Both the position numbers and the translations under genes were made by a program. Under the pieces are notes generated by a model. That model was given only the letters and a program-made list of their open reading frames with translations, made no database searches and was not told the origin of the DNA. From the IMG/VR virus record IMGVR_UViG_3300006923_000022, positions 1 through 62,449 of that record: a DNA stretch of 62,449 bases. One strand, given 5' to 3'. The number at the start of each line of letters is the position of its first letter. Position 1 is the first letter of the stretch. Shown one piece after another: positions 1-62,449 of the stretch. Source of the stretch: a virus. Lineage: Duplodnaviria; Caudoviricetes.

Positions 1-2
1 AA

Positions 3-419
3 ATGAGTTTTGAACAAGATTTCTTTTCACAAAGATTAATAAAAGATATAACAGTGAAGGTTCCATTGGAGATCGGTGGTAACGGATACAAAACAATAAC
101 AGAAGATGACTTAAAAGATGCAGTCAATTATGATTTAAAATCAGTCCTTCTCACTAGTAAGGGAGAACGCTTTGATAAAAACTTTGGTGTTGGTGTGAGA
201 TCTTATCTGTTTGAGAACTTCGGATCGGCCAAAATGAATTCGCTACAGCCAAGCATTGTCCGACAGATATCTAAGTATATGCCTTGGTTATCTCAGTTTA
301 ATGTACAAACCCATTCAGATCTTGAGCGACAAGTGTTTTATGTTGATATAAAGTATAAAATAAATGAGGCAAATGTAGCAGGTCATTTTAACTTATCGGT
401 TGAACTTTCTAGTATATAA
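3..419 (+). CDS. Baseplate wedge subunit, T4 gp25-like
   Basis: gp25/GPW family motif LKSVLLTSKGER...FGVGVRSYLFE...ISKYMPW; lies directly before a gp6-like gene. The start is at the window edge. Confidence 0.85.
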   Translation: MSFEQDFFSQRLIKDITVKVPLEIGGNGYKTITEDDLKDAVNYDLKSVLLTSKGERFDKNFGVGVRSYLFENFGSAKMNSLQPSIVRQISKYMPWLSQFNVQTHSDLERQVFYVDIKYKINEANVAGHFNLSVELSSI

Positions 420-434
420 CATTTCTACACTTCA

Positions 435-442
435 CCTATTTA
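435..442 (+). promoter_or_regulatory. Putative late promoter motif (CCTATTTA)
   Basis: Variant of the recurrent ACTATTTA motif, 18 nt before ATG 461, followed by GAGG. Confidence 0.6.
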
Positions 443-460
443 TTCTATGAGGGTTGCAAT

Positions 461-2260
461 ATGCCAAAAAACAAGAACGTTCCAATAAAATATACCAGTA
501 GAGATTTCAATTCCATCAAGCAAGATTTAATTGAACATGCAAAGAGGTACTATCCGGACAATTACAATGACTTCTCCGAAGCTTCTTTCGGTTCTATGGT
601 GTTTGACACCGTAGCCTATGTTGGAGATGTTTTATCATATTATTTAGATTATTCAGTAAATGAGTCTTTCCTAGATACCGCTGTTGAATTCAACAACGTA
701 AGGAAGCATGCAAGGAATTACGGTTACAAGTTTTCTGGAGCTCCTGTTTCACAAGGAGCATTGGCTTTATTCGTCCTTATTCCAGCTAACTCAGATGGAA
801 ACGGACCAGACACTAGTCTAATACCAAGACTGAAAAAGGGTGCTGAGTTTCGCACATCTGGGGGTGCAACATATACATTACTAGAGGATATAGACTTTAG
901 TGCCCCTGAGAACGACACAATAGCTGTAAAGTTCAATCAAACCACAGGTCAAACAACTCACTTTGCTATTAGAGCTTATGGCCAAGCTTCTTCTGGAAAG
1001 TCTTTTCTTGCCTCCGCTGATCTCACATCAGCCGCATTTGAGAAGTTTCGCAAAGTAAGAGTTGGAGACTCATCAATAACAGAGATTATAGATGTCGTAG
1101 ACTCTGAGGGCAATAGATTCTATGAAGTTGATTTTTTAAGCCAAGAGGTTGTGTTTATTGAGACAACAAACCCATCTGCACTGACTGATGGCGTAAGGTC
1201 TATAATGAAGCCGTATGTTACAGCCAGAAGGTTCACCGTATTCCAAGATGATACTGGGACATATTTACAATTTGGTTTCGGATCAGATAATGACGATGAT
1301 TCGGGATTAACAGACCCTTCGCAAGTAGCAGTCAAGATGCATGCTAGAAATCATATTACAAACCGAGCTATTGACCCTACAAAACTATTAGGAACAGACA
1401 AATTAGGTATTTCACCTCAAGGTACAACTTTGTCAATAACATACAAAAAGAACGACAGCACTTCAACAAATGCTCCTCCTAACTCAATAAAAGAAGTTTC
1501 TTTTTCAAAGATGACTTTTATAGATGAGCCAAGCCTCAGTTCCTCGGAAGTTTCTGAGATCAGGGCATCATTAGAAATAAACAACGAGGAGGCCATTGTA
1601 GGTTCATCGCTAGACTTTACGATTGATGAACTGAAGGTTCGTTCTAAAAACTATTTTGCAACACAAAACCGCGCTGTAACCAAAATGGATTATGAAGCTA
1701 TTTCATATAATATGCCCAAGAAGTTCGGACAGTTAAAGCGAGTTAATATCATTAACAATCCTTTTGCAACGAATAAGAAGTTAGCTATGTATGTTGTTTC
1801 AAGCGATGCGAATGATAACCTAGTCGTCACAAACACAGCAACAAAGAGAAACCTAGTTACTTGGCTGAATCAATATAGTTCCATTAACGATGTTATTGAG
1901 ATCTTTGATGCAAAAATAATAAACTTTGGTATCAAATTTGAATTTGAAACAGACAAGAGATACGACACAACATCCGTTTTGTTTGACGCAACACAGAGAA
2001 TAAAAGATAAATACGCAGAGAAGTTTTATATCGGAGAACCAATTTATATAAATGATATCTTTTCGATATTAAACAAAACACAAGGCGTTGTGGACGTTAA
2101 AAAAGTTGAGATAATAAATAAGTTCGGATCAGTATATTCAACCACTCAAGTATATATGGAAGATTTTATATCTCAAGACGCAACTTACTATAAAGCACCG
2201 AAGAACGTTGTCTTCGAGCTAAAGTACCCAGATAACGACATACAAGGACTAGCAGTATAA
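461..2260 (+). CDS. Baseplate wedge protein, T4 gp6-like
   Basis: N-terminal YTSRDFNSIKQDL...YNDFSEASFG...AYVGDVLSYYLD..NESFL and C-terminal QNRAVT..DY are typical gp6/baseplate J motifs. Confidence 0.9.
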   Translation: MPKNKNVPIKYTSRDFNSIKQDLIEHAKRYYPDNYNDFSEASFGSMVFDTVAYVGDVLSYYLDYSVNESFLDTAVEFNNVRKHARNYGYKFSGAPVSQGALALFVLIPANSDGNGPDTSLIPRLKKGAEFRTSGGATYTLLEDIDFSAPENDTIAVKFNQTTGQTTHFAIRAYGQASSGKSFLASADLTSAAFEKFRKVRVGDSSITEIIDVVDSEGNRFYEVDFLSQEVVFIETTNPSALTDGVRSIMKPYVTARRFTVFQDDTGTYLQFGFGSDNDDDSGLTDPSQVAVKMHARNHITNRAIDPTKLLGTDKLGISPQGTTLSITYKKNDSTSTNAPPNSIKEVSFSKMTFIDEPSLSSSEVSEIRASLEINNEEAIVGSSLDFTIDELKVRSKNYFATQNRAVTKMDYEAISYNMPKKFGQLKRVNIINNPFATNKKLAMYVVSSDANDNLVVTNTATKRNLVTWLNQYSSINDVIEIFDAKIINFGIKFEFETDKRYDTTSVLFDATQRIKDKYAEKFYIGEPIYINDIFSILNKTQGVVDVKKVEIINKFGSVYSTTQVYMEDFISQDATYYKAPKNVVFELKYPDNDIQGLAV

Positions 2261-3786
2261 TGGCCATTAAAAAATATTTTGCATCAGCGGATACCACAAT
2301 ATCTAACGCTTTTGACCAAACCCTATTATCTTCAAACTCAGCAACAGGCTCCAACATGGGAGCTGCTGATATATTAGAGACGTTTCAAATATATGGACAA
2401 GCATCTTCTTCTTCTGGTCTCTCATCTGAGTTGTCAAGGATACTTGTGCGTTTTGATACGACAGCGATAGCATCAGATAGAAGTACGGGGGCAATACCGG
2501 CTTCCTCAAATGTATCTTTTTATTTAAAACTATATAATGCTGCTCATTCGGAAACAATACCGGAAAATTATACCATGGCCGTTCAAGCAGTTTCACAGTC
2601 TTGGCAAGAAGGTTTCGGTCTGGACATGGTAAATTATACAGATAAAACTTATGGCTTGACTGGTTCAACTTGGGCATACCGAGGAACAACAGGGGCATGG
2701 GCTGTAGCTGGAGGTAAATATCATCAAACGCCAACCTATGACGTCACAATGACCACAGGGTTAGAAAATATTGAATTGGATGTTACCACCTTGGTCGAGC
2801 AATGGTTAGTTGGTACAAAAGACAATGATGGATTTGGAATATCATTATCTAGTTCTTATGAACAAGAAACAAAATCCTACTATACTAAGAAATTCTTCGC
2901 CCGAGGTTCAGAATTTTATTTTAAAAGACCTGTTCTCGAGGCACGTTGGGATAACACGGTACAAGATGATAGAAATTCATTCTTCTTGTCCTCTTCGCTG
3001 GCTCCTGCCGAAGATAACCTTAATACCATTTATTTATACAATGTTGTGAGAGGAAGGTTACGAAATATTCCATCAATTGGAACAGATAGTATTTACGTAA
3101 GCATTTACTCCGGCTCATCTGATAATAGCGAACCAGATGATGGACCACTAGATATGGTTGCAGACGCCACACACGTTGTCTCTGCACGTCCTAAGGTGGT
3201 TACTGGGTCATACGTATCAACTGGTGTTTATGCGGCTACATTTGCATTTACGGGCTCTTCTACACTAACAAAAGTGTATGATGTTTGGTTCAGCGGAAGT
3301 GAAAACGTAACCAGCGCAGACGGAACCGGAGTAGTCCAGTTACATACAGGTACGATAAATGTAAACACGTTAAGTGCAGACATCTATAATCCATCGACGA
3401 GATATATCCTTTCTCTTTCAAATCTTCGGGAGAGTTATGGACCTACCGAGACAGCTCGCTTTAAACTTTATTCAAGACCTAGAGATTGGAGCCCCACAAT
3501 ATATACAAAGGCATCCAGTGTCCCTGAGACGACAATTATAACCAGCGCTTCATATGAGATATTTAGATCAACAGATGGTTTGAAAGTCATCCCCTTTGGA
3601 ACAGGCTCAGACTATCACACAGGTTTATCCTATAATGTAAGTGGAAACTATTTTGATTTGGATATGTCCAACTTAGAAAAAGGATACACTTATGGTATGA
3701 GATTCTCTTTCTATGATGATGCTGTTGGATCTTGGAACACCCAACCCTATGAATTTAACTTTAAAGTGAGAAATGATGAGTATTAG
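2260..3786 (+). CDS. Baseplate-associated virion protein with DNRLRE/CBM96-like domain
   Basis: Pattern ADTTI..N.G...SRILVRFD..LKLYN..V.QSWQEG..TW..W..GG..LDVT.LV..WL.G..NDGF matches DNRLRE-type domains; translationally coupled to gp6. Confidence 0.55.
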   Translation: MAIKKYFASADTTISNAFDQTLLSSNSATGSNMGAADILETFQIYGQASSSSGLSSELSRILVRFDTTAIASDRSTGAIPASSNVSFYLKLYNAAHSETIPENYTMAVQAVSQSWQEGFGLDMVNYTDKTYGLTGSTWAYRGTTGAWAVAGGKYHQTPTYDVTMTTGLENIELDVTTLVEQWLVGTKDNDGFGISLSSSYEQETKSYYTKKFFARGSEFYFKRPVLEARWDNTVQDDRNSFFLSSSLAPAEDNLNTIYLYNVVRGRLRNIPSIGTDSIYVSIYSGSSDNSEPDDGPLDMVADATHVVSARPKVVTGSYVSTGVYAATFAFTGSSTLTKVYDVWFSGSENVTSADGTGVVQLHTGTINVNTLSADIYNPSTRYILSLSNLRESYGPTETARFKLYSRPRDWSPTIYTKASSVPETTIITSASYEIFRSTDGLKVIPFGTGSDYHTGLSYNVSGNYFDLDMSNLEKGYTYGMRFSFYDDAVGSWNTQPYEFNFKVRNDEY

Positions 3787-6700
3787 TGATTTTTTCAATA
3801 AAAAGATCGTCACCCAAAGTTCTTTGGAAGAAACAACATCTTCCGTAGAATCTCCTGACCTTATAAAAGAGATCAGTAAAAAGAACCAGACATTTTTTCC
3901 AAATGTTAACTTTTCTGATCCTTCAAACTTTGTACACTTCGGTTCTGCGAAAGAATATTATGAAGGAAGTATTAAAAGAATTTACGAGTCTTATCCATAT
4001 GATGGCTCTGAAGCTGAAAAGATGGTTTTTGATAGTAAGTCTACCTATCTAGACCAATGGCTATTAGACAATAAATATCCAAAATCTACCGGATATGCCT
4101 TGTTTTCTGCTGAAGAGTGGGGCTCGGCTACTAGCACTATCGACCAATATGCTGTCCCAACAAACAAAGAATACATTTATTCAGCTGGAGGAATGCACTC
4201 AGCATCACTAACTCAGCATGAGAATCAAGATGATCCAATCGGAAACCATGCATTAAAAGATGTTTTTAATCTTGGTGTTAAATACGACGCAGATAAGAAC
4301 CGAACCATCAATTACCGAATGAAGATGGATGATGGTATTACAATTCAGTTTTGGCTTAAGAAGGATGCTTTTACTACAACAACCGACAAGGAAGTTATTC
4401 TAGATTTATGGAATGGAATTGCTGACTCTGGTTCTCATGATTATGGTAGATTAACCTTGGAGATGTCCGGTGGAGCCAGTCTAGCAACTACAGGTTCGGT
4501 TTTCTACCTAACCCTCCGTTCTGGTTCTTATGGAATTATCAATAGGGCTATTTGCGCTTCATCGTACAACGCCTCCTCTATCTCAAATGGAGTCTGGCAA
4601 CATCATACTGTAACTGTAAAAGCTGCTAACACCAACTTAGATGTGAAATATTATAATAACGGCTTGCTAAATTTGGCAAGGACATTTCCAACAACCGTTA
4701 CATTAGCAGATGTTCCTAACAACATAAATGCCTATATTGGTGCGTTGCAAACCTCTGCACAAGGAATACCATCAGCTCGTGGAGTAATGGTCGGAGCCGG
4801 TAAGCTTTCTGCTTCAATGGATGACTTTCGCTTTTGGAAAAAGACTTTAGATAATGAATACGTATATAATACTTGGTATTATCCAATCGGTGGTGGATCC
4901 AACACAGACGACTATAGAACAAACCTAGGAGTTTACTACAAGTTTAATGAAGGAATCACTGGTACGTCTTCTCTAGACAGTATGGTGTTAGATTACTCTG
5001 GACGTATCGCTAACGGCCTATGGGTAAAAGACAGTGGATACACTGGTGCTGTTTGTAGAAACACTGGTTCTGCTTTCGCATCCGCTAGTGTTCTTACTGA
5101 AGAACCCGGCGACCCGATCATAAGATCCGCCCACTCTTCAGTGCAAAGCTTGCTTATTGAAATGCAAACTAGTGGTTCTGATTACGATAGGACAAATAGC
5201 TCATATATCTATAACTCCCTTCCAGCTTGGATACGAGAAGAAGATGAGGCAAATGATAATATAAAATATCTCTATCAAATTTTGGGATCATACCTCGACA
5301 CCCTATATGTTCAGATATCTGAGATTCCGAAGTTAAAAGATAAAAATTACTTCTCGGCTTCGGCCGAACCATACCCGTTTACCGAGAGACTGTTAAATGA
5401 TCGCGGTCTTCTAACACCTAACAGTTTCGTCAATGGTGATGTGATGGAATACTTCTGGGATAGAAATAAACACGGGGTACATTATGAACAAACAATAGAG
5501 AAGACAAAAAGATTAATCTACAACAATATCTACAACAATATTGATTTCATATTGAAGTCCAAAGGTACGGAAAAATCTTTTAGAAATCTATTAAGGTGCT
5601 ATGGTATTGATGATGAATTGGTTAAGCTCAATGTCTACACAGACAACGGAAAACATTATTTAACTGATCGTTATAAGAACTCTTCTGTCAAAACAAAAGT
5701 ACTCGACTTAAACAAGGCATCGAGAGTTAATGCATCTGTTACTCAAACCTCATCTAGTATGAACGCATTGACATTCATCTCAGGTTCTGGAGCTGAGCTT
5801 AATGAAAAGTTTTCTGCTTTTTCATTTGAAGCAGGTATAACATTCCCAAAGAAACCCAGTTTTGGAGAGACTGGTTACTTTTTAGATACCTCTCTTTCAT
5901 CTTCACTATTTGGATTTCACCAAGCAGTTAGTGGAGCAAATGCTCATTATGGATGGAATACGCCGGATGATGCAAACTTGCAAGTATATGCTGTTAAAGC
6001 TGCTCTAGATTCTGAAAGGGTTAAGTTCGTAGTAACCAACACGGATGCTAGCATATATGCCGAATCAGATTATTATGAAGAAGTATACAACGCTGAAAGG
6101 TGGAACTTTCAATTATCTATAAAGCCAACTGGATATCCATTCAACGGTAGCGCCACTCACACTGCTAATCCAACATATGATGTTGAGCTATATGGAGTAA
6201 CGCATAATTTAGGAGATGTTCGAAACGAGTTTCTAATAGCAAATACTGCGACATACGCCAAAGGCGTACAGATAATGACTCAACCAAAAAGGGTTTATAT
6301 CGGAGCACATATCACAGACTTCACAGGGTCCGCTATCACTCCTTCTGATGTCCTATTTGATTCTTGCCGAGCATGGATGGATAAACTGGAAAACGAGTCT
6401 ATCAAACAACATAATTTAGATCCAATGAATTACGGTCATGATAAGATATATAATGCGACAACTCTATTCAATGTAACTATCTCTAGCTCAGTATGTATTC
6501 CGGGAGCAGATTCTCTAATCTTGCACTGGAACTTTGATCAAAATACAGCCGCAAATACAACAGGTAGTTTCTTTGTTGAAGATTTCTCAAGCGGTTCTAC
6601 ATCAAATCTATATGGCTGGGCAAGTAATATAATAGAAAGAGAGAACAAGGGTTATGGCGTTGGTTTTCCAAACAGCGATCCAAGCCCTGTCCGAAGCGAA

Positions 6701-9700
6701 TTTATTTTTGCAAGAAGAAAAGAACTTCCTGAGATATCATTTACTGATGACAATATCACTATTATGGGAGATAAACAGAAATTCTTCATCGAAGACGAAG
6801 ATACAACCGATAATGTTTTTGCCTTAGAAAAAAGTATGTATCAAGTGATGTCTGAGGAGATGTTAAGAACTTTTGCAACAATGAAGGAATATTCCAACTT
6901 GTTTTCAAAACCCGTCGATCTCTATCGATCAGAATATAAGAGGTTAAGGAAAGCTCGTGAATTGTTCTTTAATCGTGTTGAGGCCAACCCAGACCTAGAT
7001 AGGTATGTCGATTATTACAAATGGATAGACTCCTCTCTATCCTTCTTTATAGAACAATTGAAACCAGCCTCAGTTACTTTCACAAAAGGTATATCAGATG
7101 TTGTTGAGAGTCACATTTTTGAAAGACCAAAATATAATAGAAAATTTCCAACCGTTAAAACGATCCAAGCAACCCAAGGTGTTATTAAGACCATTGGAGA
7201 ATTGGAGTATAACTGGAAGTTTGGACACTCACCAGAATATAAAACAACAAATGAAAACACAAATTGTCTATGGCAGAGAGAGCGAAGAGAAAGAACAGGT
7301 GCTAATGCCACACAAAGACAGAGTATTATTGATACTATAAACACAAATGCCCAATCTTATAACGTATATCTTGGAGATAATGATAAGAACATATACTTGA
7401 GACCAACTTATGTAACAAAGAGGTTTTCAAGACCATACAAATTAGACTATGAGCTTAAAACCACTATCCATGGTGGAATTAATTATAATCAACAAAAGAA
7501 CAGGGATTTTGTTTTTAATGTGACTAGGCCCCATGGAGCAAAAACTAACTTGGGCATACCCGTCAATGTATTCACAGTAGGTGCCGGAACAGGCCAAGGT
7601 ATAACAAACACTAGACTTTGCTATGATGAGGAAGATCCAACTAAGGTTGTTGAATTTGAATATATAATGATAGCTGGTAAAGATTCCTCGGGGGACGGCG
7701 CCGCACCAGCAACAGCCTCTTTGGAATACGCTTATAAGGTAAAAGGACATTTAGCATCACCGTTCAAATTAATTTCCGGAAGTATATCGAAAGGTGCAAA
7801 TAAAAAAGTATATGATAACTATAAAACTGATGCTGTCATTACAAACCTACATTCTGATACGACCTATTTTGAAAATGACATCCCCATGCAGGGACCATTC
7901 ACAGAGACTTGGGTTGGTGGTCACCAATCTCGACACGTTGAGATAAACAAATATGATACCAATAAACAGCCCGGCGACGGGAATGCTCCATTAAATAATC
8001 TTGATGGCGTATATTCTAGACCTGAGGCTTGGCGATTAGTCTTTGGAGAACATACTGATGAGCTTACCAAAGACGGAGCATTTGGTTTCGTTGGAGCAGA
8101 TTATGGTGGACCATATCCGGATAATACCAGAAAGTTTGCTATTTATTATAGAGGGCTCCGCGCTAAGCGTCCCTATAATGTTGGAAACATCAGCGGCTCA
8201 GCTTATCGTTTAGGAAATTATAAAGAAAATTATGAGTACTTTAACTCTGTTGGCCGGTTGGAAAATAATACAAGACTGAAGAAAGCAGCTTCAACAGAAG
8301 ACTATCTAATTGACAGTTTATTTTTGCCAACAGATATTAAAACAATCTTACCAGCAACAACAAACCCACTAACTCTAATTGCAATAGCTCCTTCTGGGTC
8401 TGGTAATATATTCGGACAAGGAGAGAGCAATCGGTTAAATGATAATTTGGAAATGGTCATTGATGGTGTGTCTGCTACCGGTTCATTTCAAGTCACTAGT
8501 TCAACAACTTATTTACAACAATGGACAGGCTCAGTTGTCGTACAAGGTATCCCTAAAGCAGCAACACATTCATGTTTGTCTTGGACAGTTGCAACTGGTT
8601 CTTCTTTGCCAAACGGAGATATCTTACAGTTAACAGCTTCAGGTACAGACTTTGAAATTGAAATAGATAAGACAAGTGCTGCTGCTCCAACAGGAAGCTC
8701 AAATGCTACGTTATCGGTATACCCAGCCACGGTCTTCGGCTTGAATACTTATAGAAGAGCCATAAGAGCCAAAGCAACCTCAGCTGAGGTGTCGCCATAT
8801 GCTGACTATCTAAATAACAGCCAATTTGCGTCCAATAATTTCTCAGTATCCCTTTGGTTTAACAATTTAAACAATGATACCAGTTACAATACCTCCTTTT
8901 TTAATTTTTATGAAGGCTCTGATCAGCGCCACTACCTTGACATCTCCGGAAATGATTTTCTTCTTCATTATGAAAATAACGCTGGTAGTTCTGATGAATT
9001 AACTTTTGATACCAATGCAGTAACTGTATCAGGAAGCCAGTGGATGCATATAATTGCAGTATTTGAAGTTGATGATCTAACTGACAATGCCAAAGCTCCT
9101 AAGATGTTTATAAACGGAAATCCCGTGACAGCATCAGGAGCTGATTCTTACACTGCTCCCGGCGGGACACCCCCTGCTATTGACAAACTACAATTAAGAA
9201 TAGATGATTACTGTATGATACAAGACTTAACCGTTTGGAAAACCCTACTCACAGGATCAGAAGCTGCTCAAGAACTTTACAATGGAGGGGTTTGGAAAAG
9301 CCCAGCAACCCATACCAGTGCTTCTTCGATAATAGACTATTGGAAAATGGGAGAAGAATTGGATTGGGACAGGCTTCAACTAAAAACAGGAGACGAACTT
9401 GATGATTACTTACCAGCAGGTAGCAAGTATATTTCGTCAAGCTTCGGTGCTGGAGGGATATCATTTCCGATCTCCACCTCTGATGATGAACATGTTGAAC
9501 TGGTCAAGGGTTACGGAGACAGAACAAATACCGACATCTGGGACGCCTTATCAGCCTCTTTAGATGGTAAGTTTCCCGGATACGACACCTCATATATTTC
9601 TGGTTCTCAAAATGCTCATTTTTTCATGAGAGCTACAAGTTCAGGAGTTGAGACTGTTGATTATTATGCAACTGGAACTGGCTTCGCATCACCAAAAGCC

Positions 9701-12700
9701 AGCTCAGGTCAGGCCGCATTTGCATCAACACTAAAGCATGGTGATATATTTAGACCATTTCCGCAAGCAAATCTTGAGCAGGAAATACAAATTTCACACA
9801 CAACTTTTCGAGGATACGCCGGCTCAACGGGCGATGAGAATAGAGCAAATCATCGAAAAGCGTTACATTTCGACACATCTGGTACAAATGCAACAATGGC
9901 ACTAAGAAATACCAGTTATACTAATACAACAGATGCAACAGCAGTTTCTGTTTCGTTTTGGCTAAACAAGTATACTTCCACTCAAGGACACATAGTCGTA
10001 TTAGGAGAAGGTCCAGCCACCACAGACGGTATTTTCATCGACTATGAATCTGGTAAACTTAAGGTAAAAATTGGAAATGGAAGCTCTGGCGATGTTGCTT
10101 TTGATGTAACACTCGGTTTAAATGAATGGAAGCATGTCACATTAACTGCTTATAAAAATTTGGCAACAAATCCAAAATTATGGATAGACGGAGAGCCACA
10201 ATCACTAGATGCAGGATACTCCAACGTCACAACACCTTTAGGATCTACAGACCAAATAGCTATAGGAGACTTCGGAATGAGCAACGCCGCATATGAACTT
10301 CAAGGAGCTTTACAAGACTTTGTCGTTTGGAATACTCAATTAACCAATGAAGATGCTATGGTTCTTTATAATTCTGGCTCTTGGCTTGACATTTCTTCCC
10401 ATGCTTCTGCTTCTCATATTTGGGATTGGTGGACGCTTGGAGAGGAAACAAATATTGCACAAAACTCAGGCTCAGCTTTAAGTACAGGAACACCAGTGAC
10501 TTCAATATCTCCAGAAGTAGGTAGACACAGTCTAACTGTCTCTGATAATACAAAAATTGTCGTCACAGATGGTATAGTCGAAACTCTGATGTCTAACAGC
10601 TCCTTTTGGCAAGGTATATTGAACAGTTTTAACACCAGTTTAGGAGTGGACGCTCAACCAGCCGGTGGAGGAGCAGATTCCGGCATGGGTATATCTAGGG
10701 TAGATGGTACAATAACTTGGAAATCACAATACCATGGTAACCCAAAGTATACTTATGAATATGCTTTTGAAGAAACTGGTTCAACATTCGCAGTTACTCA
10801 GTTTGCATCAAACGGAACTCTTATCACAAAAAGGCATGATGGAGCAATTGGTGGACACTTTGTCCAATTTAATTCCACAGACGGAGCGGCAACAAAGTTC
10901 ATTGTTGACGAAGAGAACACAAATGCCGCTGGTAATTACGCAAAGGTTGGTAATGATTATTATATATATTCTTCCGGTAGTGATTCTACTTTCTGGACTC
11001 GACTATCCGGAGCGATCTTCACAGAATTTCCAAGCTATCAGATTTATAATTCAAGCAGCGCAACTGGTGCCACATTTTACTTAACAGGTGGTATCCTAAC
11101 AGATTTGTACACAATGGGTGTGAGTGAGAATAATAGAACAATTACTTCCGGTAGTGGTCCCCTGCATCCGGTAGGCGCAGAGGCAATATTCGGTGGCACA
11201 AGTTTCGGAGGTTTTAGTGGTTTATCTGGTGGTGTTGACCAAGTCTTCGAAAAAGGGTTGATCAATGTTATACAAAGAGAAGATGATTTCCTTACAGGTT
11301 CCACACGAAACCGAACAGTCATCACTTCCCGCTTCTCAGCACCCGGTGGAGTAGAGGTTCAAACTTATGGATATCTTGATGCTTATGCAAGAGAATATTC
11401 AGTACACAACAACTTAAACTACAGAAATTTAACAGTCAGAGGTTCAGGAAGTGGAGAGAACACTTATACTGTAGACCCCTCATTTGCGATAACCAATGAC
11501 TCTGGGGATGAATCTAGTTTTAACTTTAGTATTTCATCTCCGGGTAAGCTTTTTGTAACACCGGATACAAATAGATTTGCAATTTCATTTTGGGCAAACA
11601 ACACAAATACGTTCGGGGATGTACCAGTATTTAAATTTACCGATGGTACGTCAGGCGAAATGAGGCTAACTATTACTTTAAAATATGACCAAGAAAATTC
11701 TTATATAGTTTTATTAGCGGAGGATTTAGACTTCAGCGGCTTGGATGCTTCTTATGTATGGAGTGGCGCTGGTGCTATTGATGTTAATGGTGGCTGGAAC
11801 CATTATTTTATTGCTTTTAATCCATATGGAGGAAGCGATTCAACCCTGCATCCTTTTCTTTATATTAATGCCCAATCTTCTTCTCTCCACAGCAGCACAG
11901 TGGTTGATGGTTTGCACAACAACTTCCCAGCCGCCTATGGTTTGGATACTTGGGACGAAGAAAGTTGGAGTGACCAATACCTTAGAACTTTTGAAATTAA
12001 TACAGGATATAATTGGGCTGTTCAAGACATTGTGCTCTTTCACAATGAAGATTCCGGTGCTCCACTAAATTGGACACAAAACGATATTAACCTTTTATAT
12101 AACACTGGTTCTGGACAAACTGACTATGTGGGTCATCCAAAGTATGCTGAGATAGTTTCCGTTTATAGATTTGGCGAAGAACTAAGGCCCAATGGTTACA
12201 AAAATGGAGATTCGTTAACAAAATATCTAGATACACCTTCATTTTCACCTATACATACGGCTGGGACACATGGAAAAGCACTCGATTTAAACGCAGACTT
12301 GAACGCCGACAAATCTTCCATTGCAGCAGGTTATTATGTAAGCTCTGTCTCTGGTTTTAAATCGATGAGAGTAAACAGTCATATTAACACTAGAGACGGT
12401 TTAAGAACGCTTTACCAGCGTCCTATGGGTAGAGCTGGTGTTGATGGAAATACATCTGTTGATAGTTCAGATTATGATTATAATGCATCTTTTCACAAGG
12501 TACCGAGAAATACCGTTGTTAGAGTGGGAGACGAAATAACAACGTTTGACAAAATAGTTATGAAATTTGGTGCTGGTGGATCATCCGGTGATTGGTGGTA
12601 TTCTCAGGATCTTGACACCCGTCCCGGCGATCCTCAATGGGGAGGAACAGATTGGTTTGGCCTCACTATTGTGTTCAAATGGAGTGGGGAACAACAACCC

Positions 12701-13693
12701 TCTAGTACTTTTGCTGAGATTACGAATTTTGATTCATATGGCAGCGACAGCTCTTTCAAAATTAGAATATCTACTAGCGGTACGTCGCTCGTTATGCCCG
12801 GTGACTCAGGTGATATTAGGTATTCTGATTTTGGTTTTGCAGACGACAGCACACCAGTAGGTGAATGGATTCAAGCGTCTGTTTTCATAAAGAAGGATGG
12901 AACAGAAGAACCCATAGCTTTTGTTAATGGCAAGAAACCACCAATTGGCTCAACAGGAATTATGAATTACGTTCACCCAGCTGAACCAGCAACATTCTCT
13001 CCTAAACAATATAACATTGGAGACTACTGGACCGGTGGCTACAATTATGCATTTATTGGAGAAATATCAGAATTCTTCATTTGGAATCAAGTACCAGATT
13101 TTAAAGCCCTAAGAGATCTATACAGGAATCCCCAAAATGATATAACAGCATCGGTTGATTTATATAAACTTGATCAATATATAGCCTTGGGAGAGTATCC
13201 ACATAATCTCAACCCAGCTTTAGAGACACTGACAGATGGATGGGTTCTTAGCAACTCCGACCCAGACGATTGGACTTGGGCCGGCCCTTGGAGGCATGTC
13301 GGCGAAGTGACCGGGAAAACAACTTGGTACTGGGGAAAATCAGAAGACAATATCGATCTTTCAGGCACTTCTCTATCGGGCATGAACAGGATCACATATT
13401 ACCAGCATCCAAATACTGACAGTAGAATAACATTGGTTACTTCAAGTTTATCAACATATCAATCCACACCGGTCTTGGTAGAAAAAAGTAACAACTATAA
13501 TTACCAAACCTCGATCCCTTCTTCCGATTACAATTATTCTTGGGCAACTTCTTCACTTGGAGATAATTACTCTGTAAGAAGTGGAACTCAAAAAATATTT
13601 GGTTATTGGCCAAAAGATGGTCTAAATAAGGTTGCCGGAGTTATAGATTCAGCAATTACCTTCCCCACAGCATCAGAAATATACGGAGAATAG
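3773..13693 (+). CDS. Giant (3306 aa) baseplate/tail protein with multiple LamG/concanavalin A-like domains
   Basis: Repeated LamG signatures (TIQFWLK..WQHHTVT..MDDFRFW; SVSLWF..WMHIIAV..IQDLTVW; SVSFWL..WKHVTLT..LQDFVVWN); ILKSKGTEKSFRNLLRCYGI resembles baseplate wedge segments. Confidence 0.7.
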   Translation: MMSISDFFNKKIVTQSSLEETTSSVESPDLIKEISKKNQTFFPNVNFSDPSNFVHFGSAKEYYEGSIKRIYESYPYDGSEAEKMVFDSKSTYLDQWLLDNKYPKSTGYALFSAEEWGSATSTIDQYAVPTNKEYIYSAGGMHSASLTQHENQDDPIGNHALKDVFNLGVKYDADKNRTINYRMKMDDGITIQFWLKKDAFTTTTDKEVILDLWNGIADSGSHDYGRLTLEMSGGASLATTGSVFYLTLRSGSYGIINRAICASSYNASSISNGVWQHHTVTVKAANTNLDVKYYNNGLLNLARTFPTTVTLADVPNNINAYIGALQTSAQGIPSARGVMVGAGKLSASMDDFRFWKKTLDNEYVYNTWYYPIGGGSNTDDYRTNLGVYYKFNEGITGTSSLDSMVLDYSGRIANGLWVKDSGYTGAVCRNTGSAFASASVLTEEPGDPIIRSAHSSVQSLLIEMQTSGSDYDRTNSSYIYNSLPAWIREEDEANDNIKYLYQILGSYLDTLYVQISEIPKLKDKNYFSASAEPYPFTERLLNDRGLLTPNSFVNGDVMEYFWDRNKHGVHYEQTIEKTKRLIYNNIYNNIDFILKSKGTEKSFRNLLRCYGIDDELVKLNVYTDNGKHYLTDRYKNSSVKTKVLDLNKASRVNASVTQTSSSMNALTFISGSGAELNEKFSAFSFEAGITFPKKPSFGETGYFLDTSLSSSLFGFHQAVSGANAHYGWNTPDDANLQVYAVKAALDSERVKFVVTNTDASIYAESDYYEEVYNAERWNFQLSIKPTGYPFNGSATHTANPTYDVELYGVTHNLGDVRNEFLIANTATYAKGVQIMTQPKRVYIGAHITDFTGSAITPSDVLFDSCRAWMDKLENESIKQHNLDPMNYGHDKIYNATTLFNVTISSSVCIPGADSLILHWNFDQNTAANTTGSFFVEDFSSGSTSNLYGWASNIIERENKGYGVGFPNSDPSPVRSEFIFARRKELPEISFTDDNITIMGDKQKFFIEDEDTTDNVFALEKSMYQVMSEEMLRTFATMKEYSNLFSKPVDLYRSEYKRLRKARELFFNRVEANPDLDRYVDYYKWIDSSLSFFIEQLKPASVTFTKGISDVVESHIFERPKYNRKFPTVKTIQATQGVIKTIGELEYNWKFGHSPEYKTTNENTNCLWQRERRERTGANATQRQSIIDTINTNAQSYNVYLGDNDKNIYLRPTYVTKRFSRPYKLDYELKTTIHGGINYNQQKNRDFVFNVTRPHGAKTNLGIPVNVFTVGAGTGQGITNTRLCYDEEDPTKVVEFEYIMIAGKDSSGDGAAPATASLEYAYKVKGHLASPFKLISGSISKGANKKVYDNYKTDAVITNLHSDTTYFENDIPMQGPFTETWVGGHQSRHVEINKYDTNKQPGDGNAPLNNLDGVYSRPEAWRLVFGEHTDELTKDGAFGFVGADYGGPYPDNTRKFAIYYRGLRAKRPYNVGNISGSAYRLGNYKENYEYFNSVGRLENNTRLKKAASTEDYLIDSLFLPTDIKTILPATTNPLTLIAIAPSGSGNIFGQGESNRLNDNLEMVIDGVSATGSFQVTSSTTYLQQWTGSVVVQGIPKAATHSCLSWTVATGSSLPNGDILQLTASGTDFEIEIDKTSAAAPTGSSNATLSVYPATVFGLNTYRRAIRAKATSAEVSPYADYLNNSQFASNNFSVSLWFNNLNNDTSYNTSFFNFYEGSDQRHYLDISGNDFLLHYENNAGSSDELTFDTNAVTVSGSQWMHIIAVFEVDDLTDNAKAPKMFINGNPVTASGADSYTAPGGTPPAIDKLQLRIDDYCMIQDLTVWKTLLTGSEAAQELYNGGVWKSPATHTSASSIIDYWKMGEELDWDRLQLKTGDELDDYLPAGSKYISSSFGAGGISFPISTSDDEHVELVKGYGDRTNTDIWDALSASLDGKFPGYDTSYISGSQNAHFFMRATSSGVETVDYYATGTGFASPKASSGQAAFASTLKHGDIFRPFPQANLEQEIQISHTTFRGYAGSTGDENRANHRKALHFDTSGTNATMALRNTSYTNTTDATAVSVSFWLNKYTSTQGHIVVLGEGPATTDGIFIDYESGKLKVKIGNGSSGDVAFDVTLGLNEWKHVTLTAYKNLATNPKLWIDGEPQSLDAGYSNVTTPLGSTDQIAIGDFGMSNAAYELQGALQDFVVWNTQLTNEDAMVLYNSGSWLDISSHASASHIWDWWTLGEETNIAQNSGSALSTGTPVTSISPEVGRHSLTVSDNTKIVVTDGIVETLMSNSSFWQGILNSFNTSLGVDAQPAGGGADSGMGISRVDGTITWKSQYHGNPKYTYEYAFEETGSTFAVTQFASNGTLITKRHDGAIGGHFVQFNSTDGAATKFIVDEENTNAAGNYAKVGNDYYIYSSGSDSTFWTRLSGAIFTEFPSYQIYNSSSATGATFYLTGGILTDLYTMGVSENNRTITSGSGPLHPVGAEAIFGGTSFGGFSGLSGGVDQVFEKGLINVIQREDDFLTGSTRNRTVITSRFSAPGGVEVQTYGYLDAYAREYSVHNNLNYRNLTVRGSGSGENTYTVDPSFAITNDSGDESSFNFSISSPGKLFVTPDTNRFAISFWANNTNTFGDVPVFKFTDGTSGEMRLTITLKYDQENSYIVLLAEDLDFSGLDASYVWSGAGAIDVNGGWNHYFIAFNPYGGSDSTLHPFLYINAQSSSLHSSTVVDGLHNNFPAAYGLDTWDEESWSDQYLRTFEINTGYNWAVQDIVLFHNEDSGAPLNWTQNDINLLYNTGSGQTDYVGHPKYAEIVSVYRFGEELRPNGYKNGDSLTKYLDTPSFSPIHTAGTHGKALDLNADLNADKSSIAAGYYVSSVSGFKSMRVNSHINTRDGLRTLYQRPMGRAGVDGNTSVDSSDYDYNASFHKVPRNTVVRVGDEITTFDKIVMKFGAGGSSGDWWYSQDLDTRPGDPQWGGTDWFGLTIVFKWSGEQQPSSTFAEITNFDSYGSDSSFKIRISTSGTSLVMPGDSGDIRYSDFGFADDSTPVGEWIQASVFIKKDGTEEPIAFVNGKKPPIGSTGIMNYVHPAEPATFSPKQYNIGDYWTGGYNYAFIGEISEFFIWNQVPDFKALRDLYRNPQNDITASVDLYKLDQYIALGEYPHNLNPALETLTDGWVLSNSDPDDWTWAGPWRHVGEVTGKTTWYWGKSEDNIDLSGTSLSGMNRITYYQHPNTDSRITLVTSSLSTYQSTPVLVEKSNNYNYQTSIPSSDYNYSWATSSLGDNYSVRSGTQKIFGYWPKDGLNKVAGVIDSAITFPTASEIYGE

Positions 13694-13694
13694 A

Positions 13695-16600
13695 ATGCCC
13701 ATAAACCTCGACTTTGTTGGACTCAACACACTAGTAAGAGAAGAAATAGATACAACTACGAATACCATTGGAAAAGCAAACACAAAGGCTATAAAAATAC
13801 CATCAACTACCACAGCAAATGTCGGTTTAAGTAATTCCTCGTTAAAAGGGTATGGAACTGGGGAAATATCTATATCCTTTTGGGCTAAAACATCAGGTCC
13901 CGGCTCTGGTGGTCCTGATATATTCAAAAGCCCTACAGCAGAATATACCCAATGCTCAATGTCTAGCGGTGATAAGATACGCCTTTATTGGCAATTTACA
14001 AGTAATTATAAATATTGGGCTTGGGATCTTTCTGAAGAAGCCCAAGCTGGCTTTGCGCATTATGTTTTTTCATGGTCAGGGTTACTAGACACAAGTCCTG
14101 TTTTATTTATTAATGGTGTTGATCAAGGAACAACAACAATCTATGGCAGTGGCGCTGGTACGAGACTTCCCATTAGCGATATTCATATAGGTGGAAACCC
14201 CGGAGATGCAGGAGACGAGATACAAGGCAATATACAAAATTTTGCTTTTTTTAACAAAAAGCTTGTGTTAGCAGAAGTAGAAGAACTTTATTCTGATGGT
14301 TTTTCTATTGATATTAGAGAAACATCGGTTGCCTCTAGTGTTATAGATTATTGGCGCTTGGGTGAAGAAGAGGAATTGTCTTCGTTTGACTTTGACGAGA
14401 AAGTAACAAATGGTTTGGAGATTTTACCAACAATTGGTCAAAACTCTTTATCTGTAGTAGAAGGTGTTTTTATTGGTAGAGGCGCTATTAAAGAGACAAG
14501 AAACAAGCAAATTCAAACAATTCCTTCAGCCCATTATTTTGTCGCCTTAAACACTCACAGAAATGGACCATATGGTCATCCAACCTTCAAGCAACTCCGA
14601 GTTTCAGAGAATCCAATAACAAGATATCAGAACAGAAACAATATTTTAACAACAGTGGATTCGGCTGGTATTGAAAGGGCTGTTATAAAAGATGGTAAAA
14701 CAATCTCTATTCACAAAGATAGATATGGTCCCTTAAAAAGTTTCGAAGAACCAGTTGTGGTTTCAAACAAGAAGCCTATATCTTCGATAGTTAATATTAA
14801 ACTAGAGCAGGACAATGAAACCATTGAGGAAAAATTGATCATATCCGCTCCGTTTACAAACGAACTTAGTTATTTCAAAAACGATGAATTGAATATTCTT
14901 AAAAATCTAACATCGGAAACCAGCGACAGTTATGAAGAATTTAAGAAAATATATAAAGTAACGAACTCTGATTCTCCAATCGTCAAGACTATCGAGAGTG
15001 TTAAATTTGAACAAATAGTCTTTCCAACCAATTTATATTCAAATAGAAGTTATACAAGACTTCGACCCAATTTTCCGTCCGACGTTTGGAGGACTGATAG
15101 ACTTTTAAGAACTGAGAATAGTGTTGATAACAAATTTGGTCATATAATTCCATCACAATCAATGTGGCCACTAGACGCAGAGGAGGACTTTTCAAGCCTA
15201 ACCCTCGCCGGAGATCCCGGTGTCTTTAGATTTTATGGACCAGCCGTGCTAACAGCCTCAACGGGCCTAGCCCTCCCTAGTGCTGCTCTAACGCACCCTC
15301 AAGCAGCAGCTTTCTATAAAGGTATTCTCTTTTATGATCGAACTGTTGCAATGGAAACCGCTGATTATGGATATTCAACAGCAATTAACGACTGGGTCGA
15401 GACTCAACTTTGGTCGAATTTTATCTTATTGCGCACTGGTGGCTCGAGTTATGGCGATCACTTGGTAAAGGCTTCACAAGTATTCTGGTCAACTATAGCA
15501 GATACTTTGTTAAATCCAATTTACGGAGGATACAGTTCCGTAGATGTCGTCGAAACCATTCGCTCTAGAAAAGGCATCTATCTATCAGATCTTGGAAACA
15601 TTAATAGTCGCGGAGCTTACAGTAGATATGTTGAACTAAAGAACATAAGAGATAACACCGCAAAACCCGCAGATGCCCCAGAGAACGAAAACTATCGAAT
15701 GCATTGGGCATCTTGTTCAATAGATTGTGGTATAACATTTTGGAATGCCCTATATAACCACCCGAGCGATTCTTATGACACTCTTTTTTACGACGTTTCA
15801 GCTTCCAACGATCTACTGACAGAAGTGGGCTCTGGGGACGTTGGTGCTCTAAATAAACAAATCTATTATTCAACATCATCTGTTAAATTGCCGGATTCTG
15901 CTTGGACAAGCTATGGTTCACCAAGACTTGTTGTTCGTCTTGGAACCAAATGGTTCAAGAATGATGGGACCGTTCATTACGGAAATACACCAGAGAACGG
16001 TGCCGTGGAATATATCTTTGATAACATATGGGGAGTAAATAATAAATTTAGTGTTAACGATAGCGGTTATCACTTAAAGCCCCACGTAGGTCGACAATCT
16101 CACTTCTATGTTTCTTTAAGTCAATCAAATATGACCGTTTTTCATAGTGGAAATGTTCAACTTGCAATAAACGGTGAGTTCATGTCCGCTAGTTTTATAA
16201 ATGATCAGTGGGGCTTTTTCAATGGGAATGGTCACGTACCTCCAAATCATCTAGAATATACTGCTTCAATGTGGACTTCTGTTGATACCGGCTCTACGAC
16301 AACGGATGTATTTTTCTTCCAAGCAGGAAACAGGTCTGATGATAGTCATTGTAATGAAATGTATTTCTCTGATATTGCAATATTCAGTGGAACATTCGCA
16401 CATAACAGTCTTGCACCTTCCGCGATGAATGATAAAGTTAAATACTTGTGTGGTGGAGTTACAGCCACTGAGACAAAGACAAATAATAATACTGGAGTCA
16501 GGTTCCAGCACTATGGATATGCAAAAATCCAAGGAAGCTTAACTGAGCTTAGTGGTCCATTTGTTTGGTATGACTTTGAAAAAACAGACATAGGAGTATC

Positions 16601-19600
16601 ATTTGATTATAGTGAAACTAGTTTTGGCCTAGCAACAGCATCAGCGACTCCAAATGTCAGTGCCTATAACTATTATGCTGTTGGTCCTGATGATATAGAT
16701 GGATACGTAGAACCAATCGCTGAATATTTGAGATTAGATAGTGGCTCTTATGGCGATTTCGTAGCGACTCCGGGTTCTAATTACAATGCTTATTTGATAG
16801 GCACATTCACCGATAGTGGCTCTTCAATGGCCCTGCCGCCGTTTGAGGCTCAACTCGCAGGAGAATCTAAAATATTTACTTCTCCTGATCCAGCCTCACC
16901 GCCAATTGGTGGCGCTTCTGGGAGAGACTCGATATCTGGTCCCGGAATCTTGCAAAATTCCTATTCACAGTTTACAAGAAATTTAGATTTAGATGCTGCT
17001 GTAACAATAGACGTTCAATTATCAGCTTCTGCTTTTTATGCTAGAAGGCATTCTTTAACTTTAGCAGATAGTGTTAGGAACCCTTTTTACTCTCAAATAT
17101 CTTCTTCGACCATTTATCCACTTACCTCCCAACACTTGTATTTAGGCTCGGCCTATTGGGATGCTCCATCACAGGCTGGATACTTCGATAGTGACGGACT
17201 TTTTATTGAAAGGGCGAAGGAGCCGTTTTATGACTCTTATGGAAAATTCGCAGAGGAGTTTAGAGGATTAGGGAAAGAATATTCAATTGTACCAGAATTT
17301 ATGATGAGTAATCACGTAGACACTTACTTAGCTAAGGGACCCTTAGATGAAAATTTAAAAATATTTGAAATGCATGGTGCTCTTGATGATGGTGATAGTT
17401 CCGAACAAAACTTTTATAAAATTTATTCAAACACTGAATTTTTAGATTTGTTTGATGTTGTCAAGCAAGATCACAAGAAATTCTTTGACCCCTATAAAAT
17501 CACTTTGCGATGCAAGGCGATTAAAAAATTCTTACCTTATAAAGGTTTTTATCCTTGTGAGAAAACAACTGATATAGCTCAACAGTTTTATTCTTCTTAT
17601 GCCGGCAACATAACTGCTACAAGTAGTCAAGGTGTTATTGTAGAGGGTGCAAACTATCCCACACAGTATTTACTAAATCCTTTGTTTGGCCCCGGAGTCT
17701 TGTTTAATACAATAAAATCAGGTATTGCCTGTGATTATCCGATTGTCAATACAACATTGGTTCCAAAAACACCAGATGATACAAACTATTACATTGATCA
17801 AGCTTTTGATACAAGAATTCCTTTTGAAGCGTTGATAGAACCAGAAAAATATCTAGCCAACGTCCCTTTGTTTTCAAACGAACCGGACCCAAAAGGTAAT
17901 GCTAAAACAGAAATAACTTGGAATGGACAAGGGGATGAGCTATATAAACTAAAGATGAACAACTTCTTATCAGAGGTTGGAAATTTCTTCTTAGTGAATG
18001 AGAATTACACAACCCTATCATCACTACCAGAGGGAGATCCAAACTTTGGAAACGCCGAAGGAGGAAAAGTCTACAGTATGAGACTAAAGATGTATAGGTC
18101 TGTTACCGGTAGTAAATCTGGTGAAGTAAGTTGGGATGGTATAAAATTTGGTATCCCACAAGACTCAGGCTCAATGGGAGAATCTTTTACCATGTATTCT
18201 CGTCCTTCTGCTTTTGGTCCACCAACTTTATTTTCGGCATCAACCTTTCAAACAACAAACTGGAATAAATATAAGAAAGACAATGCTCCTGATTTTGCAT
18301 ACTCAACTACTACCACATACACTGATGTTACAGCCTCAAGCGCTGCTGATGGTTATAATTTTCCATTTACTCCTCCATATTATCATGGTGAAGCATGGGC
18401 TGATATCACATTCGTCCCTCCCTCAGGAACAAAGAAATACTCTCTTTCTGATATTTTGAACAATTCATCTGTTGAATTCTTTAGGTTCTTTGAATCCGGA
18501 TCTATTCCTCAAAAACAACTATATTCTTCTGGAACTGTTGTTAATAACGATCAAGCTATGCAAATAGCCTCTTCAATGAATATATTTTCAAAAGGTATTT
18601 TAAGAGAAGACTTTACTGGTGGAACATTGGTAGAGACAGAAATAGCTAATAAATATCGCTGGGTTATACAATCTAAGTTTGAAACACCAACTCTAAATTT
18701 TAATCACCACTCACATGATACTATTACAATGCCGAGTGTCGCGACTAGTTCTGTTCCAATTGGGATGTGGCACCAATATGGAAAAATACCTCAAAGTACA
18801 AATGAAGGAATATTTGTCCAGATAGAAAATATCCCCAAAACTTGGACAGAAGCTGCAATGAGGTGCGATTACGACACTACTGGTTCTTTATTAAATTTAT
18901 GTGGTTTCTCTGCTGATCCGATTAGAATAGGAGATATTAAACAAACAAAAATTATTCAAGAAGCTGTCGTGGCCATTCCCTTTGTCAGGAGAAACGGAAA
19001 GAACAAATTTTTTATTCTTAATGAAGATGACGTTAAGAACTCAATAGCAGGCAAAAAACAGTTAGTTGGGAAAACCGTCAACACTTTGGTCGAACAACTT
19101 CAAAATTATGTCTTTCCTCCGCCATTTGATTTCGTTAATTTCCCAGATGTGAAGGCAGTCGCTATGTACGTGTTTGAATTTTCACACACCTTATCCAAAC
19201 AAGATCTTGCAGACATATGGCAAAATCTCCCACCAGACATCGGAGTTACCCATGAAGAAGCTGTTTCTGAAATATCGCATGAACTATTTTCGCAAGAATT
19301 TCTAGGTTCCGGTGCAATCGTCGATCAGAATGATAAGTTAGAGAAATTCACAAATTTGAGTATTTTACCATCTGATATTAGATGGATGGTGTTTAAAGTT
19401 AAGAAAAGAGCTACTAATAACTATCTTGAAAAGATGTTTGAAAGAAATGACTCTGGTACAGCTACATCTGGGAATGATATCTCGGCTGGGGTAACAGGTA
19501 AAAAACAAAAAATTGGTTATAACTGGCCTTACGATTTCTTTTCTTTAGTGGAACTAATTAAGTTAGACGCATCGGTTGAGTTTGGAAAGATTGATAGAGA

Positions 19601-19661
19601 GAAATCAATACAATTGGATCAAACATTTTTAGAACCCGTGTTAATAAAAGATGAAGAATAA
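13695..19661 (+). CDS. Large (1988 aa) baseplate/tail protein with N-terminal LamG-like domain
   Basis: SISFWAK..HYVFSW..LFING..GNIQNFAFFNK..DYWRLGEE near the N-terminus; position within the baseplate module. Confidence 0.6.
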   Translation: MPINLDFVGLNTLVREEIDTTTNTIGKANTKAIKIPSTTTANVGLSNSSLKGYGTGEISISFWAKTSGPGSGGPDIFKSPTAEYTQCSMSSGDKIRLYWQFTSNYKYWAWDLSEEAQAGFAHYVFSWSGLLDTSPVLFINGVDQGTTTIYGSGAGTRLPISDIHIGGNPGDAGDEIQGNIQNFAFFNKKLVLAEVEELYSDGFSIDIRETSVASSVIDYWRLGEEEELSSFDFDEKVTNGLEILPTIGQNSLSVVEGVFIGRGAIKETRNKQIQTIPSAHYFVALNTHRNGPYGHPTFKQLRVSENPITRYQNRNNILTTVDSAGIERAVIKDGKTISIHKDRYGPLKSFEEPVVVSNKKPISSIVNIKLEQDNETIEEKLIISAPFTNELSYFKNDELNILKNLTSETSDSYEEFKKIYKVTNSDSPIVKTIESVKFEQIVFPTNLYSNRSYTRLRPNFPSDVWRTDRLLRTENSVDNKFGHIIPSQSMWPLDAEEDFSSLTLAGDPGVFRFYGPAVLTASTGLALPSAALTHPQAAAFYKGILFYDRTVAMETADYGYSTAINDWVETQLWSNFILLRTGGSSYGDHLVKASQVFWSTIADTLLNPIYGGYSSVDVVETIRSRKGIYLSDLGNINSRGAYSRYVELKNIRDNTAKPADAPENENYRMHWASCSIDCGITFWNALYNHPSDSYDTLFYDVSASNDLLTEVGSGDVGALNKQIYYSTSSVKLPDSAWTSYGSPRLVVRLGTKWFKNDGTVHYGNTPENGAVEYIFDNIWGVNNKFSVNDSGYHLKPHVGRQSHFYVSLSQSNMTVFHSGNVQLAINGEFMSASFINDQWGFFNGNGHVPPNHLEYTASMWTSVDTGSTTTDVFFFQAGNRSDDSHCNEMYFSDIAIFSGTFAHNSLAPSAMNDKVKYLCGGVTATETKTNNNTGVRFQHYGYAKIQGSLTELSGPFVWYDFEKTDIGVSFDYSETSFGLATASATPNVSAYNYYAVGPDDIDGYVEPIAEYLRLDSGSYGDFVATPGSNYNAYLIGTFTDSGSSMALPPFEAQLAGESKIFTSPDPASPPIGGASGRDSISGPGILQNSYSQFTRNLDLDAAVTIDVQLSASAFYARRHSLTLADSVRNPFYSQISSSTIYPLTSQHLYLGSAYWDAPSQAGYFDSDGLFIERAKEPFYDSYGKFAEEFRGLGKEYSIVPEFMMSNHVDTYLAKGPLDENLKIFEMHGALDDGDSSEQNFYKIYSNTEFLDLFDVVKQDHKKFFDPYKITLRCKAIKKFLPYKGFYPCEKTTDIAQQFYSSYAGNITATSSQGVIVEGANYPTQYLLNPLFGPGVLFNTIKSGIACDYPIVNTTLVPKTPDDTNYYIDQAFDTRIPFEALIEPEKYLANVPLFSNEPDPKGNAKTEITWNGQGDELYKLKMNNFLSEVGNFFLVNENYTTLSSLPEGDPNFGNAEGGKVYSMRLKMYRSVTGSKSGEVSWDGIKFGIPQDSGSMGESFTMYSRPSAFGPPTLFSASTFQTTNWNKYKKDNAPDFAYSTTTTYTDVTASSAADGYNFPFTPPYYHGEAWADITFVPPSGTKKYSLSDILNNSSVEFFRFFESGSIPQKQLYSSGTVVNNDQAMQIASSMNIFSKGILREDFTGGTLVETEIANKYRWVIQSKFETPTLNFNHHSHDTITMPSVATSSVPIGMWHQYGKIPQSTNEGIFVQIENIPKTWTEAAMRCDYDTTGSLLNLCGFSADPIRIGDIKQTKIIQEAVVAIPFVRRNGKNKFFILNEDDVKNSIAGKKQLVGKTVNTLVEQLQNYVFPPPFDFVNFPDVKAVAMYVFEFSHTLSKQDLADIWQNLPPDIGVTHEEAVSEISHELFSQEFLGSGAIVDQNDKLEKFTNLSILPSDIRWMVFKVKKRATNNYLEKMFERNDSGTATSGNDISAGVTGKKQKIGYNWPYDFFSLVELIKLDASVEFGKIDREKSIQLDQTFLEPVLIKDEE

Positions 19662-20695
19662 TGCCATATTTTGATAAGAAAGAAGATGTATTAGATATTA
19701 AACTTACACCCTATGGTAGACATTTGATGTCTAAGGGGAAGCTTATGCCCAAATATTACGCTTTTTTAGACGATGACGTGATTTATGATTCACGCCACGT
19801 CAATGACACAGAAACAAATTCAGAAATAAAGACAAGAATAATTGACGAGACACCATCTCTCAAACCAATGTACACATTCAATTCTCTTGAGGCTGAAATA
19901 GACGAAACAGAAACATTCAACCTCGGATCGGCCAAGATAGAAATATCAGCTTATTCTAATGAGTATTTTAATAACTTCCGACCAGTAAGCGATACGAATA
20001 CAAAGTTTCTTCAGAATACGCTCGGTACGTCCAAACAAGGGGTGTTTAGTGCTCCTCGGTGGGATATAACCTTGATTGATGGAGACATCAACTCAGCAGT
20101 CAACCACACGTCTTCTATACCCAATTCCACAGGCATCTCTTCACCATCAGCATCTGTATTATTTATTCCACAAATAGAGTGTGATATCACATATAATGTT
20201 CAAGTTAAAAATACAGCCGACGAACCTCCAGCAGATTCCTCAAATTTAGATATCCAAATATTTGATGATGGTACTTATCTAGATGTTGAAGAAGAGCAGA
20301 TCCTCGCTGATATTCTCGAGAAGCACGGTTTTATCCATGATGACTCATTTGAGATTGAAGTTTTCAAATATGAGGACGGAAGTACTACAAACTTTAGACC
20401 TTTGAAGTTTATCAACAAATTGATCGCCAAGGATTACAGAATAGATAAGGATATATTTATCGAAGATCCAACACAAACCTCTTTAGAACCAGATGTTGAA
20501 ACAGTAGAATACTATTTTGATCTAAGGGTTGACGAGGAAATTCCAAAAGAAGATCTCTGTGGAGCTATAAACGAATTGAAAAGTAAAGGAATATATATTA
20601 ACGACCTCGATGTAGACTGTCCAGATGTGCTATTCGACGGAATACCAGACACCGGTCTACCACCGAGTGAACCATGTGGAGAAGAATGTGATTAA
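19661..20695 (+). CDS. Tail-base structural protein (N-terminus paralogous to 26060..27007)
   Basis: LTPYGRHLMSKG..YYAFLDDDVIYD aligns by eye with LTDHGRKVLSKG..FSLGDEEVDY. Confidence 0.5.
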   Translation: MPYFDKKEDVLDIKLTPYGRHLMSKGKLMPKYYAFLDDDVIYDSRHVNDTETNSEIKTRIIDETPSLKPMYTFNSLEAEIDETETFNLGSAKIEISAYSNEYFNNFRPVSDTNTKFLQNTLGTSKQGVFSAPRWDITLIDGDINSAVNHTSSIPNSTGISSPSASVLFIPQIECDITYNVQVKNTADEPPADSSNLDIQIFDDGTYLDVEEEQILADILEKHGFIHDDSFEIEVFKYEDGSTTNFRPLKFINKLIAKDYRIDKDIFIEDPTQTSLEPDVETVEYYFDLRVDEEIPKEDLCGAINELKSKGIYINDLDVDCPDVLFDGIPDTGLPPSEPCGEECD

Positions 20696-23600
20696 TAGAG
20701 AAGCTATAGGCACCGAAGGTGTTCCAAATATTTATATTTCAAACATCTCTGTTTATGATTCATCTGAACAGGCAAATAACTCAGACACCATTGTAAAAAT
20801 GGAACTAATGTTTAACAACGGTTTGGATGATCACAAACAACCCATTTTTAATTATTCTTCCGGCAAAGCCGCTGCTACGATAACATTGATTTATATATAC
20901 AACAAGCAAGTCTTCGAAGCACTGTTGAATAGTAAGACTGAGAAGGAAAAGAAGCAGATTATAAAAGCCCAATCCGGCTTTGGAAATTTAAAGACAGAAG
21001 AAATTGCTCTTCCTCCATTAGACATAAAAAAACTGTCTATGCACGAAGTTACGCCGATTTATATAAAGAAACAATTTAAACTTGATTCTAAGAACGAAAG
21101 CTGCTATGTTATGGCAAATATCAAAAGAGGTCGTACCTTGGGACCCTCTGCTTCGGAAACTATTCTAGAAGGCAAGAATGTTGTCGAGGATTCTTTTATA
21201 CTGAAGGTTAAGGGAAAAAGTCAAATATGGACTGGTCCTGTACATGAACAGGATGGAAAATTCAAAGGAGGCTCCTTTAGAGAAAAGGCTTCTCAACCAA
21301 CCCTAATTAAAGTCAGGAGTCCAAATTATAAAACAAAGGACTTTAGAAAACTTAAAGAAAGGTCATCAAGAAGAAAACTTAAAGAAAGGTCATCAAGAAG
21401 AAAACTTAGAAAAAGGCCATCGATAGGTAGAAGTTCATCAAGAAGAAAGCAGAGTGAAAATAACTATTTTTCAGATATTAAATATTCTCCAGCAGAAAAC
21501 GGTTCACTAAATTTGTTGTTCTCTATTGACACTAGGGAAATGCTTATCAAGAAAAGCAAGTATTCTTCAATATTAAAAGACTATAACGAAGATGTGTTCA
21601 ATGCCGTATCCCAACAGATTGGCGTCAAGAACATCTCTGTTTATTTTAAAAACGTAAAACAGCCCCAAAGAGAAATCGCAACCAGCGGTGACCGAGGGGG
21701 AACAGTCTCTTCTGTTTATTATTATAGAGATTCTTCAACAACAAAGCCAATAAAATATTCTACTATTCGAGAACAAGAAGAAATTTATTCCAGTTTAGAA
21801 GAAGTAGTACTCAGTGCAAACTCAAACATTAGAACCTTTCGATGTCAAATTCATGAAAAAGAAATACAAACGGTAAAATTAGCGATAGAAATTCAAGACC
21901 CTTTTGAAAAGTATTTGAACAAGTTGATGTACGAAGCCAAGAAATCCAACAGTATCGTCAAGAAATATTCATCTATGCTACGAAAAAGAGATACTTTTGA
22001 TCGTTCAACTGGGCGGTTTAAAGAACGAGTCCTAGCAGACAAATATGATGACGCTTTAGAACTTTGGTATCGCCCTGTTGAAACTTATATGAAAATTAAC
22101 ATTTTGACTCGTAAGATGAGTAGTGCACAAATAAGACAAGAGACCATTAAGGCTTTTGAAAAAATGGCTCCGAGAAGTTGTACTCCGGAATCAATTGATT
22201 TATTTGTGAATGAATTTTCCAAAACCCTATCCCTTTTTATATCAAAATATTCCTTGAGAACTGGACAAAGGGGTCTGTCTCGTCGATCTGGTAGAAGATC
22301 ACCAACACCGAGACGCGATACTTTTGAAAAGAAATACAATATAAATTACAAGTTTAACAAAAGAATTTTATCTTATTTAAGCACAACAGACACCTTAGGG
22401 CAAGTACCTATTTATACAAAAACACAGTTTGCCGCAGCCATAGAGGCTGAACGTGCCAAATTTATGAACACCTCGAACAGGTATAGCTCAGATACAGCTC
22501 GAGCTCCTTTAGAGGCTATACGAGGGGCGAACAGTGAAGAATATGAGAATTTTAACCTTAGTCCAAATAAATTACACAACTTATCGAATATTATGAACTT
22601 TTCTGATATTTCTTTGCTGGACGAAGAACACTTAAGTGAGTTTTATAAATCAAATCTTCTAGATTCTATTGATTTAAATTCTCTATTTGGTAAAAATATC
22701 TCGGTCCGGTTCTATGAAGAAGAAGAAAACATAGCAGATACTGAGCTAGCCTTGGGCCAATCTTCTCCATTTCAGGCTGCCGATAACATATATCGGAGAC
22801 AAACTAGGACCACGTCCCTATCCAAAAAAGCTATGAGAGCCCTAGGAAGACAGAGCAATACATCTTATGGTTTGTTTAACAGATTGGACGTCACAACTCC
22901 AAAGAATTTTTTGTCAAGTAAGATCCAAACTACAGCCGAGAAAATACCATTTCAGCACAAATTCTTTTCAAACTCAGAAACCATGGGTTCTCTATTTTCC
23001 TCTACTCAAGAATTTTTAAACAACAGACCATTGACAAAAGATTTGGCCTTTTTTAATATACAGAAAATTTTATTCCATGCAGGATATAAAGCAGATTCAA
23101 GCGGAACTTTGATAATCGGAATGCCTATAAGGAAACAGATAGGTAAGCAACAGTTTGATAAATTATCGCAACCAACCCTTTGTGAACTCGTAAGTTACGA
23201 AGATCCATCACTATTAAATAGAAAAAATTCTTTTAAAAATTATGCAAAAGGGAATACATTCTTTGTGATAGTTCCTGATGGGTATAACTTCGCCAAAACG
23301 ACAAGGGCCATGGTTCAGCCCTTTTCATCAGTGCTTAAGAGTGCTTATGGAAAATATATCTCCACAACGATATATGAAACAAAATATTTAAGAAATAACA
23401 TAAACACAGAAACCAGAGAAAGAAAGAGTCGTATCCCAAAGAGACAAAAGAAAGAGAAGTCTGCCTTGGCGACAGAAGCGTCCGAACGCAGAAGAAAAGC
23501 GGTGAGGAAGAGACGGAAAAGAGGGCGAAAGAAGTATGAACGTAATGAAGAAAAACTAAAAAAGATGATCAGCAAAACGGTAACTCCAGATAATAAAACT

Positions 23601-23897
23601 GCTGATCAATTGATTCAAACCAAGGAAACTCCAAAGAAATCTAGACTAACTACAGAGGAAACTGAGCCTTCAAGCCATAGAGGAAAATCAGTATCCAAGA
23701 GGAGTCGACGAGCACGTCGCCAAGCCATGGAAGCCGAACGCAAAGAGCTTGAAGCATTGGAAGCAAAGCAAAGAGCAGAAGCCGCATGGGCAAAACGCAT
23801 GGCCGAAGAAGCAAAGAAAAAAGCAGAAGCAGAGGCAAAGAAATCTAAATCATCATCAAGAAGATCAAGAAGATCAAGAAGAGACCGGAAGAAATGA
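20688..23897 (+). CDS. Large hypothetical virion-module protein with Arg/Lys/Ser-rich tracts
   Basis: Long ORF; GTG at 20688 follows GGAGA and is a more likely start than 20625. Basic low-complexity segments internally and at the C-terminus. Confidence 0.55.
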   Translation: MINREAIGTEGVPNIYISNISVYDSSEQANNSDTIVKMELMFNNGLDDHKQPIFNYSSGKAAATITLIYIYNKQVFEALLNSKTEKEKKQIIKAQSGFGNLKTEEIALPPLDIKKLSMHEVTPIYIKKQFKLDSKNESCYVMANIKRGRTLGPSASETILEGKNVVEDSFILKVKGKSQIWTGPVHEQDGKFKGGSFREKASQPTLIKVRSPNYKTKDFRKLKERSSRRKLKERSSRRKLRKRPSIGRSSSRRKQSENNYFSDIKYSPAENGSLNLLFSIDTREMLIKKSKYSSILKDYNEDVFNAVSQQIGVKNISVYFKNVKQPQREIATSGDRGGTVSSVYYYRDSSTTKPIKYSTIREQEEIYSSLEEVVLSANSNIRTFRCQIHEKEIQTVKLAIEIQDPFEKYLNKLMYEAKKSNSIVKKYSSMLRKRDTFDRSTGRFKERVLADKYDDALELWYRPVETYMKINILTRKMSSAQIRQETIKAFEKMAPRSCTPESIDLFVNEFSKTLSLFISKYSLRTGQRGLSRRSGRRSPTPRRDTFEKKYNINYKFNKRILSYLSTTDTLGQVPIYTKTQFAAAIEAERAKFMNTSNRYSSDTARAPLEAIRGANSEEYENFNLSPNKLHNLSNIMNFSDISLLDEEHLSEFYKSNLLDSIDLNSLFGKNISVRFYEEEENIADTELALGQSSPFQAADNIYRRQTRTTSLSKKAMRALGRQSNTSYGLFNRLDVTTPKNFLSSKIQTTAEKIPFQHKFFSNSETMGSLFSSTQEFLNNRPLTKDLAFFNIQKILFHAGYKADSSGTLIIGMPIRKQIGKQQFDKLSQPTLCELVSYEDPSLLNRKNSFKNYAKGNTFFVIVPDGYNFAKTTRAMVQPFSSVLKSAYGKYISTTIYETKYLRNNINTETRERKSRIPKRQKKEKSALATEASERRRKAVRKRRKRGRKKYERNEEKLKKMISKTVTPDNKTADQLIQTKETPKKSRLTTEETEPSSHRGKSVSKRSRRARRQAMEAERKELEALEAKQRAEAAWAKRMAEEAKKKAEAEAKKSKSSSRRSRRSRRDRKK
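21345..21421 (+). repeat. In-frame 27-nt tandem repeat (2 exact copies plus a degenerate third) encoding RKLKERSSR
   Basis: agaaaacttaaagaaaggtcatcaaga at 21345-21371 and 21372-21398, then agaaaacttagaaaaaggccatc. Confidence 0.9.
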
Positions 23898-26020
23898 CTA
23901 CTAAAACAATATATATTATCAAGGGGCATGTGTTACATATCCCCGACAGTGGGCTGCTTAACTCAGATCTAAATAATCAAACGGTGACTTACGAAGTGCG
24001 ACCAAACTTTAATTATTTGGCCGCGAATTACAACGATAGTTATTCCTTCCTAGATGAAAGAAATATGCCTACACCATATTCTGAGATTCTTCAAAATGAA
24101 ACTCTAGAAGCTTCATACTCAATAAGCGGTTTCAATGTAATAATGGGTGGAAACATAGATGCGGGACAAGAAGATTCCATCGCTGGAGCTGCCAGCCCGC
24201 GCCAAGTTTTCCTAGGAGGTGCTGGATCTATTTCATCTAGAAACAGCGTTTACCTACCAGTCTTTAATGATATCATCTTAACCAACTCATCTAAAACCTG
24301 TTTGGCCAATTCTTTGGCTCACTATTTTCCACAACATGTGGAGATAGTCGTAAGTGGTGCCCCAATTAAGAATAGTGCTATAGCATTATCATGTTTATCC
24401 GAGACCGGTGGCTTCTATAATCTGATAGCAGACTTTGTAATAAACAGACAAAACGAAGCAGAAGAAGATAAAGATCAAAATGGAAATAATTTACGACATT
24501 GGAAATTTTGGGAAACAGCAAATGCTGAGACCATTGCCCTCGAGGCAGCTGCGCTGGTGGCAGAGGAAACTTTTGATGACACGACGAATACAGACACTAT
24601 ATTGGGAAACCAGAGCCTGTGGGTACCAGATGATACGCTTGAATGTATCAATCCGATTGATATTGAAGAGATGTTGCCACTTTCTGATAGGGATCTTATT
24701 TTTGACAATATAACATCTGCTACTCAAGATTTATTCTCTTCATCTGGAATCTCTCTTTCAAAAGATCAGTTTCTTTTCTATAAAGTTGAAAAATATGACA
24801 ATGACAAACCACTTACCCCAGTCCAAACCTTCTGGGTAGCAAACACCAGCACGAGTGGCTCTAATATTAAGATAGTTGATACACAAGTGAAGGTAGGGAA
24901 AACCTATACATATAAGTGTTTCGGCTTCTACCTTTCTTTTAAAAAAACACCTATTGTTAGAGAAATTAGAATGTTTGAAGTTCCAATGTTTGAACAAAGT
25001 TGCAAAATAGAACAACCCTCTTTACCTCGTCCACAAGTATCTTTCTCAAACATAAAGAATTCAAAAGATGAAATAAAAATAATGTTGAATCTATCTTCAA
25101 ACCCTGAAAACGGAGAGTTCTACGGTTTGAATCCTTCGGAAAAGGGCGATTTCGATACGAGGCATGAAAACTATGATATCACAAAAGAAAAAGATAAATT
25201 TGTCTACGAGACAGACTTAGGGCGGTATCAAATATATAAGATGACCGAACAGCCTCAAATGGGTGAGACAAACGACCCATATACTAATATAATTGAGAAC
25301 TCAATAACAGGGTCTGTTGAGGGAGACTTTGGCGGAACAGCAGCGCATTTTATTGATAAGATACGACCATTCAAGAAATACTACTATGTTTTTAGAAACG
25401 TAAACCATTATGGGCACTTTTCCAATCCTTCGCCGATTTGGGAAGTCGAGTTAACACAAGATGCAAACGAGACATTCTTAAGTTCAAAAGTTGTCGGCTT
25501 TGCTAAGCCAAACATGGACAAGTTCTTGTTGTCTAAAACTATGATGCGAATGTTTCAAGTGATTCCTTCGCCGGCACAGACGACATTTGATCCAAACTCT
25601 GTGCTTACAGTTACAGAAACAGAGACCATCAAAGACATCGATGGGAATCAGATATTCGGATATTATGATGATGATGGGAACATAATCCAAATTGGACATA
25701 AAGGAATAGAGAACACAACAGTTTATTTGGAAGGAATAGAGAACAGAATTGATTTTGGCGTACTTAAAGCCAAATCGGATTTCTTATCCACAACTGATAA
25801 TAACGTCAGTTCTTTACAGCCTTACAACTCAAATAATCCATTACCAACCCTAGGTATAGTACCAGAAAAGATATGGACAACAATAGACTCTTCCGGAAAT
25901 ACCATAGATGAAGGCAAGAGATTTAAGATTAGATTGGTGTCAAAAGATACCGGAAGAAAAATTGACTTTAATTTAAGATTTGTACTAAATAAAAATTATA
26001 ACACCAATGGACCAAATTAG
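23894..26020 (+). CDS. Structural protein with FN3/Ig-like segments
   Basis: IVDTQVKVGKTYTY and FIDKIRPFKKYYYVFRNVN..G.FSNPS resemble FN3 C-terminal strands; baseplate context. Confidence 0.45.
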   Translation: MTTKTIYIIKGHVLHIPDSGLLNSDLNNQTVTYEVRPNFNYLAANYNDSYSFLDERNMPTPYSEILQNETLEASYSISGFNVIMGGNIDAGQEDSIAGAASPRQVFLGGAGSISSRNSVYLPVFNDIILTNSSKTCLANSLAHYFPQHVEIVVSGAPIKNSAIALSCLSETGGFYNLIADFVINRQNEAEEDKDQNGNNLRHWKFWETANAETIALEAAALVAEETFDDTTNTDTILGNQSLWVPDDTLECINPIDIEEMLPLSDRDLIFDNITSATQDLFSSSGISLSKDQFLFYKVEKYDNDKPLTPVQTFWVANTSTSGSNIKIVDTQVKVGKTYTYKCFGFYLSFKKTPIVREIRMFEVPMFEQSCKIEQPSLPRPQVSFSNIKNSKDEIKIMLNLSSNPENGEFYGLNPSEKGDFDTRHENYDITKEKDKFVYETDLGRYQIYKMTEQPQMGETNDPYTNIIENSITGSVEGDFGGTAAHFIDKIRPFKKYYYVFRNVNHYGHFSNPSPIWEVELTQDANETFLSSKVVGFAKPNMDKFLLSKTMMRMFQVIPSPAQTTFDPNSVLTVTETETIKDIDGNQIFGYYDDDGNIIQIGHKGIENTTVYLEGIENRIDFGVLKAKSDFLSTTDNNVSSLQPYNSNNPLPTLGIVPEKIWTTIDSSGNTIDEGKRFKIRLVSKDTGRKIDFNLRFVLNKNYNTNGPN

Positions 26021-26029
26021 TAGAAAAAA

Positions 26030-26037
26030 ACTACTTA
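26030..26037 (+). promoter_or_regulatory. Putative late promoter motif (ACTACTTA)
   Basis: Intergenic, 22 nt before ATG 26060, with an AGGAG SD between. Confidence 0.6.
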
Positions 26038-26059
26038 CTAGAGATTAGGAGCAACAAAT

Positions 26060-27007
26060 ATGGGTTTTTTAGATAACAGCGGAGATATCATTTTAGATGC
26101 AGTGTTGACCGACCACGGTCGAAAAGTACTTTCTAAAGGGGATGGCTCTTTTCAAATTGTAAAGTTTTCACTCGGAGACGAGGAAGTAGACTATGGAAAC
26201 TATGACTCATCAAACACAAACGGGTCTGCGTATTATGATTTGGAGATCCTACAGACTCCAATCCTAGAAGCATTTACTGACAATGCTATCTCTATGAAAT
26301 CAAAATTGGTTACATACGAGAACTTGGATTTGTTGTATTTACCAGTGCTCAAATTAAATGAGCAAGCGCAATCCAACAAAATGCACAGCAGTGGTTCTTT
26401 TATTGTAGCTGTTGATGGATATACTGAGAACGACAACGGTAGCTCTTCAACGCAAGACGGAATTGGATACAACTCAGCCGGAAACATAATAGATGGTATT
26501 ATCTTCGGACAAACATTAGGCGCCGGAGCATCAATTAGGGTAGACCAAGGTCTCGACACAACTGCTATTTCTTTCCAACAAAACCTTGATGCAGATATGA
26601 TTGAGTCAAGTTATACAATTCAGATTGATAATCGTTTAGGTTCTGTAGCCACAAAACAAGGTTCTGCTGTATCAGCAGATTATTTTGATGACGACAATAT
26701 AGCATATTACACAGTAACATCAGAAGATGGTGTTATATTTGCTAATAATAATAGAACAGAATCGGAAGGCACACAAGTTATTCAAGGACCTAGGGGGACA
26801 ATATTGCAATTTAAAATCAGAGCCTCTTTGGAATTAAATACAAGCACTTTCCTATTTACAGAGATAGGAAGCACATCTAGACTAGATAGTAGAGATGGAA
26901 CAGGTTCAGAAGTCTATCATATTGACACTATTGTTAGAGTGACAGGCGTAACAACAGGATATTCAATTGACCTTCCTGTTCGTTTTGTAAAATATAAAGC
27001 AACTTAA
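26060..27007 (+). CDS. Tail-base/collar structural protein
   Basis: MGFLDNSGDIILDAVLTDHGR..F.LGD.EVDY resembles the N-terminal part of tail-fibre anchor (DUF3751-like) domains. Confidence 0.5.
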   Translation: MGFLDNSGDIILDAVLTDHGRKVLSKGDGSFQIVKFSLGDEEVDYGNYDSSNTNGSAYYDLEILQTPILEAFTDNAISMKSKLVTYENLDLLYLPVLKLNEQAQSNKMHSSGSFIVAVDGYTENDNGSSSTQDGIGYNSAGNIIDGIIFGQTLGAGASIRVDQGLDTTAISFQQNLDADMIESSYTIQIDNRLGSVATKQGSAVSADYFDDDNIAYYTVTSEDGVIFANNNRTESEGTQVIQGPRGTILQFKIRASLELNTSTFLFTEIGSTSRLDSRDGTGSEVYHIDTIVRVTGVTTGYSIDLPVRFVKYKAT

Positions 27008-27020
27008 AGAGAGATAAAAC

Positions 27021-28151
27021 ATGGCTAATATTGGAGCATTTAAAACACTTGGAGCAAACGACGCGGTTTCGACCCGTACTCTTTTGCATGAAGCAATTCC
27101 TTTAACAGGAAGTATCGTATCAGGTACATACGCTGATGGGAATATTAAATTTCACACACATGGTATGTTTACCAGCGTGTATGATTACCCTTACCTCAGT
27201 TCATCAGCAAATCATATTTTTGATATAACTGCTGGTTTTGGTTTGAATTCCGGACTGTATAACGCGACTAACACACAATACAAAAAGAAAAAGAACATAT
27301 ATAACCAAATGGCCCAAGTGCTTGTAGGTTACGATATAACTGGCTCTATTTTGGATTTTGATGAAGACGGAAATATTCTTGCCGGTGGAACAAAACTTCA
27401 AGAAGTTTTTATCTTACCTTTCTCAAGACTTTTAGTAAAGGATGAGATCAAGAAAGGAACTTTCAATCTTGAAATGGGGATGTTACCAGCTTATTCACAA
27501 GGTGGTCAAGTCTTCGACAGAAGAATGCTAATAACAGACTTCTCTGGCTCAACTGGTTACTTTACAAACTCTCCTGCTGGGGAATACGGTATTTTATATG
27601 CAACAGCATCTACACACGGATCAACAGCAGATAATGGCTTGAATCCTCAAATGCTAGCTGCAAATCAAAGATATGCTGTTGGTTTAATATATTATCAAGC
27701 AGGAATTGCAATTATTTCTGGTTCTATTTTTAACACTGCTACCGAAGGTGGTATTTTAAGAGATAGTTATCAATCCGTTTCAATGTCTGGACCTTCAACA
27801 AACGCAGAAAGATTAAATGCTGTGTTGACCGGCTCACTTATCACAGGTTCTTGTGACAATTTTAGAAATAGAATCTACAATTTGTCCTTCAACAATACGG
27901 TTGAGCTTAACTCTACCATTTATTTCTGCCGAGCAAATCACAATGAATTTAATTATTCAACGAACCCAACATATCTTGCTGGTTCAAAGATTGCGGTTAA
28001 AGATAAAGCAACTGATGATCCTATATCTTATATTACAACTATTGGATTATATTCAGCAGCAAATGAACTTATGGCGGTTGCAAAACTCTCAGAACCACTA
28101 AAGAAGACTCCATCCCAAGAATTCACTCTAAGAGTTAGATTAGATTACTAA
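27021..28151 (+). CDS. Tail-base/collar structural protein
   Basis: C-terminal FNYSTNPT..YITTIGLYS..NELMAVAKLSEPLKK..LRVRLDY, shared with the next gene. Confidence 0.5.
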   Translation: MANIGAFKTLGANDAVSTRTLLHEAIPLTGSIVSGTYADGNIKFHTHGMFTSVYDYPYLSSSANHIFDITAGFGLNSGLYNATNTQYKKKKNIYNQMAQVLVGYDITGSILDFDEDGNILAGGTKLQEVFILPFSRLLVKDEIKKGTFNLEMGMLPAYSQGGQVFDRRMLITDFSGSTGYFTNSPAGEYGILYATASTHGSTADNGLNPQMLAANQRYAVGLIYYQAGIAIISGSIFNTATEGGILRDSYQSVSMSGPSTNAERLNAVLTGSLITGSCDNFRNRIYNLSFNNTVELNSTIYFCRANHNEFNYSTNPTYLAGSKIAVKDKATDDPISYITTIGLYSAANELMAVAKLSEPLKKTPSQEFTLRVRLDY

Positions 28152-28152
28152 T

Positions 28153-28160
28153 ACTATTTA
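28153..28160 (+). promoter_or_regulatory. Putative late promoter motif (ACTATTTA)
   Basis: Immediately after the stop codon, 16 nt before ATG 28177, with a GAGG SD. Confidence 0.65.
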
Positions 28161-28176
28161 TTCTTGAGGTAAAAGC

Positions 28177-29595
28177 ATGGCTCTTTTTAAATTTGACGAC
28201 AACGATATATTCATAAACACATTAGAGTCTTATCCAGAATATAGCTTTTATATTGTAAGTGGAACTGTTTATATCGACAACTATCCCAATCTATCGGGGT
28301 CTCATGATAACTATACGGTGAACACTGGTATAGGTAATAAATTTGGCGGCTCTCCATCTCTCGGAGTTCCAGAAGGTTTTATATCTTTATACGAATACAA
28401 CATCAATAGACCATCAGGCTCCATTGTTTATCGTATTGATGAAACTAGGTTCAACGAAGATCATGCTCCGGACGATGGGCACAATAATTTTGGTATTGAG
28501 TCCATAAGAGTCAGCGAAACCGATGCAACTGGTTCTACAATAAGACCGTTTGTGATAAGAGACGGGTTCAAACATTCTTTGAAGACTTATGCCGATTCTT
28601 CTTATAACGTGTTGTTTGATGCTGGTGAGCTGGTTGATGGTGCTTACAAAATGTCTGCCTCTATCACACAATATAACTACACCGCTTCTGCGGTATCTAG
28701 AGTGTTCGATGGTAAAAAGAGTTTCGCATTATCAGGAGATTTGTCTGATCAAGAAGCAATCCCATTCTCAATAAGAAACACTTTGAGAAAGTATCAATTC
28801 CGTTCTCCACATATGAAACTTATAACAGCAGCGCCTTTACCAGCAAGAGACCTTCGCTTGGTTGAGTGTGTACTTACCAACATCCCTTCTATATTTTACG
28901 GGAAGAAGATAAAGCCCGGATCCGTTGAGCTAAACTACTATGTAACTGGTACACTTGTTGGAACACTTAAGGATAGTGCGTACAACGGAGAACTAAAACA
29001 GACATACCAAATATATGATACAGCTCGCTCAGGCTCAGTCCAAGGTATCGTCTTATATAACGAGGGCCTTATAATCTTGACCGGTTCTCATCAATTAGGG
29101 GAGGACAATAGTATCGATTACGTTGATCACGATGGGATATCAACCGGAAATACCCTAAACAAATGGACACACTTCGGTTCAGGTTTGCATCCACCATCTC
29201 ACACCCCAACCATACCAGCAACTTTAGGAATACGCCCAGCGTTTGAAATAAAATATCAAGGCGTATCAAACAAAGAAACGCTGTTGATGATGAGTTACGC
29301 TCGACAAGGTGAGCTAAACTGGTCTAATAACCCGACGTTTGTTGATCAGACCAGCCCATACCTAGGAGTATACACAACAAGTTCATATAAATATACTGAG
29401 GAGGATGTGTTATTGGCAAACGTCACAGACACTCAATTTGCAGATTATACACCAGAACAGAAGAAAGAGACTTACATAACGAAAGTAGCTATCTATGACG
29501 AGCTGAAGAATCTCATAGGAGTGGCAACTTTGGCCAATCCAGTCCGTAAGACAGAGGATAGAAAATACACTTTCAAATTAAAAATTGATTTATAA
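28177..29595 (+). CDS. Tail-base/collar structural protein, paralog of 27021..28151
   Basis: C-terminal LNWSNNPT..YITKVAIYD..NLIGVATLANPVRK..FKLKIDL. Confidence 0.5.
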   Translation: MALFKFDDNDIFINTLESYPEYSFYIVSGTVYIDNYPNLSGSHDNYTVNTGIGNKFGGSPSLGVPEGFISLYEYNINRPSGSIVYRIDETRFNEDHAPDDGHNNFGIESIRVSETDATGSTIRPFVIRDGFKHSLKTYADSSYNVLFDAGELVDGAYKMSASITQYNYTASAVSRVFDGKKSFALSGDLSDQEAIPFSIRNTLRKYQFRSPHMKLITAAPLPARDLRLVECVLTNIPSIFYGKKIKPGSVELNYYVTGTLVGTLKDSAYNGELKQTYQIYDTARSGSVQGIVLYNEGLIILTGSHQLGEDNSIDYVDHDGISTGNTLNKWTHFGSGLHPPSHTPTIPATLGIRPAFEIKYQGVSNKETLLMMSYARQGELNWSNNPTFVDQTSPYLGVYTTSSYKYTEEDVLLANVTDTQFADYTPEQKKETYITKVAIYDELKNLIGVATLANPVRKTEDRKYTFKLKIDL

Positions 29596-29596
29596 T

Positions 29597-29625
29597 TTGA
29601 CAAACCCTCAACCATATGTTATAAT
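29597..29625 (+). promoter_or_regulatory. Sigma70-type promoter (TTGACA-17-TATAAT, extended -10)
   Basis: TTGACA at 29597-29602, 17-nt spacer ending TGT, TATAAT at 29620-29625. Confidence 0.85.
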
Positions 29626-29630
29626 AGAAT

Positions 29631-30143
29631 ATGATCTTAGGAATAGACATTAGTACAAGCAAGATAGGAATATCTATAATTGATTATGATGAAAATTTAA
29701 TCTTATCTGAATTGATAAAGATGAAGTCCTCAGACTCACTTGAAGTCAGAGCTAAGATCTTTGATAAGAAAATGATTGAAATAAGGGGGAACTATGAGAT
29801 CAAACACATATTCATCGAGCAGCCATTCATGGCATTCTCGGGAGGCAAAACGACAGCAGTTACTATGGCAAAGTTGCAACGCTTTAATGGTATGTGTTGT
29901 TATGCCGTCTATGATTTATATGGCTTTTCTGCATCGCTCATACAAGCTAATAAAGCGAGAGGACTCGTCGAACTTAAAATCAAAAGGGGTGACAACACGA
30001 AGCTCAAGGTTATTGAATGGGTTAGCGAAAAGTATCCAAAAGATTTTATAGTAGAGTATACAAGACACGGTAATCCAAAACCCGGAACCGATGACAAAGC
30101 CGACGCAATCGTTATTGCAAATGCTGGATTAAAAACTATTTAG
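29631..30143 (+). CDS. ruvC: RuvC-like Holliday junction resolvase/endonuclease
   Basis: RNase H-fold catalytic pattern ILGIDIS..IFIEQP..DDKADA. Confidence 0.8.
   Translation: MILGIDISTSKIGISIIDYDENLILSELIKMKSSDSLEVRAKIFDKKMIEIRGNYEIKHIFIEQPFMAFSGGKTTAVTMAKLQRFNGMCCYAVYDLYGFSASLIQANKARGLVELKIKRGDNTKLKVIEWVSEKYPKDFIVEYTRHGNPKPGTDDKADAIVIANAGLKTI
30135..30142 (+). promoter_or_regulatory. Putative late promoter motif (ACTATTTA) overlapping the ruvC stop
   Basis: actatttag; 18 nt before ATG 30161, with AAGAGG SD. Confidence 0.6.
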
Positions 30144-30160
30144 TCCAAGAGGTGTTTGGA

Positions 30161-30925
30161 ATGCATGAAGATAAATGGCAAAGATTTTTATTAAGAGAAC
30201 AATTGCTAAAAGATGAAGAGTATGTTCGTAATGTCTTAGGTGAAGCATGTGTTGGTAACAATGAACTGATGCTACAGGAACAACTCCTTTTAGAATCTTT
30301 TTTTGAAAAAGTTAAAGGACTTGCTGGTAAGGGAAAAAGTACATTTTCTGTTATATCTAAAATATATAAAGATCCTTCAAAAATAAGGATGTTTTCTGGC
30401 TTTATTGATGACAATATAATCAGACCAGCGTTTAAAAGTATTAAAGAAAAAATTGAAAAAATTCAAGATCTTATAAAAAAACAGAAAGACGATATGTTTG
30501 TTAAACCTTTATATTCATTGTTGGAAATTTTTAACGACCGTGTGAATAAAACATATAATTCAATCAAAGCCGTTGCAGAACCTTGGAAAAAAACGATGGT
30601 GGCAATGGCTTTCGCCGCAGCACTGGGTTATTTGAAAGAAAAGATATTCGACATGATACCTATTACCAAGACCTTGGAAGATATTTTTAATTTTTTTAAA
30701 GACGAGGTTGTTGGCTTTTTAAAGGATAAGCTTGGAGAACAGTTTGTAGATGCTACTATTGGTGTGTTAAGTGGTGGAGTTACTACATTTATATCTTGGG
30801 TTACTAAGATAGTAGGAAATGTTTCTTTTATGTACGATATTTTAGAACCAGCAATTGAGCCGTTTCTAAAGGGAGCGATATCTTTATCCAAATTCGAAGA
30901 AGTATACAAGAAACCAATTTATTAA
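30161..30925 (+). CDS. Hypothetical helical protein with W..FL..E leader (possible capsid-internal protein)
   Basis: MHEDKWQRFLLREQLL; several L-x-E sites near the N-terminus; hydrophobic helices further on. ATG 30161 chosen over GTG 30152 from SD spacing. Confidence 0.5.
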   Translation: MHEDKWQRFLLREQLLKDEEYVRNVLGEACVGNNELMLQEQLLLESFFEKVKGLAGKGKSTFSVISKIYKDPSKIRMFSGFIDDNIIRPAFKSIKEKIEKIQDLIKKQKDDMFVKPLYSLLEIFNDRVNKTYNSIKAVAEPWKKTMVAMAFAAALGYLKEKIFDMIPITKTLEDIFNFFKDEVVGFLKDKLGEQFVDATIGVLSGGVTTFISWVTKIVGNVSFMYDILEPAIEPFLKGAISLSKFEEVYKKPIY

Positions 30926-30933
30926 TTTTTTTC

Positions 30934-30961
30934 TTGACAAACTTTAGAAACGTGTTATACT
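30934..30961 (+). promoter_or_regulatory. Sigma70-type promoter (TTGACA-16-TATACT, extended -10)
   Basis: TTGACA at 30934-30939, TGT then TATACT at 30956-30961; GGAGG SD before ATG 30981. Confidence 0.75.
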
Positions 30962-30980
30962 AAAATCATCGGAGGATAAC

Positions 30981-31916
30981 ATGGAAGAGAAACGAAAGAT
31001 CGTTTCCGATATACTTGGAGGGTATAATCGGAGAGGAAATGAACACCTATATTCATGCCCATATTGTAATCACCACAAGAGAAAGATGTCCGTCAACTTC
31101 TCACAAGGTGTGTTCAAATGTTGGGTTTGCGATACAAGAGGTAAGAACATCTATAGGATTGTTCGCAAGTTTGGTAACTACAACCAAAGACAAAAGTGGC
31201 TTGAACTTGAGGGTCGCTTAGACCTTACAGAGTTTGATAAACTTTTCAACGAAATAAACGAGATAGAAATCGAACAGGTGATCGACTTACCAGAAGAGAT
31301 GATATCTCTTTGCAACAAGCACCTTCCGAGATCATCACAAAAGCCTTTAGACTATTTGCGAGACCGAGGAATATCCATGGAGCAGATAAAGCTTTGGAAA
31401 ATAGGCTACTGCCCAGAGGGAAGGTACGGAGGCCGTATTATTATCCCATCGTTCAATATGAACGGAGACGTCAATTATTTTATTGCACGTTCGTATGTAG
31501 GTCATAGAAGAAAATACCTCAACCCTTTGGCTTCCAAGGATATTATATTCAATGAACTTATCATTGATTGGGATGAACCTGTCGTTCTTGTTGAGGGAGT
31601 GTTTGATGCTCTCGTTGCAGGAACGCAAGCCATCCCTATCCTCGGCTCCACTTTAAGGACGAACTCTCGCCTGTTCCAAGCCCTTTCTATCAATGACACA
31701 CCAGTATACCTAGGACTTGACGCAGACGCTGAAAAGAAGGCTTCTTGGATGATTAAAAGCATGTTACAGTATGACATGGAGATCTATAGGATAGATACAT
31801 CAGCAGTTGAGGATATTGGCTCAATGTCCGAGAGACAGTTCTATAATGCCTTCCAAAATGCCGAACCGATAGAATCCGATTTCTATTTCTTTGAGCGAAT
31901 GATTAGCAGGATATAA
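30981..31916 (+). CDS. DNA primase (DnaG/T4 gp61-like)
   Basis: Zn finger CPYC..CWVC, GRIIIP, TOPRIM VEGVFD and LGLDAD. Confidence 0.9.
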   Translation: MEEKRKIVSDILGGYNRRGNEHLYSCPYCNHHKRKMSVNFSQGVFKCWVCDTRGKNIYRIVRKFGNYNQRQKWLELEGRLDLTEFDKLFNEINEIEIEQVIDLPEEMISLCNKHLPRSSQKPLDYLRDRGISMEQIKLWKIGYCPEGRYGGRIIIPSFNMNGDVNYFIARSYVGHRRKYLNPLASKDIIFNELIIDWDEPVVLVEGVFDALVAGTQAIPILGSTLRTNSRLFQALSINDTPVYLGLDADAEKKASWMIKSMLQYDMEIYRIDTSAVEDIGSMSERQFYNAFQNAEPIESDFYFFERMISRI

Positions 31917-31924
31917 ACTATTTA
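31917..31924 (+). promoter_or_regulatory. Putative late promoter motif (ACTATTTA)
   Basis: Directly after the primase stop; 18 nt before ATG 31943, with GAGGA SD. Confidence 0.65.
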
Positions 31925-31942
31925 TATCAACGAGGATTTATC

Positions 31943-32257
31943 ATGAAATTAACAAACGAACAATTAAAGCAAATTATCAAGGAAGAGATTCAAGAAATTC
32001 TCTCCGAGTCAGATTGGGATCCAACCCGTATGACAAAGAAAGAAAAGGATGTATTGAGAGGTCCCAAACCAACATCGTCGTATGAAAACCCAAATCCCGG
32101 AATGACACTACACAGCATGCAGGCAAAGATATACATCAATGCTCTGGATGAGTTGAGCCCAGAAGATGGACCACTTACTGCTGATCAGGGAACAATAGAT
32201 GCTATCTTGAAAATAAGACCTGACCTAGAAGGTCGAGTCGTTTTAAAGGAAATATAA
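31943..32257 (+). CDS. Small protein with MKLTNEQLKQIIKEE leader
   Basis: Leader shared with 35797, 37267 and 38122; the remainder is unrelated to them. Confidence 0.7.
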   Translation: MKLTNEQLKQIIKEEIQEILSESDWDPTRMTKKEKDVLRGPKPTSSYENPNPGMTLHSMQAKIYINALDELSPEDGPLTADQGTIDAILKIRPDLEGRVVLKEI

Positions 32258-32265
32258 AAAATAAT

Positions 32266-32294
32266 TTGACAGATCTTCCGCAATGTGTTATAAT
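32266..32294 (+). promoter_or_regulatory. Sigma70-type promoter (TTGACA-17-TATAAT, extended -10)
   Basis: TTGACA at 32266-32271 and TATAAT at 32289-32294, preceded by TGT. Confidence 0.85.
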
Positions 32295-32321
32295 GATAAC
32301 ATAAGTAATCACGGAGGATAT

Positions 32322-35300
32322 ATGACTTATAAGATCGCACATTTTGCGGATACACATATTCGTAATCTTAAATACCACGAAGAGTATCGTTTTGTTTTCA
32401 AACAAATGTACAAGAAACTTCGAGACCAAAAAGTTGACATGATCGTTCATTGCGGTGACCTCGCTCACACAAAGACCCAACTGTCACCAGAATACTTTGC
32501 TATGGCAGCGGAGTTTCTCAAGAACTTGGCAGACATAGCACCAACCTATGTTATATTAGGAAATCATGATGGAAACCTTAGAAACTCTGGAAGAGAAGAT
32601 GCTATCACGCCGATAGCAGAAGCACTAGATCATCCGAACCTGCATCTCTTAAAAGACTCAGGAAACCACCGAGTCGATGCTGGTCTGTCGTTTAACGTGC
32701 TTTCTATCTTTGATAGAGAGAACTGGGAACATCCAGATAGCAACGGTATCAATATCGCTCTATATCATGGAGCTGTTATGGGTTCAACAACTGGAACTGG
32801 CTGGGCTATGGAACACGGAGACGATGATATCTCTGTATTCAAAGGTCATGACTTTGCTATGCTTGGAGACATTCATAAACCACAGATACTAGACCCAGAA
32901 GGTCGTGTACAGTATGCTGGCTCAACGATTCAACAAAACTTCTCAGAAGGATCTCGCAAGGGATATAAACTATGGTGCATCGACTCAGAAGAGAAATTTA
33001 ATGTACAACACGTCACATTCGTCTCTCCTCGTCCGTTTATGACCATCGACTTGAACAAGACGGGTGAGATACCCGAACACTATCATATACCCCGTGGTGC
33101 AAGGCTCAGGCTTATTTCTCGCACCAACTTGCCATCAACAAAGATACGCAAGGTTACTGATTTAGCCCGTTCTAAATATAATCCGACCTCTGTTACCTTT
33201 GTCGACAAAAGCACATCAGAATTCACATCCTCGCTCGGAGAAACGCAAAGAATGGAGAACCTTCGAGATCTTTCGGTCCAAGAACGTTGGATTCGAGAAT
33301 ATTTAAAAGAATATGAGTTAGATGAAGAGATAATGCAAGAAGTACTCGATTTAAACTCTAAATATAATAAGGAAGCAGAAAAGAATGAAGAAGTCAGAAG
33401 AAACGTCACATGGAGTATTAAAGAGATGCAGTTTGAAAATCTTTTCAATTATGGATCGGGTAATAACGTGGATTTTACAAAGCTCTCTGGAATTGTTGGC
33501 ATATTTGGCAGGAACTACAGTGGCAAATCTTCTATTATTGATTCTGCTTTGTATGGCCTTTTCAATACAACCTCCAAGGGCGAAAGAAAAAACGTCCACA
33601 TCGTCAATCAAAACAAGAGCAAAGCATGTATACAAATGGTCATTGAAGCAGATGGCCAAGAATATCAAATATGTCGGAATCTTAATAAATCTAGTAAGAC
33701 CGTCAAAGGAAAGTCCGTCATTAGTGCCTCTGGGGATCTTGATTTTCACAATATCACTACCGATAGTTCTTGCAATGGCGATTCTATAAAAGATAGTGAT
33801 AAAAACATTCGTAAAGTCTTTGGCTCTATTGATGACTTTATGATCACATCTATGGCTTCTCAAATGGATTCGTTATCGTTTATCAAAGAAGGATCAACGA
33901 AACGCAAGGAGATTCTTGCAAAGTTTCTTGATCTCGAACTCTTTGATCAAAAATTCAAATTGGCAAAGAAGGATTCGTCGGAGATAAATGCTCTTATTCG
34001 AAGATTCAAAAACAAAGAGTTAGCAAAACATTTGATTATAAAGCAGGAAACCATTGAGGAGATATATGACGATATCGACAGACAAACAGATCTCTGCAAG
34101 AAACATACCAAACGATATGAAGAACTCAAAACAGAACTGAATCAGATAGAACAAGATATCTCATCTATTCCAACAGAGATAGTTGATATACATGAGATAG
34201 AAGATATGATTGCCCAAAGACATGACGACCTTGCTAGAGCGAAAGAGATGTTTGTTTTATATGAAGCAACAATAGAAAAGAATAAGGAAATCGCCAATGA
34301 ATTGGTGACTCATATATCTTCTCTATCTCATGAGAGGCTGGAGGCTTTAGAACTATCTTGGAAAGACCATAAGAAAAAATATGGTGAAAACCAACAAGCA
34401 CTAAGTGCCCTCGCTGCAAAACAAAAGAATGCATCAAAGAAGATAAAGATGTTGGATAATCATGAATATGATCCCGATTGCTCGTTCTGTTGTGATAACA
34501 AATTCGTAAAGGATGCTAATAAGGCAAGAGATCTATTGCCATCTATCCAAGCAGAAATGGATGCTCTATCGATAACAGGTGAAGAACTACAAGAAAAGAT
34601 GGATTTCTTAGATATTAATTCTATCCATGCTGATCTTGAGAAGCATGAGAAGCTCACAAAGAGAAAGAACGTTCTTCTCTCCGAGGCCAAAAACTTAGAG
34701 ATAAAAGCAGAGTCTTTGGTATCAAAGGTTTCTTTATATAAAAACGAACTTACTTCTCTCAAAGAAAAGCAGGAAGAGTATGAGAATAACAAGCATGCCA
34801 TTGAGAACCTTTCTTCTTTGACAAGATCAAAGTATGCTGTGAGGACCAAAATGCTTGAGGCCAAAGGAAGAAAAGATAAGTGCGACAAGAAGGTTCAAGA
34901 CTGCCTTGTTGAACTAGGTTCAGTTAAACATGCCATGAAGGTAATACGCTCAGAGAAAGCCGAACAGGATGCACTAGAAGCAGAATGGATTGCTTATGAC
35001 CTCTTCATGAGATGTATGCATACAAATGGCATTGCTTATGAAGTTATCAAGCAAAAACTTCCTATTATCAACGAAGAGATCCAAAAGTGCCTTTCCACCA
35101 TTGTCGACTTTGAAATTAACTTTGAGGAAGACGGAAGAAATCTTAATATTAGTATAAGACATCCTAAATATGAGTCTCGACCAATCTCTATGGGTTCCGG
35201 TGCGGAAAAGACAATAGCAGCGATGGCGATTAGATTAGCTTTGATTTCTATTACGAATTTGCCAAAAAGCACACTATTTATAATGGATGAACCAGCTACT

Positions 35301-35465
35301 GCTCTTGACCAAGAACATATGGAAGGTTTCATTAGACTTTTGGAGATGATTAAAACAAAATTCAAAACTATTCTTCTAATATCACACTTAGATGTTCTTA
35401 AGGACTGTGTTGATACAACAATCGATATCCAAAAGCACAATGGTTATGCCAAAGTAAATGTCTAG
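32322..35465 (+). CDS. Fused Mre11/SbcD nuclease - Rad50/SbcC ATPase (T4 gp47-gp46-like)
   Basis: Phosphoesterase motifs ADTH, CGD, GNHD, YHG, GDIH; Walker A GRNYSGKS; coiled coil with zinc hook CSFC; signature-like MGSGAE; Walker B FIMDEP; LISH. Start 32322 follows GGAGG (32283 lies inside the promoter). Confidence 0.9.
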   Translation: MTYKIAHFADTHIRNLKYHEEYRFVFKQMYKKLRDQKVDMIVHCGDLAHTKTQLSPEYFAMAAEFLKNLADIAPTYVILGNHDGNLRNSGREDAITPIAEALDHPNLHLLKDSGNHRVDAGLSFNVLSIFDRENWEHPDSNGINIALYHGAVMGSTTGTGWAMEHGDDDISVFKGHDFAMLGDIHKPQILDPEGRVQYAGSTIQQNFSEGSRKGYKLWCIDSEEKFNVQHVTFVSPRPFMTIDLNKTGEIPEHYHIPRGARLRLISRTNLPSTKIRKVTDLARSKYNPTSVTFVDKSTSEFTSSLGETQRMENLRDLSVQERWIREYLKEYELDEEIMQEVLDLNSKYNKEAEKNEEVRRNVTWSIKEMQFENLFNYGSGNNVDFTKLSGIVGIFGRNYSGKSSIIDSALYGLFNTTSKGERKNVHIVNQNKSKACIQMVIEADGQEYQICRNLNKSSKTVKGKSVISASGDLDFHNITTDSSCNGDSIKDSDKNIRKVFGSIDDFMITSMASQMDSLSFIKEGSTKRKEILAKFLDLELFDQKFKLAKKDSSEINALIRRFKNKELAKHLIIKQETIEEIYDDIDRQTDLCKKHTKRYEELKTELNQIEQDISSIPTEIVDIHEIEDMIAQRHDDLARAKEMFVLYEATIEKNKEIANELVTHISSLSHERLEALELSWKDHKKKYGENQQALSALAAKQKNASKKIKMLDNHEYDPDCSFCCDNKFVKDANKARDLLPSIQAEMDALSITGEELQEKMDFLDINSIHADLEKHEKLTKRKNVLLSEAKNLEIKAESLVSKVSLYKNELTSLKEKQEEYENNKHAIENLSSLTRSKYAVRTKMLEAKGRKDKCDKKVQDCLVELGSVKHAMKVIRSEKAEQDALEAEWIAYDLFMRCMHTNGIAYEVIKQKLPIINEEIQKCLSTIVDFEINFEEDGRNLNISIRHPKYESRPISMGSGAEKTIAAMAIRLALISITNLPKSTLFIMDEPATALDQEHMEGFIRLLEMIKTKFKTILLISHLDVLKDCVDTTIDIQKHNGYAKVNV

Positions 35466-35476
35466 GAGGATAAGAT

Positions 35477-35800
35477 GTGGAAAAGGAAGAGTTCTTACAA
35501 AAAGTGGAGCAATACATGATAGAACAGAAAAATAAGTTACAAGACGCCAAAGAAGATATTCAAGAGAAAGTTGAAAAACTTGATCTTAAAAAGAAACTTT
35601 ATTTGGGTAATCCTAAAAAGGGCATGCTAGATGCTCTTCAAGAAAAAATGATTTCAAGAAAACTTCTTGTTTTCGTTTGTGCTACGGCACTTTTAGCATC
35701 AGCACAGTTAGATCCTGAGACTTGGGGAATGATTGCTATGATGTATATCGGTGGACAAACCGCCGTTGATTTTGCAAAAATGTGGAGACATGGACAATGA
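35477..35800 (+). CDS. Putative holin-like membrane protein
   Basis: SRKLLVFVCATALL and WGMIAMMYIGGQ give two hydrophobic segments after an SRK motif; AGGAGG SD before the GTG start. Confidence 0.45.
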   Translation: MEKEEFLQKVEQYMIEQKNKLQDAKEDIQEKVEKLDLKKKLYLGNPKKGMLDALQEKMISRKLLVFVCATALLASAQLDPETWGMIAMMYIGGQTAVDFAKMWRHGQ

Positions 35801-36162
35801 AAATTACAAAACAACAATTAAAACAAATAATCAAAGAAGAACTAGAAGCCATTCAAGAGAATGGTGAAGCATACCATCAGGGGTCTCAAGCAAGACAATC
35901 GCTTGATACTCAAGATACTTTGGACAAGGTACCAATGCAGGACCATGCAGAATACCAGTTGGTGGCACAAAATATGATGCAAGCCACAGAACACATGCAA
36001 CAGCTTGAAAAGGCTTTTGATATGGGAGATAATGAAGTGAGCAGAGAGATGCTCGGAGCTGCAATGACTGCTGTTCGCAAAGCTCAAAAAGCTTTCACCG
36101 AATTTATCGAAGGTTATATTAATGCTGATCAGAACCCTGATTATTGGGCACCTGACTATTAA
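35797..36162 (+). CDS. Small protein with MKITKQQLKQIIKEE leader
   Basis: ATG 35797 overlaps the upstream stop and has a GGAG SD; shared leader. Confidence 0.7.
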   Translation: MKITKQQLKQIIKEELEAIQENGEAYHQGSQARQSLDTQDTLDKVPMQDHAEYQLVAQNMMQATEHMQQLEKAFDMGDNEVSREMLGAAMTAVRKAQKAFTEFIEGYINADQNPDYWAPDY

Positions 36163-36172
36163 GGAAGAATAA

Positions 36173-36508
36173 ATGATTTGGTGGAGCAAAATAATTGCTT
36201 GGATGAAAGCCCATTGGAACTGGTTGGCTCTGTTGGTCCTTGCTGGTGTTGCTTATTTCCTAGGAAAAAAAGACTCAGCTAACTTGCTAGCTCATGCAAC
36301 TATTGCTAAAGACCAATATAAAAAGGATGCAGAGGCGATAGAGAAAGCAGCCAAAGCTAAAACCAAGCGAGACGATAAGATCGACAATAGAAAAGAAGAG
36401 ATTAAAAAAGCTTTGATCGAAGAAAAAGAAAGAAAGTTGAGACTTGTCACTCAAGAAGAAATAGACGCCGATGAAGTGTTTGTAAACATGGGAATAGACA
36501 AAAGATGA
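36173..36508 (+). CDS. N-terminally anchored coiled-coil protein (inner-spanin-like)
   Basis: N-terminal TM helix WLALLVLAGVAYFLG followed by a charged coiled coil. Confidence 0.35.
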   Translation: MIWWSKIIAWMKAHWNWLALLVLAGVAYFLGKKDSANLLAHATIAKDQYKKDAEAIEKAAKAKTKRDDKIDNRKEEIKKALIEEKERKLRLVTQEEIDADEVFVNMGIDKR

Positions 36509-36900
36509 TTCTATTATTACTATCATCGCTAGCATGGGGCAACCTCCCTGAATATACCTATATAGAAGAGGGAGAACTTGCCCCATTTTCAGGAAGGCTA
36601 TTCAACGATGCAGCAGCGGACATATTAGCCGAGCAAATCGAAATGGGGCCAAGAGAGTGTCAGATAAACTTGGAATACCAGTTAGGTCTGCAAGAAGCAG
36701 AGAAGCAACAAGAGATTTTAAAACTTAAAAGTTCTCACAAATTTGAGATCCAAATCCTCGAAGCCGAAGTACAAGCAAAGAAAGAAAGGATTAAGAATTT
36801 AGAAGAATTAAAAACTCCACCAAAAAAACAATTTTGGTTCACTTTGGGACTAATTACTGGAGTAGGAACTACGATAGCAATAGCGAAGGCGGTTGAATGA
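36505..36900 (+). CDS. Secreted coiled-coil protein with C-terminal TM helix (spanin-like)
   Basis: Signal peptide MILLLLSSLAWG, coiled coil, C-terminal FWFTLGLITGVGTTIAIA. Confidence 0.35.
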   Translation: MILLLLSSLAWGNLPEYTYIEEGELAPFSGRLFNDAAADILAEQIEMGPRECQINLEYQLGLQEAEKQQEILKLKSSHKFEIQILEAEVQAKKERIKNLEELKTPPKKQFWFTLGLITGVGTTIAIAKAVE

Positions 36901-37283
36901 AAAAGAAAGATCCAAACTATGCCGTAAAAGTTGAGAAAGAGATAGCAAAAAAGTACGGAGAAAAAACTGTTCAACACCCAAAAAGCCAATGGACTGACGA
37001 AAAAGAACGAGAATATGTCAAACAATTAAAAGATCTTTACAAAAGAAGAAACGAAGAAGAACAAGAACACGTTGAAGTTAATGGAGTTTTTGTTTCAAAT
37101 AAACTATTTACAAAAGAAACCAAACGCTCTTGTCCCGTTTGTAATACATACTCCTTCAAATCTAATGATGATGTTTATATGTCAAAGTTTGAGTGTTGCG
37201 AAAAATGTTATATCCAATGGGTTGAAGATCGCGAAGAACGATGGCTTAAAGGATGGAGACCTAGTAATGAAAATAACAAATGA
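36897..37283 (+). CDS. Hypothetical Zn-binding protein
   Basis: CPVC...CCEKC cysteine cluster. Confidence 0.55.
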   Translation: MKKKDPNYAVKVEKEIAKKYGEKTVQHPKSQWTDEKEREYVKQLKDLYKRRNEEEQEHVEVNGVFVSNKLFTKETKRSCPVCNTYSFKSNDDVYMSKFECCEKCYIQWVEDREERWLKGWRPSNENNK

Positions 37284-37578
37284 ACAATTAAAGCAAATTA
37301 TTAAAGAAGAACTAGAGGCAGTTGTGGATGAAGGAATACAGACCTTAGCTACCGCGCCTCTGGACCAACCAGATCCAAACGATCATCTATTCAAACTAAT
37401 GGATCAAGTTACCGACATAGCTCTTGAAAAAATTGGTAAGCGTCAAGATCAAGAAGCTGAAGCTGAAATATCACCTTTATCTAATGAAGTTGTTACTTCT
37501 ATGGTAAACATTGAAGCTATGGCTGATGAAGTAATTCAAAGATACAAACAAGGTTATAAAGGAGAAACTTATGAGTAG
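37267..37578 (+). CDS. Small protein with MKITNEQLKQIIKEE leader
   Basis: ATG 37267 follows GGAG; the ORF-track extension to 37072 overlaps the upstream gene and is unlikely. Confidence 0.7.
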   Translation: MKITNEQLKQIIKEELEAVVDEGIQTLATAPLDQPDPNDHLFKLMDQVTDIALEKIGKRQDQEAEAEISPLSNEVVTSMVNIEAMADEVIQRYKQGYKGETYE

Positions 37579-38125
37579 TACAACACTAGAAATTATACAA
37601 GGCCTTTCACAAGCAGCTGCAAATGCTTATGACGGAGCCCACGATGAACGTTTCGTCCGACCGGGTGAAAGTGTTAGCATGGGAATGAAAAGAGAAAACG
37701 GATGCCCACTGAATGACTCTAGAGTCGTTGATGGTTTTTTTGTTAAGTTTTATGGAAACAGGATGTGTCTCTCTTATCAATCAGATGTTCTACTTAAGGA
37801 TGTCTACGCAAATAACTTTGCCGGAGATATTGATCGTCAAATGAATGAGATCAAGAAGTTCCTTCAAAAGGAATATAAAAAGGTTACTGGGAATTCTGTT
37901 ACTCTTACGAAGGATGGAGAAGCGAATGTCCTTGTACAATCCACATCTAGGGTTCGTTCTTTTTGTAATGCCAAACAGCACTATAAGATATCGGGTATTA
38001 AAGAACTCCCACAACTTGAGGCAAGCATTGAAGACTCAAGAAAAATTACACGAAAGTTTTTAGATCAGTTCTCAAACAAACGTCCGAGTAATGACACACG
38101 CAAAAAAGGAGCGAATCAGAAATGA
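37571..38125 (+). CDS. Hypothetical protein
   Basis: 184-aa ORF with AAGGAG SD, translationally coupled in the terminase-proximal operon. Confidence 0.6.
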   Translation: MSSTTLEIIQGLSQAAANAYDGAHDERFVRPGESVSMGMKRENGCPLNDSRVVDGFFVKFYGNRMCLSYQSDVLLKDVYANNFAGDIDRQMNEIKKFLQKEYKKVTGNSVTLTKDGEANVLVQSTSRVRSFCNAKQHYKISGIKELPQLEASIEDSRKITRKFLDQFSNKRPSNDTRKKGANQK

Positions 38126-38349
38126 AAATATCAAAAGAAAGATTGACTCAAATTATTAAAGAAGAAATGGATGCTGTTTATTCTCAAGCAGCAGAATATG
38201 CCGATGAAGGCATTGAAGGCTCGGAAGAACTTGAGGAAGTATATGATCTCGAAGAACTCAAAGCGGGTTTAGAATTGGCTGTGAAGCTTAGAAATAGAGA
38301 AGTGATCATGATGATCCACAAGGCTATCTCTCTTTTGCCAAAGCAATAG
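38122..38349 (+). CDS. Small acidic protein with MKISKERLTQIIKEE leader
   Basis: AAGGAG SD; shared leader. Confidence 0.7.
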   Translation: MKISKERLTQIIKEEMDAVYSQAAEYADEGIEGSEELEEVYDLEELKAGLELAVKLRNREVIMMIHKAISLLPKQ

Positions 38350-38355
38350 GAGCAC

Positions 38356-39939
38356 ATGACTCTCAAGTTATCAAAGAAAGAGATTATAAAAGAGATCGTC
38401 AAGTCCGGAAAAGATCCTGTATATTTTATAAATAACTATTGCAGAATCTCTCATCCACTTCGCGGTCTTATTCCATTTAACACGTATCCATATCAAGATG
38501 AACTTGTCAATGACTTTAATGATTATCGTTTCACCGTCATATTAAAAGCAAGACAGCTGGGCATTTCTACAATCTCTGCTGCTTATGCTGTTTGGTTTAT
38601 GCTGTTCCACAAGGAAAAGAATATTCTTGTAATGGCGACAAAGTTCACAACAGCAGCTAACTTGGTCAAAAAGGTAAAACAAGTGATGAAGAACCTTCCG
38701 CCATGGATGCAGGTTGCAAAGATCACAATCGATAACCGAAACTCGTTTGAACTCTCGAATGGTTCCACGATCAAAGCAGTCGGAACATCAGCAGACGCTG
38801 GTCGTTCGGAAGCTCTATCTTTGCTCATTATAGACGAGGCAGCACACGTTGAAGGGCTTGATGACCTCTGGGCAGGTCTTTACCCTACTCTATCAACAGG
38901 TGGTCGCTGTATCGCTTTGTCGACCCCTATGGGTGTTGGAAACTGGTTCCACAGAACCTATACTGATGCTGAGAACGGAGACAACGAGTTCCACCCTGTT
39001 TCTCTTCGTTGGGACGTTCACCCCGAGCGGGATAAGGCTTGGTTCGAGAAAGAAACAAAAAATATGTCTCGGAGACAAATAGCACAAGAGCTTGAGTGTA
39101 ACTTCAACACATCTGGAGAAACAGTCATTCACCCAGACGATATCTCTTGGATACATCAGCAAATTTGTGAACCAGAGTATAGAACGGGTTGGGATAGAAA
39201 CATGTGGATATGGGAGAAGTACCAAGAAGGTGTTCCTTATCTTCTCGTAGCAGACGTTGCTCGTGGAGATGGAGCCGATAGTTCCGTATTTCATATTATG
39301 AGAACAGATACGATGGAAGCCGTTGCTGAGTATCAAGGCAAGCCGACACTCGATCATTTCGCTCGCATCTTAAACGATGCAGGGAAAGAGTATGGAGGTT
39401 GTCTCTTGGTTGTTGAGAATATCGGTATTGGAATCTCTGTTTGCGAGAAGCTCAGAGACCTTGAGTATCCTAACTTATATTATTCAATAAAAGGAACTCA
39501 TGAATATGTTGATGCTTTAACAGGAGAATATAATTCAAATGCTGTTATGGGTTTTACCACGTCAACAAAAACAAGACCCCTGATCGTCGCAAAACTTGAA
39601 GAATATATTAGAAACAAACTTGTCAAACCAAAATCTCAACGGCTATTCTCGGAGACAAAAACTTTTATTTGGAATAATGGAAAACCTCAAGCGATGAGAA
39701 GCTATCATGATGACTTGATAATGTCTCTCGCAATTGCATGTTGGGTTCGAGACACAGCGTTAGAAGTGTCCGAAAAAGAGATATTATATAAGAAGGCGAT
39801 GGTAGATGCCATGTATTCAACGGGTAAAACTATCAACACAGCAATCCCGGGTATGAAAGAGTATAGCAAAGAATTTGAAAAGAAGTATGAAGAAGAGATA
39901 GGTATCGCTAGAGAATTCGCTTGGATTTTCAAGGGATGA
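38356..39939 (+). CDS. terL: Terminase large subunit (T4 gp17-like)
   Basis: DPVYF, YPYQ, Walker A KARQLGIS, Walker B LLIIDEAA, coupling motif STP.G, nuclease ADVARG..D.S and HDDLIMS. Confidence 0.95.
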   Translation: MTLKLSKKEIIKEIVKSGKDPVYFINNYCRISHPLRGLIPFNTYPYQDELVNDFNDYRFTVILKARQLGISTISAAYAVWFMLFHKEKNILVMATKFTTAANLVKKVKQVMKNLPPWMQVAKITIDNRNSFELSNGSTIKAVGTSADAGRSEALSLLIIDEAAHVEGLDDLWAGLYPTLSTGGRCIALSTPMGVGNWFHRTYTDAENGDNEFHPVSLRWDVHPERDKAWFEKETKNMSRRQIAQELECNFNTSGETVIHPDDISWIHQQICEPEYRTGWDRNMWIWEKYQEGVPYLLVADVARGDGADSSVFHIMRTDTMEAVAEYQGKPTLDHFARILNDAGKEYGGCLLVVENIGIGISVCEKLRDLEYPNLYYSIKGTHEYVDALTGEYNSNAVMGFTTSTKTRPLIVAKLEEYIRNKLVKPKSQRLFSETKTFIWNNGKPQAMRSYHDDLIMSLAIACWVRDTALEVSEKEILYKKAMVDAMYSTGKTINTAIPGMKEYSKEFEKKYEEEIGIAREFAWIFKG

Positions 39940-39940
39940 C

Positions 39941-39980
39941 TTGACAAAGTCCTTACTTTATGGTATAATATAACTATTTA
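39941..39980 (+). promoter_or_regulatory. Tandem sigma70 promoter and late motif upstream of portal
   Basis: TTGACA at 39941-39946, 17 nt, TATAAT at 39964-39969, then ACTATTTA at 39973-39980. Confidence 0.75.
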
Positions 39981-39998
39981 CTACAAAAAGGTTAACTT

Positions 39999-41894
39999 AT
40001 GGCAAAATATAATAAAAAGTCGCCCTATAATCCACAATCGGATTTGTTTAAGGCACTAACCAGATTATTTTCTGGTCCTATCACGCAAAGAAGAACACAA
40101 ACTGGTAGGCAACTTAAAAGAAGAGATTTGGATATGTTTGCTAATCGCTTCAAATCAGCCTCTGGTAAGCAATTTAAAAAGTGGGAACATAATCCGATAA
40201 ACAACATCACCATGAACATGATCACTAATCGTAATAGATCCGAGAGATATGTTGATTTTGATGAAATGGAATACGTCCCAGAGATTGCCTCATCACTAGA
40301 TATCTATGCTGATGAGATGACAACACACACAGACATTCGTCCCATGTTGAGAATCAAGTGCGCTAACGAAGAAATTAAACATATTTTACAAAATTTATAT
40401 CATAATATCTTAAACATAGAACACAATTTGTTTGGCTGGGCTAGAACAATGTGTAAGTATGGAGACTTCTTTCTATATCTAGATATTGACGAGCAGTTAG
40501 GAATTCGAGCAGCTATTGGACTTCCTCCGCAAGAAATTGAAAGGCTGGAAGGAGAGGATCAAACTAATCCTAATTATGTTCAATACCAATGGAATACAGC
40601 TGCTCTTACGCTTGAAAACTGGCAAGTTGCTCATTTTCGCATTCTAGGGAATGACAAGCATGCTCCATATGGAACTTCTGTTCTGGAGCCTTCTCGTCGG
40701 ATTTACAGACAGCTTATCTTATTAGAAGATGCCATGATGGCTTATCGTATTGTTCGTGCCCCTGAGCGTCGTGTATTTAAGATCGATGTTGGTGGCATTC
40801 CTCCACAAGAGGTTGAACAATACATGCAGAAAGTTATGACTCAAATGAAGCGTCACCAAATTGTTGATCCAAAGACCGGTAAGGTTGATCTTCGTTATAA
40901 CCCAATGTCGGTTGAGGAAGATTTTTACATTCCGATTCGTGGAGGACAATCAAACACAGATATTATCTCTCTTCCCGGAGCCTCTTTCAATGGCGGTATT
41001 GACGATGTTAAGTACCTCCGAGATAAGTTGTTCTCCGCACTTAAGATACCACAGTCGTATCTTACCATGGGAGAAGGAGCAACAGAGGATAAAACCACAC
41101 TTGCACAGAAAGATATTCGTTTTGCTAGAACCATCCAGAGACTACAGAGAGTAGCGATTTCTGAGCTTGAAAAAGTCGGTATCATACATTTATATACTTT
41201 AGGATATAGAGAGGACGATTTGTTAGCCTTTAAATTACATCTTAATAATCCTTCAAAGATCGCAGAATTACAAGAACTCGAACATTGGAAACAGAAGTTC
41301 GATATCGCAGCATCTGCTACTGAAGGTTACTTTTCAAAACGCTGGATTGCGGAGAACCTCTTAGGAATGTCTGAAGACGAGTTCCTTCGCAATCAAAGAG
41401 AAATGTTCTTCGACAAGAAGTATACCGCTAAACTGGAAGCAGCCACCGCTGGTGGAGAAGCTGCTGAAGGTGAAGGCGGAGGCGGCGGACTTGCCGGTGG
41501 TCTCGGAGACCTCGGTGGAGCCGAAGGTGACCTCGGTGGTGACCTTGATCTCGGAGGTGAAGGCGAGGACATTGCTGGGGAAACTGGTGATGATGAAGGG
41601 GGTGATACTGATCTTCTCGCCGAACCTCCTCCCGCTAAACGTGATGATTTAATTGTAAAACCACCAACAACTAAGAAGGGCGGAGTAACAAAACACTTAA
41701 AGAACGTAGCTAGAGGTGGAGAACATGGTACGACAAAAAGAACAAAGTTTCAAGGAGCTTATGGTTATGGAAGTCTAAATACTATGTACGAACAAATGGA
41801 CAAAGACGAGGACAAGTTATTTGCTGTCTCTCGTGATGTCGAGATGTTATTAGAAGGTTTATTTAAAAAGGAGACCGAAGATGAAACACAATAA
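39999..41894 (+). CDS. Portal protein (T4 gp20-like) with acidic Gly-rich C-terminal extension
   Basis: PEIASSLDIYADE, LEDAMMAYRIVRAPERRVFKIDVG, EDFYIP.RGG..T.I..LPG, IDDVKY...KLF.AL.IP. Confidence 0.95.
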   Translation: MAKYNKKSPYNPQSDLFKALTRLFSGPITQRRTQTGRQLKRRDLDMFANRFKSASGKQFKKWEHNPINNITMNMITNRNRSERYVDFDEMEYVPEIASSLDIYADEMTTHTDIRPMLRIKCANEEIKHILQNLYHNILNIEHNLFGWARTMCKYGDFFLYLDIDEQLGIRAAIGLPPQEIERLEGEDQTNPNYVQYQWNTAALTLENWQVAHFRILGNDKHAPYGTSVLEPSRRIYRQLILLEDAMMAYRIVRAPERRVFKIDVGGIPPQEVEQYMQKVMTQMKRHQIVDPKTGKVDLRYNPMSVEEDFYIPIRGGQSNTDIISLPGASFNGGIDDVKYLRDKLFSALKIPQSYLTMGEGATEDKTTLAQKDIRFARTIQRLQRVAISELEKVGIIHLYTLGYREDDLLAFKLHLNNPSKIAELQELEHWKQKFDIAASATEGYFSKRWIAENLLGMSEDEFLRNQREMFFDKKYTAKLEAATAGGEAAEGEGGGGGLAGGLGDLGGAEGDLGGDLDLGGEGEDIAGETGDDEGGDTDLLAEPPPAKRDDLIVKPPTTKKGGVTKHLKNVARGGEHGTTKRTKFQGAYGYGSLNTMYEQMDKDEDKLFAVSRDVEMLLEGLFKKETEDETQ

Positions 41895-42690
41895 GAAAAG
41901 AAATACCGCTTTTCTTTACGAATGTCTTATAAAAGAAATGACAAAGGCAATCGTACGAAAGGACGAGACCACAAAACAAACGGTGGTTGAGATTCTAAAG
42001 AACAACTTCTCAAAAGGATCTCCGTTGTATAATGACTTACAACAATATAAGCAACTGCTTGAGACCCAAAGTCTTTCCGAAGAATTTGCAACTCGGTTTA
42101 TGACCGAAGTTAGAAAGGATTGGAACGAACTCAACAGAAAGGAAATATTCAATTGCCAAACTCAACTTATCAAAGAGATGAACGAAACTATTTCTTCAAA
42201 CGTTTTTGGAAACTTTATACCCAACTATAAAAATATAGCAACAGTTGGCTCGTATTTCTATTCTAAGGGCTCCAAACCTAAGACTAGGCTGTTGATAGAG
42301 GATAGAGTAAAGACCCTTGTTGTTTCTCAACCTAGGGCCCTTAAAAGCGAAGAAATGAAAACCCTTGATAGTTTGACTTATAACACTTTCATAAATAAGT
42401 TCAATGAAACATATCAACACACACTCAGAGATGAACAGAGAGGTTTATTAACAAACTATATCACATCGTTCTCCGATAATGGCTTGGGACTCAAATCATT
42501 TATGAACGAAGAACTTGGAAGACTGAAGAGTGAGATCCAAGCACTTTCTGAATCTAACTACGGAGATAAACTCATTCAAGTTAAAGAAAAGCTTGAAAAT
42601 TTTTCAAAGCAACCAATAACAGAAAACATGGTCAAGGATGTGTTTTATATCCAAGACCTACTTGCGGAGATCAGCAAAAATGAAAGTTAA
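41881..42690 (+). CDS. Probable prohead core/assembly protein
   Basis: Helical protein directly after the portal with several L-x-E sites; position corresponds to T4 prohead core genes (inference). Confidence 0.45.
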   Translation: MKHNKKRNTAFLYECLIKEMTKAIVRKDETTKQTVVEILKNNFSKGSPLYNDLQQYKQLLETQSLSEEFATRFMTEVRKDWNELNRKEIFNCQTQLIKEMNETISSNVFGNFIPNYKNIATVGSYFYSKGSKPKTRLLIEDRVKTLVVSQPRALKSEEMKTLDSLTYNTFINKFNETYQHTLRDEQRGLLTNYITSFSDNGLGLKSFMNEELGRLKSEIQALSESNYGDKLIQVKEKLENFSKQPITENMVKDVFYIQDLLAEISKNES

Positions 42691-43282
42691 AATACTACCA
42701 CCAGAAGATATCGTAACAATAGACATAGACAGAACCATCAACGTTAAGATTAAACCAACCATAAGTGTCGAGATCAAAAACTCAAACAAAAAGCGTATTG
42801 ATTTTAAAATGAATATGAGAAAGGCTTTAAATGGAGATCTTATGATATTTGATCACAAGGATATTGACATTATTGTAATGACTGAAAAAAAGAAGGTTGT
42901 TGCTTTTGCAAAAGATCTGATGTCTGAAGTTGTTTATGGAGCAGAGTCTAGACTTATGGAACACCTTAGACGCTCAGGAGTTATCGAATATGATTCAATT
43001 CAGGGTGGAAATGTTTACGGCTCACTAGAAGGAAAACTTCACGAAGCAACAGAGAGAGATGCATTAAAAACAGTTGTTTTCCAAATATCTGAGTGGATGA
43101 AAGATGAGCTTCCATATATTGAAGCCTCAAAGGGTCACGACGAACAGATGGAAGATGCTCTAATAAAACCAGATGGTGAAAATTCAACCGAGCTTGGAGA
43201 GATTCCGCATGAAGATGAAAAGGGTTCGATCAAGCAAAGAGGTATGTTTTCTCCATATTTCTATGGAAGGTACACTTACTAA
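42680..43282 (+). CDS. Hypothetical protein in head module
   Basis: ATG 42680 follows GGAG; ORF open to 43282. Confidence 0.6.
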   Translation: MKVKILPPEDIVTIDIDRTINVKIKPTISVEIKNSNKKRIDFKMNMRKALNGDLMIFDHKDIDIIVMTEKKKVVAFAKDLMSEVVYGAESRLMEHLRRSGVIEYDSIQGGNVYGSLEGKLHEATERDALKTVVFQISEWMKDELPYIEASKGHDEQMEDALIKPDGENSTELGEIPHEDEKGSIKQRGMFSPYFYGRYTY

Positions 43283-44019
43283 TGAAACTTATAATGGAAA
43301 GTTGGAGGAAGTTCTTGACAGAGAGTCCTCTCTATGATTACGAACCAGAAAAATTTGGATCCTTGTCTCTTTATCATGAGGATAATGGCGACAACGGAGA
43401 ACTGGTGTTATATCACATGATGCCAACAATTGTGGACAATGGAATGTACATTGTTGGATACTTGAGTTATGATGAGACACAAGAACCTTGTATTCCAAAA
43501 ACTTATCAAATAGGCGGAGTCTATGTCGAAGAAGAGGCAAGAGGGAAAGGTTTTTCCAAAATGCTTTATGATATTATGTTTACGGTAGCAAAAGACAAGG
43601 GCTACGGTGTAACATCGGATCATTCATTTGGTACCACTGATGTTGCAAAAGAGAAAGTGTGGAATAAGATAGAGGCAGAAGATGCAGCTTACAGGAAAAG
43701 AGAGACAGATCAGGGAAACTTCAAATTTGATTACAACAACAGTACACCAGATGATCCTAACGATGATTGTGATGTTGGGGTATATGATAAACCTGAAGAG
43801 TTAGCGACTGACCATTCTTTTGAAAAAGAAGACACATCACAGAGTGAACAGACCTATAGAAATTTAATAAGAAACCACTTGCTAAATATAAGATATTTAA
43901 AGTCCGGGAAGGATATGAAATGGTTGGAAGGTCAACTATCGGACAGAGGCTCAACAGGTTTTTCAGATGCATATAGTGCAGAATTAGCAAAAGAGAAAGG
44001 TCGATATGACACTTATTAA
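43282..44019 (+). CDS. GNAT-family acetyltransferase with MKLIMESWRKFLTE leader
   Basis: Acetyl-CoA motif A IGGVYVEEEARGKGFSKMLY (V..E.RGxG) and downstream A..VW.K helix. Confidence 0.7.
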   Translation: MKLIMESWRKFLTESPLYDYEPEKFGSLSLYHEDNGDNGELVLYHMMPTIVDNGMYIVGYLSYDETQEPCIPKTYQIGGVYVEEEARGKGFSKMLYDIMFTVAKDKGYGVTSDHSFGTTDVAKEKVWNKIEAEDAAYRKRETDQGNFKFDYNNSTPDDPNDDCDVGVYDKPEELATDHSFEKEDTSQSEQTYRNLIRNHLLNIRYLKSGKDMKWLEGQLSDRGSTGFSDAYSAELAKEKGRYDTY

Positions 44020-44374
44020 TATGGAGATGGATTTGTTATATTTTATTTTAACTGCTTATGGCTTAACACAGATCTTGGTTTATTCCAAGGTATTTGAAAA
44101 AGTAAGACCTGCACGAGACCAATGGGGTCTTATCGGTTATATGGCCAACTGCTCAATGTGTATGGGCTTTTGGGTTGGTATGTTTTTGTTTTTCATAAAC
44201 GGATTTACGGAACTATTTACATTTGATTATAATATAGGTAATATGTTTGTCTGTGGATGGATATCTTCTGGTACTTCTTATTTTCTTTCAATGTTGTTGA
44301 ATGATGAAGGACTAAAGGTTCAAGGAAATAAAACAACATGTAACTGTGCAACAAAACAGAGAGGTGAGTTATGA
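44006..44374 (+). CDS. DUF1360-like membrane protein (CxxC-GFW)
   Basis: Three hydrophobic segments and CSMCMGFWVG; true start may be 44021 or 44027. Confidence 0.55.
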   Translation: MTLINMEMDLLYFILTAYGLTQILVYSKVFEKVRPARDQWGLIGYMANCSMCMGFWVGMFLFFINGFTELFTFDYNIGNMFVCGWISSGTSYFLSMLLNDEGLKVQGNKTTCNCATKQRGEL

Positions 44375-44424
44375 TGAAAAAATGGATGTTACAACCAGTT
44401 CGTCGTTGCTGCTCAGGTAGCTGA
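44371..44424 (+). CDS. Unannotated 17-aa peptide MMKKWMLQPVRRCCSGS
   Basis: GAGAGGTGA SD, ATGA overlap with the upstream stop, in frame with the downstream protease ATG. Confidence 0.4.
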   Translation: MMKKWMLQPVRRCCSGS

Positions 44425-44460
44425 CTCAGGCGGGTGACGCCCGTATATTTGGAGATTTAA

Positions 44461-45093
44461 ATGAGTAAACAATTATTAACAGAATTTTTTGAACTGTGTC
44501 CGAACGGACGCTGTCTTGATCTACTGAGTGAGAGACAAAAGAAAGAAGTAATCGAGAACGGTGCCGTATATCTTACCGGTCGTATTCAAACAGCAGGAAA
44601 GAAGAACGGAAACGGACGAGTTTATCCAAAGAAAGTTCTGGAGAAAGAAATAAATAACTATCAAAAAATAGTGAAAGACAGCAGAGCAACAGGCGAACTA
44701 GATCATCCTGATGATTCTGTCATCAACCTTAAGAACGTATCACATTTGATTGTTGAGTGCTGGTGGCAAGGAAATGATGTCATGGGAAAGATCAAGGTTC
44801 TTGATACTCCATCTGGTCGTATCCTTAAAGACCTTATTAATGCTGGTGTAAAACTCGGAATCTCATCCCGTGGATTAGGCTCAGTTAACGAAGACATGAG
44901 CGGACAATCAGTTGTAGCCGAAGACTTTCAGCTTATTTGTTTTGATATCGTATCAGAACCTTCAACCCCAGATGCCTATGTGTATCCGGACGAAAAACGC
45001 AACGCTCTTGGCTCCGACATGTTTAAAGTCAAGATGAGAGAAAACAAAGAAAACCAAATAGATAATCTATTTAATAAGATATTGAGGGATTAA
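44461..45093 (+). CDS. Prohead maturation protease (T4 gp21-like)
   Basis: NGNGRVYP, GELDHP, VSH, TPSG.IL, LGISSRGLGS, FDIVSEPS.P.A. Confidence 0.95.
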   Translation: MSKQLLTEFFELCPNGRCLDLLSERQKKEVIENGAVYLTGRIQTAGKKNGNGRVYPKKVLEKEINNYQKIVKDSRATGELDHPDDSVINLKNVSHLIVECWWQGNDVMGKIKVLDTPSGRILKDLINAGVKLGISSRGLGSVNEDMSGQSVVAEDFQLICFDIVSEPSTPDAYVYPDEKRNALGSDMFKVKMRENKENQIDNLFNKILRD

Positions 45094-45510
45094 ATGAACA
45101 AGAATGAATTAAAACAAATGCTCAAACCATTGATAAAGGAGTGCATCAAAGAAGTTATTTTCGAAGACGGAACTCTTTCGTCAATTGTATCTGAAGTAGC
45201 AAGGGGAATGGGACAACAGACAATCGTTGAGACCAAACAAGTTTTTCCAACAAAACAAAAGCCACAATATGAAACAGACGATCAGGCTAAAAAAAGACTT
45301 GATGAGAAAAGAAATAAGATGATGGAAGCAATTGGCGGAGATGCATATAACGGAGTAAATCTCTTCGAAGGCACGACACCAACACCAACACCAACAAGCG
45401 ATAACAATCAGGGGCCATTGTCAGGAGTTGACCCTAATGATGCCGGTGTTGATATAACATCAGTTATGGGGAAATCAGCGGCTATATGGTCGAAAATGGC
45501 AGGTAAGTAA
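45094..45510 (+). CDS. Hypothetical protein with leader-like N-terminus (MNKNELKQMLKPLIKE)
   Basis: Preceded by TCTATTTA (45066-45073) and GAGGG; N-terminal helix resembles the shared leader. Confidence 0.6.
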   Translation: MNKNELKQMLKPLIKECIKEVIFEDGTLSSIVSEVARGMGQQTIVETKQVFPTKQKPQYETDDQAKKRLDEKRNKMMEAIGGDAYNGVNLFEGTTPTPTPTSDNNQGPLSGVDPNDAGVDITSVMGKSAAIWSKMAGK

Positions 45511-45716
45511 TGGGCATAAACTATTCAGTAAAAGTCCGAAGAAAGGACAATATTGAACGTGTTATAAAGCGTTTTATAAAAAAATGTAAAAAACTTGGTA
45601 TAATTGATGAGGCGAAAGATAGACGCCACTATACCAAACCTTCGGAAAAAAGGCGACGCGCAAAAGAACGAGCCATCCGAAGACGCAAGAAAGAAGAGAG
45701 AAAACGTAGAAAATAG
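45510..45716 (+). CDS. rpsU: Ribosomal protein bS21
   Basis: V.VR..DNIERVIKRFIKK....GII.E.K.R.HY.KPSEKRRR is the bS21 family pattern; 68 aa, highly basic. Confidence 0.9.
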   Translation: MGINYSVKVRRKDNIERVIKRFIKKCKKLGIIDEAKDRRHYTKPSEKRRRAKERAIRRRKKEERKRRK

Positions 45717-45724
45717 ACTATTTA
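45717..45724 (+). promoter_or_regulatory. Putative late promoter motif (ACTATTTA)
   Basis: Directly after the bS21 stop, 22 nt before ATG 45747, with TAAGGAG SD. Confidence 0.65.
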
Positions 45725-45746
45725 TAGTAGTTTTTAAGGAGTTAAA

Positions 45747-46211
45747 ATGTCAGTACATAAACATACTAGTTGGGGACGCACTAGAAGTCCCAAAAATTTA
45801 GCAGGTTCACATGGAACAGCAATAACAGTTTTAGCAAACACAAATACCCTTAGAGGTATAACTGCTACAACAGTTGGTTACAACACAGAAAATCAAAGAT
45901 ACCTTCACGTATTGGTCGAAGAAACAAATGATGGTAGCGACACAAATGCCGATGCAGTTTTCATCTATGGGTATTGCCATGCATTTCAAAGATGGTTTGA
46001 GATACCAGAGACAGAAACAGGAGGACAAGGACAGAATGCTAGGAATGCACCATCAGAGATTGATCCAACAAATTCTTCTACATCCCCCGCCTTACATGTT
46101 CCGGGTTCTCGAGATTATAGAGTTTACGAAATTCATGGCATCGACAAGGTTGCTTTTGTAGCCGGTAATGCTAGTAGGATTAATGTTTTTGCCGCATGTA
46201 GCACATTTTAA
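45747..46211 (+). CDS. Hypothetical virion protein
   Basis: Beta-rich 154-aa ORF at the head of the fibre cluster, strong SD. Confidence 0.55.
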   Translation: MSVHKHTSWGRTRSPKNLAGSHGTAITVLANTNTLRGITATTVGYNTENQRYLHVLVEETNDGSDTNADAVFIYGYCHAFQRWFEIPETETGGQGQNARNAPSEIDPTNSSTSPALHVPGSRDYRVYEIHGIDKVAFVAGNASRINVFAACSTF

Positions 46212-46223
46212 AGAGAGGTTTAA

Positions 46224-49200
46224 ATGGGTGAATTTGGCTGGGCATATATTAGTGGAAGCAATGCTGGTGGTATTAACGATTCTATTCAAATTAAGAAGGA
46301 TCAGGCATTCACCGGTTCTTCTAATTTTACATATAGTGTTGCATCATCAACGGTTGCGCTAACTGGTACACTGAATGTATCGGGTACTATAAATGCCAAT
46401 GCTTTTAATTTAGATGTTACTAGTAAAAATGTAACAAATCTATCAGTTACTGGGTCTTCAAAGTTTGGTGACACAGCCGATGATGTCCACCAATTTACTG
46501 GTTCAATGAAAACAGCTGGTGCTGTTTCTTCTTCTTTAGGAAATAGTGCTCTTAGTTATGCTGGTATCAATGCGACAATGACGAATACCATTTCTAGCGC
46601 CATCGTCTCAGGATCAACAATGATCACTGGTGCTGCTGGGACCTTTGCATCAACTGTATCAGGTGGTGCTGGTACATTCACAACCCTTGCTGGTACTTCT
46701 TTAGCTTTACAAAACGGAGGAGTAACAAATGCAGGCTCCATTGCCGGTGCTACAACTGGTACTTTCTCCAGTACAGTAAGTGGTGCTGCTGGTACATTCA
46801 CAACCCTTGCTGGGACCTCCTTAGCACTACAGAATGGTGGCATAACAAACGCCGGCTCTATTGCTGGTGGGACAACAATATCTGGAACTGTCGGGAACTA
46901 CACAACATTAACAGGTACTTCGTTAAATCTTCAAGCCGGTGGTATAACAAACGCCGGCGCAATTGCTGGTGCTACAACAGTATCAGGGGGTGCTGGTTCT
47001 TTTGTTGCAATCACTGGGACATCATTGAACCTCCAGACAGGAGGCATCACGAATGCTGGTGCAATCTCTGGTGTCACGACTATATCTGGCTCTTCTAATC
47101 TGCAAATAGGTGGAACAGTGTCTGGCTCTACGATGCATTTAACAGGCTTGTCTGCTGGTACTGCTACCACATCGAGTTTTCTTGCTTTAGATACAAACAA
47201 CAATATTGTTCTCACTTCATCTTCTGGCGGCACAGCAACTCAAAGCAAATTAGGTGCTGCTGAAGACGGTGACTATGCCGACGGTCTTTATACCGATTTA
47301 ACAGCAGAGACTCTAATCGGGGTACCAATTGATCGCTTTAACGAAGTACTTAAAATATTGGCACCATCCCCAGCCCCAGCAGTAAATTCTATCAACGAAG
47401 ATATCACAGATGGTATTACAGCAAAGCTATCATTTGGATCGTCTTATCCAATAACAGATTATACCTCCTCCGGTACCACAGCTGGCTTTAATGCTGTTGG
47501 TAGATCAGGCAGCTATTCAGCTGCAACATCTGGCTCTAACATAAGATTGGGAATATACGATGGAACACAAGACATAACAGGGTATATCAATCATGACACG
47601 GTTGAATCTGTTGCGAATGGGTACTTAGCTTATTCAAATGATGCGTTTGGGAATGCAAATGAAGGTACTCTGAAGCTGGAATTAAACGGAACAGTAATAC
47701 ATTCAGTTGCGTTATCTGGGTTGGCAGGGAGCGGGAACCCCTTTACGGGATCTGCTAGTTCTCTTACAAGTCAATCAGGTTTTATTAATGTGTCCCTCAC
47801 AGCTTCTTCCTATGATGGAAACAACGCAGAGTGGTATATTTTTAAACATAGGACTGCCAAATTCAAGGTTGATGCTGGCGATCAAAAAGTTGGTTGGAAC
47901 TATGCGAGAGTAATTCACAGTTTAACCATAGACAACACTACAAACTATATCGAATGGGTCAACGATCCATCAGGTGCAGTCAATGACCTATCTGTCTCAA
48001 ATGGGAGAATAGAGGAGATAGCATTGGTCGGTACCAAATACCTTTCAGGTATTAAGTACAACACAGATGCCACAGCAAAATATAAGGTCGATATTAACAA
48101 TTTATATCGAAATATATATGCTGCTAGCGGAACACCTATTTCTTTTACTGTTGCAAATAGTGCAACACCTTCCGCACAATCCGTCGCTGACATCGGAGCA
48201 TCGGAAAACAATACAAAAGTCTTAGGTGTTACCGCCTCTTTGGATTTTAATGGCTCAACCTTATTTAGTGGCTCTATCACTAGCAATACAACTGTGACTC
48301 ATCCGTTAAAGAATACAATTTCAAATCAGGGTGGCGCTACAACTGGTAATGGTTTTCTCATTGATAACAGAACATTGGCCAGTTCCGTTTGGGAAGAAAA
48401 GTTTCATGACGAGACATATAGAAAAGTATCTAGCTCGTATAACGACCAAGCTGCGACAACAAACGTCTCTTCGTATTGGAATTCTCAAACACACATGACA
48501 GGTTCCAATGTAGATGGGCACCAAGATGGTTTGCTTTTTCATAATCAAAGACTTTATAGCCCTGTTGATGGAGACATACCCCATGGAGGGAATATAGCTG
48601 CTCTTGATAATATTGCTAGTGGTAACCCAAACTATAGTGGAATAATTGGAACAAGAACATTTTATCGTGTTGTTTCAAACTCAAGCGGAGTAACAAAGAG
48701 GGACATGAAGATCGTCTCTACAAAAAGTTCAACTACATATAACAATTCATCACTCGCAGCGGCAAACCTTCATTTTTTCGTAAAGGTGCCCGGTGCCACA
48801 GGTTGGATGGACATTTCACAAAATTTTGTATATGGAAGCACATCAGATAATAATGGGGCTTTGATAGCAGGAGCGGCGAATGATGTTGATTCTGGCAACA
48901 ATGCTCATTTTGTAACATTTGGAACAGAATCTATCGCTATCGGTGAAAATGTGATGGTTAAGATCCTAGCAGACGAAAGCTGGAGTGGATACCTTTCGGA
49001 ACTTTCATTCAGTGTTGGAGCAACATCGAACACTGCTACTGAAACGGCGGCACTAGATGACATTGATGCGAACAATACTGGTGTTCCTTCTAAACTGTCC
49101 TTTGGAGCTGCAAATGGTGTAACAAATTACAGCAATGCAACAGGATCTGCTATTTCTTTAAGTGATATTAATTCAAATGGATCCTATACGGTTAGTGGAG

Positions 49201-50801
49201 ATAGAAGGGGTGTTTTCTCAACTAAACAAAATTTAGTAGGGACTCTAAACGAAGATGTTAATAGCAATGGTAAGAATTATCCAGCCAACTCCTTCAAAGA
49301 TGCATATACGGGTTCTTTGACTTTAGAAGTGAATGGGATAGATGTACATACAATCAATCTGATCTCTTCTTTAAACGAGATTTCAAGCTCTAATGGAAAC
49401 ACCAGTGGTTTTATTGTCTCATCAGTCAGTTTCAGTACGACTGTGGATAATATACCAGATTATACAAAAACTTATAGAACCGGTTCGTATTATGTCGGCC
49501 CAGCCGATCAAAACTTGGGATGGAACTATGCAAGAATAAAACACATTATTGGTGGTTCAACAACAAATACAAATTATGTACAATGGGTTATAGATACAGA
49601 TTCTAATGCCCTAGCGGCAACTTTTGTTTCTTGTTCTAATTTTGATCACTTAGATATTTATTATCAATCTGGAATTAAATACTTTGCTTCTAGACCATCT
49701 GCTTCATATTCTTATACTGCTGCTAATGTCTATAGAAATATCTATTCTAATGAAGTAAATGCTCTACAATTTCCAACAACCACAAATTGTTCGATATCTA
49801 ATATCAAAGTCACAGGAGATGGGGTCTCAACGTTTAATTCTGGTGTTTCACAGACCGGATTACCAAATCTTGACAATTCAACTGATTGTGAGCAGGACTC
49901 TATTGAAATAACAGGAACAGTTAGGTTTGATTCTCTTACATCTATTTCAGGAGCGTATGGATCTGCTGCTTTTACAAAATATGATATTTCTGTGAACTCT
50001 GCAATACATCATCCTTTGAAATCAGACTTAACTAGCTCAACACAAAGTAAAACTAGCTTTATGGTTTATTCAGGCTCTATTGGAAGTACCAATAGCACAA
50101 CAAACGAATACTTTAATACAGAAACATACAGAATTGTTTCCGGAAACTATGCAAATCAAACAGACACCACCTCCTCTGCGAATGCTTGGAATTCACAAAC
50201 TCACATGAATGCTGCTAATGCTCATGGTGATGGGGTGGTGACCATAAACGGTTACGCTATCTCTCCTTTAAAAATTGGAAACCTTGGAGATACAAGAAAC
50301 TCTGGTCAAGGAGGTTCTCTACAGGCTCCAGCCGGTAATCCAAACTATTCAAGTTTAACAAATGCAACTAGATCATTTTATCGATATTTCCAAAATACAA
50401 CAGGTCAGGCAAAGCCAACTTTTACAGTTACTTTATATGGAGATGCAAATATCATATCCAAATCAGGAGCTTTTTACACTGGTTACTTAGGTGCCAATAA
50501 GAACATAAATGTTGAATTAAAAATTCCATATGACAACAATTTCACAGGCGATGATGATACTTCTACTGCTTGGGGAGATGTTGTAAAACCTTATTCTGCT
50601 GGTGTGCAACCAACAACGGATGGCATTGGAATTTACAGCGGTGGCGGTTCTGGTTTAGATCAAACTGTTGACGGAAGTGGAGCAGCAATAGGTATACAAC
50701 TCCAAGAAAAGCAAATAAGAAATAATCAATACTACGTAGTAAAAGTTACAGCCCATAAAAATTGGACAGGTCACTTATCAAGAATTTTGATAACATATTA
50801 G
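46224..50801 (+). CDS. Large fibre/spike-like protein with Gly/Thr repeats and a duplicated ~550-aa module
   Basis: GSSKFGDTADDVHQFTGS fibre motif; four repeats of GTSL.LQ.GG.TNAG.I.G; duplicated KLSFG..GWNYAR..HPLK..ETYR..WNSQTHM..GNPNYS. Confidence 0.65.
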   Translation: MGEFGWAYISGSNAGGINDSIQIKKDQAFTGSSNFTYSVASSTVALTGTLNVSGTINANAFNLDVTSKNVTNLSVTGSSKFGDTADDVHQFTGSMKTAGAVSSSLGNSALSYAGINATMTNTISSAIVSGSTMITGAAGTFASTVSGGAGTFTTLAGTSLALQNGGVTNAGSIAGATTGTFSSTVSGAAGTFTTLAGTSLALQNGGITNAGSIAGGTTISGTVGNYTTLTGTSLNLQAGGITNAGAIAGATTVSGGAGSFVAITGTSLNLQTGGITNAGAISGVTTISGSSNLQIGGTVSGSTMHLTGLSAGTATTSSFLALDTNNNIVLTSSSGGTATQSKLGAAEDGDYADGLYTDLTAETLIGVPIDRFNEVLKILAPSPAPAVNSINEDITDGITAKLSFGSSYPITDYTSSGTTAGFNAVGRSGSYSAATSGSNIRLGIYDGTQDITGYINHDTVESVANGYLAYSNDAFGNANEGTLKLELNGTVIHSVALSGLAGSGNPFTGSASSLTSQSGFINVSLTASSYDGNNAEWYIFKHRTAKFKVDAGDQKVGWNYARVIHSLTIDNTTNYIEWVNDPSGAVNDLSVSNGRIEEIALVGTKYLSGIKYNTDATAKYKVDINNLYRNIYAASGTPISFTVANSATPSAQSVADIGASENNTKVLGVTASLDFNGSTLFSGSITSNTTVTHPLKNTISNQGGATTGNGFLIDNRTLASSVWEEKFHDETYRKVSSSYNDQAATTNVSSYWNSQTHMTGSNVDGHQDGLLFHNQRLYSPVDGDIPHGGNIAALDNIASGNPNYSGIIGTRTFYRVVSNSSGVTKRDMKIVSTKSSTTYNNSSLAAANLHFFVKVPGATGWMDISQNFVYGSTSDNNGALIAGAANDVDSGNNAHFVTFGTESIAIGENVMVKILADESWSGYLSELSFSVGATSNTATETAALDDIDANNTGVPSKLSFGAANGVTNYSNATGSAISLSDINSNGSYTVSGDRRGVFSTKQNLVGTLNEDVNSNGKNYPANSFKDAYTGSLTLEVNGIDVHTINLISSLNEISSSNGNTSGFIVSSVSFSTTVDNIPDYTKTYRTGSYYVGPADQNLGWNYARIKHIIGGSTTNTNYVQWVIDTDSNALAATFVSCSNFDHLDIYYQSGIKYFASRPSASYSYTAANVYRNIYSNEVNALQFPTTTNCSISNIKVTGDGVSTFNSGVSQTGLPNLDNSTDCEQDSIEITGTVRFDSLTSISGAYGSAAFTKYDISVNSAIHHPLKSDLTSSTQSKTSFMVYSGSIGSTNSTTNEYFNTETYRIVSGNYANQTDTTSSANAWNSQTHMNAANAHGDGVVTINGYAISPLKIGNLGDTRNSGQGGSLQAPAGNPNYSSLTNATRSFYRYFQNTTGQAKPTFTVTLYGDANIISKSGAFYTGYLGANKNINVELKIPYDNNFTGDDDTSTAWGDVVKPYSAGVQPTTDGIGIYSGGGSGLDQTVDGSGAAIGIQLQEKQIRNNQYYVVKVTAHKNWTGHLSRILITY

Positions 50802-50808
50802 GAAATAA

Positions 50809-51882
50809 ATGAGTACGGGAAAAACTAACAGAACATCAACACAATTTGCGGCTAAGAAGCTGTTGGGGAAGGCCCATACCTCCAACGTATTTTCTGACGT
50901 TAATGAATCAATTCCTTCAAATGTTTCATTACCGTATAGCACTATCTTTGCTGATGATATTCCAAATACACCCGCAACTGGTGCTTTTGCAATAAGTGGA
51001 GCTGTTGAGAAAGTTTATTTAGATGTTGTCTCTTTATCAAATACGATTTATGATGCAAACGATGCAAATGGTGGTGGAGATGAGGCCTCAACAAATGGTG
51101 CTCATGGATATTATCTTAAACTTCCTTCAAACTACGAAACAACCTCATCCAATCCACAGCGAGGAACTGGGTCTTTCACAAACAGTACACGAATTTATAA
51201 TACCAGAGGTGCACTACAACTTGTACCTCCATTAATATCAAATGCCAATCCGAACCTTTATTTCCTAAAATTATACAAAGGAACAGTTAGTGATGCCAAT
51301 GAGATAACGTCTGGCGATGCTGTAGACTGGCAGATAGATTACTACTCAGGTGTTGTTTTTATACAGGACTATAATTCTTCAACAGTTCCTGTTTCAGCTT
51401 CTGCTTATCTGTATGTTGGAGATTACCTTGATACAAAGATAACAGAAATTTCTAGTAGTGGTACCGATATAACAGTTAAGGACGAGGGTTCAAACATATC
51501 AACAGAAGCTTCTTCTTTTGATTTTGTGGGTGCTGGTGTAACTGCTACCAATTCTAGTGACAACATCACTGTTACAATTCCCGGTGGAATAAACTATGCC
51601 AGAACAGCCGTAACTTCCACAGTAACCTCATCAATCTCCTCTAGAATATTGGGAATCTCCGCTTCAGCCGCATTAGAAATTAGATTACCAGCAGCATCTG
51701 GCTATACTTCTGGGCAATACTTTGTGGTTAAGGACGAAGCAGGAAATGCAGATTCAAACAATATAACGATTCTAACGACGGGAGCAGATACTATTGATGG
51801 TCAAACATCAATTGTGTTAGAATCTCCCTATGCAGCTGTAAATATTTACAGTAATGGTTCCGACAGTTTCTTTATCTATTAG
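50809..51882 (+). CDS. Fibre-associated protein with T4 gp9/gp10/gp34-like C-terminal beta module
   Basis: C-terminal LPAA..GQYFVVKDEAGNA..NNITI..G.DTIDG..VLESPY.AV.IY.NG. Confidence 0.55.
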   Translation: MSTGKTNRTSTQFAAKKLLGKAHTSNVFSDVNESIPSNVSLPYSTIFADDIPNTPATGAFAISGAVEKVYLDVVSLSNTIYDANDANGGGDEASTNGAHGYYLKLPSNYETTSSNPQRGTGSFTNSTRIYNTRGALQLVPPLISNANPNLYFLKLYKGTVSDANEITSGDAVDWQIDYYSGVVFIQDYNSSTVPVSASAYLYVGDYLDTKITEISSSGTDITVKDEGSNISTEASSFDFVGAGVTATNSSDNITVTIPGGINYARTAVTSTVTSSISSRILGISASAALEIRLPAASGYTSGQYFVVKDEAGNADSNNITILTTGADTIDGQTSIVLESPYAAVNIYSNGSDSFFIY

Positions 51883-51903
51883 GGTAGATACCGAATTTTA
51901 CTT

Positions 51904-51985
51904 ACTATTTATAACGAAATGGGCGTTCGCGTCCATGAGTCCATATATTTTAATATGAGACTCAGCTATTATATCTATGGAGGAT
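51904..51985 (+). promoter_or_regulatory. Late motif plus structured 5' leader (two hairpins)
   Basis: ACTATTTA at 51904-51911; ATGGGCG-TTCG-CGTCCAT at 51919-51936; GAGTC-CATAT...ATATG-A-GACTC at 51937-51963; GGAGG SD. Confidence 0.6.
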
Positions 51986-51991
51986 TAAAAA

Positions 51992-53398
51992 ATGGCTTAT
52001 AAATTTAACGTGGGGACCTTTAATATTAAAGGTGCCATTGATATGAGTTCAGCTACATCTGTTGCTCATAAAGACCTATCAGTAGCAACAGCTGACCTTG
52101 CTGCTGACGCAGTTGACGGTACTAAACTTGCTGATGATGCTATTGATTCAGAACACTATACAAACGGTTCGATTGATGGAGCTCACATTGCTGATAATGC
52201 AATTGATTCACAACACTATGCAGACGTTTCAATTGATTCAGCTCACATTGCTGATAATGCAGTAACCCTTGCTAAAATGGATGGTATTGCCCGTGGTAAA
52301 ATCATTGTTGGTGATGCTGCTGGTAACCCTTCGGTTCTTGCAGCTGGAGCTGTCGGCAAAATTCTTGTTGCCGATGGTTTTGGTGACCCTTCTTGGACCA
52401 CCATGGCAGGCGATGCTACTATAAGCGGTGGTACACTAACTATTGCTGACAATGCGATTGATAGTGACCAATATGTTAATGGCTCAATCGATCTTGTTCA
52501 CATGAGCGCAGCTTCAGTTGGTACTGATCAGTACGTTACCGCTTCAGTGGTGAACGTCCACTTGGTGAATGACGGTATCACTATTTGCGGTACAGACACC
52601 TCACTCGGTGGTTCTATCGCTGCTAGTGTTATTGCTACTGCTATTGATAGTGAAGACATGGCAATTACAGGCTTGACTGACCTTGACGTCAAGTCTGCTG
52701 GTAACATTACTATTCTTGACACAGTTGGAGCTAATACTCTTACTGTTGGTGCTGCTAGCACAACTGTTTCTATCGCTGGTAATTTAGCTGTTGCTGGAAC
52801 AACCACAACAATTAATTCAACTGATCTTCTTGTTGCAGACAAAATCATTCAAGTTGCTGCTGGCGCATCCAACCAAGCCACATCTAAAGATTCAGGTCTT
52901 TTGTTCGGTTTAGGTGATGTTAATGGTGCTCGACTCCTTTATGAAGTTGATGCTGGCAACAGTAACAATCAAGAATTAGTTGCAAGACAAGGTACCGGTA
53001 CAAATAGCGCTAGTCTTATTAGCATTAAAGCTAAAGATTTTATTGGTGATGGATCAGGTTTGACTGGCATTTCTGCTGATGCTGCTAGTGCAATGAGACA
53101 TACTATGAGTAACATTACAGCTTCTAACACAATTTCTGCTGTGGGAATGGTTATTTGCAATCTTCAACCCAGTACAGCTGGTATATTGACGATTAGTGGG
53201 TCTTTCACACAAGGTGATCAGATTCTTGTTAAAGCTGGTTCGAATGTTGACACTACCGCTACTTTGACAGTTACTGGTGCTGCTGGTTATGGATATAACT
53301 TTGATGGTGCTCAAACTGCCGTATTAGAATCGCCTCGTGCAGGTTTCACTCTTGTTTATGATGGAGATGCACCTAACGCTCTATGGCACATTATGTAA
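51992..53398 (+). CDS. Fibre protein with 10-aa ADNAIDS.HY repeats
   Basis: ADDAIDSEHY/NGSIDGAHI/ADNAIDSQHY repeats; GNL.V.GTTTTINST...V.DK fibre motif; shared C-terminal module. Confidence 0.65.
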   Translation: MAYKFNVGTFNIKGAIDMSSATSVAHKDLSVATADLAADAVDGTKLADDAIDSEHYTNGSIDGAHIADNAIDSQHYADVSIDSAHIADNAVTLAKMDGIARGKIIVGDAAGNPSVLAAGAVGKILVADGFGDPSWTTMAGDATISGGTLTIADNAIDSDQYVNGSIDLVHMSAASVGTDQYVTASVVNVHLVNDGITICGTDTSLGGSIAASVIATAIDSEDMAITGLTDLDVKSAGNITILDTVGANTLTVGAASTTVSIAGNLAVAGTTTTINSTDLLVADKIIQVAAGASNQATSKDSGLLFGLGDVNGARLLYEVDAGNSNNQELVARQGTGTNSASLISIKAKDFIGDGSGLTGISADAASAMRHTMSNITASNTISAVGMVICNLQPSTAGILTISGSFTQGDQILVKAGSNVDTTATLTVTGAAGYGYNFDGAQTAVLESPRAGFTLVYDGDAPNALWHIM

Positions 53399-53440
53399 TA
53401 TTTTTTACAACAAGATTATTATCTTATGTTCTCAAAAGAA

Positions 53441-53465
53441 GGTCGGGCGAAAGCTCGGCCTTTTT
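53441..53465 (+). terminator. Intrinsic terminator
   Basis: GGTCGGGC-GAAA-GCTCGGCC followed by TTTTT; a late motif TCTATTTA (53465-53472) follows at once. Confidence 0.85.
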
Positions 53466-53491
53466 CTATTTATTGTTAAAGGAGAAACAGC

Positions 53492-55000
53492 ATGGCTTAT
53501 AAATTTTCAAAAGGTTCACAAGTTATCGGAGACCTAAAAGCAGCAGATGATGCCGAAAGAAATACGCTGATAGATTTTGGAGAGGACCAAATAGAATTCC
53601 AAACAGGTGGTTCGACAAGATTGAAAGTAGATAATCAAGGAGTAGAAGTTACAGGTTCTATTCATGTTGCTACCGGTGGTACCATAAGAATCGGCAGTAG
53701 TTCAATCAATCAAAATGAACTAAGCAGAATTAGTTTGTCAGAAAATATTAATTCGAATGGTGATGCCTTTCTTTTGCTTGACTCCTACGGAGGATTTACC
53801 ATTGAAGATTCTGACAATTCTAGTGCATCTATGGTGTTTAGTAATCCAAATGTCAGCAACAACGCCTCCTTAAAAATAAGAAAATCATTTTCAGAACAAG
53901 ATTCTATTGAACTACATGCTTCAAGTGGATTATCATTGGATGGTGGTTCAACGTTTATAACATCTGCTGAAATCAATGTTCTAGATTCTGTAACTGCTGG
54001 AACAGCAGCTGCTTCTAAGGCAGTTGTTGCGGATTCAAATATTGATATCACAGGAATCAACACAGGTTCATTTGGAAAGATTATCACTTCAAAGCTTTCT
54101 TCTAGTTCTGGTACAATGGAATTACAAACAGGTGGTTCAACAAGACTCAAGATTGAAAATGATGTTATAACCACAACCACTGCATTGCATATAAGTGCTT
54201 CCGTAACAGCGGGCTTAAGGATATCAAAAAATGACGCAAATTATAGAGAAATACAATTTGAAAATGATGGTTCAGAAGCCGGCTTCATACAAATTAATTC
54301 CTCAGAACACTTTGTTATTGGTAATCAAACCAATGGAAAAAGTCTCGGTTTCTTTACTACCGGTGGTGATGGTACTGCTGAAAGAGTGAGAATAGGATCA
54401 GGCGGTTATGTTGGAATTGGAACAGCTTCGCCATCAAGGGAACTACATGTTTCAGGGTCTGATGGCAGAATAAGAGTTGAAGGAAATGCCGGCAATCATC
54501 CGGGTTATGAGTGGGCCGAGGCAGGAACTAGAAAATGGATAGTATATAACGACCCATCTGATGATAAGCTTGTGTTTAAAACAGACAGTACTGATAGAAT
54601 GGTGATAGAACAGGACGGAAAGGTCGGCATCGGTACGACATCTCCTAGCTATACACTAGATGTCAGTGGCTCAACAAGGAGCGCTGGTGCTGTATATAAG
54701 AACACAACTGTTGTAGATTCTTTTCCATACACAGTTACGGCAAGCGATTATATATTGCTGGTAAAAGGATCAGGTGCTAGAACAATAAACTTTCCAGCCA
54801 AAGCCGCTGAACTAGGCAGAATATTAATAATCAAAGATGCTCTCGGCAATTTTGGTTCCGGCACTGTTACAATAGATCCAAACGGTAGTGAAACGATTGA
54901 CGGGCAAACGACTAAGCCAATGGCTGTCAACTGGAAATCGATGACTTACGTTTGCGGTCCGGATGAATGGCACAGGGTCTCTGAATTTACAGCGAATTAA
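53492..55000 (+). CDS. Fibre protein
   Basis: Repeated G.VGIGT.SP...L.VSGS fibre motif; MAYKF N-terminus shared with 51992; shared C-terminal KDA.GN...VTI..NG.ETIDG module. Confidence 0.7.
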   Translation: MAYKFSKGSQVIGDLKAADDAERNTLIDFGEDQIEFQTGGSTRLKVDNQGVEVTGSIHVATGGTIRIGSSSINQNELSRISLSENINSNGDAFLLLDSYGGFTIEDSDNSSASMVFSNPNVSNNASLKIRKSFSEQDSIELHASSGLSLDGGSTFITSAEINVLDSVTAGTAAASKAVVADSNIDITGINTGSFGKIITSKLSSSSGTMELQTGGSTRLKIENDVITTTTALHISASVTAGLRISKNDANYREIQFENDGSEAGFIQINSSEHFVIGNQTNGKSLGFFTTGGDGTAERVRIGSGGYVGIGTASPSRELHVSGSDGRIRVEGNAGNHPGYEWAEAGTRKWIVYNDPSDDKLVFKTDSTDRMVIEQDGKVGIGTTSPSYTLDVSGSTRSAGAVYKNTTVVDSFPYTVTASDYILLVKGSGARTINFPAKAAELGRILIIKDALGNFGSGTVTIDPNGSETIDGQTTKPMAVNWKSMTYVCGPDEWHRVSEFTAN

Positions 55001-55072
55001 TAAAAAATTATTCTTTCAAACAAGCACCATTACTCTCTCTTGACAATAGAATGTTCTTTTCTTATTCATTAA

Positions 55073-55080
55073 ACTATTTA
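55073..55080 (+). promoter_or_regulatory. Putative late promoter motif (ACTATTTA)
   Basis: Intergenic, upstream of the scaffold-capsid operon, with AGGAG SD. Confidence 0.65.
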
Positions 55081-55112
55081 TTGTTGATAAACGTTTATTA
55101 GGAGATGTATTA

Positions 55113-56192
55113 ATGTCATCAATGTTAGAACAAGCAATCGTAGACGCTCAGGCGTTGCGTGAAGCAGCATTAAAAAATGCTGAACAATCTGTAATTGAGA
55201 AATACGCACCAGAAATTAAAGCTGCTGTTGAATCTCTATTAGAAGGTAAGGAAGTCATCGAGGAACAGATCGCTGATGAGGCTGCTGCTGTAGGTGGTGC
55301 TGCTCAATTTGATATACCTTATGCTTCTGATCCCGGGATGGGAACTGGAGAACAAGTCGAGATGGAATTAGAATTTGAATTTAACCCAGAAGACTTCAAA
55401 TTGGATCTTGAAAGTATTAAAGATCAAGCTCAGGCTGACCCATCATCTGCTGGTGAGACAACTGAAACAACCGCTGACCTTGCTGGTGAGTTAGGTTTGG
55501 GTGGAGATGAGGTTATTGCTGAACCTGCCACAGAAGATGCTGGTGGACTCGAGGGGCTCTTGGAAGAATCCCAAAACGATGAAGATCAAATGATTGCAGA
55601 ACTTCTTGCACTCCTAGAAGAAACAGATGAAGAGGAAGTTATCGACGAAGCTCTTACTGTTGATGTTGGAGCCGAGAAGCATGGTTGGATAACAACCGAC
55701 GATGCAACGAGAAAATACGACCAAGAATTAGAATTGGCAAAACGCCAATCAGACGAATATAAAGATAGTGCCGAGCAAATGACCGGAGAGCTAGAAGGCT
55801 TGAAGAATTCATTGGCAACTTATCAAACAAATCAAGACAAGCTTCACAAAGTTATCACAGATATAACAGACAAGCTTGAAGAAGCATTGATTAGCAATGC
55901 CCGTTTACTATATACAAATAAAGTTTTAAGCGATGCCTCCTTGAATGAGCGACAAAAGTCAAAAATTGTCGAAGTCATCGTTAAGGCAGAAACAATAAAG
56001 GAAGCCAAGTCTTTGTACGAGACCCTTAAAGAAGCTACAGTGGGAGCAACCAAAAAGTCTCCACAATCACTTAGTGAGTCCGTAAATCGAAGATCCAATC
56101 TTTCCCACGTTATGCCACGCCGCAAGCAAGAGACTTTAAATGAAAATCATTCTTTCTCTGAGAGAATGAAAAAGCTTGCTGGTCTAGACTAA
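55113..56192 (+). CDS. Prohead scaffolding/core protein (T4 gp22-like)
   Basis: Very acidic coiled-coil protein immediately before the MCP, many L-x-E sites, C-terminal RMKKLAGL. Confidence 0.8.
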   Translation: MSSMLEQAIVDAQALREAALKNAEQSVIEKYAPEIKAAVESLLEGKEVIEEQIADEAAAVGGAAQFDIPYASDPGMGTGEQVEMELEFEFNPEDFKLDLESIKDQAQADPSSAGETTETTADLAGELGLGGDEVIAEPATEDAGGLEGLLEESQNDEDQMIAELLALLEETDEEEVIDEALTVDVGAEKHGWITTDDATRKYDQELELAKRQSDEYKDSAEQMTGELEGLKNSLATYQTNQDKLHKVITDITDKLEEALISNARLLYTNKVLSDASLNERQKSKIVEVIVKAETIKEAKSLYETLKEATVGATKKSPQSLSESVNRRSNLSHVMPRRKQETLNENHSFSERMKKLAGLD

Positions 56193-56218
56193 AAAATACA
56201 ATTAAGGAGGTATAAAAA

Positions 56219-58033
56219 ATGTCTATAATTGAAAAATTAACAGAAGGCATCGTCAACCGTGATATGAAAGCGGAAGGTAGTGCACTTCTAAACAAGTGGT
56301 CCTCAACTGGACTTCTTGAGGGTCTTGAGACCCAACATAAAAAGGCGACAATGGCTCGTCTTTTGGAAAACCAAGCAAAAGAACTTCTTCGAGAGTCTTC
56401 TAGCATGGCTGCTGGTGACGTTGAAGGTTTTGCTGCTGTTGCTTTCCCTATCGTTCGTCGTGTATTCGCCGGACTTATTGCAAATGATCTTGTAAGTGTT
56501 CAACCGATGTCTTTGCCATCTGGCTTGATCTTCTTCTTAGATTTCAAATTCTCACCAGATGCTGGTGGAACTACTGCTGTAATGCCTCGTATGGGTAATG
56601 CTGCTGAAGGTTCTATCTATGGTACTGATAAGTTAGGTTCAGGAATCATTGATGGTGTTAATCTTGTTGATGCTGGTGGAAAAGAAGATTTTAGTGGTCC
56701 CGGTCGTGGAGGATCTGTAGGTTATGCTTATGCATCTCCAAGCGGCTCTATTGCTGCTGTTGCTACTGGTGACGGTCGCGCACTCGTCTTTGATCTAGAT
56801 GGTGCTGTAACGGACGCAAACAAGAAAATCATTAAGTTTGATCCTGATCTTTTAACTATTGATGATAGTACTTATAAAATTGTCGTTGTAGATCTTAAAA
56901 CCTCAGCATTTACTTGTTCCACTGGTGATGTTGATTATGACAATCTATCTGCATTCCAGTTTGACGTTACTGACTTAGCTACAGATATTACTGCTGTTTC
57001 TAATTCAGCTACAATGAAGCAAATCCGTCGTTTGACTGATAAGGTTACTACTGCTGAGTCTTTGAATGGTCAAGGCGAATCAGTTCGTTTTATCTTCTCA
57101 ATTGAGACCGGCGGAGCCGCTGTCGCTGTTCAAGCTGCTTTGGCTAACGCCACCAACGCTGCTCATATTACAGTTCCTATCAAGGATCAATATGACAACG
57201 TTGGCGCAACCTCGGTTGGTGCCATTGTTGGTGATTTATTTGCACTTGAAGGGTTAGCAGAAATCCCAGAAATCGACATCAGTGTTGATTCAACTGCGAT
57301 CACAGCCCAGACCAAGAAGCTTAAAGCTAAATGGACACCTGAGTTGGGTCAAGATTTGAATGCTTACCATAATATTGATGCTGAAGTTGAATTGACTTCT
57401 ATTCTTTCTGAGCAAATTGCTCTTGAGATTGACCGTGAGATCCTTGCTGACCTTGTAAATGGCGCAACTGCTGCCACTTACTACTGGGCTCGTTCTCCCG
57501 GACTATTTGTAAACAGAGAAACTGGTACTGAAATTGGTGCAACTTCTGCTGCTCCTGACTTTACCGGAACTGTTTCTGAATGGTATGAGACTCTTATTGA
57601 AACTATCAATGACGTTTCTGCTCAAATCCACAGAAAGACACTTCGTGGCGGAGCTAACTATGTAGTTTGTTCTCCTGAAGGTGCTAATATCCTTGAGTTC
57701 ACCTCTGGATTCCGTGCTAACGTAACTGCTGACGCTGATAAAGGTGACATTGGTGCTGTTAAGGCCGGAAGTCTTTCTCGCAAGTTCGACGTTATCGTTG
57801 ACCCTTACTTCCCTCGTAACTTAATGCTCGTTGGACGTAAAGGTGGTTCTTTCTTAGAATCAGGTTACGTATATGCACCTTATGTGCCTCTACAAGTAAC
57901 TCCAACTATCTTCGGACCAGAAGACTTTGTTCCTCGTAAAGGTGTAATGACTCGTTATGCTAAGAAGATGGTACGTCCTGACATGTACGGTCTTGTTATC
58001 ATTCGTGGTCTCCTTGGCGAATCTGGAGCTTAG
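56219..58033 (+). CDS. Major capsid protein (T4 gp23-like)
   Basis: LLENQ, VSVQPM..PSGL.F.L, KLKAKWTPELGQDLNAYH.IDAE.EL..ILSE.I.LEIDREI, YAPYVPL, GVMTRY; TAAGGAGG SD. Confidence 0.95.
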   Translation: MSIIEKLTEGIVNRDMKAEGSALLNKWSSTGLLEGLETQHKKATMARLLENQAKELLRESSSMAAGDVEGFAAVAFPIVRRVFAGLIANDLVSVQPMSLPSGLIFFLDFKFSPDAGGTTAVMPRMGNAAEGSIYGTDKLGSGIIDGVNLVDAGGKEDFSGPGRGGSVGYAYASPSGSIAAVATGDGRALVFDLDGAVTDANKKIIKFDPDLLTIDDSTYKIVVVDLKTSAFTCSTGDVDYDNLSAFQFDVTDLATDITAVSNSATMKQIRRLTDKVTTAESLNGQGESVRFIFSIETGGAAVAVQAALANATNAAHITVPIKDQYDNVGATSVGAIVGDLFALEGLAEIPEIDISVDSTAITAQTKKLKAKWTPELGQDLNAYHNIDAEVELTSILSEQIALEIDREILADLVNGATAATYYWARSPGLFVNRETGTEIGATSAAPDFTGTVSEWYETLIETINDVSAQIHRKTLRGGANYVVCSPEGANILEFTSGFRANVTADADKGDIGAVKAGSLSRKFDVIVDPYFPRNLMLVGRKGGSFLESGYVYAPYVPLQVTPTIFGPEDFVPRKGVMTRYAKKMVRPDMYGLVIIRGLLGESGA

Positions 58034-58070
58034 TCCTTGACTGAGTAAGAAGATAACCTTAAAATGAAAT

Positions 58071-58100
58071 GCCCCTTATCTTCGGATTTGGGGCTTTTCT
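58071..58100 (+). terminator. Intrinsic terminator with UU/UU internal loop
   Basis: GCCCC-TT-ATC-TTCG-GAT-TT-GGGGC-TTTT after the MCP. Confidence 0.8.
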
Positions 58101-58122
58101 ATTTCTAGATACTAATTACTAC

Positions 58123-58210
58123 GACTTGAATTCTGGTCTCCTTTGAGCGAGGCCCCTGCTCACTGTCTCTACCGGAATGGGGCTGGTAGAAACTGACCAG
58201 AAAACGGGTC
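58123..58210 (+). ncRNA. Candidate structured RNA: three-way junction with complementary loops
   Basis: P1 58131-58138/58195-58202 (extended by 58123-58128/58205-58210); P2 58144-58148/58158-58162; P3 58168-58175/58183-58190; loops CCCC and GGGG; preceded by ACTAATTA at 58111-58118. Confidence 0.6.
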
Positions 58211-58236
58211 CATAATTATAAAAAAGGAGAAATATT

Positions 58237-58686
58237 ATGGGAAATCGAAGAATGGGCTTAGGCCGAATGGAAAAACTGTTAGAAACAGTAGATAGAGATT
58301 TAGATCTCACAAACTCAACATTGACAGCGCCAAGCATCTCAGGTGCCGCAGCTTTGTCTTTAGGCACAGAAGCCATTACTGCTGCTGGAGCTGCTAGTAT
58401 AACTGTACCAGTATCTCTTGTTACGTCAGATGGTGACACAATGGCTGTTACATTGGCTAATGGTACAACTGTTGGGCAGCTTAAATACTTTGTAAGCTTA
58501 CATGCTACAAACGCGTTTCAAGTAACTCCAGCTACAACAGCTGGGAGTTATAATACTTTTACTCTGACCAACATTGGTGAAACAGTGACTTGTATTTGGA
58601 CTGCTTCTGGTTGGGCATTACTCAGCAGATCAAGCGGTGCCGCAGAAGCTGTTAATTCAATTGCTGCTGCTCCTCTCGTGCAATAG
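58237..58686 (+). CDS. Small beta-rich virion protein (possible capsid decoration/fibre)
   Basis: Directly after the MCP; VTLANGTTVGQLK...TLTNIGETVTCIW resembles the fibre-cluster C-terminal module; AAAGGAGA SD. Confidence 0.55.
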   Translation: MGNRRMGLGRMEKLLETVDRDLDLTNSTLTAPSISGAAALSLGTEAITAAGAASITVPVSLVTSDGDTMAVTLANGTTVGQLKYFVSLHATNAFQVTPATTAGSYNTFTLTNIGETVTCIWTASGWALLSRSSGAAEAVNSIAAAPLVQ

Positions 58687-58712
58687 TAAAGAGTTTCAAA
58701 AGAATACCACAC

Positions 58713-58750
58713 AAACCTCCTTCCTTTTGGTTGGGGGTTTTCTTTTTTTT
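58713..58750 (+). terminator. Intrinsic terminator with UU/UU internal loop
   Basis: AAACCTCC-TT-CC-TTTT-GG-TT-GGGGGTTT followed by a T run. Confidence 0.75.
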
Positions 58751-58780
58751 AAAAACTATTTAATAAACCAAGGAGACAAA

Positions 58781-58912
58781 ATGAAAGAACAAAGAATCCA
58801 AGTTTTAGAACAACAAGTCCGAGACCTTCAAGAACAACAAAAGAATCTTTTAGAATACATAAAAGAGTTAGCATTAACCATTACAGAAACCAGAGTGGAC
58901 AAAAGCGATTAA
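58781..58912 (+). CDS. 43-aa coiled-coil peptide
   Basis: ACTATTTA at 58755-58762 and AAGGAG SD precede ATG 58781 (MKEQRIQVLEQQVRDLQEQQ...). Confidence 0.6.
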   Translation: MKEQRIQVLEQQVRDLQEQQKNLLEYIKELALTITETRVDKSD

Positions 58913-58948
58913 TGATACTATTTAGTATAATATCACAAGGAGACAAAT

Positions 58949-59323
58949 ATGTCAAGCAAAGTTAAATTTATAAGCAGAGCCCGTAAGGCAAAGCTATTAC
59001 AACAACTTTCACAGGTTCAAGAAGGAACTCCCGAAGCAAAAGCAATAAGAGAACAACTTGGCGCCCATGCTCCTATTGATCCAATCGAAGAAGCCAAAAA
59101 GAAAGCTGCTGCCGAAGCCGTTATCAAAGCCGCTCAAGACGCAGCTCGAAAAGCTCAACAAGAAGCCGAAGCTAAACGAAAAGCACAGGCCGAAGCTAAG
59201 CGTAAAGCCGAAGAAGCCGCTCGCAAGAAAAAAGCAGAAGCTGCTGCTAAACGAAAAGCTGAAGCTGCTAAAAAGAAAGCCAAAGACACTAAGAAAAAAG
59301 TAGATTCTCCTAAAGAAAACTAA
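58949..59323 (+). CDS. Lys/Ala-rich histone H1-like/TolA-like small protein
   Basis: EAKRKAQAEAKRKAEEAARKKKAEAAAKRKAEAAKKKAK; own ACTATTTA (58917-58924) and AAGGAG SD. Confidence 0.65.
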   Translation: MSSKVKFISRARKAKLLQQLSQVQEGTPEAKAIREQLGAHAPIDPIEEAKKKAAAEAVIKAAQDAARKAQQEAEAKRKAQAEAKRKAEEAARKKKAEAAAKRKAEAAKKKAKDTKKKVDSPKEN

Positions 59324-59350
59324 TTACTAATATTATATTAGTCCTCCGTT

Positions 59351-59380
59351 GCCCCTTGCATATGCTTGGGGCTTTTTCTT
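59351..59380 (+). terminator. Intrinsic terminator with UU/UU internal loop
   Basis: GCCCC-TT-GC-ATAT-GC-TT-GGGGC-TTTTT. Confidence 0.8.
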
Positions 59381-59389
59381 TAAGGCAAA

Positions 59390-59397
59390 ACTACTTA
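59390..59397 (+). promoter_or_regulatory. Putative late promoter motif (ACTACTTA)
   Basis: Between the terminator and the neck gene SD (CGGAG). Confidence 0.6.
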
Positions 59398-59419
59398 CAA
59401 TAGAACGGAGATACAATGA

Positions 59420-60691
59420 ATGTCATTACCAACTTTAACACCAACATCAACAACAACAGCAATAGTTTTACCAAAAACAGCTAGCTTTAATGGGTCCACT
59501 GCTGCGCTTTCGGAAGTTACAGATGCATGCCCCATAGGCGCCTACTCTGGTTCTGTTGCTTTTGTCACAGGAGCAGTAGCTCAAGTTGCTTTTGTATATA
59601 AAAGACTTGGCGGAGATATATTAGATGTCGAGATAACAAGTGGAAGTGTGTTTGCTGCTTATGAAGAGTCATGTCTTGAATATTCTTATATCATAAATAT
59701 GCACCAAACCAAGAATGTAATCGGCTCTGCTCTTGGTTCAACGACTGGTTCGTTCAACCATCGAGGCGAAATAACAGACGGTCCTCAAGATTATGCATTA
59801 AAGTATCCTAAGTTCTCATTTGAGGCGGCTTTTCGCATTGGTGATACGTTTGCCACCGAGGCTGGAATAGGCGGCACACAGACCGTTTATAGTGCCTCCA
59901 TAGATATCGTAAGTGATAAACAAGATTATGACCTTCAAAGTGTTGTATCTTCATCGGCAAATGACAGTAGTTCACCTTTCTATAATAAAATGGTCGGGAA
60001 CCCAAGAGTTAAAATAAGACAGATGTATTATGTTTCCCCTCAACAAATGTGGAGATTCTATGGATACTACGGTGGCTTAAATGTTGTTGGCGATATGCAC
60101 ACCTACGGTCAATATGCTGATGATTCAACATTTCAGGTTATCCCAGCTTGGCAAAACAAGTTGCAAGCGATGTCTTATGAAGATCACCTCTATACAAGAA
60201 CCTCTCATTATTCATATGAGATAATCGATAATCAACTTAGGTTGTTTCCGATTCCAAGTTCAGTATCTCCGGAAAAATTCTGGTTTAAATTTACAATTGA
60301 AGATGGAGAAATTTGGACTGATGATAATAATATGGGATTAGATGGTGTAAACAACATGAATACAATCCCTTTTGAGAATCTTCCATACGAAAAAATTAAC
60401 TCCATCGGTAAACAGTGGATTAGAAGATATGCTTTGGCCTTATCTAAGGAAATTCTTGGTCAAGTTAGAGGAAAGTTCGGTGGTAATATTCCAATTCCCG
60501 GAGACAATATCAGTTTGAACGCTTCGGACTTGTTGGCTCAAGCAAAAGAAGAGAAACAAGGGCTAAAAGAAGAGCTCCAGAAACAATTGGATGAAATAAC
60601 CTATAGTAAGCTTATAGAAACCGATGCGGCTATGACCGAAAAGGCAAAAGACATCATCTCGGATGCACCTCTCAAGATATTCGTAGGATAA
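59420..60691 (+). CDS. Neck protein (T4 gp13-like)
   Basis: RLGG.ILDVEIT near the N-terminus; WIRRYALALSKEILGQVRGKF..IP.PG..I.LN..DL..A..E...L..EL and P..IFVG C-terminus. Confidence 0.8.
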   Translation: MSLPTLTPTSTTTAIVLPKTASFNGSTAALSEVTDACPIGAYSGSVAFVTGAVAQVAFVYKRLGGDILDVEITSGSVFAAYEESCLEYSYIINMHQTKNVIGSALGSTTGSFNHRGEITDGPQDYALKYPKFSFEAAFRIGDTFATEAGIGGTQTVYSASIDIVSDKQDYDLQSVVSSSANDSSSPFYNKMVGNPRVKIRQMYYVSPQQMWRFYGYYGGLNVVGDMHTYGQYADDSTFQVIPAWQNKLQAMSYEDHLYTRTSHYSYEIIDNQLRLFPIPSSVSPEKFWFKFTIEDGEIWTDDNNMGLDGVNNMNTIPFENLPYEKINSIGKQWIRRYALALSKEILGQVRGKFGGNIPIPGDNISLNASDLLAQAKEEKQGLKEELQKQLDEITYSKLIETDAAMTEKAKDIISDAPLKIFVG

Positions 60692-60695
60692 ATAA

Positions 60696-61187
60696 ATGGC
60701 CGATAATAAATGGAAAAAACCAGATGCACCACCACCTCCGATGTTCCTTGGAGAGAAGGAAAAGAATCTTGTAAAGCAAGTTAATGATGAGATTATCGAA
60801 CGGGTCGCTGGTCAACAGTTGCTCTATTTCCCAATTGACATCCAGCACACTAATTTTCACCCATTATATGGAGAAGCAATCGAGAAAACGTTCCTTCCAC
60901 CTATAAGAGTGTATGCTCGAGTGGAATATGGAGGAGTCGAGACCAATTTCCTCGAGAACATGGCTCTCGATAAGAAGACCGGCTTAAAGGTTATGTTTCA
61001 CAAGCGACGTTTAACCGAAGATCAAGACCTATTTATTAGAGAGGGAGACTTTGTAAAGTATGGAAAGATATTTTACGAGATAGTCAAAACAAATGAACCA
61101 AAACACTTGTTTGGACAAGCAGACGTTCAGTTTGAAGTCATAGCAGAGTGTATTAGAGCACGAGATGGAGTATTTAATGCCGAGTAA
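60696..61187 (+). CDS. Neck/head completion protein (T4 gp14-like)
   Basis: E.I....GQ.LLYFPI..HPLYGE..F..P; IREGDFV.Y...FYEI; follows gp13. Confidence 0.7.
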   Translation: MADNKWKKPDAPPPPMFLGEKEKNLVKQVNDEIIERVAGQQLLYFPIDIQHTNFHPLYGEAIEKTFLPPIRVYARVEYGGVETNFLENMALDKKTGLKVMFHKRRLTEDQDLFIREGDFVKYGKIFYEIVKTNEPKHLFGQADVQFEVIAECIRARDGVFNAE

Positions 61188-62019
61188 CGATGAATATATA
61201 CACTTTCAAGCCTCAACAATCGAGACAATAGACACTGGGTTGTTCGAATGGGTTGATGGTGATTTAGATGTACACACAAGGACCAATAGAGGAATTTACA
61301 AAGTTCCCGTATTGTGGCTTGGTACTGAAAGGGTTTGGCAAATTAAAAAAGACGCAAGAATCAGAGATAAAGTTGGAAAACTGATACTTCCTTTGATAAC
61401 AATAAACCGCTCATCGATGACAAAAGACCCGAACTTCAAAGGAGCTTATCAAGCGAACGTATTAGAAGTTGATGATTACAAAGGAGGATCTGTTCCTGTT
61501 GATTCTAGAATAAATCAAGATAAAACTCAAAACTTTCAATCCTCTATAGTTCAACAAGACAGTAAGAACAAACAACAAACAGGAAAGGTTGACGAAAATA
61601 ATCAAATTATTTACGAAACATATAACTCTCCAATACCTGTTTATGTTACTATGGTCTATTCGATCACTTTGAGGACAGAGTATCAGCAACAAATGAACGA
61701 TTTGATGCAACCGTTCATAACAAGAACTGGTCAAATAAATTCTTTTATATTTCAAAAAGATGGCCATAGATACGAAGCGTTCATCCAACAAGATTTTTCT
61801 ATGAACAATAATGCTGCAAACATCGGTGAAGACGAAAGAATGTTTGAGACAAAAATTGATATAAAAGTACTTGGTCACCTCAACGGAGAGGGATATTCTA
61901 GAAAGAAACCAGACCTTGCTAGGAGGGAAAACCAAGTAAAAGTTAGAATCACAGGAGAGCGTAGAATTATTGGAGACCAAATCCCTTGGAAAAAGAAAGA
62001 CAAGGATTACAGAGATTAG
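61177..62019 (+). CDS. Tail terminator/sheath stabilizer (T4 gp15-like)
   Basis: KVPV..G..ER, LILPLITI.R, P.PVYV...YSI.L.T...QMN.L; between neck and sheath. ATG 61177 follows GGAG. Confidence 0.7.
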   Translation: MPSNDEYIHFQASTIETIDTGLFEWVDGDLDVHTRTNRGIYKVPVLWLGTERVWQIKKDARIRDKVGKLILPLITINRSSMTKDPNFKGAYQANVLEVDDYKGGSVPVDSRINQDKTQNFQSSIVQQDSKNKQQTGKVDENNQIIYETYNSPIPVYVTMVYSITLRTEYQQQMNDLMQPFITRTGQINSFIFQKDGHRYEAFIQQDFSMNNNAANIGEDERMFETKIDIKVLGHLNGEGYSRKKPDLARRENQVKVRITGERRIIGDQIPWKKKDKDYRD

Positions 62020-62047
62020 AGCGTTTGCGCTTTTATCTTACTATTTA
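62018..62047 (+). promoter_or_regulatory. Short hairpin followed by late motif
   Basis: AGAGCG-TTTG-CGCTTT then ACTATTTA at 62040-62047 upstream of the sheath gene. Confidence 0.55.
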
Positions 62048-62081
62048 TAAGAGATAAATGTATTAATAAGGAGATATTTTA

Positions 62082-62449
62082 ATGCCTAGAAAATTTGATT
62101 TTGTTTCACCCGGTGTATTGATAAGTGAAATTGACGAGAGTCGCATACCAGATGTTGTATCTGATGATGTCGGACCTTTGATAATTGGAAGAGCTCTATC
62201 AGGCCCCGCAATGAAACCAATTAAGGTTAAAACACTTGATGACTTTAATACCATCTTCGGAAAAGGAATTTCCGGTAAAGGTGGACAAGACAATGACGTA
62301 TGGAGAGATGGAAATAGTTTGGGACCAACTTATGGTGTCTATGCTGCTCAGGCTCACCTTGCTTCACAAACAACACCTGTTACTTTTGTAAGACTTCTTG
62401 GAGAAGCTGATGCTTCTGCTGATTCTAACGCTGAATCTGCTGGATGGTC
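62082..62449 (+). CDS. Tail sheath protein (T4 gp18-like), 5' part, truncated by window end
   Basis: Translated by hand (absent from the ORF track): MPRKFDFVSPGVLISEIDES...GPLIIGRALSGPAMKPIKV...F..IFG, the classic sheath N-terminus; TAAGGAG SD. Confidence 0.9.
   Translation, partial: MPRKFDFVSPGVLISEIDESRIPDVVSDDVGPLIIGRALSGPAMKPIKVKTLDDFNTIFGKGISGKGGQDNDVWRDGNSLGPTYGVYAAQAHLASQTTPVTFVRLLGEADASADSNAESAGW

Follow-up and report, generated by a model that had tools for sequence, protein, structure and literature searches.

The window, by which we mean the whole 62-kb stretch of DNA that was analysed (62,449 nt), is a fragment from an uncultured virus record and covers about one third of that genome. 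The locus described here extends from the major capsid gene to the terminator-like hairpin that follows a small open reading frame (ORF), and it contains the following features.

56219-58033, ORF of a gp23-type major capsid protein (PHROG 138, E-value of 1.7e-71).
58071-58105, plus strand, intrinsic-terminator-like hairpin of the major capsid gene, with GCCCC (58071-58075) opposite GGGGC (58090-58094) and a T-rich run after it.
58111-58118, plus strand, promoter-like motif ACTAATTA of the ACTAHTTA class, 4-5 nt ahead of the first paired base of the leader.
58123-58210, plus strand, structured element of the leader.
58223-58230, plus strand, Shine-Dalgarno (SD) region AAAGGAGA, 6 nt before the ATG at 58237.
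58237-58686, plus strand, ORF of the leader, encoding 149 aa with an arginine-rich N-terminus MGNRRMGLGRME (ORF call and structure prediction).
58720-58747, plus strand, terminator-like hairpin (58720-58737) and T run 3' of the 149-aa ORF, identified by a hairpin scan.

As evident from this arrangement, the unit formed by the leader and its ORF has terminator-like hairpins on either side. The capsid terminator was absent from the simple hairpin scan because its stem is interrupted; in related loci, the capsid gene is likewise followed by a G+C hairpin and a T run. Given the terminator-like hairpin after the 58237-58686 ORF, the unit looks monocistronic. The nearest cultured relatives of the capsid protein were found to be Flavobacterium phage immuto (45% identity), Microcystis phage Mel-JY01 and Rhodothermus phage RM378, and such relatives make up the neighbourhood named 'Far-T4' in PMC4360716. 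These matches suggest that the source, an uncultured marine phage of the T4 superfamily, is 'Far-T4'-like. A blastn search of positions 57900-58700 against cultured phage records gave no match.

The ACTAHTTA motif occurred 19 times in the window, and all 19 matches were on the plus strand, compared with 10.2 matches expected over both strands; none of 100 shuffles reached 19 matches. From this strand bias, the motif appears to act like a promoter element of late, rightward-transcribed genes. The same motif was present 3' of the capsid terminator in related loci, and the spacing between the motif and the first paired base was constant (about 4-5 nt) across all aligned leaders. At 10 of these 19 sites, the leaders were short (19-37 nt) and unstructured, with minimum free energies (MFE) of 0 to -4.2 kcal/mol. 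The leader studied here, which has a length of 121 nt and an MFE of -36.3 kcal/mol, was the most stable among the window's motif-site leaders. In related loci, we also observed other genes at the same post-capsid slot, which had a single hairpin in their leaders.

The structure of the 149-aa protein was predicted by AlphaFold from a 48-sequence alignment. The model showed a mean pLDDT of 77.7 and consisted of an N-terminal helix followed by a beta-sandwich. Foldseek revealed that the best match of the sandwich was the N-terminal domain of the Acinetobacter phage Solidus gp83 tailspike (E-value of 2.1e-5), and residues 1-335 of CBA120 TSP4 were also matched (E-value of 3.8e-4). Weaker matches included the capsid spike of Pseudomonas phage Pa223 (E-value of 0.012) and T4 gp9/gp10, and many uncharacterised viral proteins matched the product as well. 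No Pfam, PHROG or cultured-phage match was found for the protein, including by tblastn of the ORF, and its 97 database relatives were all without a name. Many of these relatives matched at 70-96% identity over no more than the first 18-28% of the query. The 149-aa product is likely a virion-surface appendage in which a conserved anchor is followed by a variable outer domain.

The element between the promoter-like motif and the SD region was G+C-rich relative to its surroundings, with 54.5% G+C over 58123-58210 compared with 38.8% for the window. The initial annotation had drawn it by eye as a three-way junction, and this drawing was identical to the MFE structure from RNAfold in both parts of the closing stem (here P0 and P1), in P2 and in P3. 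Direct reading of the DNA confirmed the positions given there for the helices, the loops and the 8-mer complementary to the SD (anti-SD). The parts of the fold are as follows.

58123-58128, plus strand, 5' strand of P0, GACUUG (GACTTG in the DNA), pairing with 58205-58210 and including three G-U pairs.
58131-58138, plus strand, 5' strand of P1, TTCTGGTC (UUCUGGUC in the RNA), pairing with 58195-58202.
58137-58144, plus strand, anti-SD strand in J1/2, TCTCCTTT (UCUCCUUU in the RNA), the exact complement of the SD.
58144-58162, plus strand, P2 hairpin, formed by UGAGC (58144-58148) and GCUCA (58158-58162), with loop L2 GAGGCCCCU.
58152-58156, plus strand, L2 half of the kissing helix, GCCCC, from RNA covariation.
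58165-58193, plus strand, P3 hairpin, in which 58168-58174 pairs with 58184-58190, with loop L3 GGAAUGGGGC.
58179-58183, plus strand, L3 half of the kissing helix, GGGGC, from RNA covariation.
58195-58202, plus strand, 3' strand of P1, GACCAGAA, from RNAfold and subtype A covariation.
58205-58210, plus strand, 3' strand of P0, CGGGUC (CGGGTC in the DNA), from RNAfold and the covariation set.

P3 is extended across a 1x1 loop by the pairs G58165-C58193 and U58166-A58192. The strands of P3 had earlier been drawn as TCTACCGG (58168-58175) and CTGGTAGA (58183-58190), which gave eight pairs. The proposed kissing of the two loops, in which CCCC at 58153-58156 faces GGGG at 58179-58182, was retained, but the helix proved to be 5 bp rather than 4 bp long, with G58152-C58183 as the added pair; this pair competes with the eighth P3 pair of the earlier drawing, G58175-C58183. 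The 8-mer TCTCCTTT occurred only twice on the plus strand of the 62-kb window. The element folded with an energy of -35.7 kcal/mol compared with a mean of -24.7 kcal/mol for shuffled sequences (z-score of -3.41), and one of 200 shuffles was as good. The reverse strand folded nearly as well, with a z-score of -3.18; fold energy alone therefore proves little, and the case rests on homologues.

A search of IMG/VR with the capsid protein gave 597 relatives, and the best 80 of the 597 loci were used. Covariance model R1 detected a single copy of the element in the window; among the 80 capsid loci, 10 had one copy each, all with E-values of 1.1e-12 or lower, and the next best match had an E-value of 0.05. 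As 250 nt or more of sequence follow the capsid gene in 74 of these loci, about 10 of 74 carry the element. Scans with DNA patterns enlarged the set to at least 93 matches, of which 91 were distinct, and the family is larger than the sample. In a plain MAFFT alignment of 50 unique leaders, evaluated over 31 pairs of the structure including the loop-loop helix, 94.0% of the cells were standard pairs, compared with 33-46% when the partners were slid by 1-3 columns. The covariation score of this alignment was 0.395 against 0.162 for shuffled alignments, with none of 500 shuffles reaching 0.395, and 18 of the 31 pairs had changed on both sides. For the 91 distinct sequences, whose alignment was fitted to the model and hence leans towards it, 94.7% of the pair cells were standard compared with 32-45% for slid partners, both-side changes were seen in 21 of the 31 pairs, and again 0 of 500 shuffles reached the observed covariation.

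The individual helices of the 91 distinct sequences were then compared. In P0, each of the six pairs was formed in 87-91 sequences, and two pairs (A5 columns 5-106 and 9-102) had changed on both sides. P2 was paired in 98.9% of its cells with both-side changes in three of four pairs, and P3 in 95.1% with such changes in six of eight pairs. The kissing helix gave the cleanest signal, as all five of its pairs were formed in 91 of 91 sequences, without a single half-changed or unpaired sequence. In particular, column 37-72 was CG in 77 sequences and GC in 14, and column 38-71 was AU in 65, GC in 19 and CG in 7. The kissing helix was present in four Watson-Crick versions, GCCCC/GGGGC, GCCAC/GUGGC, GCGGC/GCCGC and GCCGC/GCGGC.

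Because the first pattern fixed parts of both loops, the collection was repeated with a new pattern, whose anchors were limited to P0, the CUCCU strand and the downstream hairpin and which constrains the flanks and not the loops. Among the matches listed, this gave 96 unique sequences, consisting of 26 unrelated DNA sequences and 70 real matches. All 70 real matches had the L2 motif and complementary loops, 66 as judged by script and four by eye; in these four, the closing pair of P3 had changed from C-G to U-A. When the loop-anchored pattern was applied to genome contigs, the 27 matches examined among at least 120, chosen for a regional G+C content below 0.5 or for loops scored as complementary, were G+C-rich or plainly unrelated sequence, so that scan carries no information on the presence of the element in cellular genomes or on hosts.

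One G-U pair was invariant in 91 of 91 sequences, and many U-G pairs were present besides. On the opposite strand, G-U pairs would be A-C mismatches, and the functional molecule is therefore the plus-strand RNA; the reverse-strand ORF at 58119-58439 was set aside for the same reason. The plus-strand RNA with a three-way junction and kissing loops that had been proposed from the window is backed in every helix by covariation in the 91 distinct relatives. An ATG at 58177, which opens 12 codons, was considered as the start of a leader peptide and was rejected, as this ATG is missing in relatives such as L036 (GGAAUAAGGGG).

The relatives fell into two subtypes. Subtype A, represented by the window and its relatives (24 unique leaders among the matches listed), is characterised by a G+C-rich 8-bp P1, a short J2/3 and GCCCC/GGGGC loops. 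Its P1 occurred in at least six different sequence versions with the pairing kept, and four of the eight P1 pairs had changed on both sides in a MAFFT alignment of 17 distinct cores, a count that is lowered by four sequences lying off by one column. The closest relative of the window, L001, was identical to it at 125 of 126 positions from the promoter motif to the ATG. The flanks of the two loci were less similar, with identities of 56/77 in the terminator spacer, 246/305 over the last 300 nt of the capsid gene and 274/300 over the first 300 nt of the ORF; the range for coding DNA on the flanks was 77-91%. The sole difference within the element is A58196G, which turns a U-A pair of P1 into U-G and retains the pair. 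This contrast points to selection on the element.

Subtype B accounted for 85 of the at least 93 matches. It has an A+U-rich P1 and longer junction strands, in which AGAAAG and UCAUUGA are near-invariant. Additionally, subtype B contains an extra palindromic hairpin, P4 (GUUAUUGCAAUAAC and variants), which shares three bases with P0: they end the 3' strand of P0 and begin the hairpin. The closing pair of P4 was G-C in 49 and G-U in 42 of 91 sequences. P4 was 96.8% paired, yet none of its pairs had changed on both sides, and it is without a counterpart in the window; it is conserved but not proven.

Wherever more than 300 nt of DNA preceded the element (48 instances), the capsid gene was found there, and the 51 downstream ORFs that could be read all start with the arginine-rich motif MG(N/S/K)RR(L/I/M)(G/S)xxR. 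The three genomes that are 98-100% complete (185-195 kb) each contained exactly one copy. A cis-regulatory role for the gene at 58237, which the initial annotation had proposed, fits the position of the element between a promoter-like motif and an SD, in a unit that looks monocistronic, once per genome and ahead of the same gene family. Such a role of the leader is well supported by position and gene association.

Conservation was also seen in the anti-SD strand. The sequence (U/C)CUCCU was present in 11 of 11 model matches in the window and the capsid-derived loci, and in 24 of 24 unique subtype A leaders, for which the search pattern had left the anti-SD free. A contiguous anti-SD:SD helix of 5-12 bp could be drawn in 93 of 93 sequences. 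We examined by eye whether the two strands covary in a 52-sequence alignment, and the result was not informative, as both sides were nearly invariant; the invariance of the SD says little about pairing because the SD is conserved for its own reasons. In this alignment, CCUCCU was found with GGAGG in two of eight GGAGG leaders (L116 and L123), and UCUCCU with GGAGG in the other six, via a G-U pair. Thus covariation, which had been suggested as a check on the whole proposal, spoke for P1-P3 and the loop-loop pairing and gave no information on the anti-SD/SD pairing.

To compare the competing folds of the two subtypes, RNAfold was used. In subtype B, two folds were obtained: in fold 1, P0 and P1 are closed and the SD is free, and in fold 2, P0 and P1 are open and an anti-SD:SD helix encloses P2, P3 and the extra hairpin. 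P2 and P3, and hence the kissing helix, are kept in both folds. In thermodynamic modelling that leaves out the kissing helix and co-transcriptional folding, the energy difference (anti-SD fold minus junction fold) over the 85 subtype B leaders had a median of -0.5 kcal/mol and ranged from -6.6 to +3.4 kcal/mol, and 56 of the 85 were within 2 kcal/mol between the folds. The probability of SD:anti-SD pairing in 44 subtype B leaders ranged from 0.06 to 1.00. By the same modelling, eight subtype A sequences favoured the junction fold over the anti-SD fold by 4.6-16.5 kcal/mol. For the window, the junction fold was calculated at -36.3 kcal/mol and the anti-SD fold at -31.2 kcal/mol (a difference of +5.1 kcal/mol), with a probability of SD:anti-SD pairing of 0.00 and the SD predicted to be unpaired. 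The anti-SD strand described in the initial annotation is therefore real, conserved and an exact complement of the SD, while the switching attached to it is not predicted for the window sequence. From these models, an anti-SD switch is plausible in the main subtype B and doubtful in subtype A, to which the window belongs. A second pseudoknot, between J1/2 of the window and the SD, could also form; such pairing is beyond the scope of the folding program.

Public sequencing runs provided some information on transcription. Parts of 57600-58800 were present in 24 public runs, six of which are RNA libraries. RNA-library contigs from three of the four runs examined, representing three studies, covered 58146-58371, thereby linking the SD and the first part of the ORF to the 3' two-thirds of the element; one of them was identical to the window over 58159-58274. 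No contig from the four runs was found over 58010-58132 or beyond 58371. Neither the strand nor the ends can be read from such contigs, and RNA libraries may contain DNA, so they give a slight indication that the element is co-transcribed with the ORF and none of where transcription starts.

We compared the leader with known RNA families. Rfam 15 (4227 models) gave no match at gathering thresholds over the whole window, nor in eight loci with relatives of both subtypes. At E-values up to 10, six weak, chance-level matches were obtained in 57950-58350, none of them over the junction; the best was GA-cis (20.4 bits compared with a threshold of 34.7), on the opposite strand over the terminator. 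No purine riboswitch, SRP, pRNA or ribozyme model matched at this level. Additionally, the hammerhead, twister, twister-sister, pistol, hatchet and HDV-like models had no match in the window or the eight relative loci, and ARAGORN found no tRNA or tmRNA genes in the window. The view that the primary sequence resembles no known RNA family was thus upheld by Rfam, for the window as well as for its relatives.

Among the known RNAs closest in architecture is the purine riboswitch (RF00167), which also has a three-way junction with an L2-L3 loop-loop contact; the likeness is one of architecture only. The add adenine riboswitch, which is a translational 'on' switch with pre-organised loops whose adenine-stabilised P1 frees the SD, shares in addition the 5' leader position and a P1 closing helix that competes with an SD-sequestering fold. 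In contrast to the purine riboswitch, to which it shows no sequence or covariance-model similarity even at E-values up to 10, the present element has five covarying Watson-Crick pairs in its kissing helix, an extra outer stem P0 and different junction strands, one of which is itself the anti-SD, and the gene it would control encodes a virion protein. T4 gp32 and ribosomal proteins feed back on translation via their own leaders, and the T4 gene 32 leader resembles the present one in being a pseudoknotted leader of one phage gene beside the ribosome-binding site that is specific to a gene family; its architecture is different, and the gene studied here is a late structural gene rather than one for a nucleic-acid-binding protein. 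The phi29 pRNA (RF00044) is likewise a phage three-way-junction RNA with two mutually complementary loops. That RNA is a separate non-coding transcript of a small podovirus, the loops of which pair between molecules on the packaging motor, whereas the element is an mRNA leader in a T4-type phage of about 190 kb and is without a match to the pRNA model.

PMC10690425 reports candidate structured RNAs from viral data sets, more than 10,000 in number, and its reference list cites IMG/VR v3. This catalogue resembles the present work in that it contains covarying intergenic motifs of uncultured phages, some of them cis-regulatory and located upstream of structural genes; gp32 and a capsid gene are named there as having candidates upstream, and the pseudoknot of the T4 gene 32 leader is mentioned as well. 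The excerpted main text names no motif 3' of a T4-type capsid gene, and the candidates are listed in its supplements, so the leader motif may already be among them. Full-text literature searches found no paper that describes this motif. The leader represents a genuine, strongly covarying and apparently undescribed RNA family that is absent from Rfam.

The structure of the leader is established about as well as computation allows, and the leader probably tunes the translation of a capsid-spike-like virion protein. As the best explanation, to which we assign a probability of roughly 0.55, the element would be the 5' leader of a late monocistronic mRNA, and the partitioning of its fold would set the translation of the virion-surface protein. 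In this model, for which we infer the transcription start, the translational control and the existence of an effector, the closing stem of P0 and P1, which carries P2 and P3, would begin at roughly the 5' end of the transcript. The loops of P2 and P3 form the 5-bp Watson-Crick kissing helix, and the strand between P1 and P2, UCUCCUUU, is the anti-SD. In the junction fold, P1 and the junction would take up the anti-SD, leaving the SD free; in the alternative fold, P0 and P1 would open and the anti-SD would pair with the SD, while P2, P3 and the kissing helix would be retained. The partition between the two folds would set the amount of protein translated, and an effector recognising the conserved junction and loops would shift the balance to translation, as in add; small molecules, ions and phage proteins are all candidates. 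Because the closing stem is G+C-rich in the window's subtype, its leader is predicted to rest with the SD free, and this subtype may be a constitutively 'on' or weakly switching version.

Several other explanations were weighed against this model. The leader might be a constitutive structure that protects the 5' end from decay or keeps the SD free, giving fixed high expression without switching. As 5'-end-dependent mRNA decay involves RNase E and RppH, a 5'-terminal protective stem would be expected to begin where the first paired base lies here, right after the promoter-like motif; the dominance of the junction fold with its free SD in the window's subtype and the single-hairpin leaders of other genes at the same slot agree with this as well. 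However, a simple hairpin would be enough for protection, 10 of the 19 motif-site leaders are unstructured, and the near-invariant junction and loops, the covarying kissing helix and the conserved anti-SD exceed what stability needs. Moreover, the main subtype is poised between two folds, and we regard a purely constitutive leader as rather unlikely. In a trans-acting or assembly RNA, the loops would pair between molecules, or the element would be a self-cleaving ribozyme or an antiterminator like HK022 put. In principle, the complementary loops could pair between molecules, the helices P2 (4-5 bp) and P3 (8 or more bp) are unequal in length, and the element lies directly 3' of the promoter-like motif, as put RNAs sit directly after a promoter; HK022 put is an antiterminator that binds RNA polymerase. 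This is nevertheless highly improbable, as the element runs on into the SD and the start codon with no intervening terminator, RNA-library contigs join it to the ORF, no pRNA, SRP or ribozyme model matched at E-values up to 10, and T4-type phages package their DNA by a protein terminase. For the multimerising assembly RNA that the initial annotation had offered as its second option, no support was found.

Two further explanations are special cases of the preferred model in which the effector is named. One is a protein-binding translational operator, on which the spike-like protein, with its arginine-rich N-terminus and in its unassembled state, or another late protein would feed back. The strict association with one gene family (51 of 51) and the single copy per genome are typical of autoregulatory leaders, the N-terminus MGNRR(L/I/M)G(R/A)(K/R)RL is rich in arginine, and homologous genes elsewhere have other long structured leaders, which suggests gene-specific leader control. 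On the other hand, homologues with a similar N-terminus (MGTKRVGLAR...) were found behind unrelated-looking leaders, and the N-terminus is therefore not tied to this RNA; it is equally well explained as a capsid anchor before the variable outer domain. We regard a protein operator as rather unlikely. The other is a small-molecule or ion riboswitch of a new class, in which a metabolite would bind the junction, stabilise P1 and free the SD. Its purine-type aptamer architecture with a pre-organising loop contact, conserved junction strands and covariation would suit such a function, as would the overlap of a P1 strand with the anti-SD and the near-isoenergetic states of the main subtype. The gene controlled, however, encodes a virion protein and is neither metabolic nor a transport gene, the family is limited to a single phage clade and a single gene, there is no clue to a ligand, and the window's subtype is predicted to be locked on, so we consider this decidedly unlikely. 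A virion structural gene is an unusual riboswitch target, which is also a counterpoint to the switch model as such. Returning to the preferred model, in its boldest form the leader would be the aptamer of a new riboswitch or effector-sensing class that gates capsid-spike translation in abundant marine Far-T4-type phages, with the window's subtype as a 'locked-on' derivative; we put this forward as a speculative proposal of low probability.

The fold is compact (about 88-105 nt) and is found as a single copy per genome among uncultured marine phages of the T4 type that form a widespread group. Even if the leader does not sense an effector, Rfam would gain a well-defined new RNA family, and the leader is a convenient model three-way junction with a 5-bp loop-loop helix, of which bistable and locked subtypes occur naturally. 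Structured effector-sensing leaders are well known in bacterial metabolic genes and hardly known in phage structural genes. If the aptamer reading is true, a virion structural gene would be under the direct control of a cellular or phage signal; these phages would then time or dose a capsid-surface protein by means of an RNA, and the leader would represent a new aptamer architecture.

The promoter-like motif ACTAHTTA occurred in 19 copies in the window, all 19 on the plus strand and spanning positions 19553-62047, and most copies lay 20-40 nt upstream of an SD sequence and a start codon. We consider ACTAHTTA a candidate late-promoter consensus of this phage group; it differs from the late-promoter consensus of T4, which is TATAAATA. 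The following sites in the window carry motifs of interest:

51904-51994: ACTATTTA motif and 83-nt leader, then an SD and ATG
58755 and 58917 (stretch 58755-58948): ACTATTTA motifs, with a separate SD and ATG for each

The leader at 51904-51994 forms two stable hairpins (-20.2 kcal/mol) and, besides the three-way-junction leader 3' of the capsid gene, was the only clearly structured leader behind an ACTAHTTA-class motif in the window. The motifs at 58755 and 58917 lie no more than 200 nt past the terminator of the ORF at 58237-58686, which suggests that 58755-58948 contains very short units transcribed independently of each other, including one for an ORF of less than 40 aa that was absent from the list of predicted ORFs.

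Subtype-B leaders, which have an A+U-rich P1, carry an additional hairpin with a palindromic tetraloop (for example, at L005:2050-2068 and in loci L059, L116 and L123) that is not present in the window. Its sequence versions were as follows:

GUUAUUGCAAUAAC
GUUAUCGAUAAC
GGUUACGUAACC
GGUUAACGUUAACC

This hairpin shares three bases with the 3' strand of P0, and the two are therefore mutually exclusive. Among the 91 distinct family sequences, no pair of the hairpin showed change on both sides, and the closing pair was G-C in 49 and G-U in 42, an alternation that speaks for a hairpin acting as RNA rather than as a DNA operator.

The 149-aa protein encoded at 58237-58686 and its relatives (P0048-P0098) form a modular family. 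The N-terminal part is strongly conserved: many relatives align with the query over just its first 18-28%, with identities of 70-96%. The C-terminal parts fused to it are unrelated and 130-370 aa long, a layout as might be expected for exchangeable virion-surface domains. The three-way-junction leader was absent before homologues starting with MG(T/S)KR(V/I/L)G(L/W)AR at the following capsid-gene loci:

L010-L014, L018, L032, L035, L039, L042, L044-L046, L049-L051, L053, L055, L060 and L064: other leaders

Long structured leaders of 65-119 nt nevertheless stood before these homologues. They fall into at least three further recurrent types, in one of which UCCUUU is paired with a decoy GGAGA upstream of the real SD. 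Where different gene types occupied the same post-capsid slot, the leaders were short or single-hairpin. Leader control seems to be a trait of the spike-like gene family that is achieved by different RNAs.
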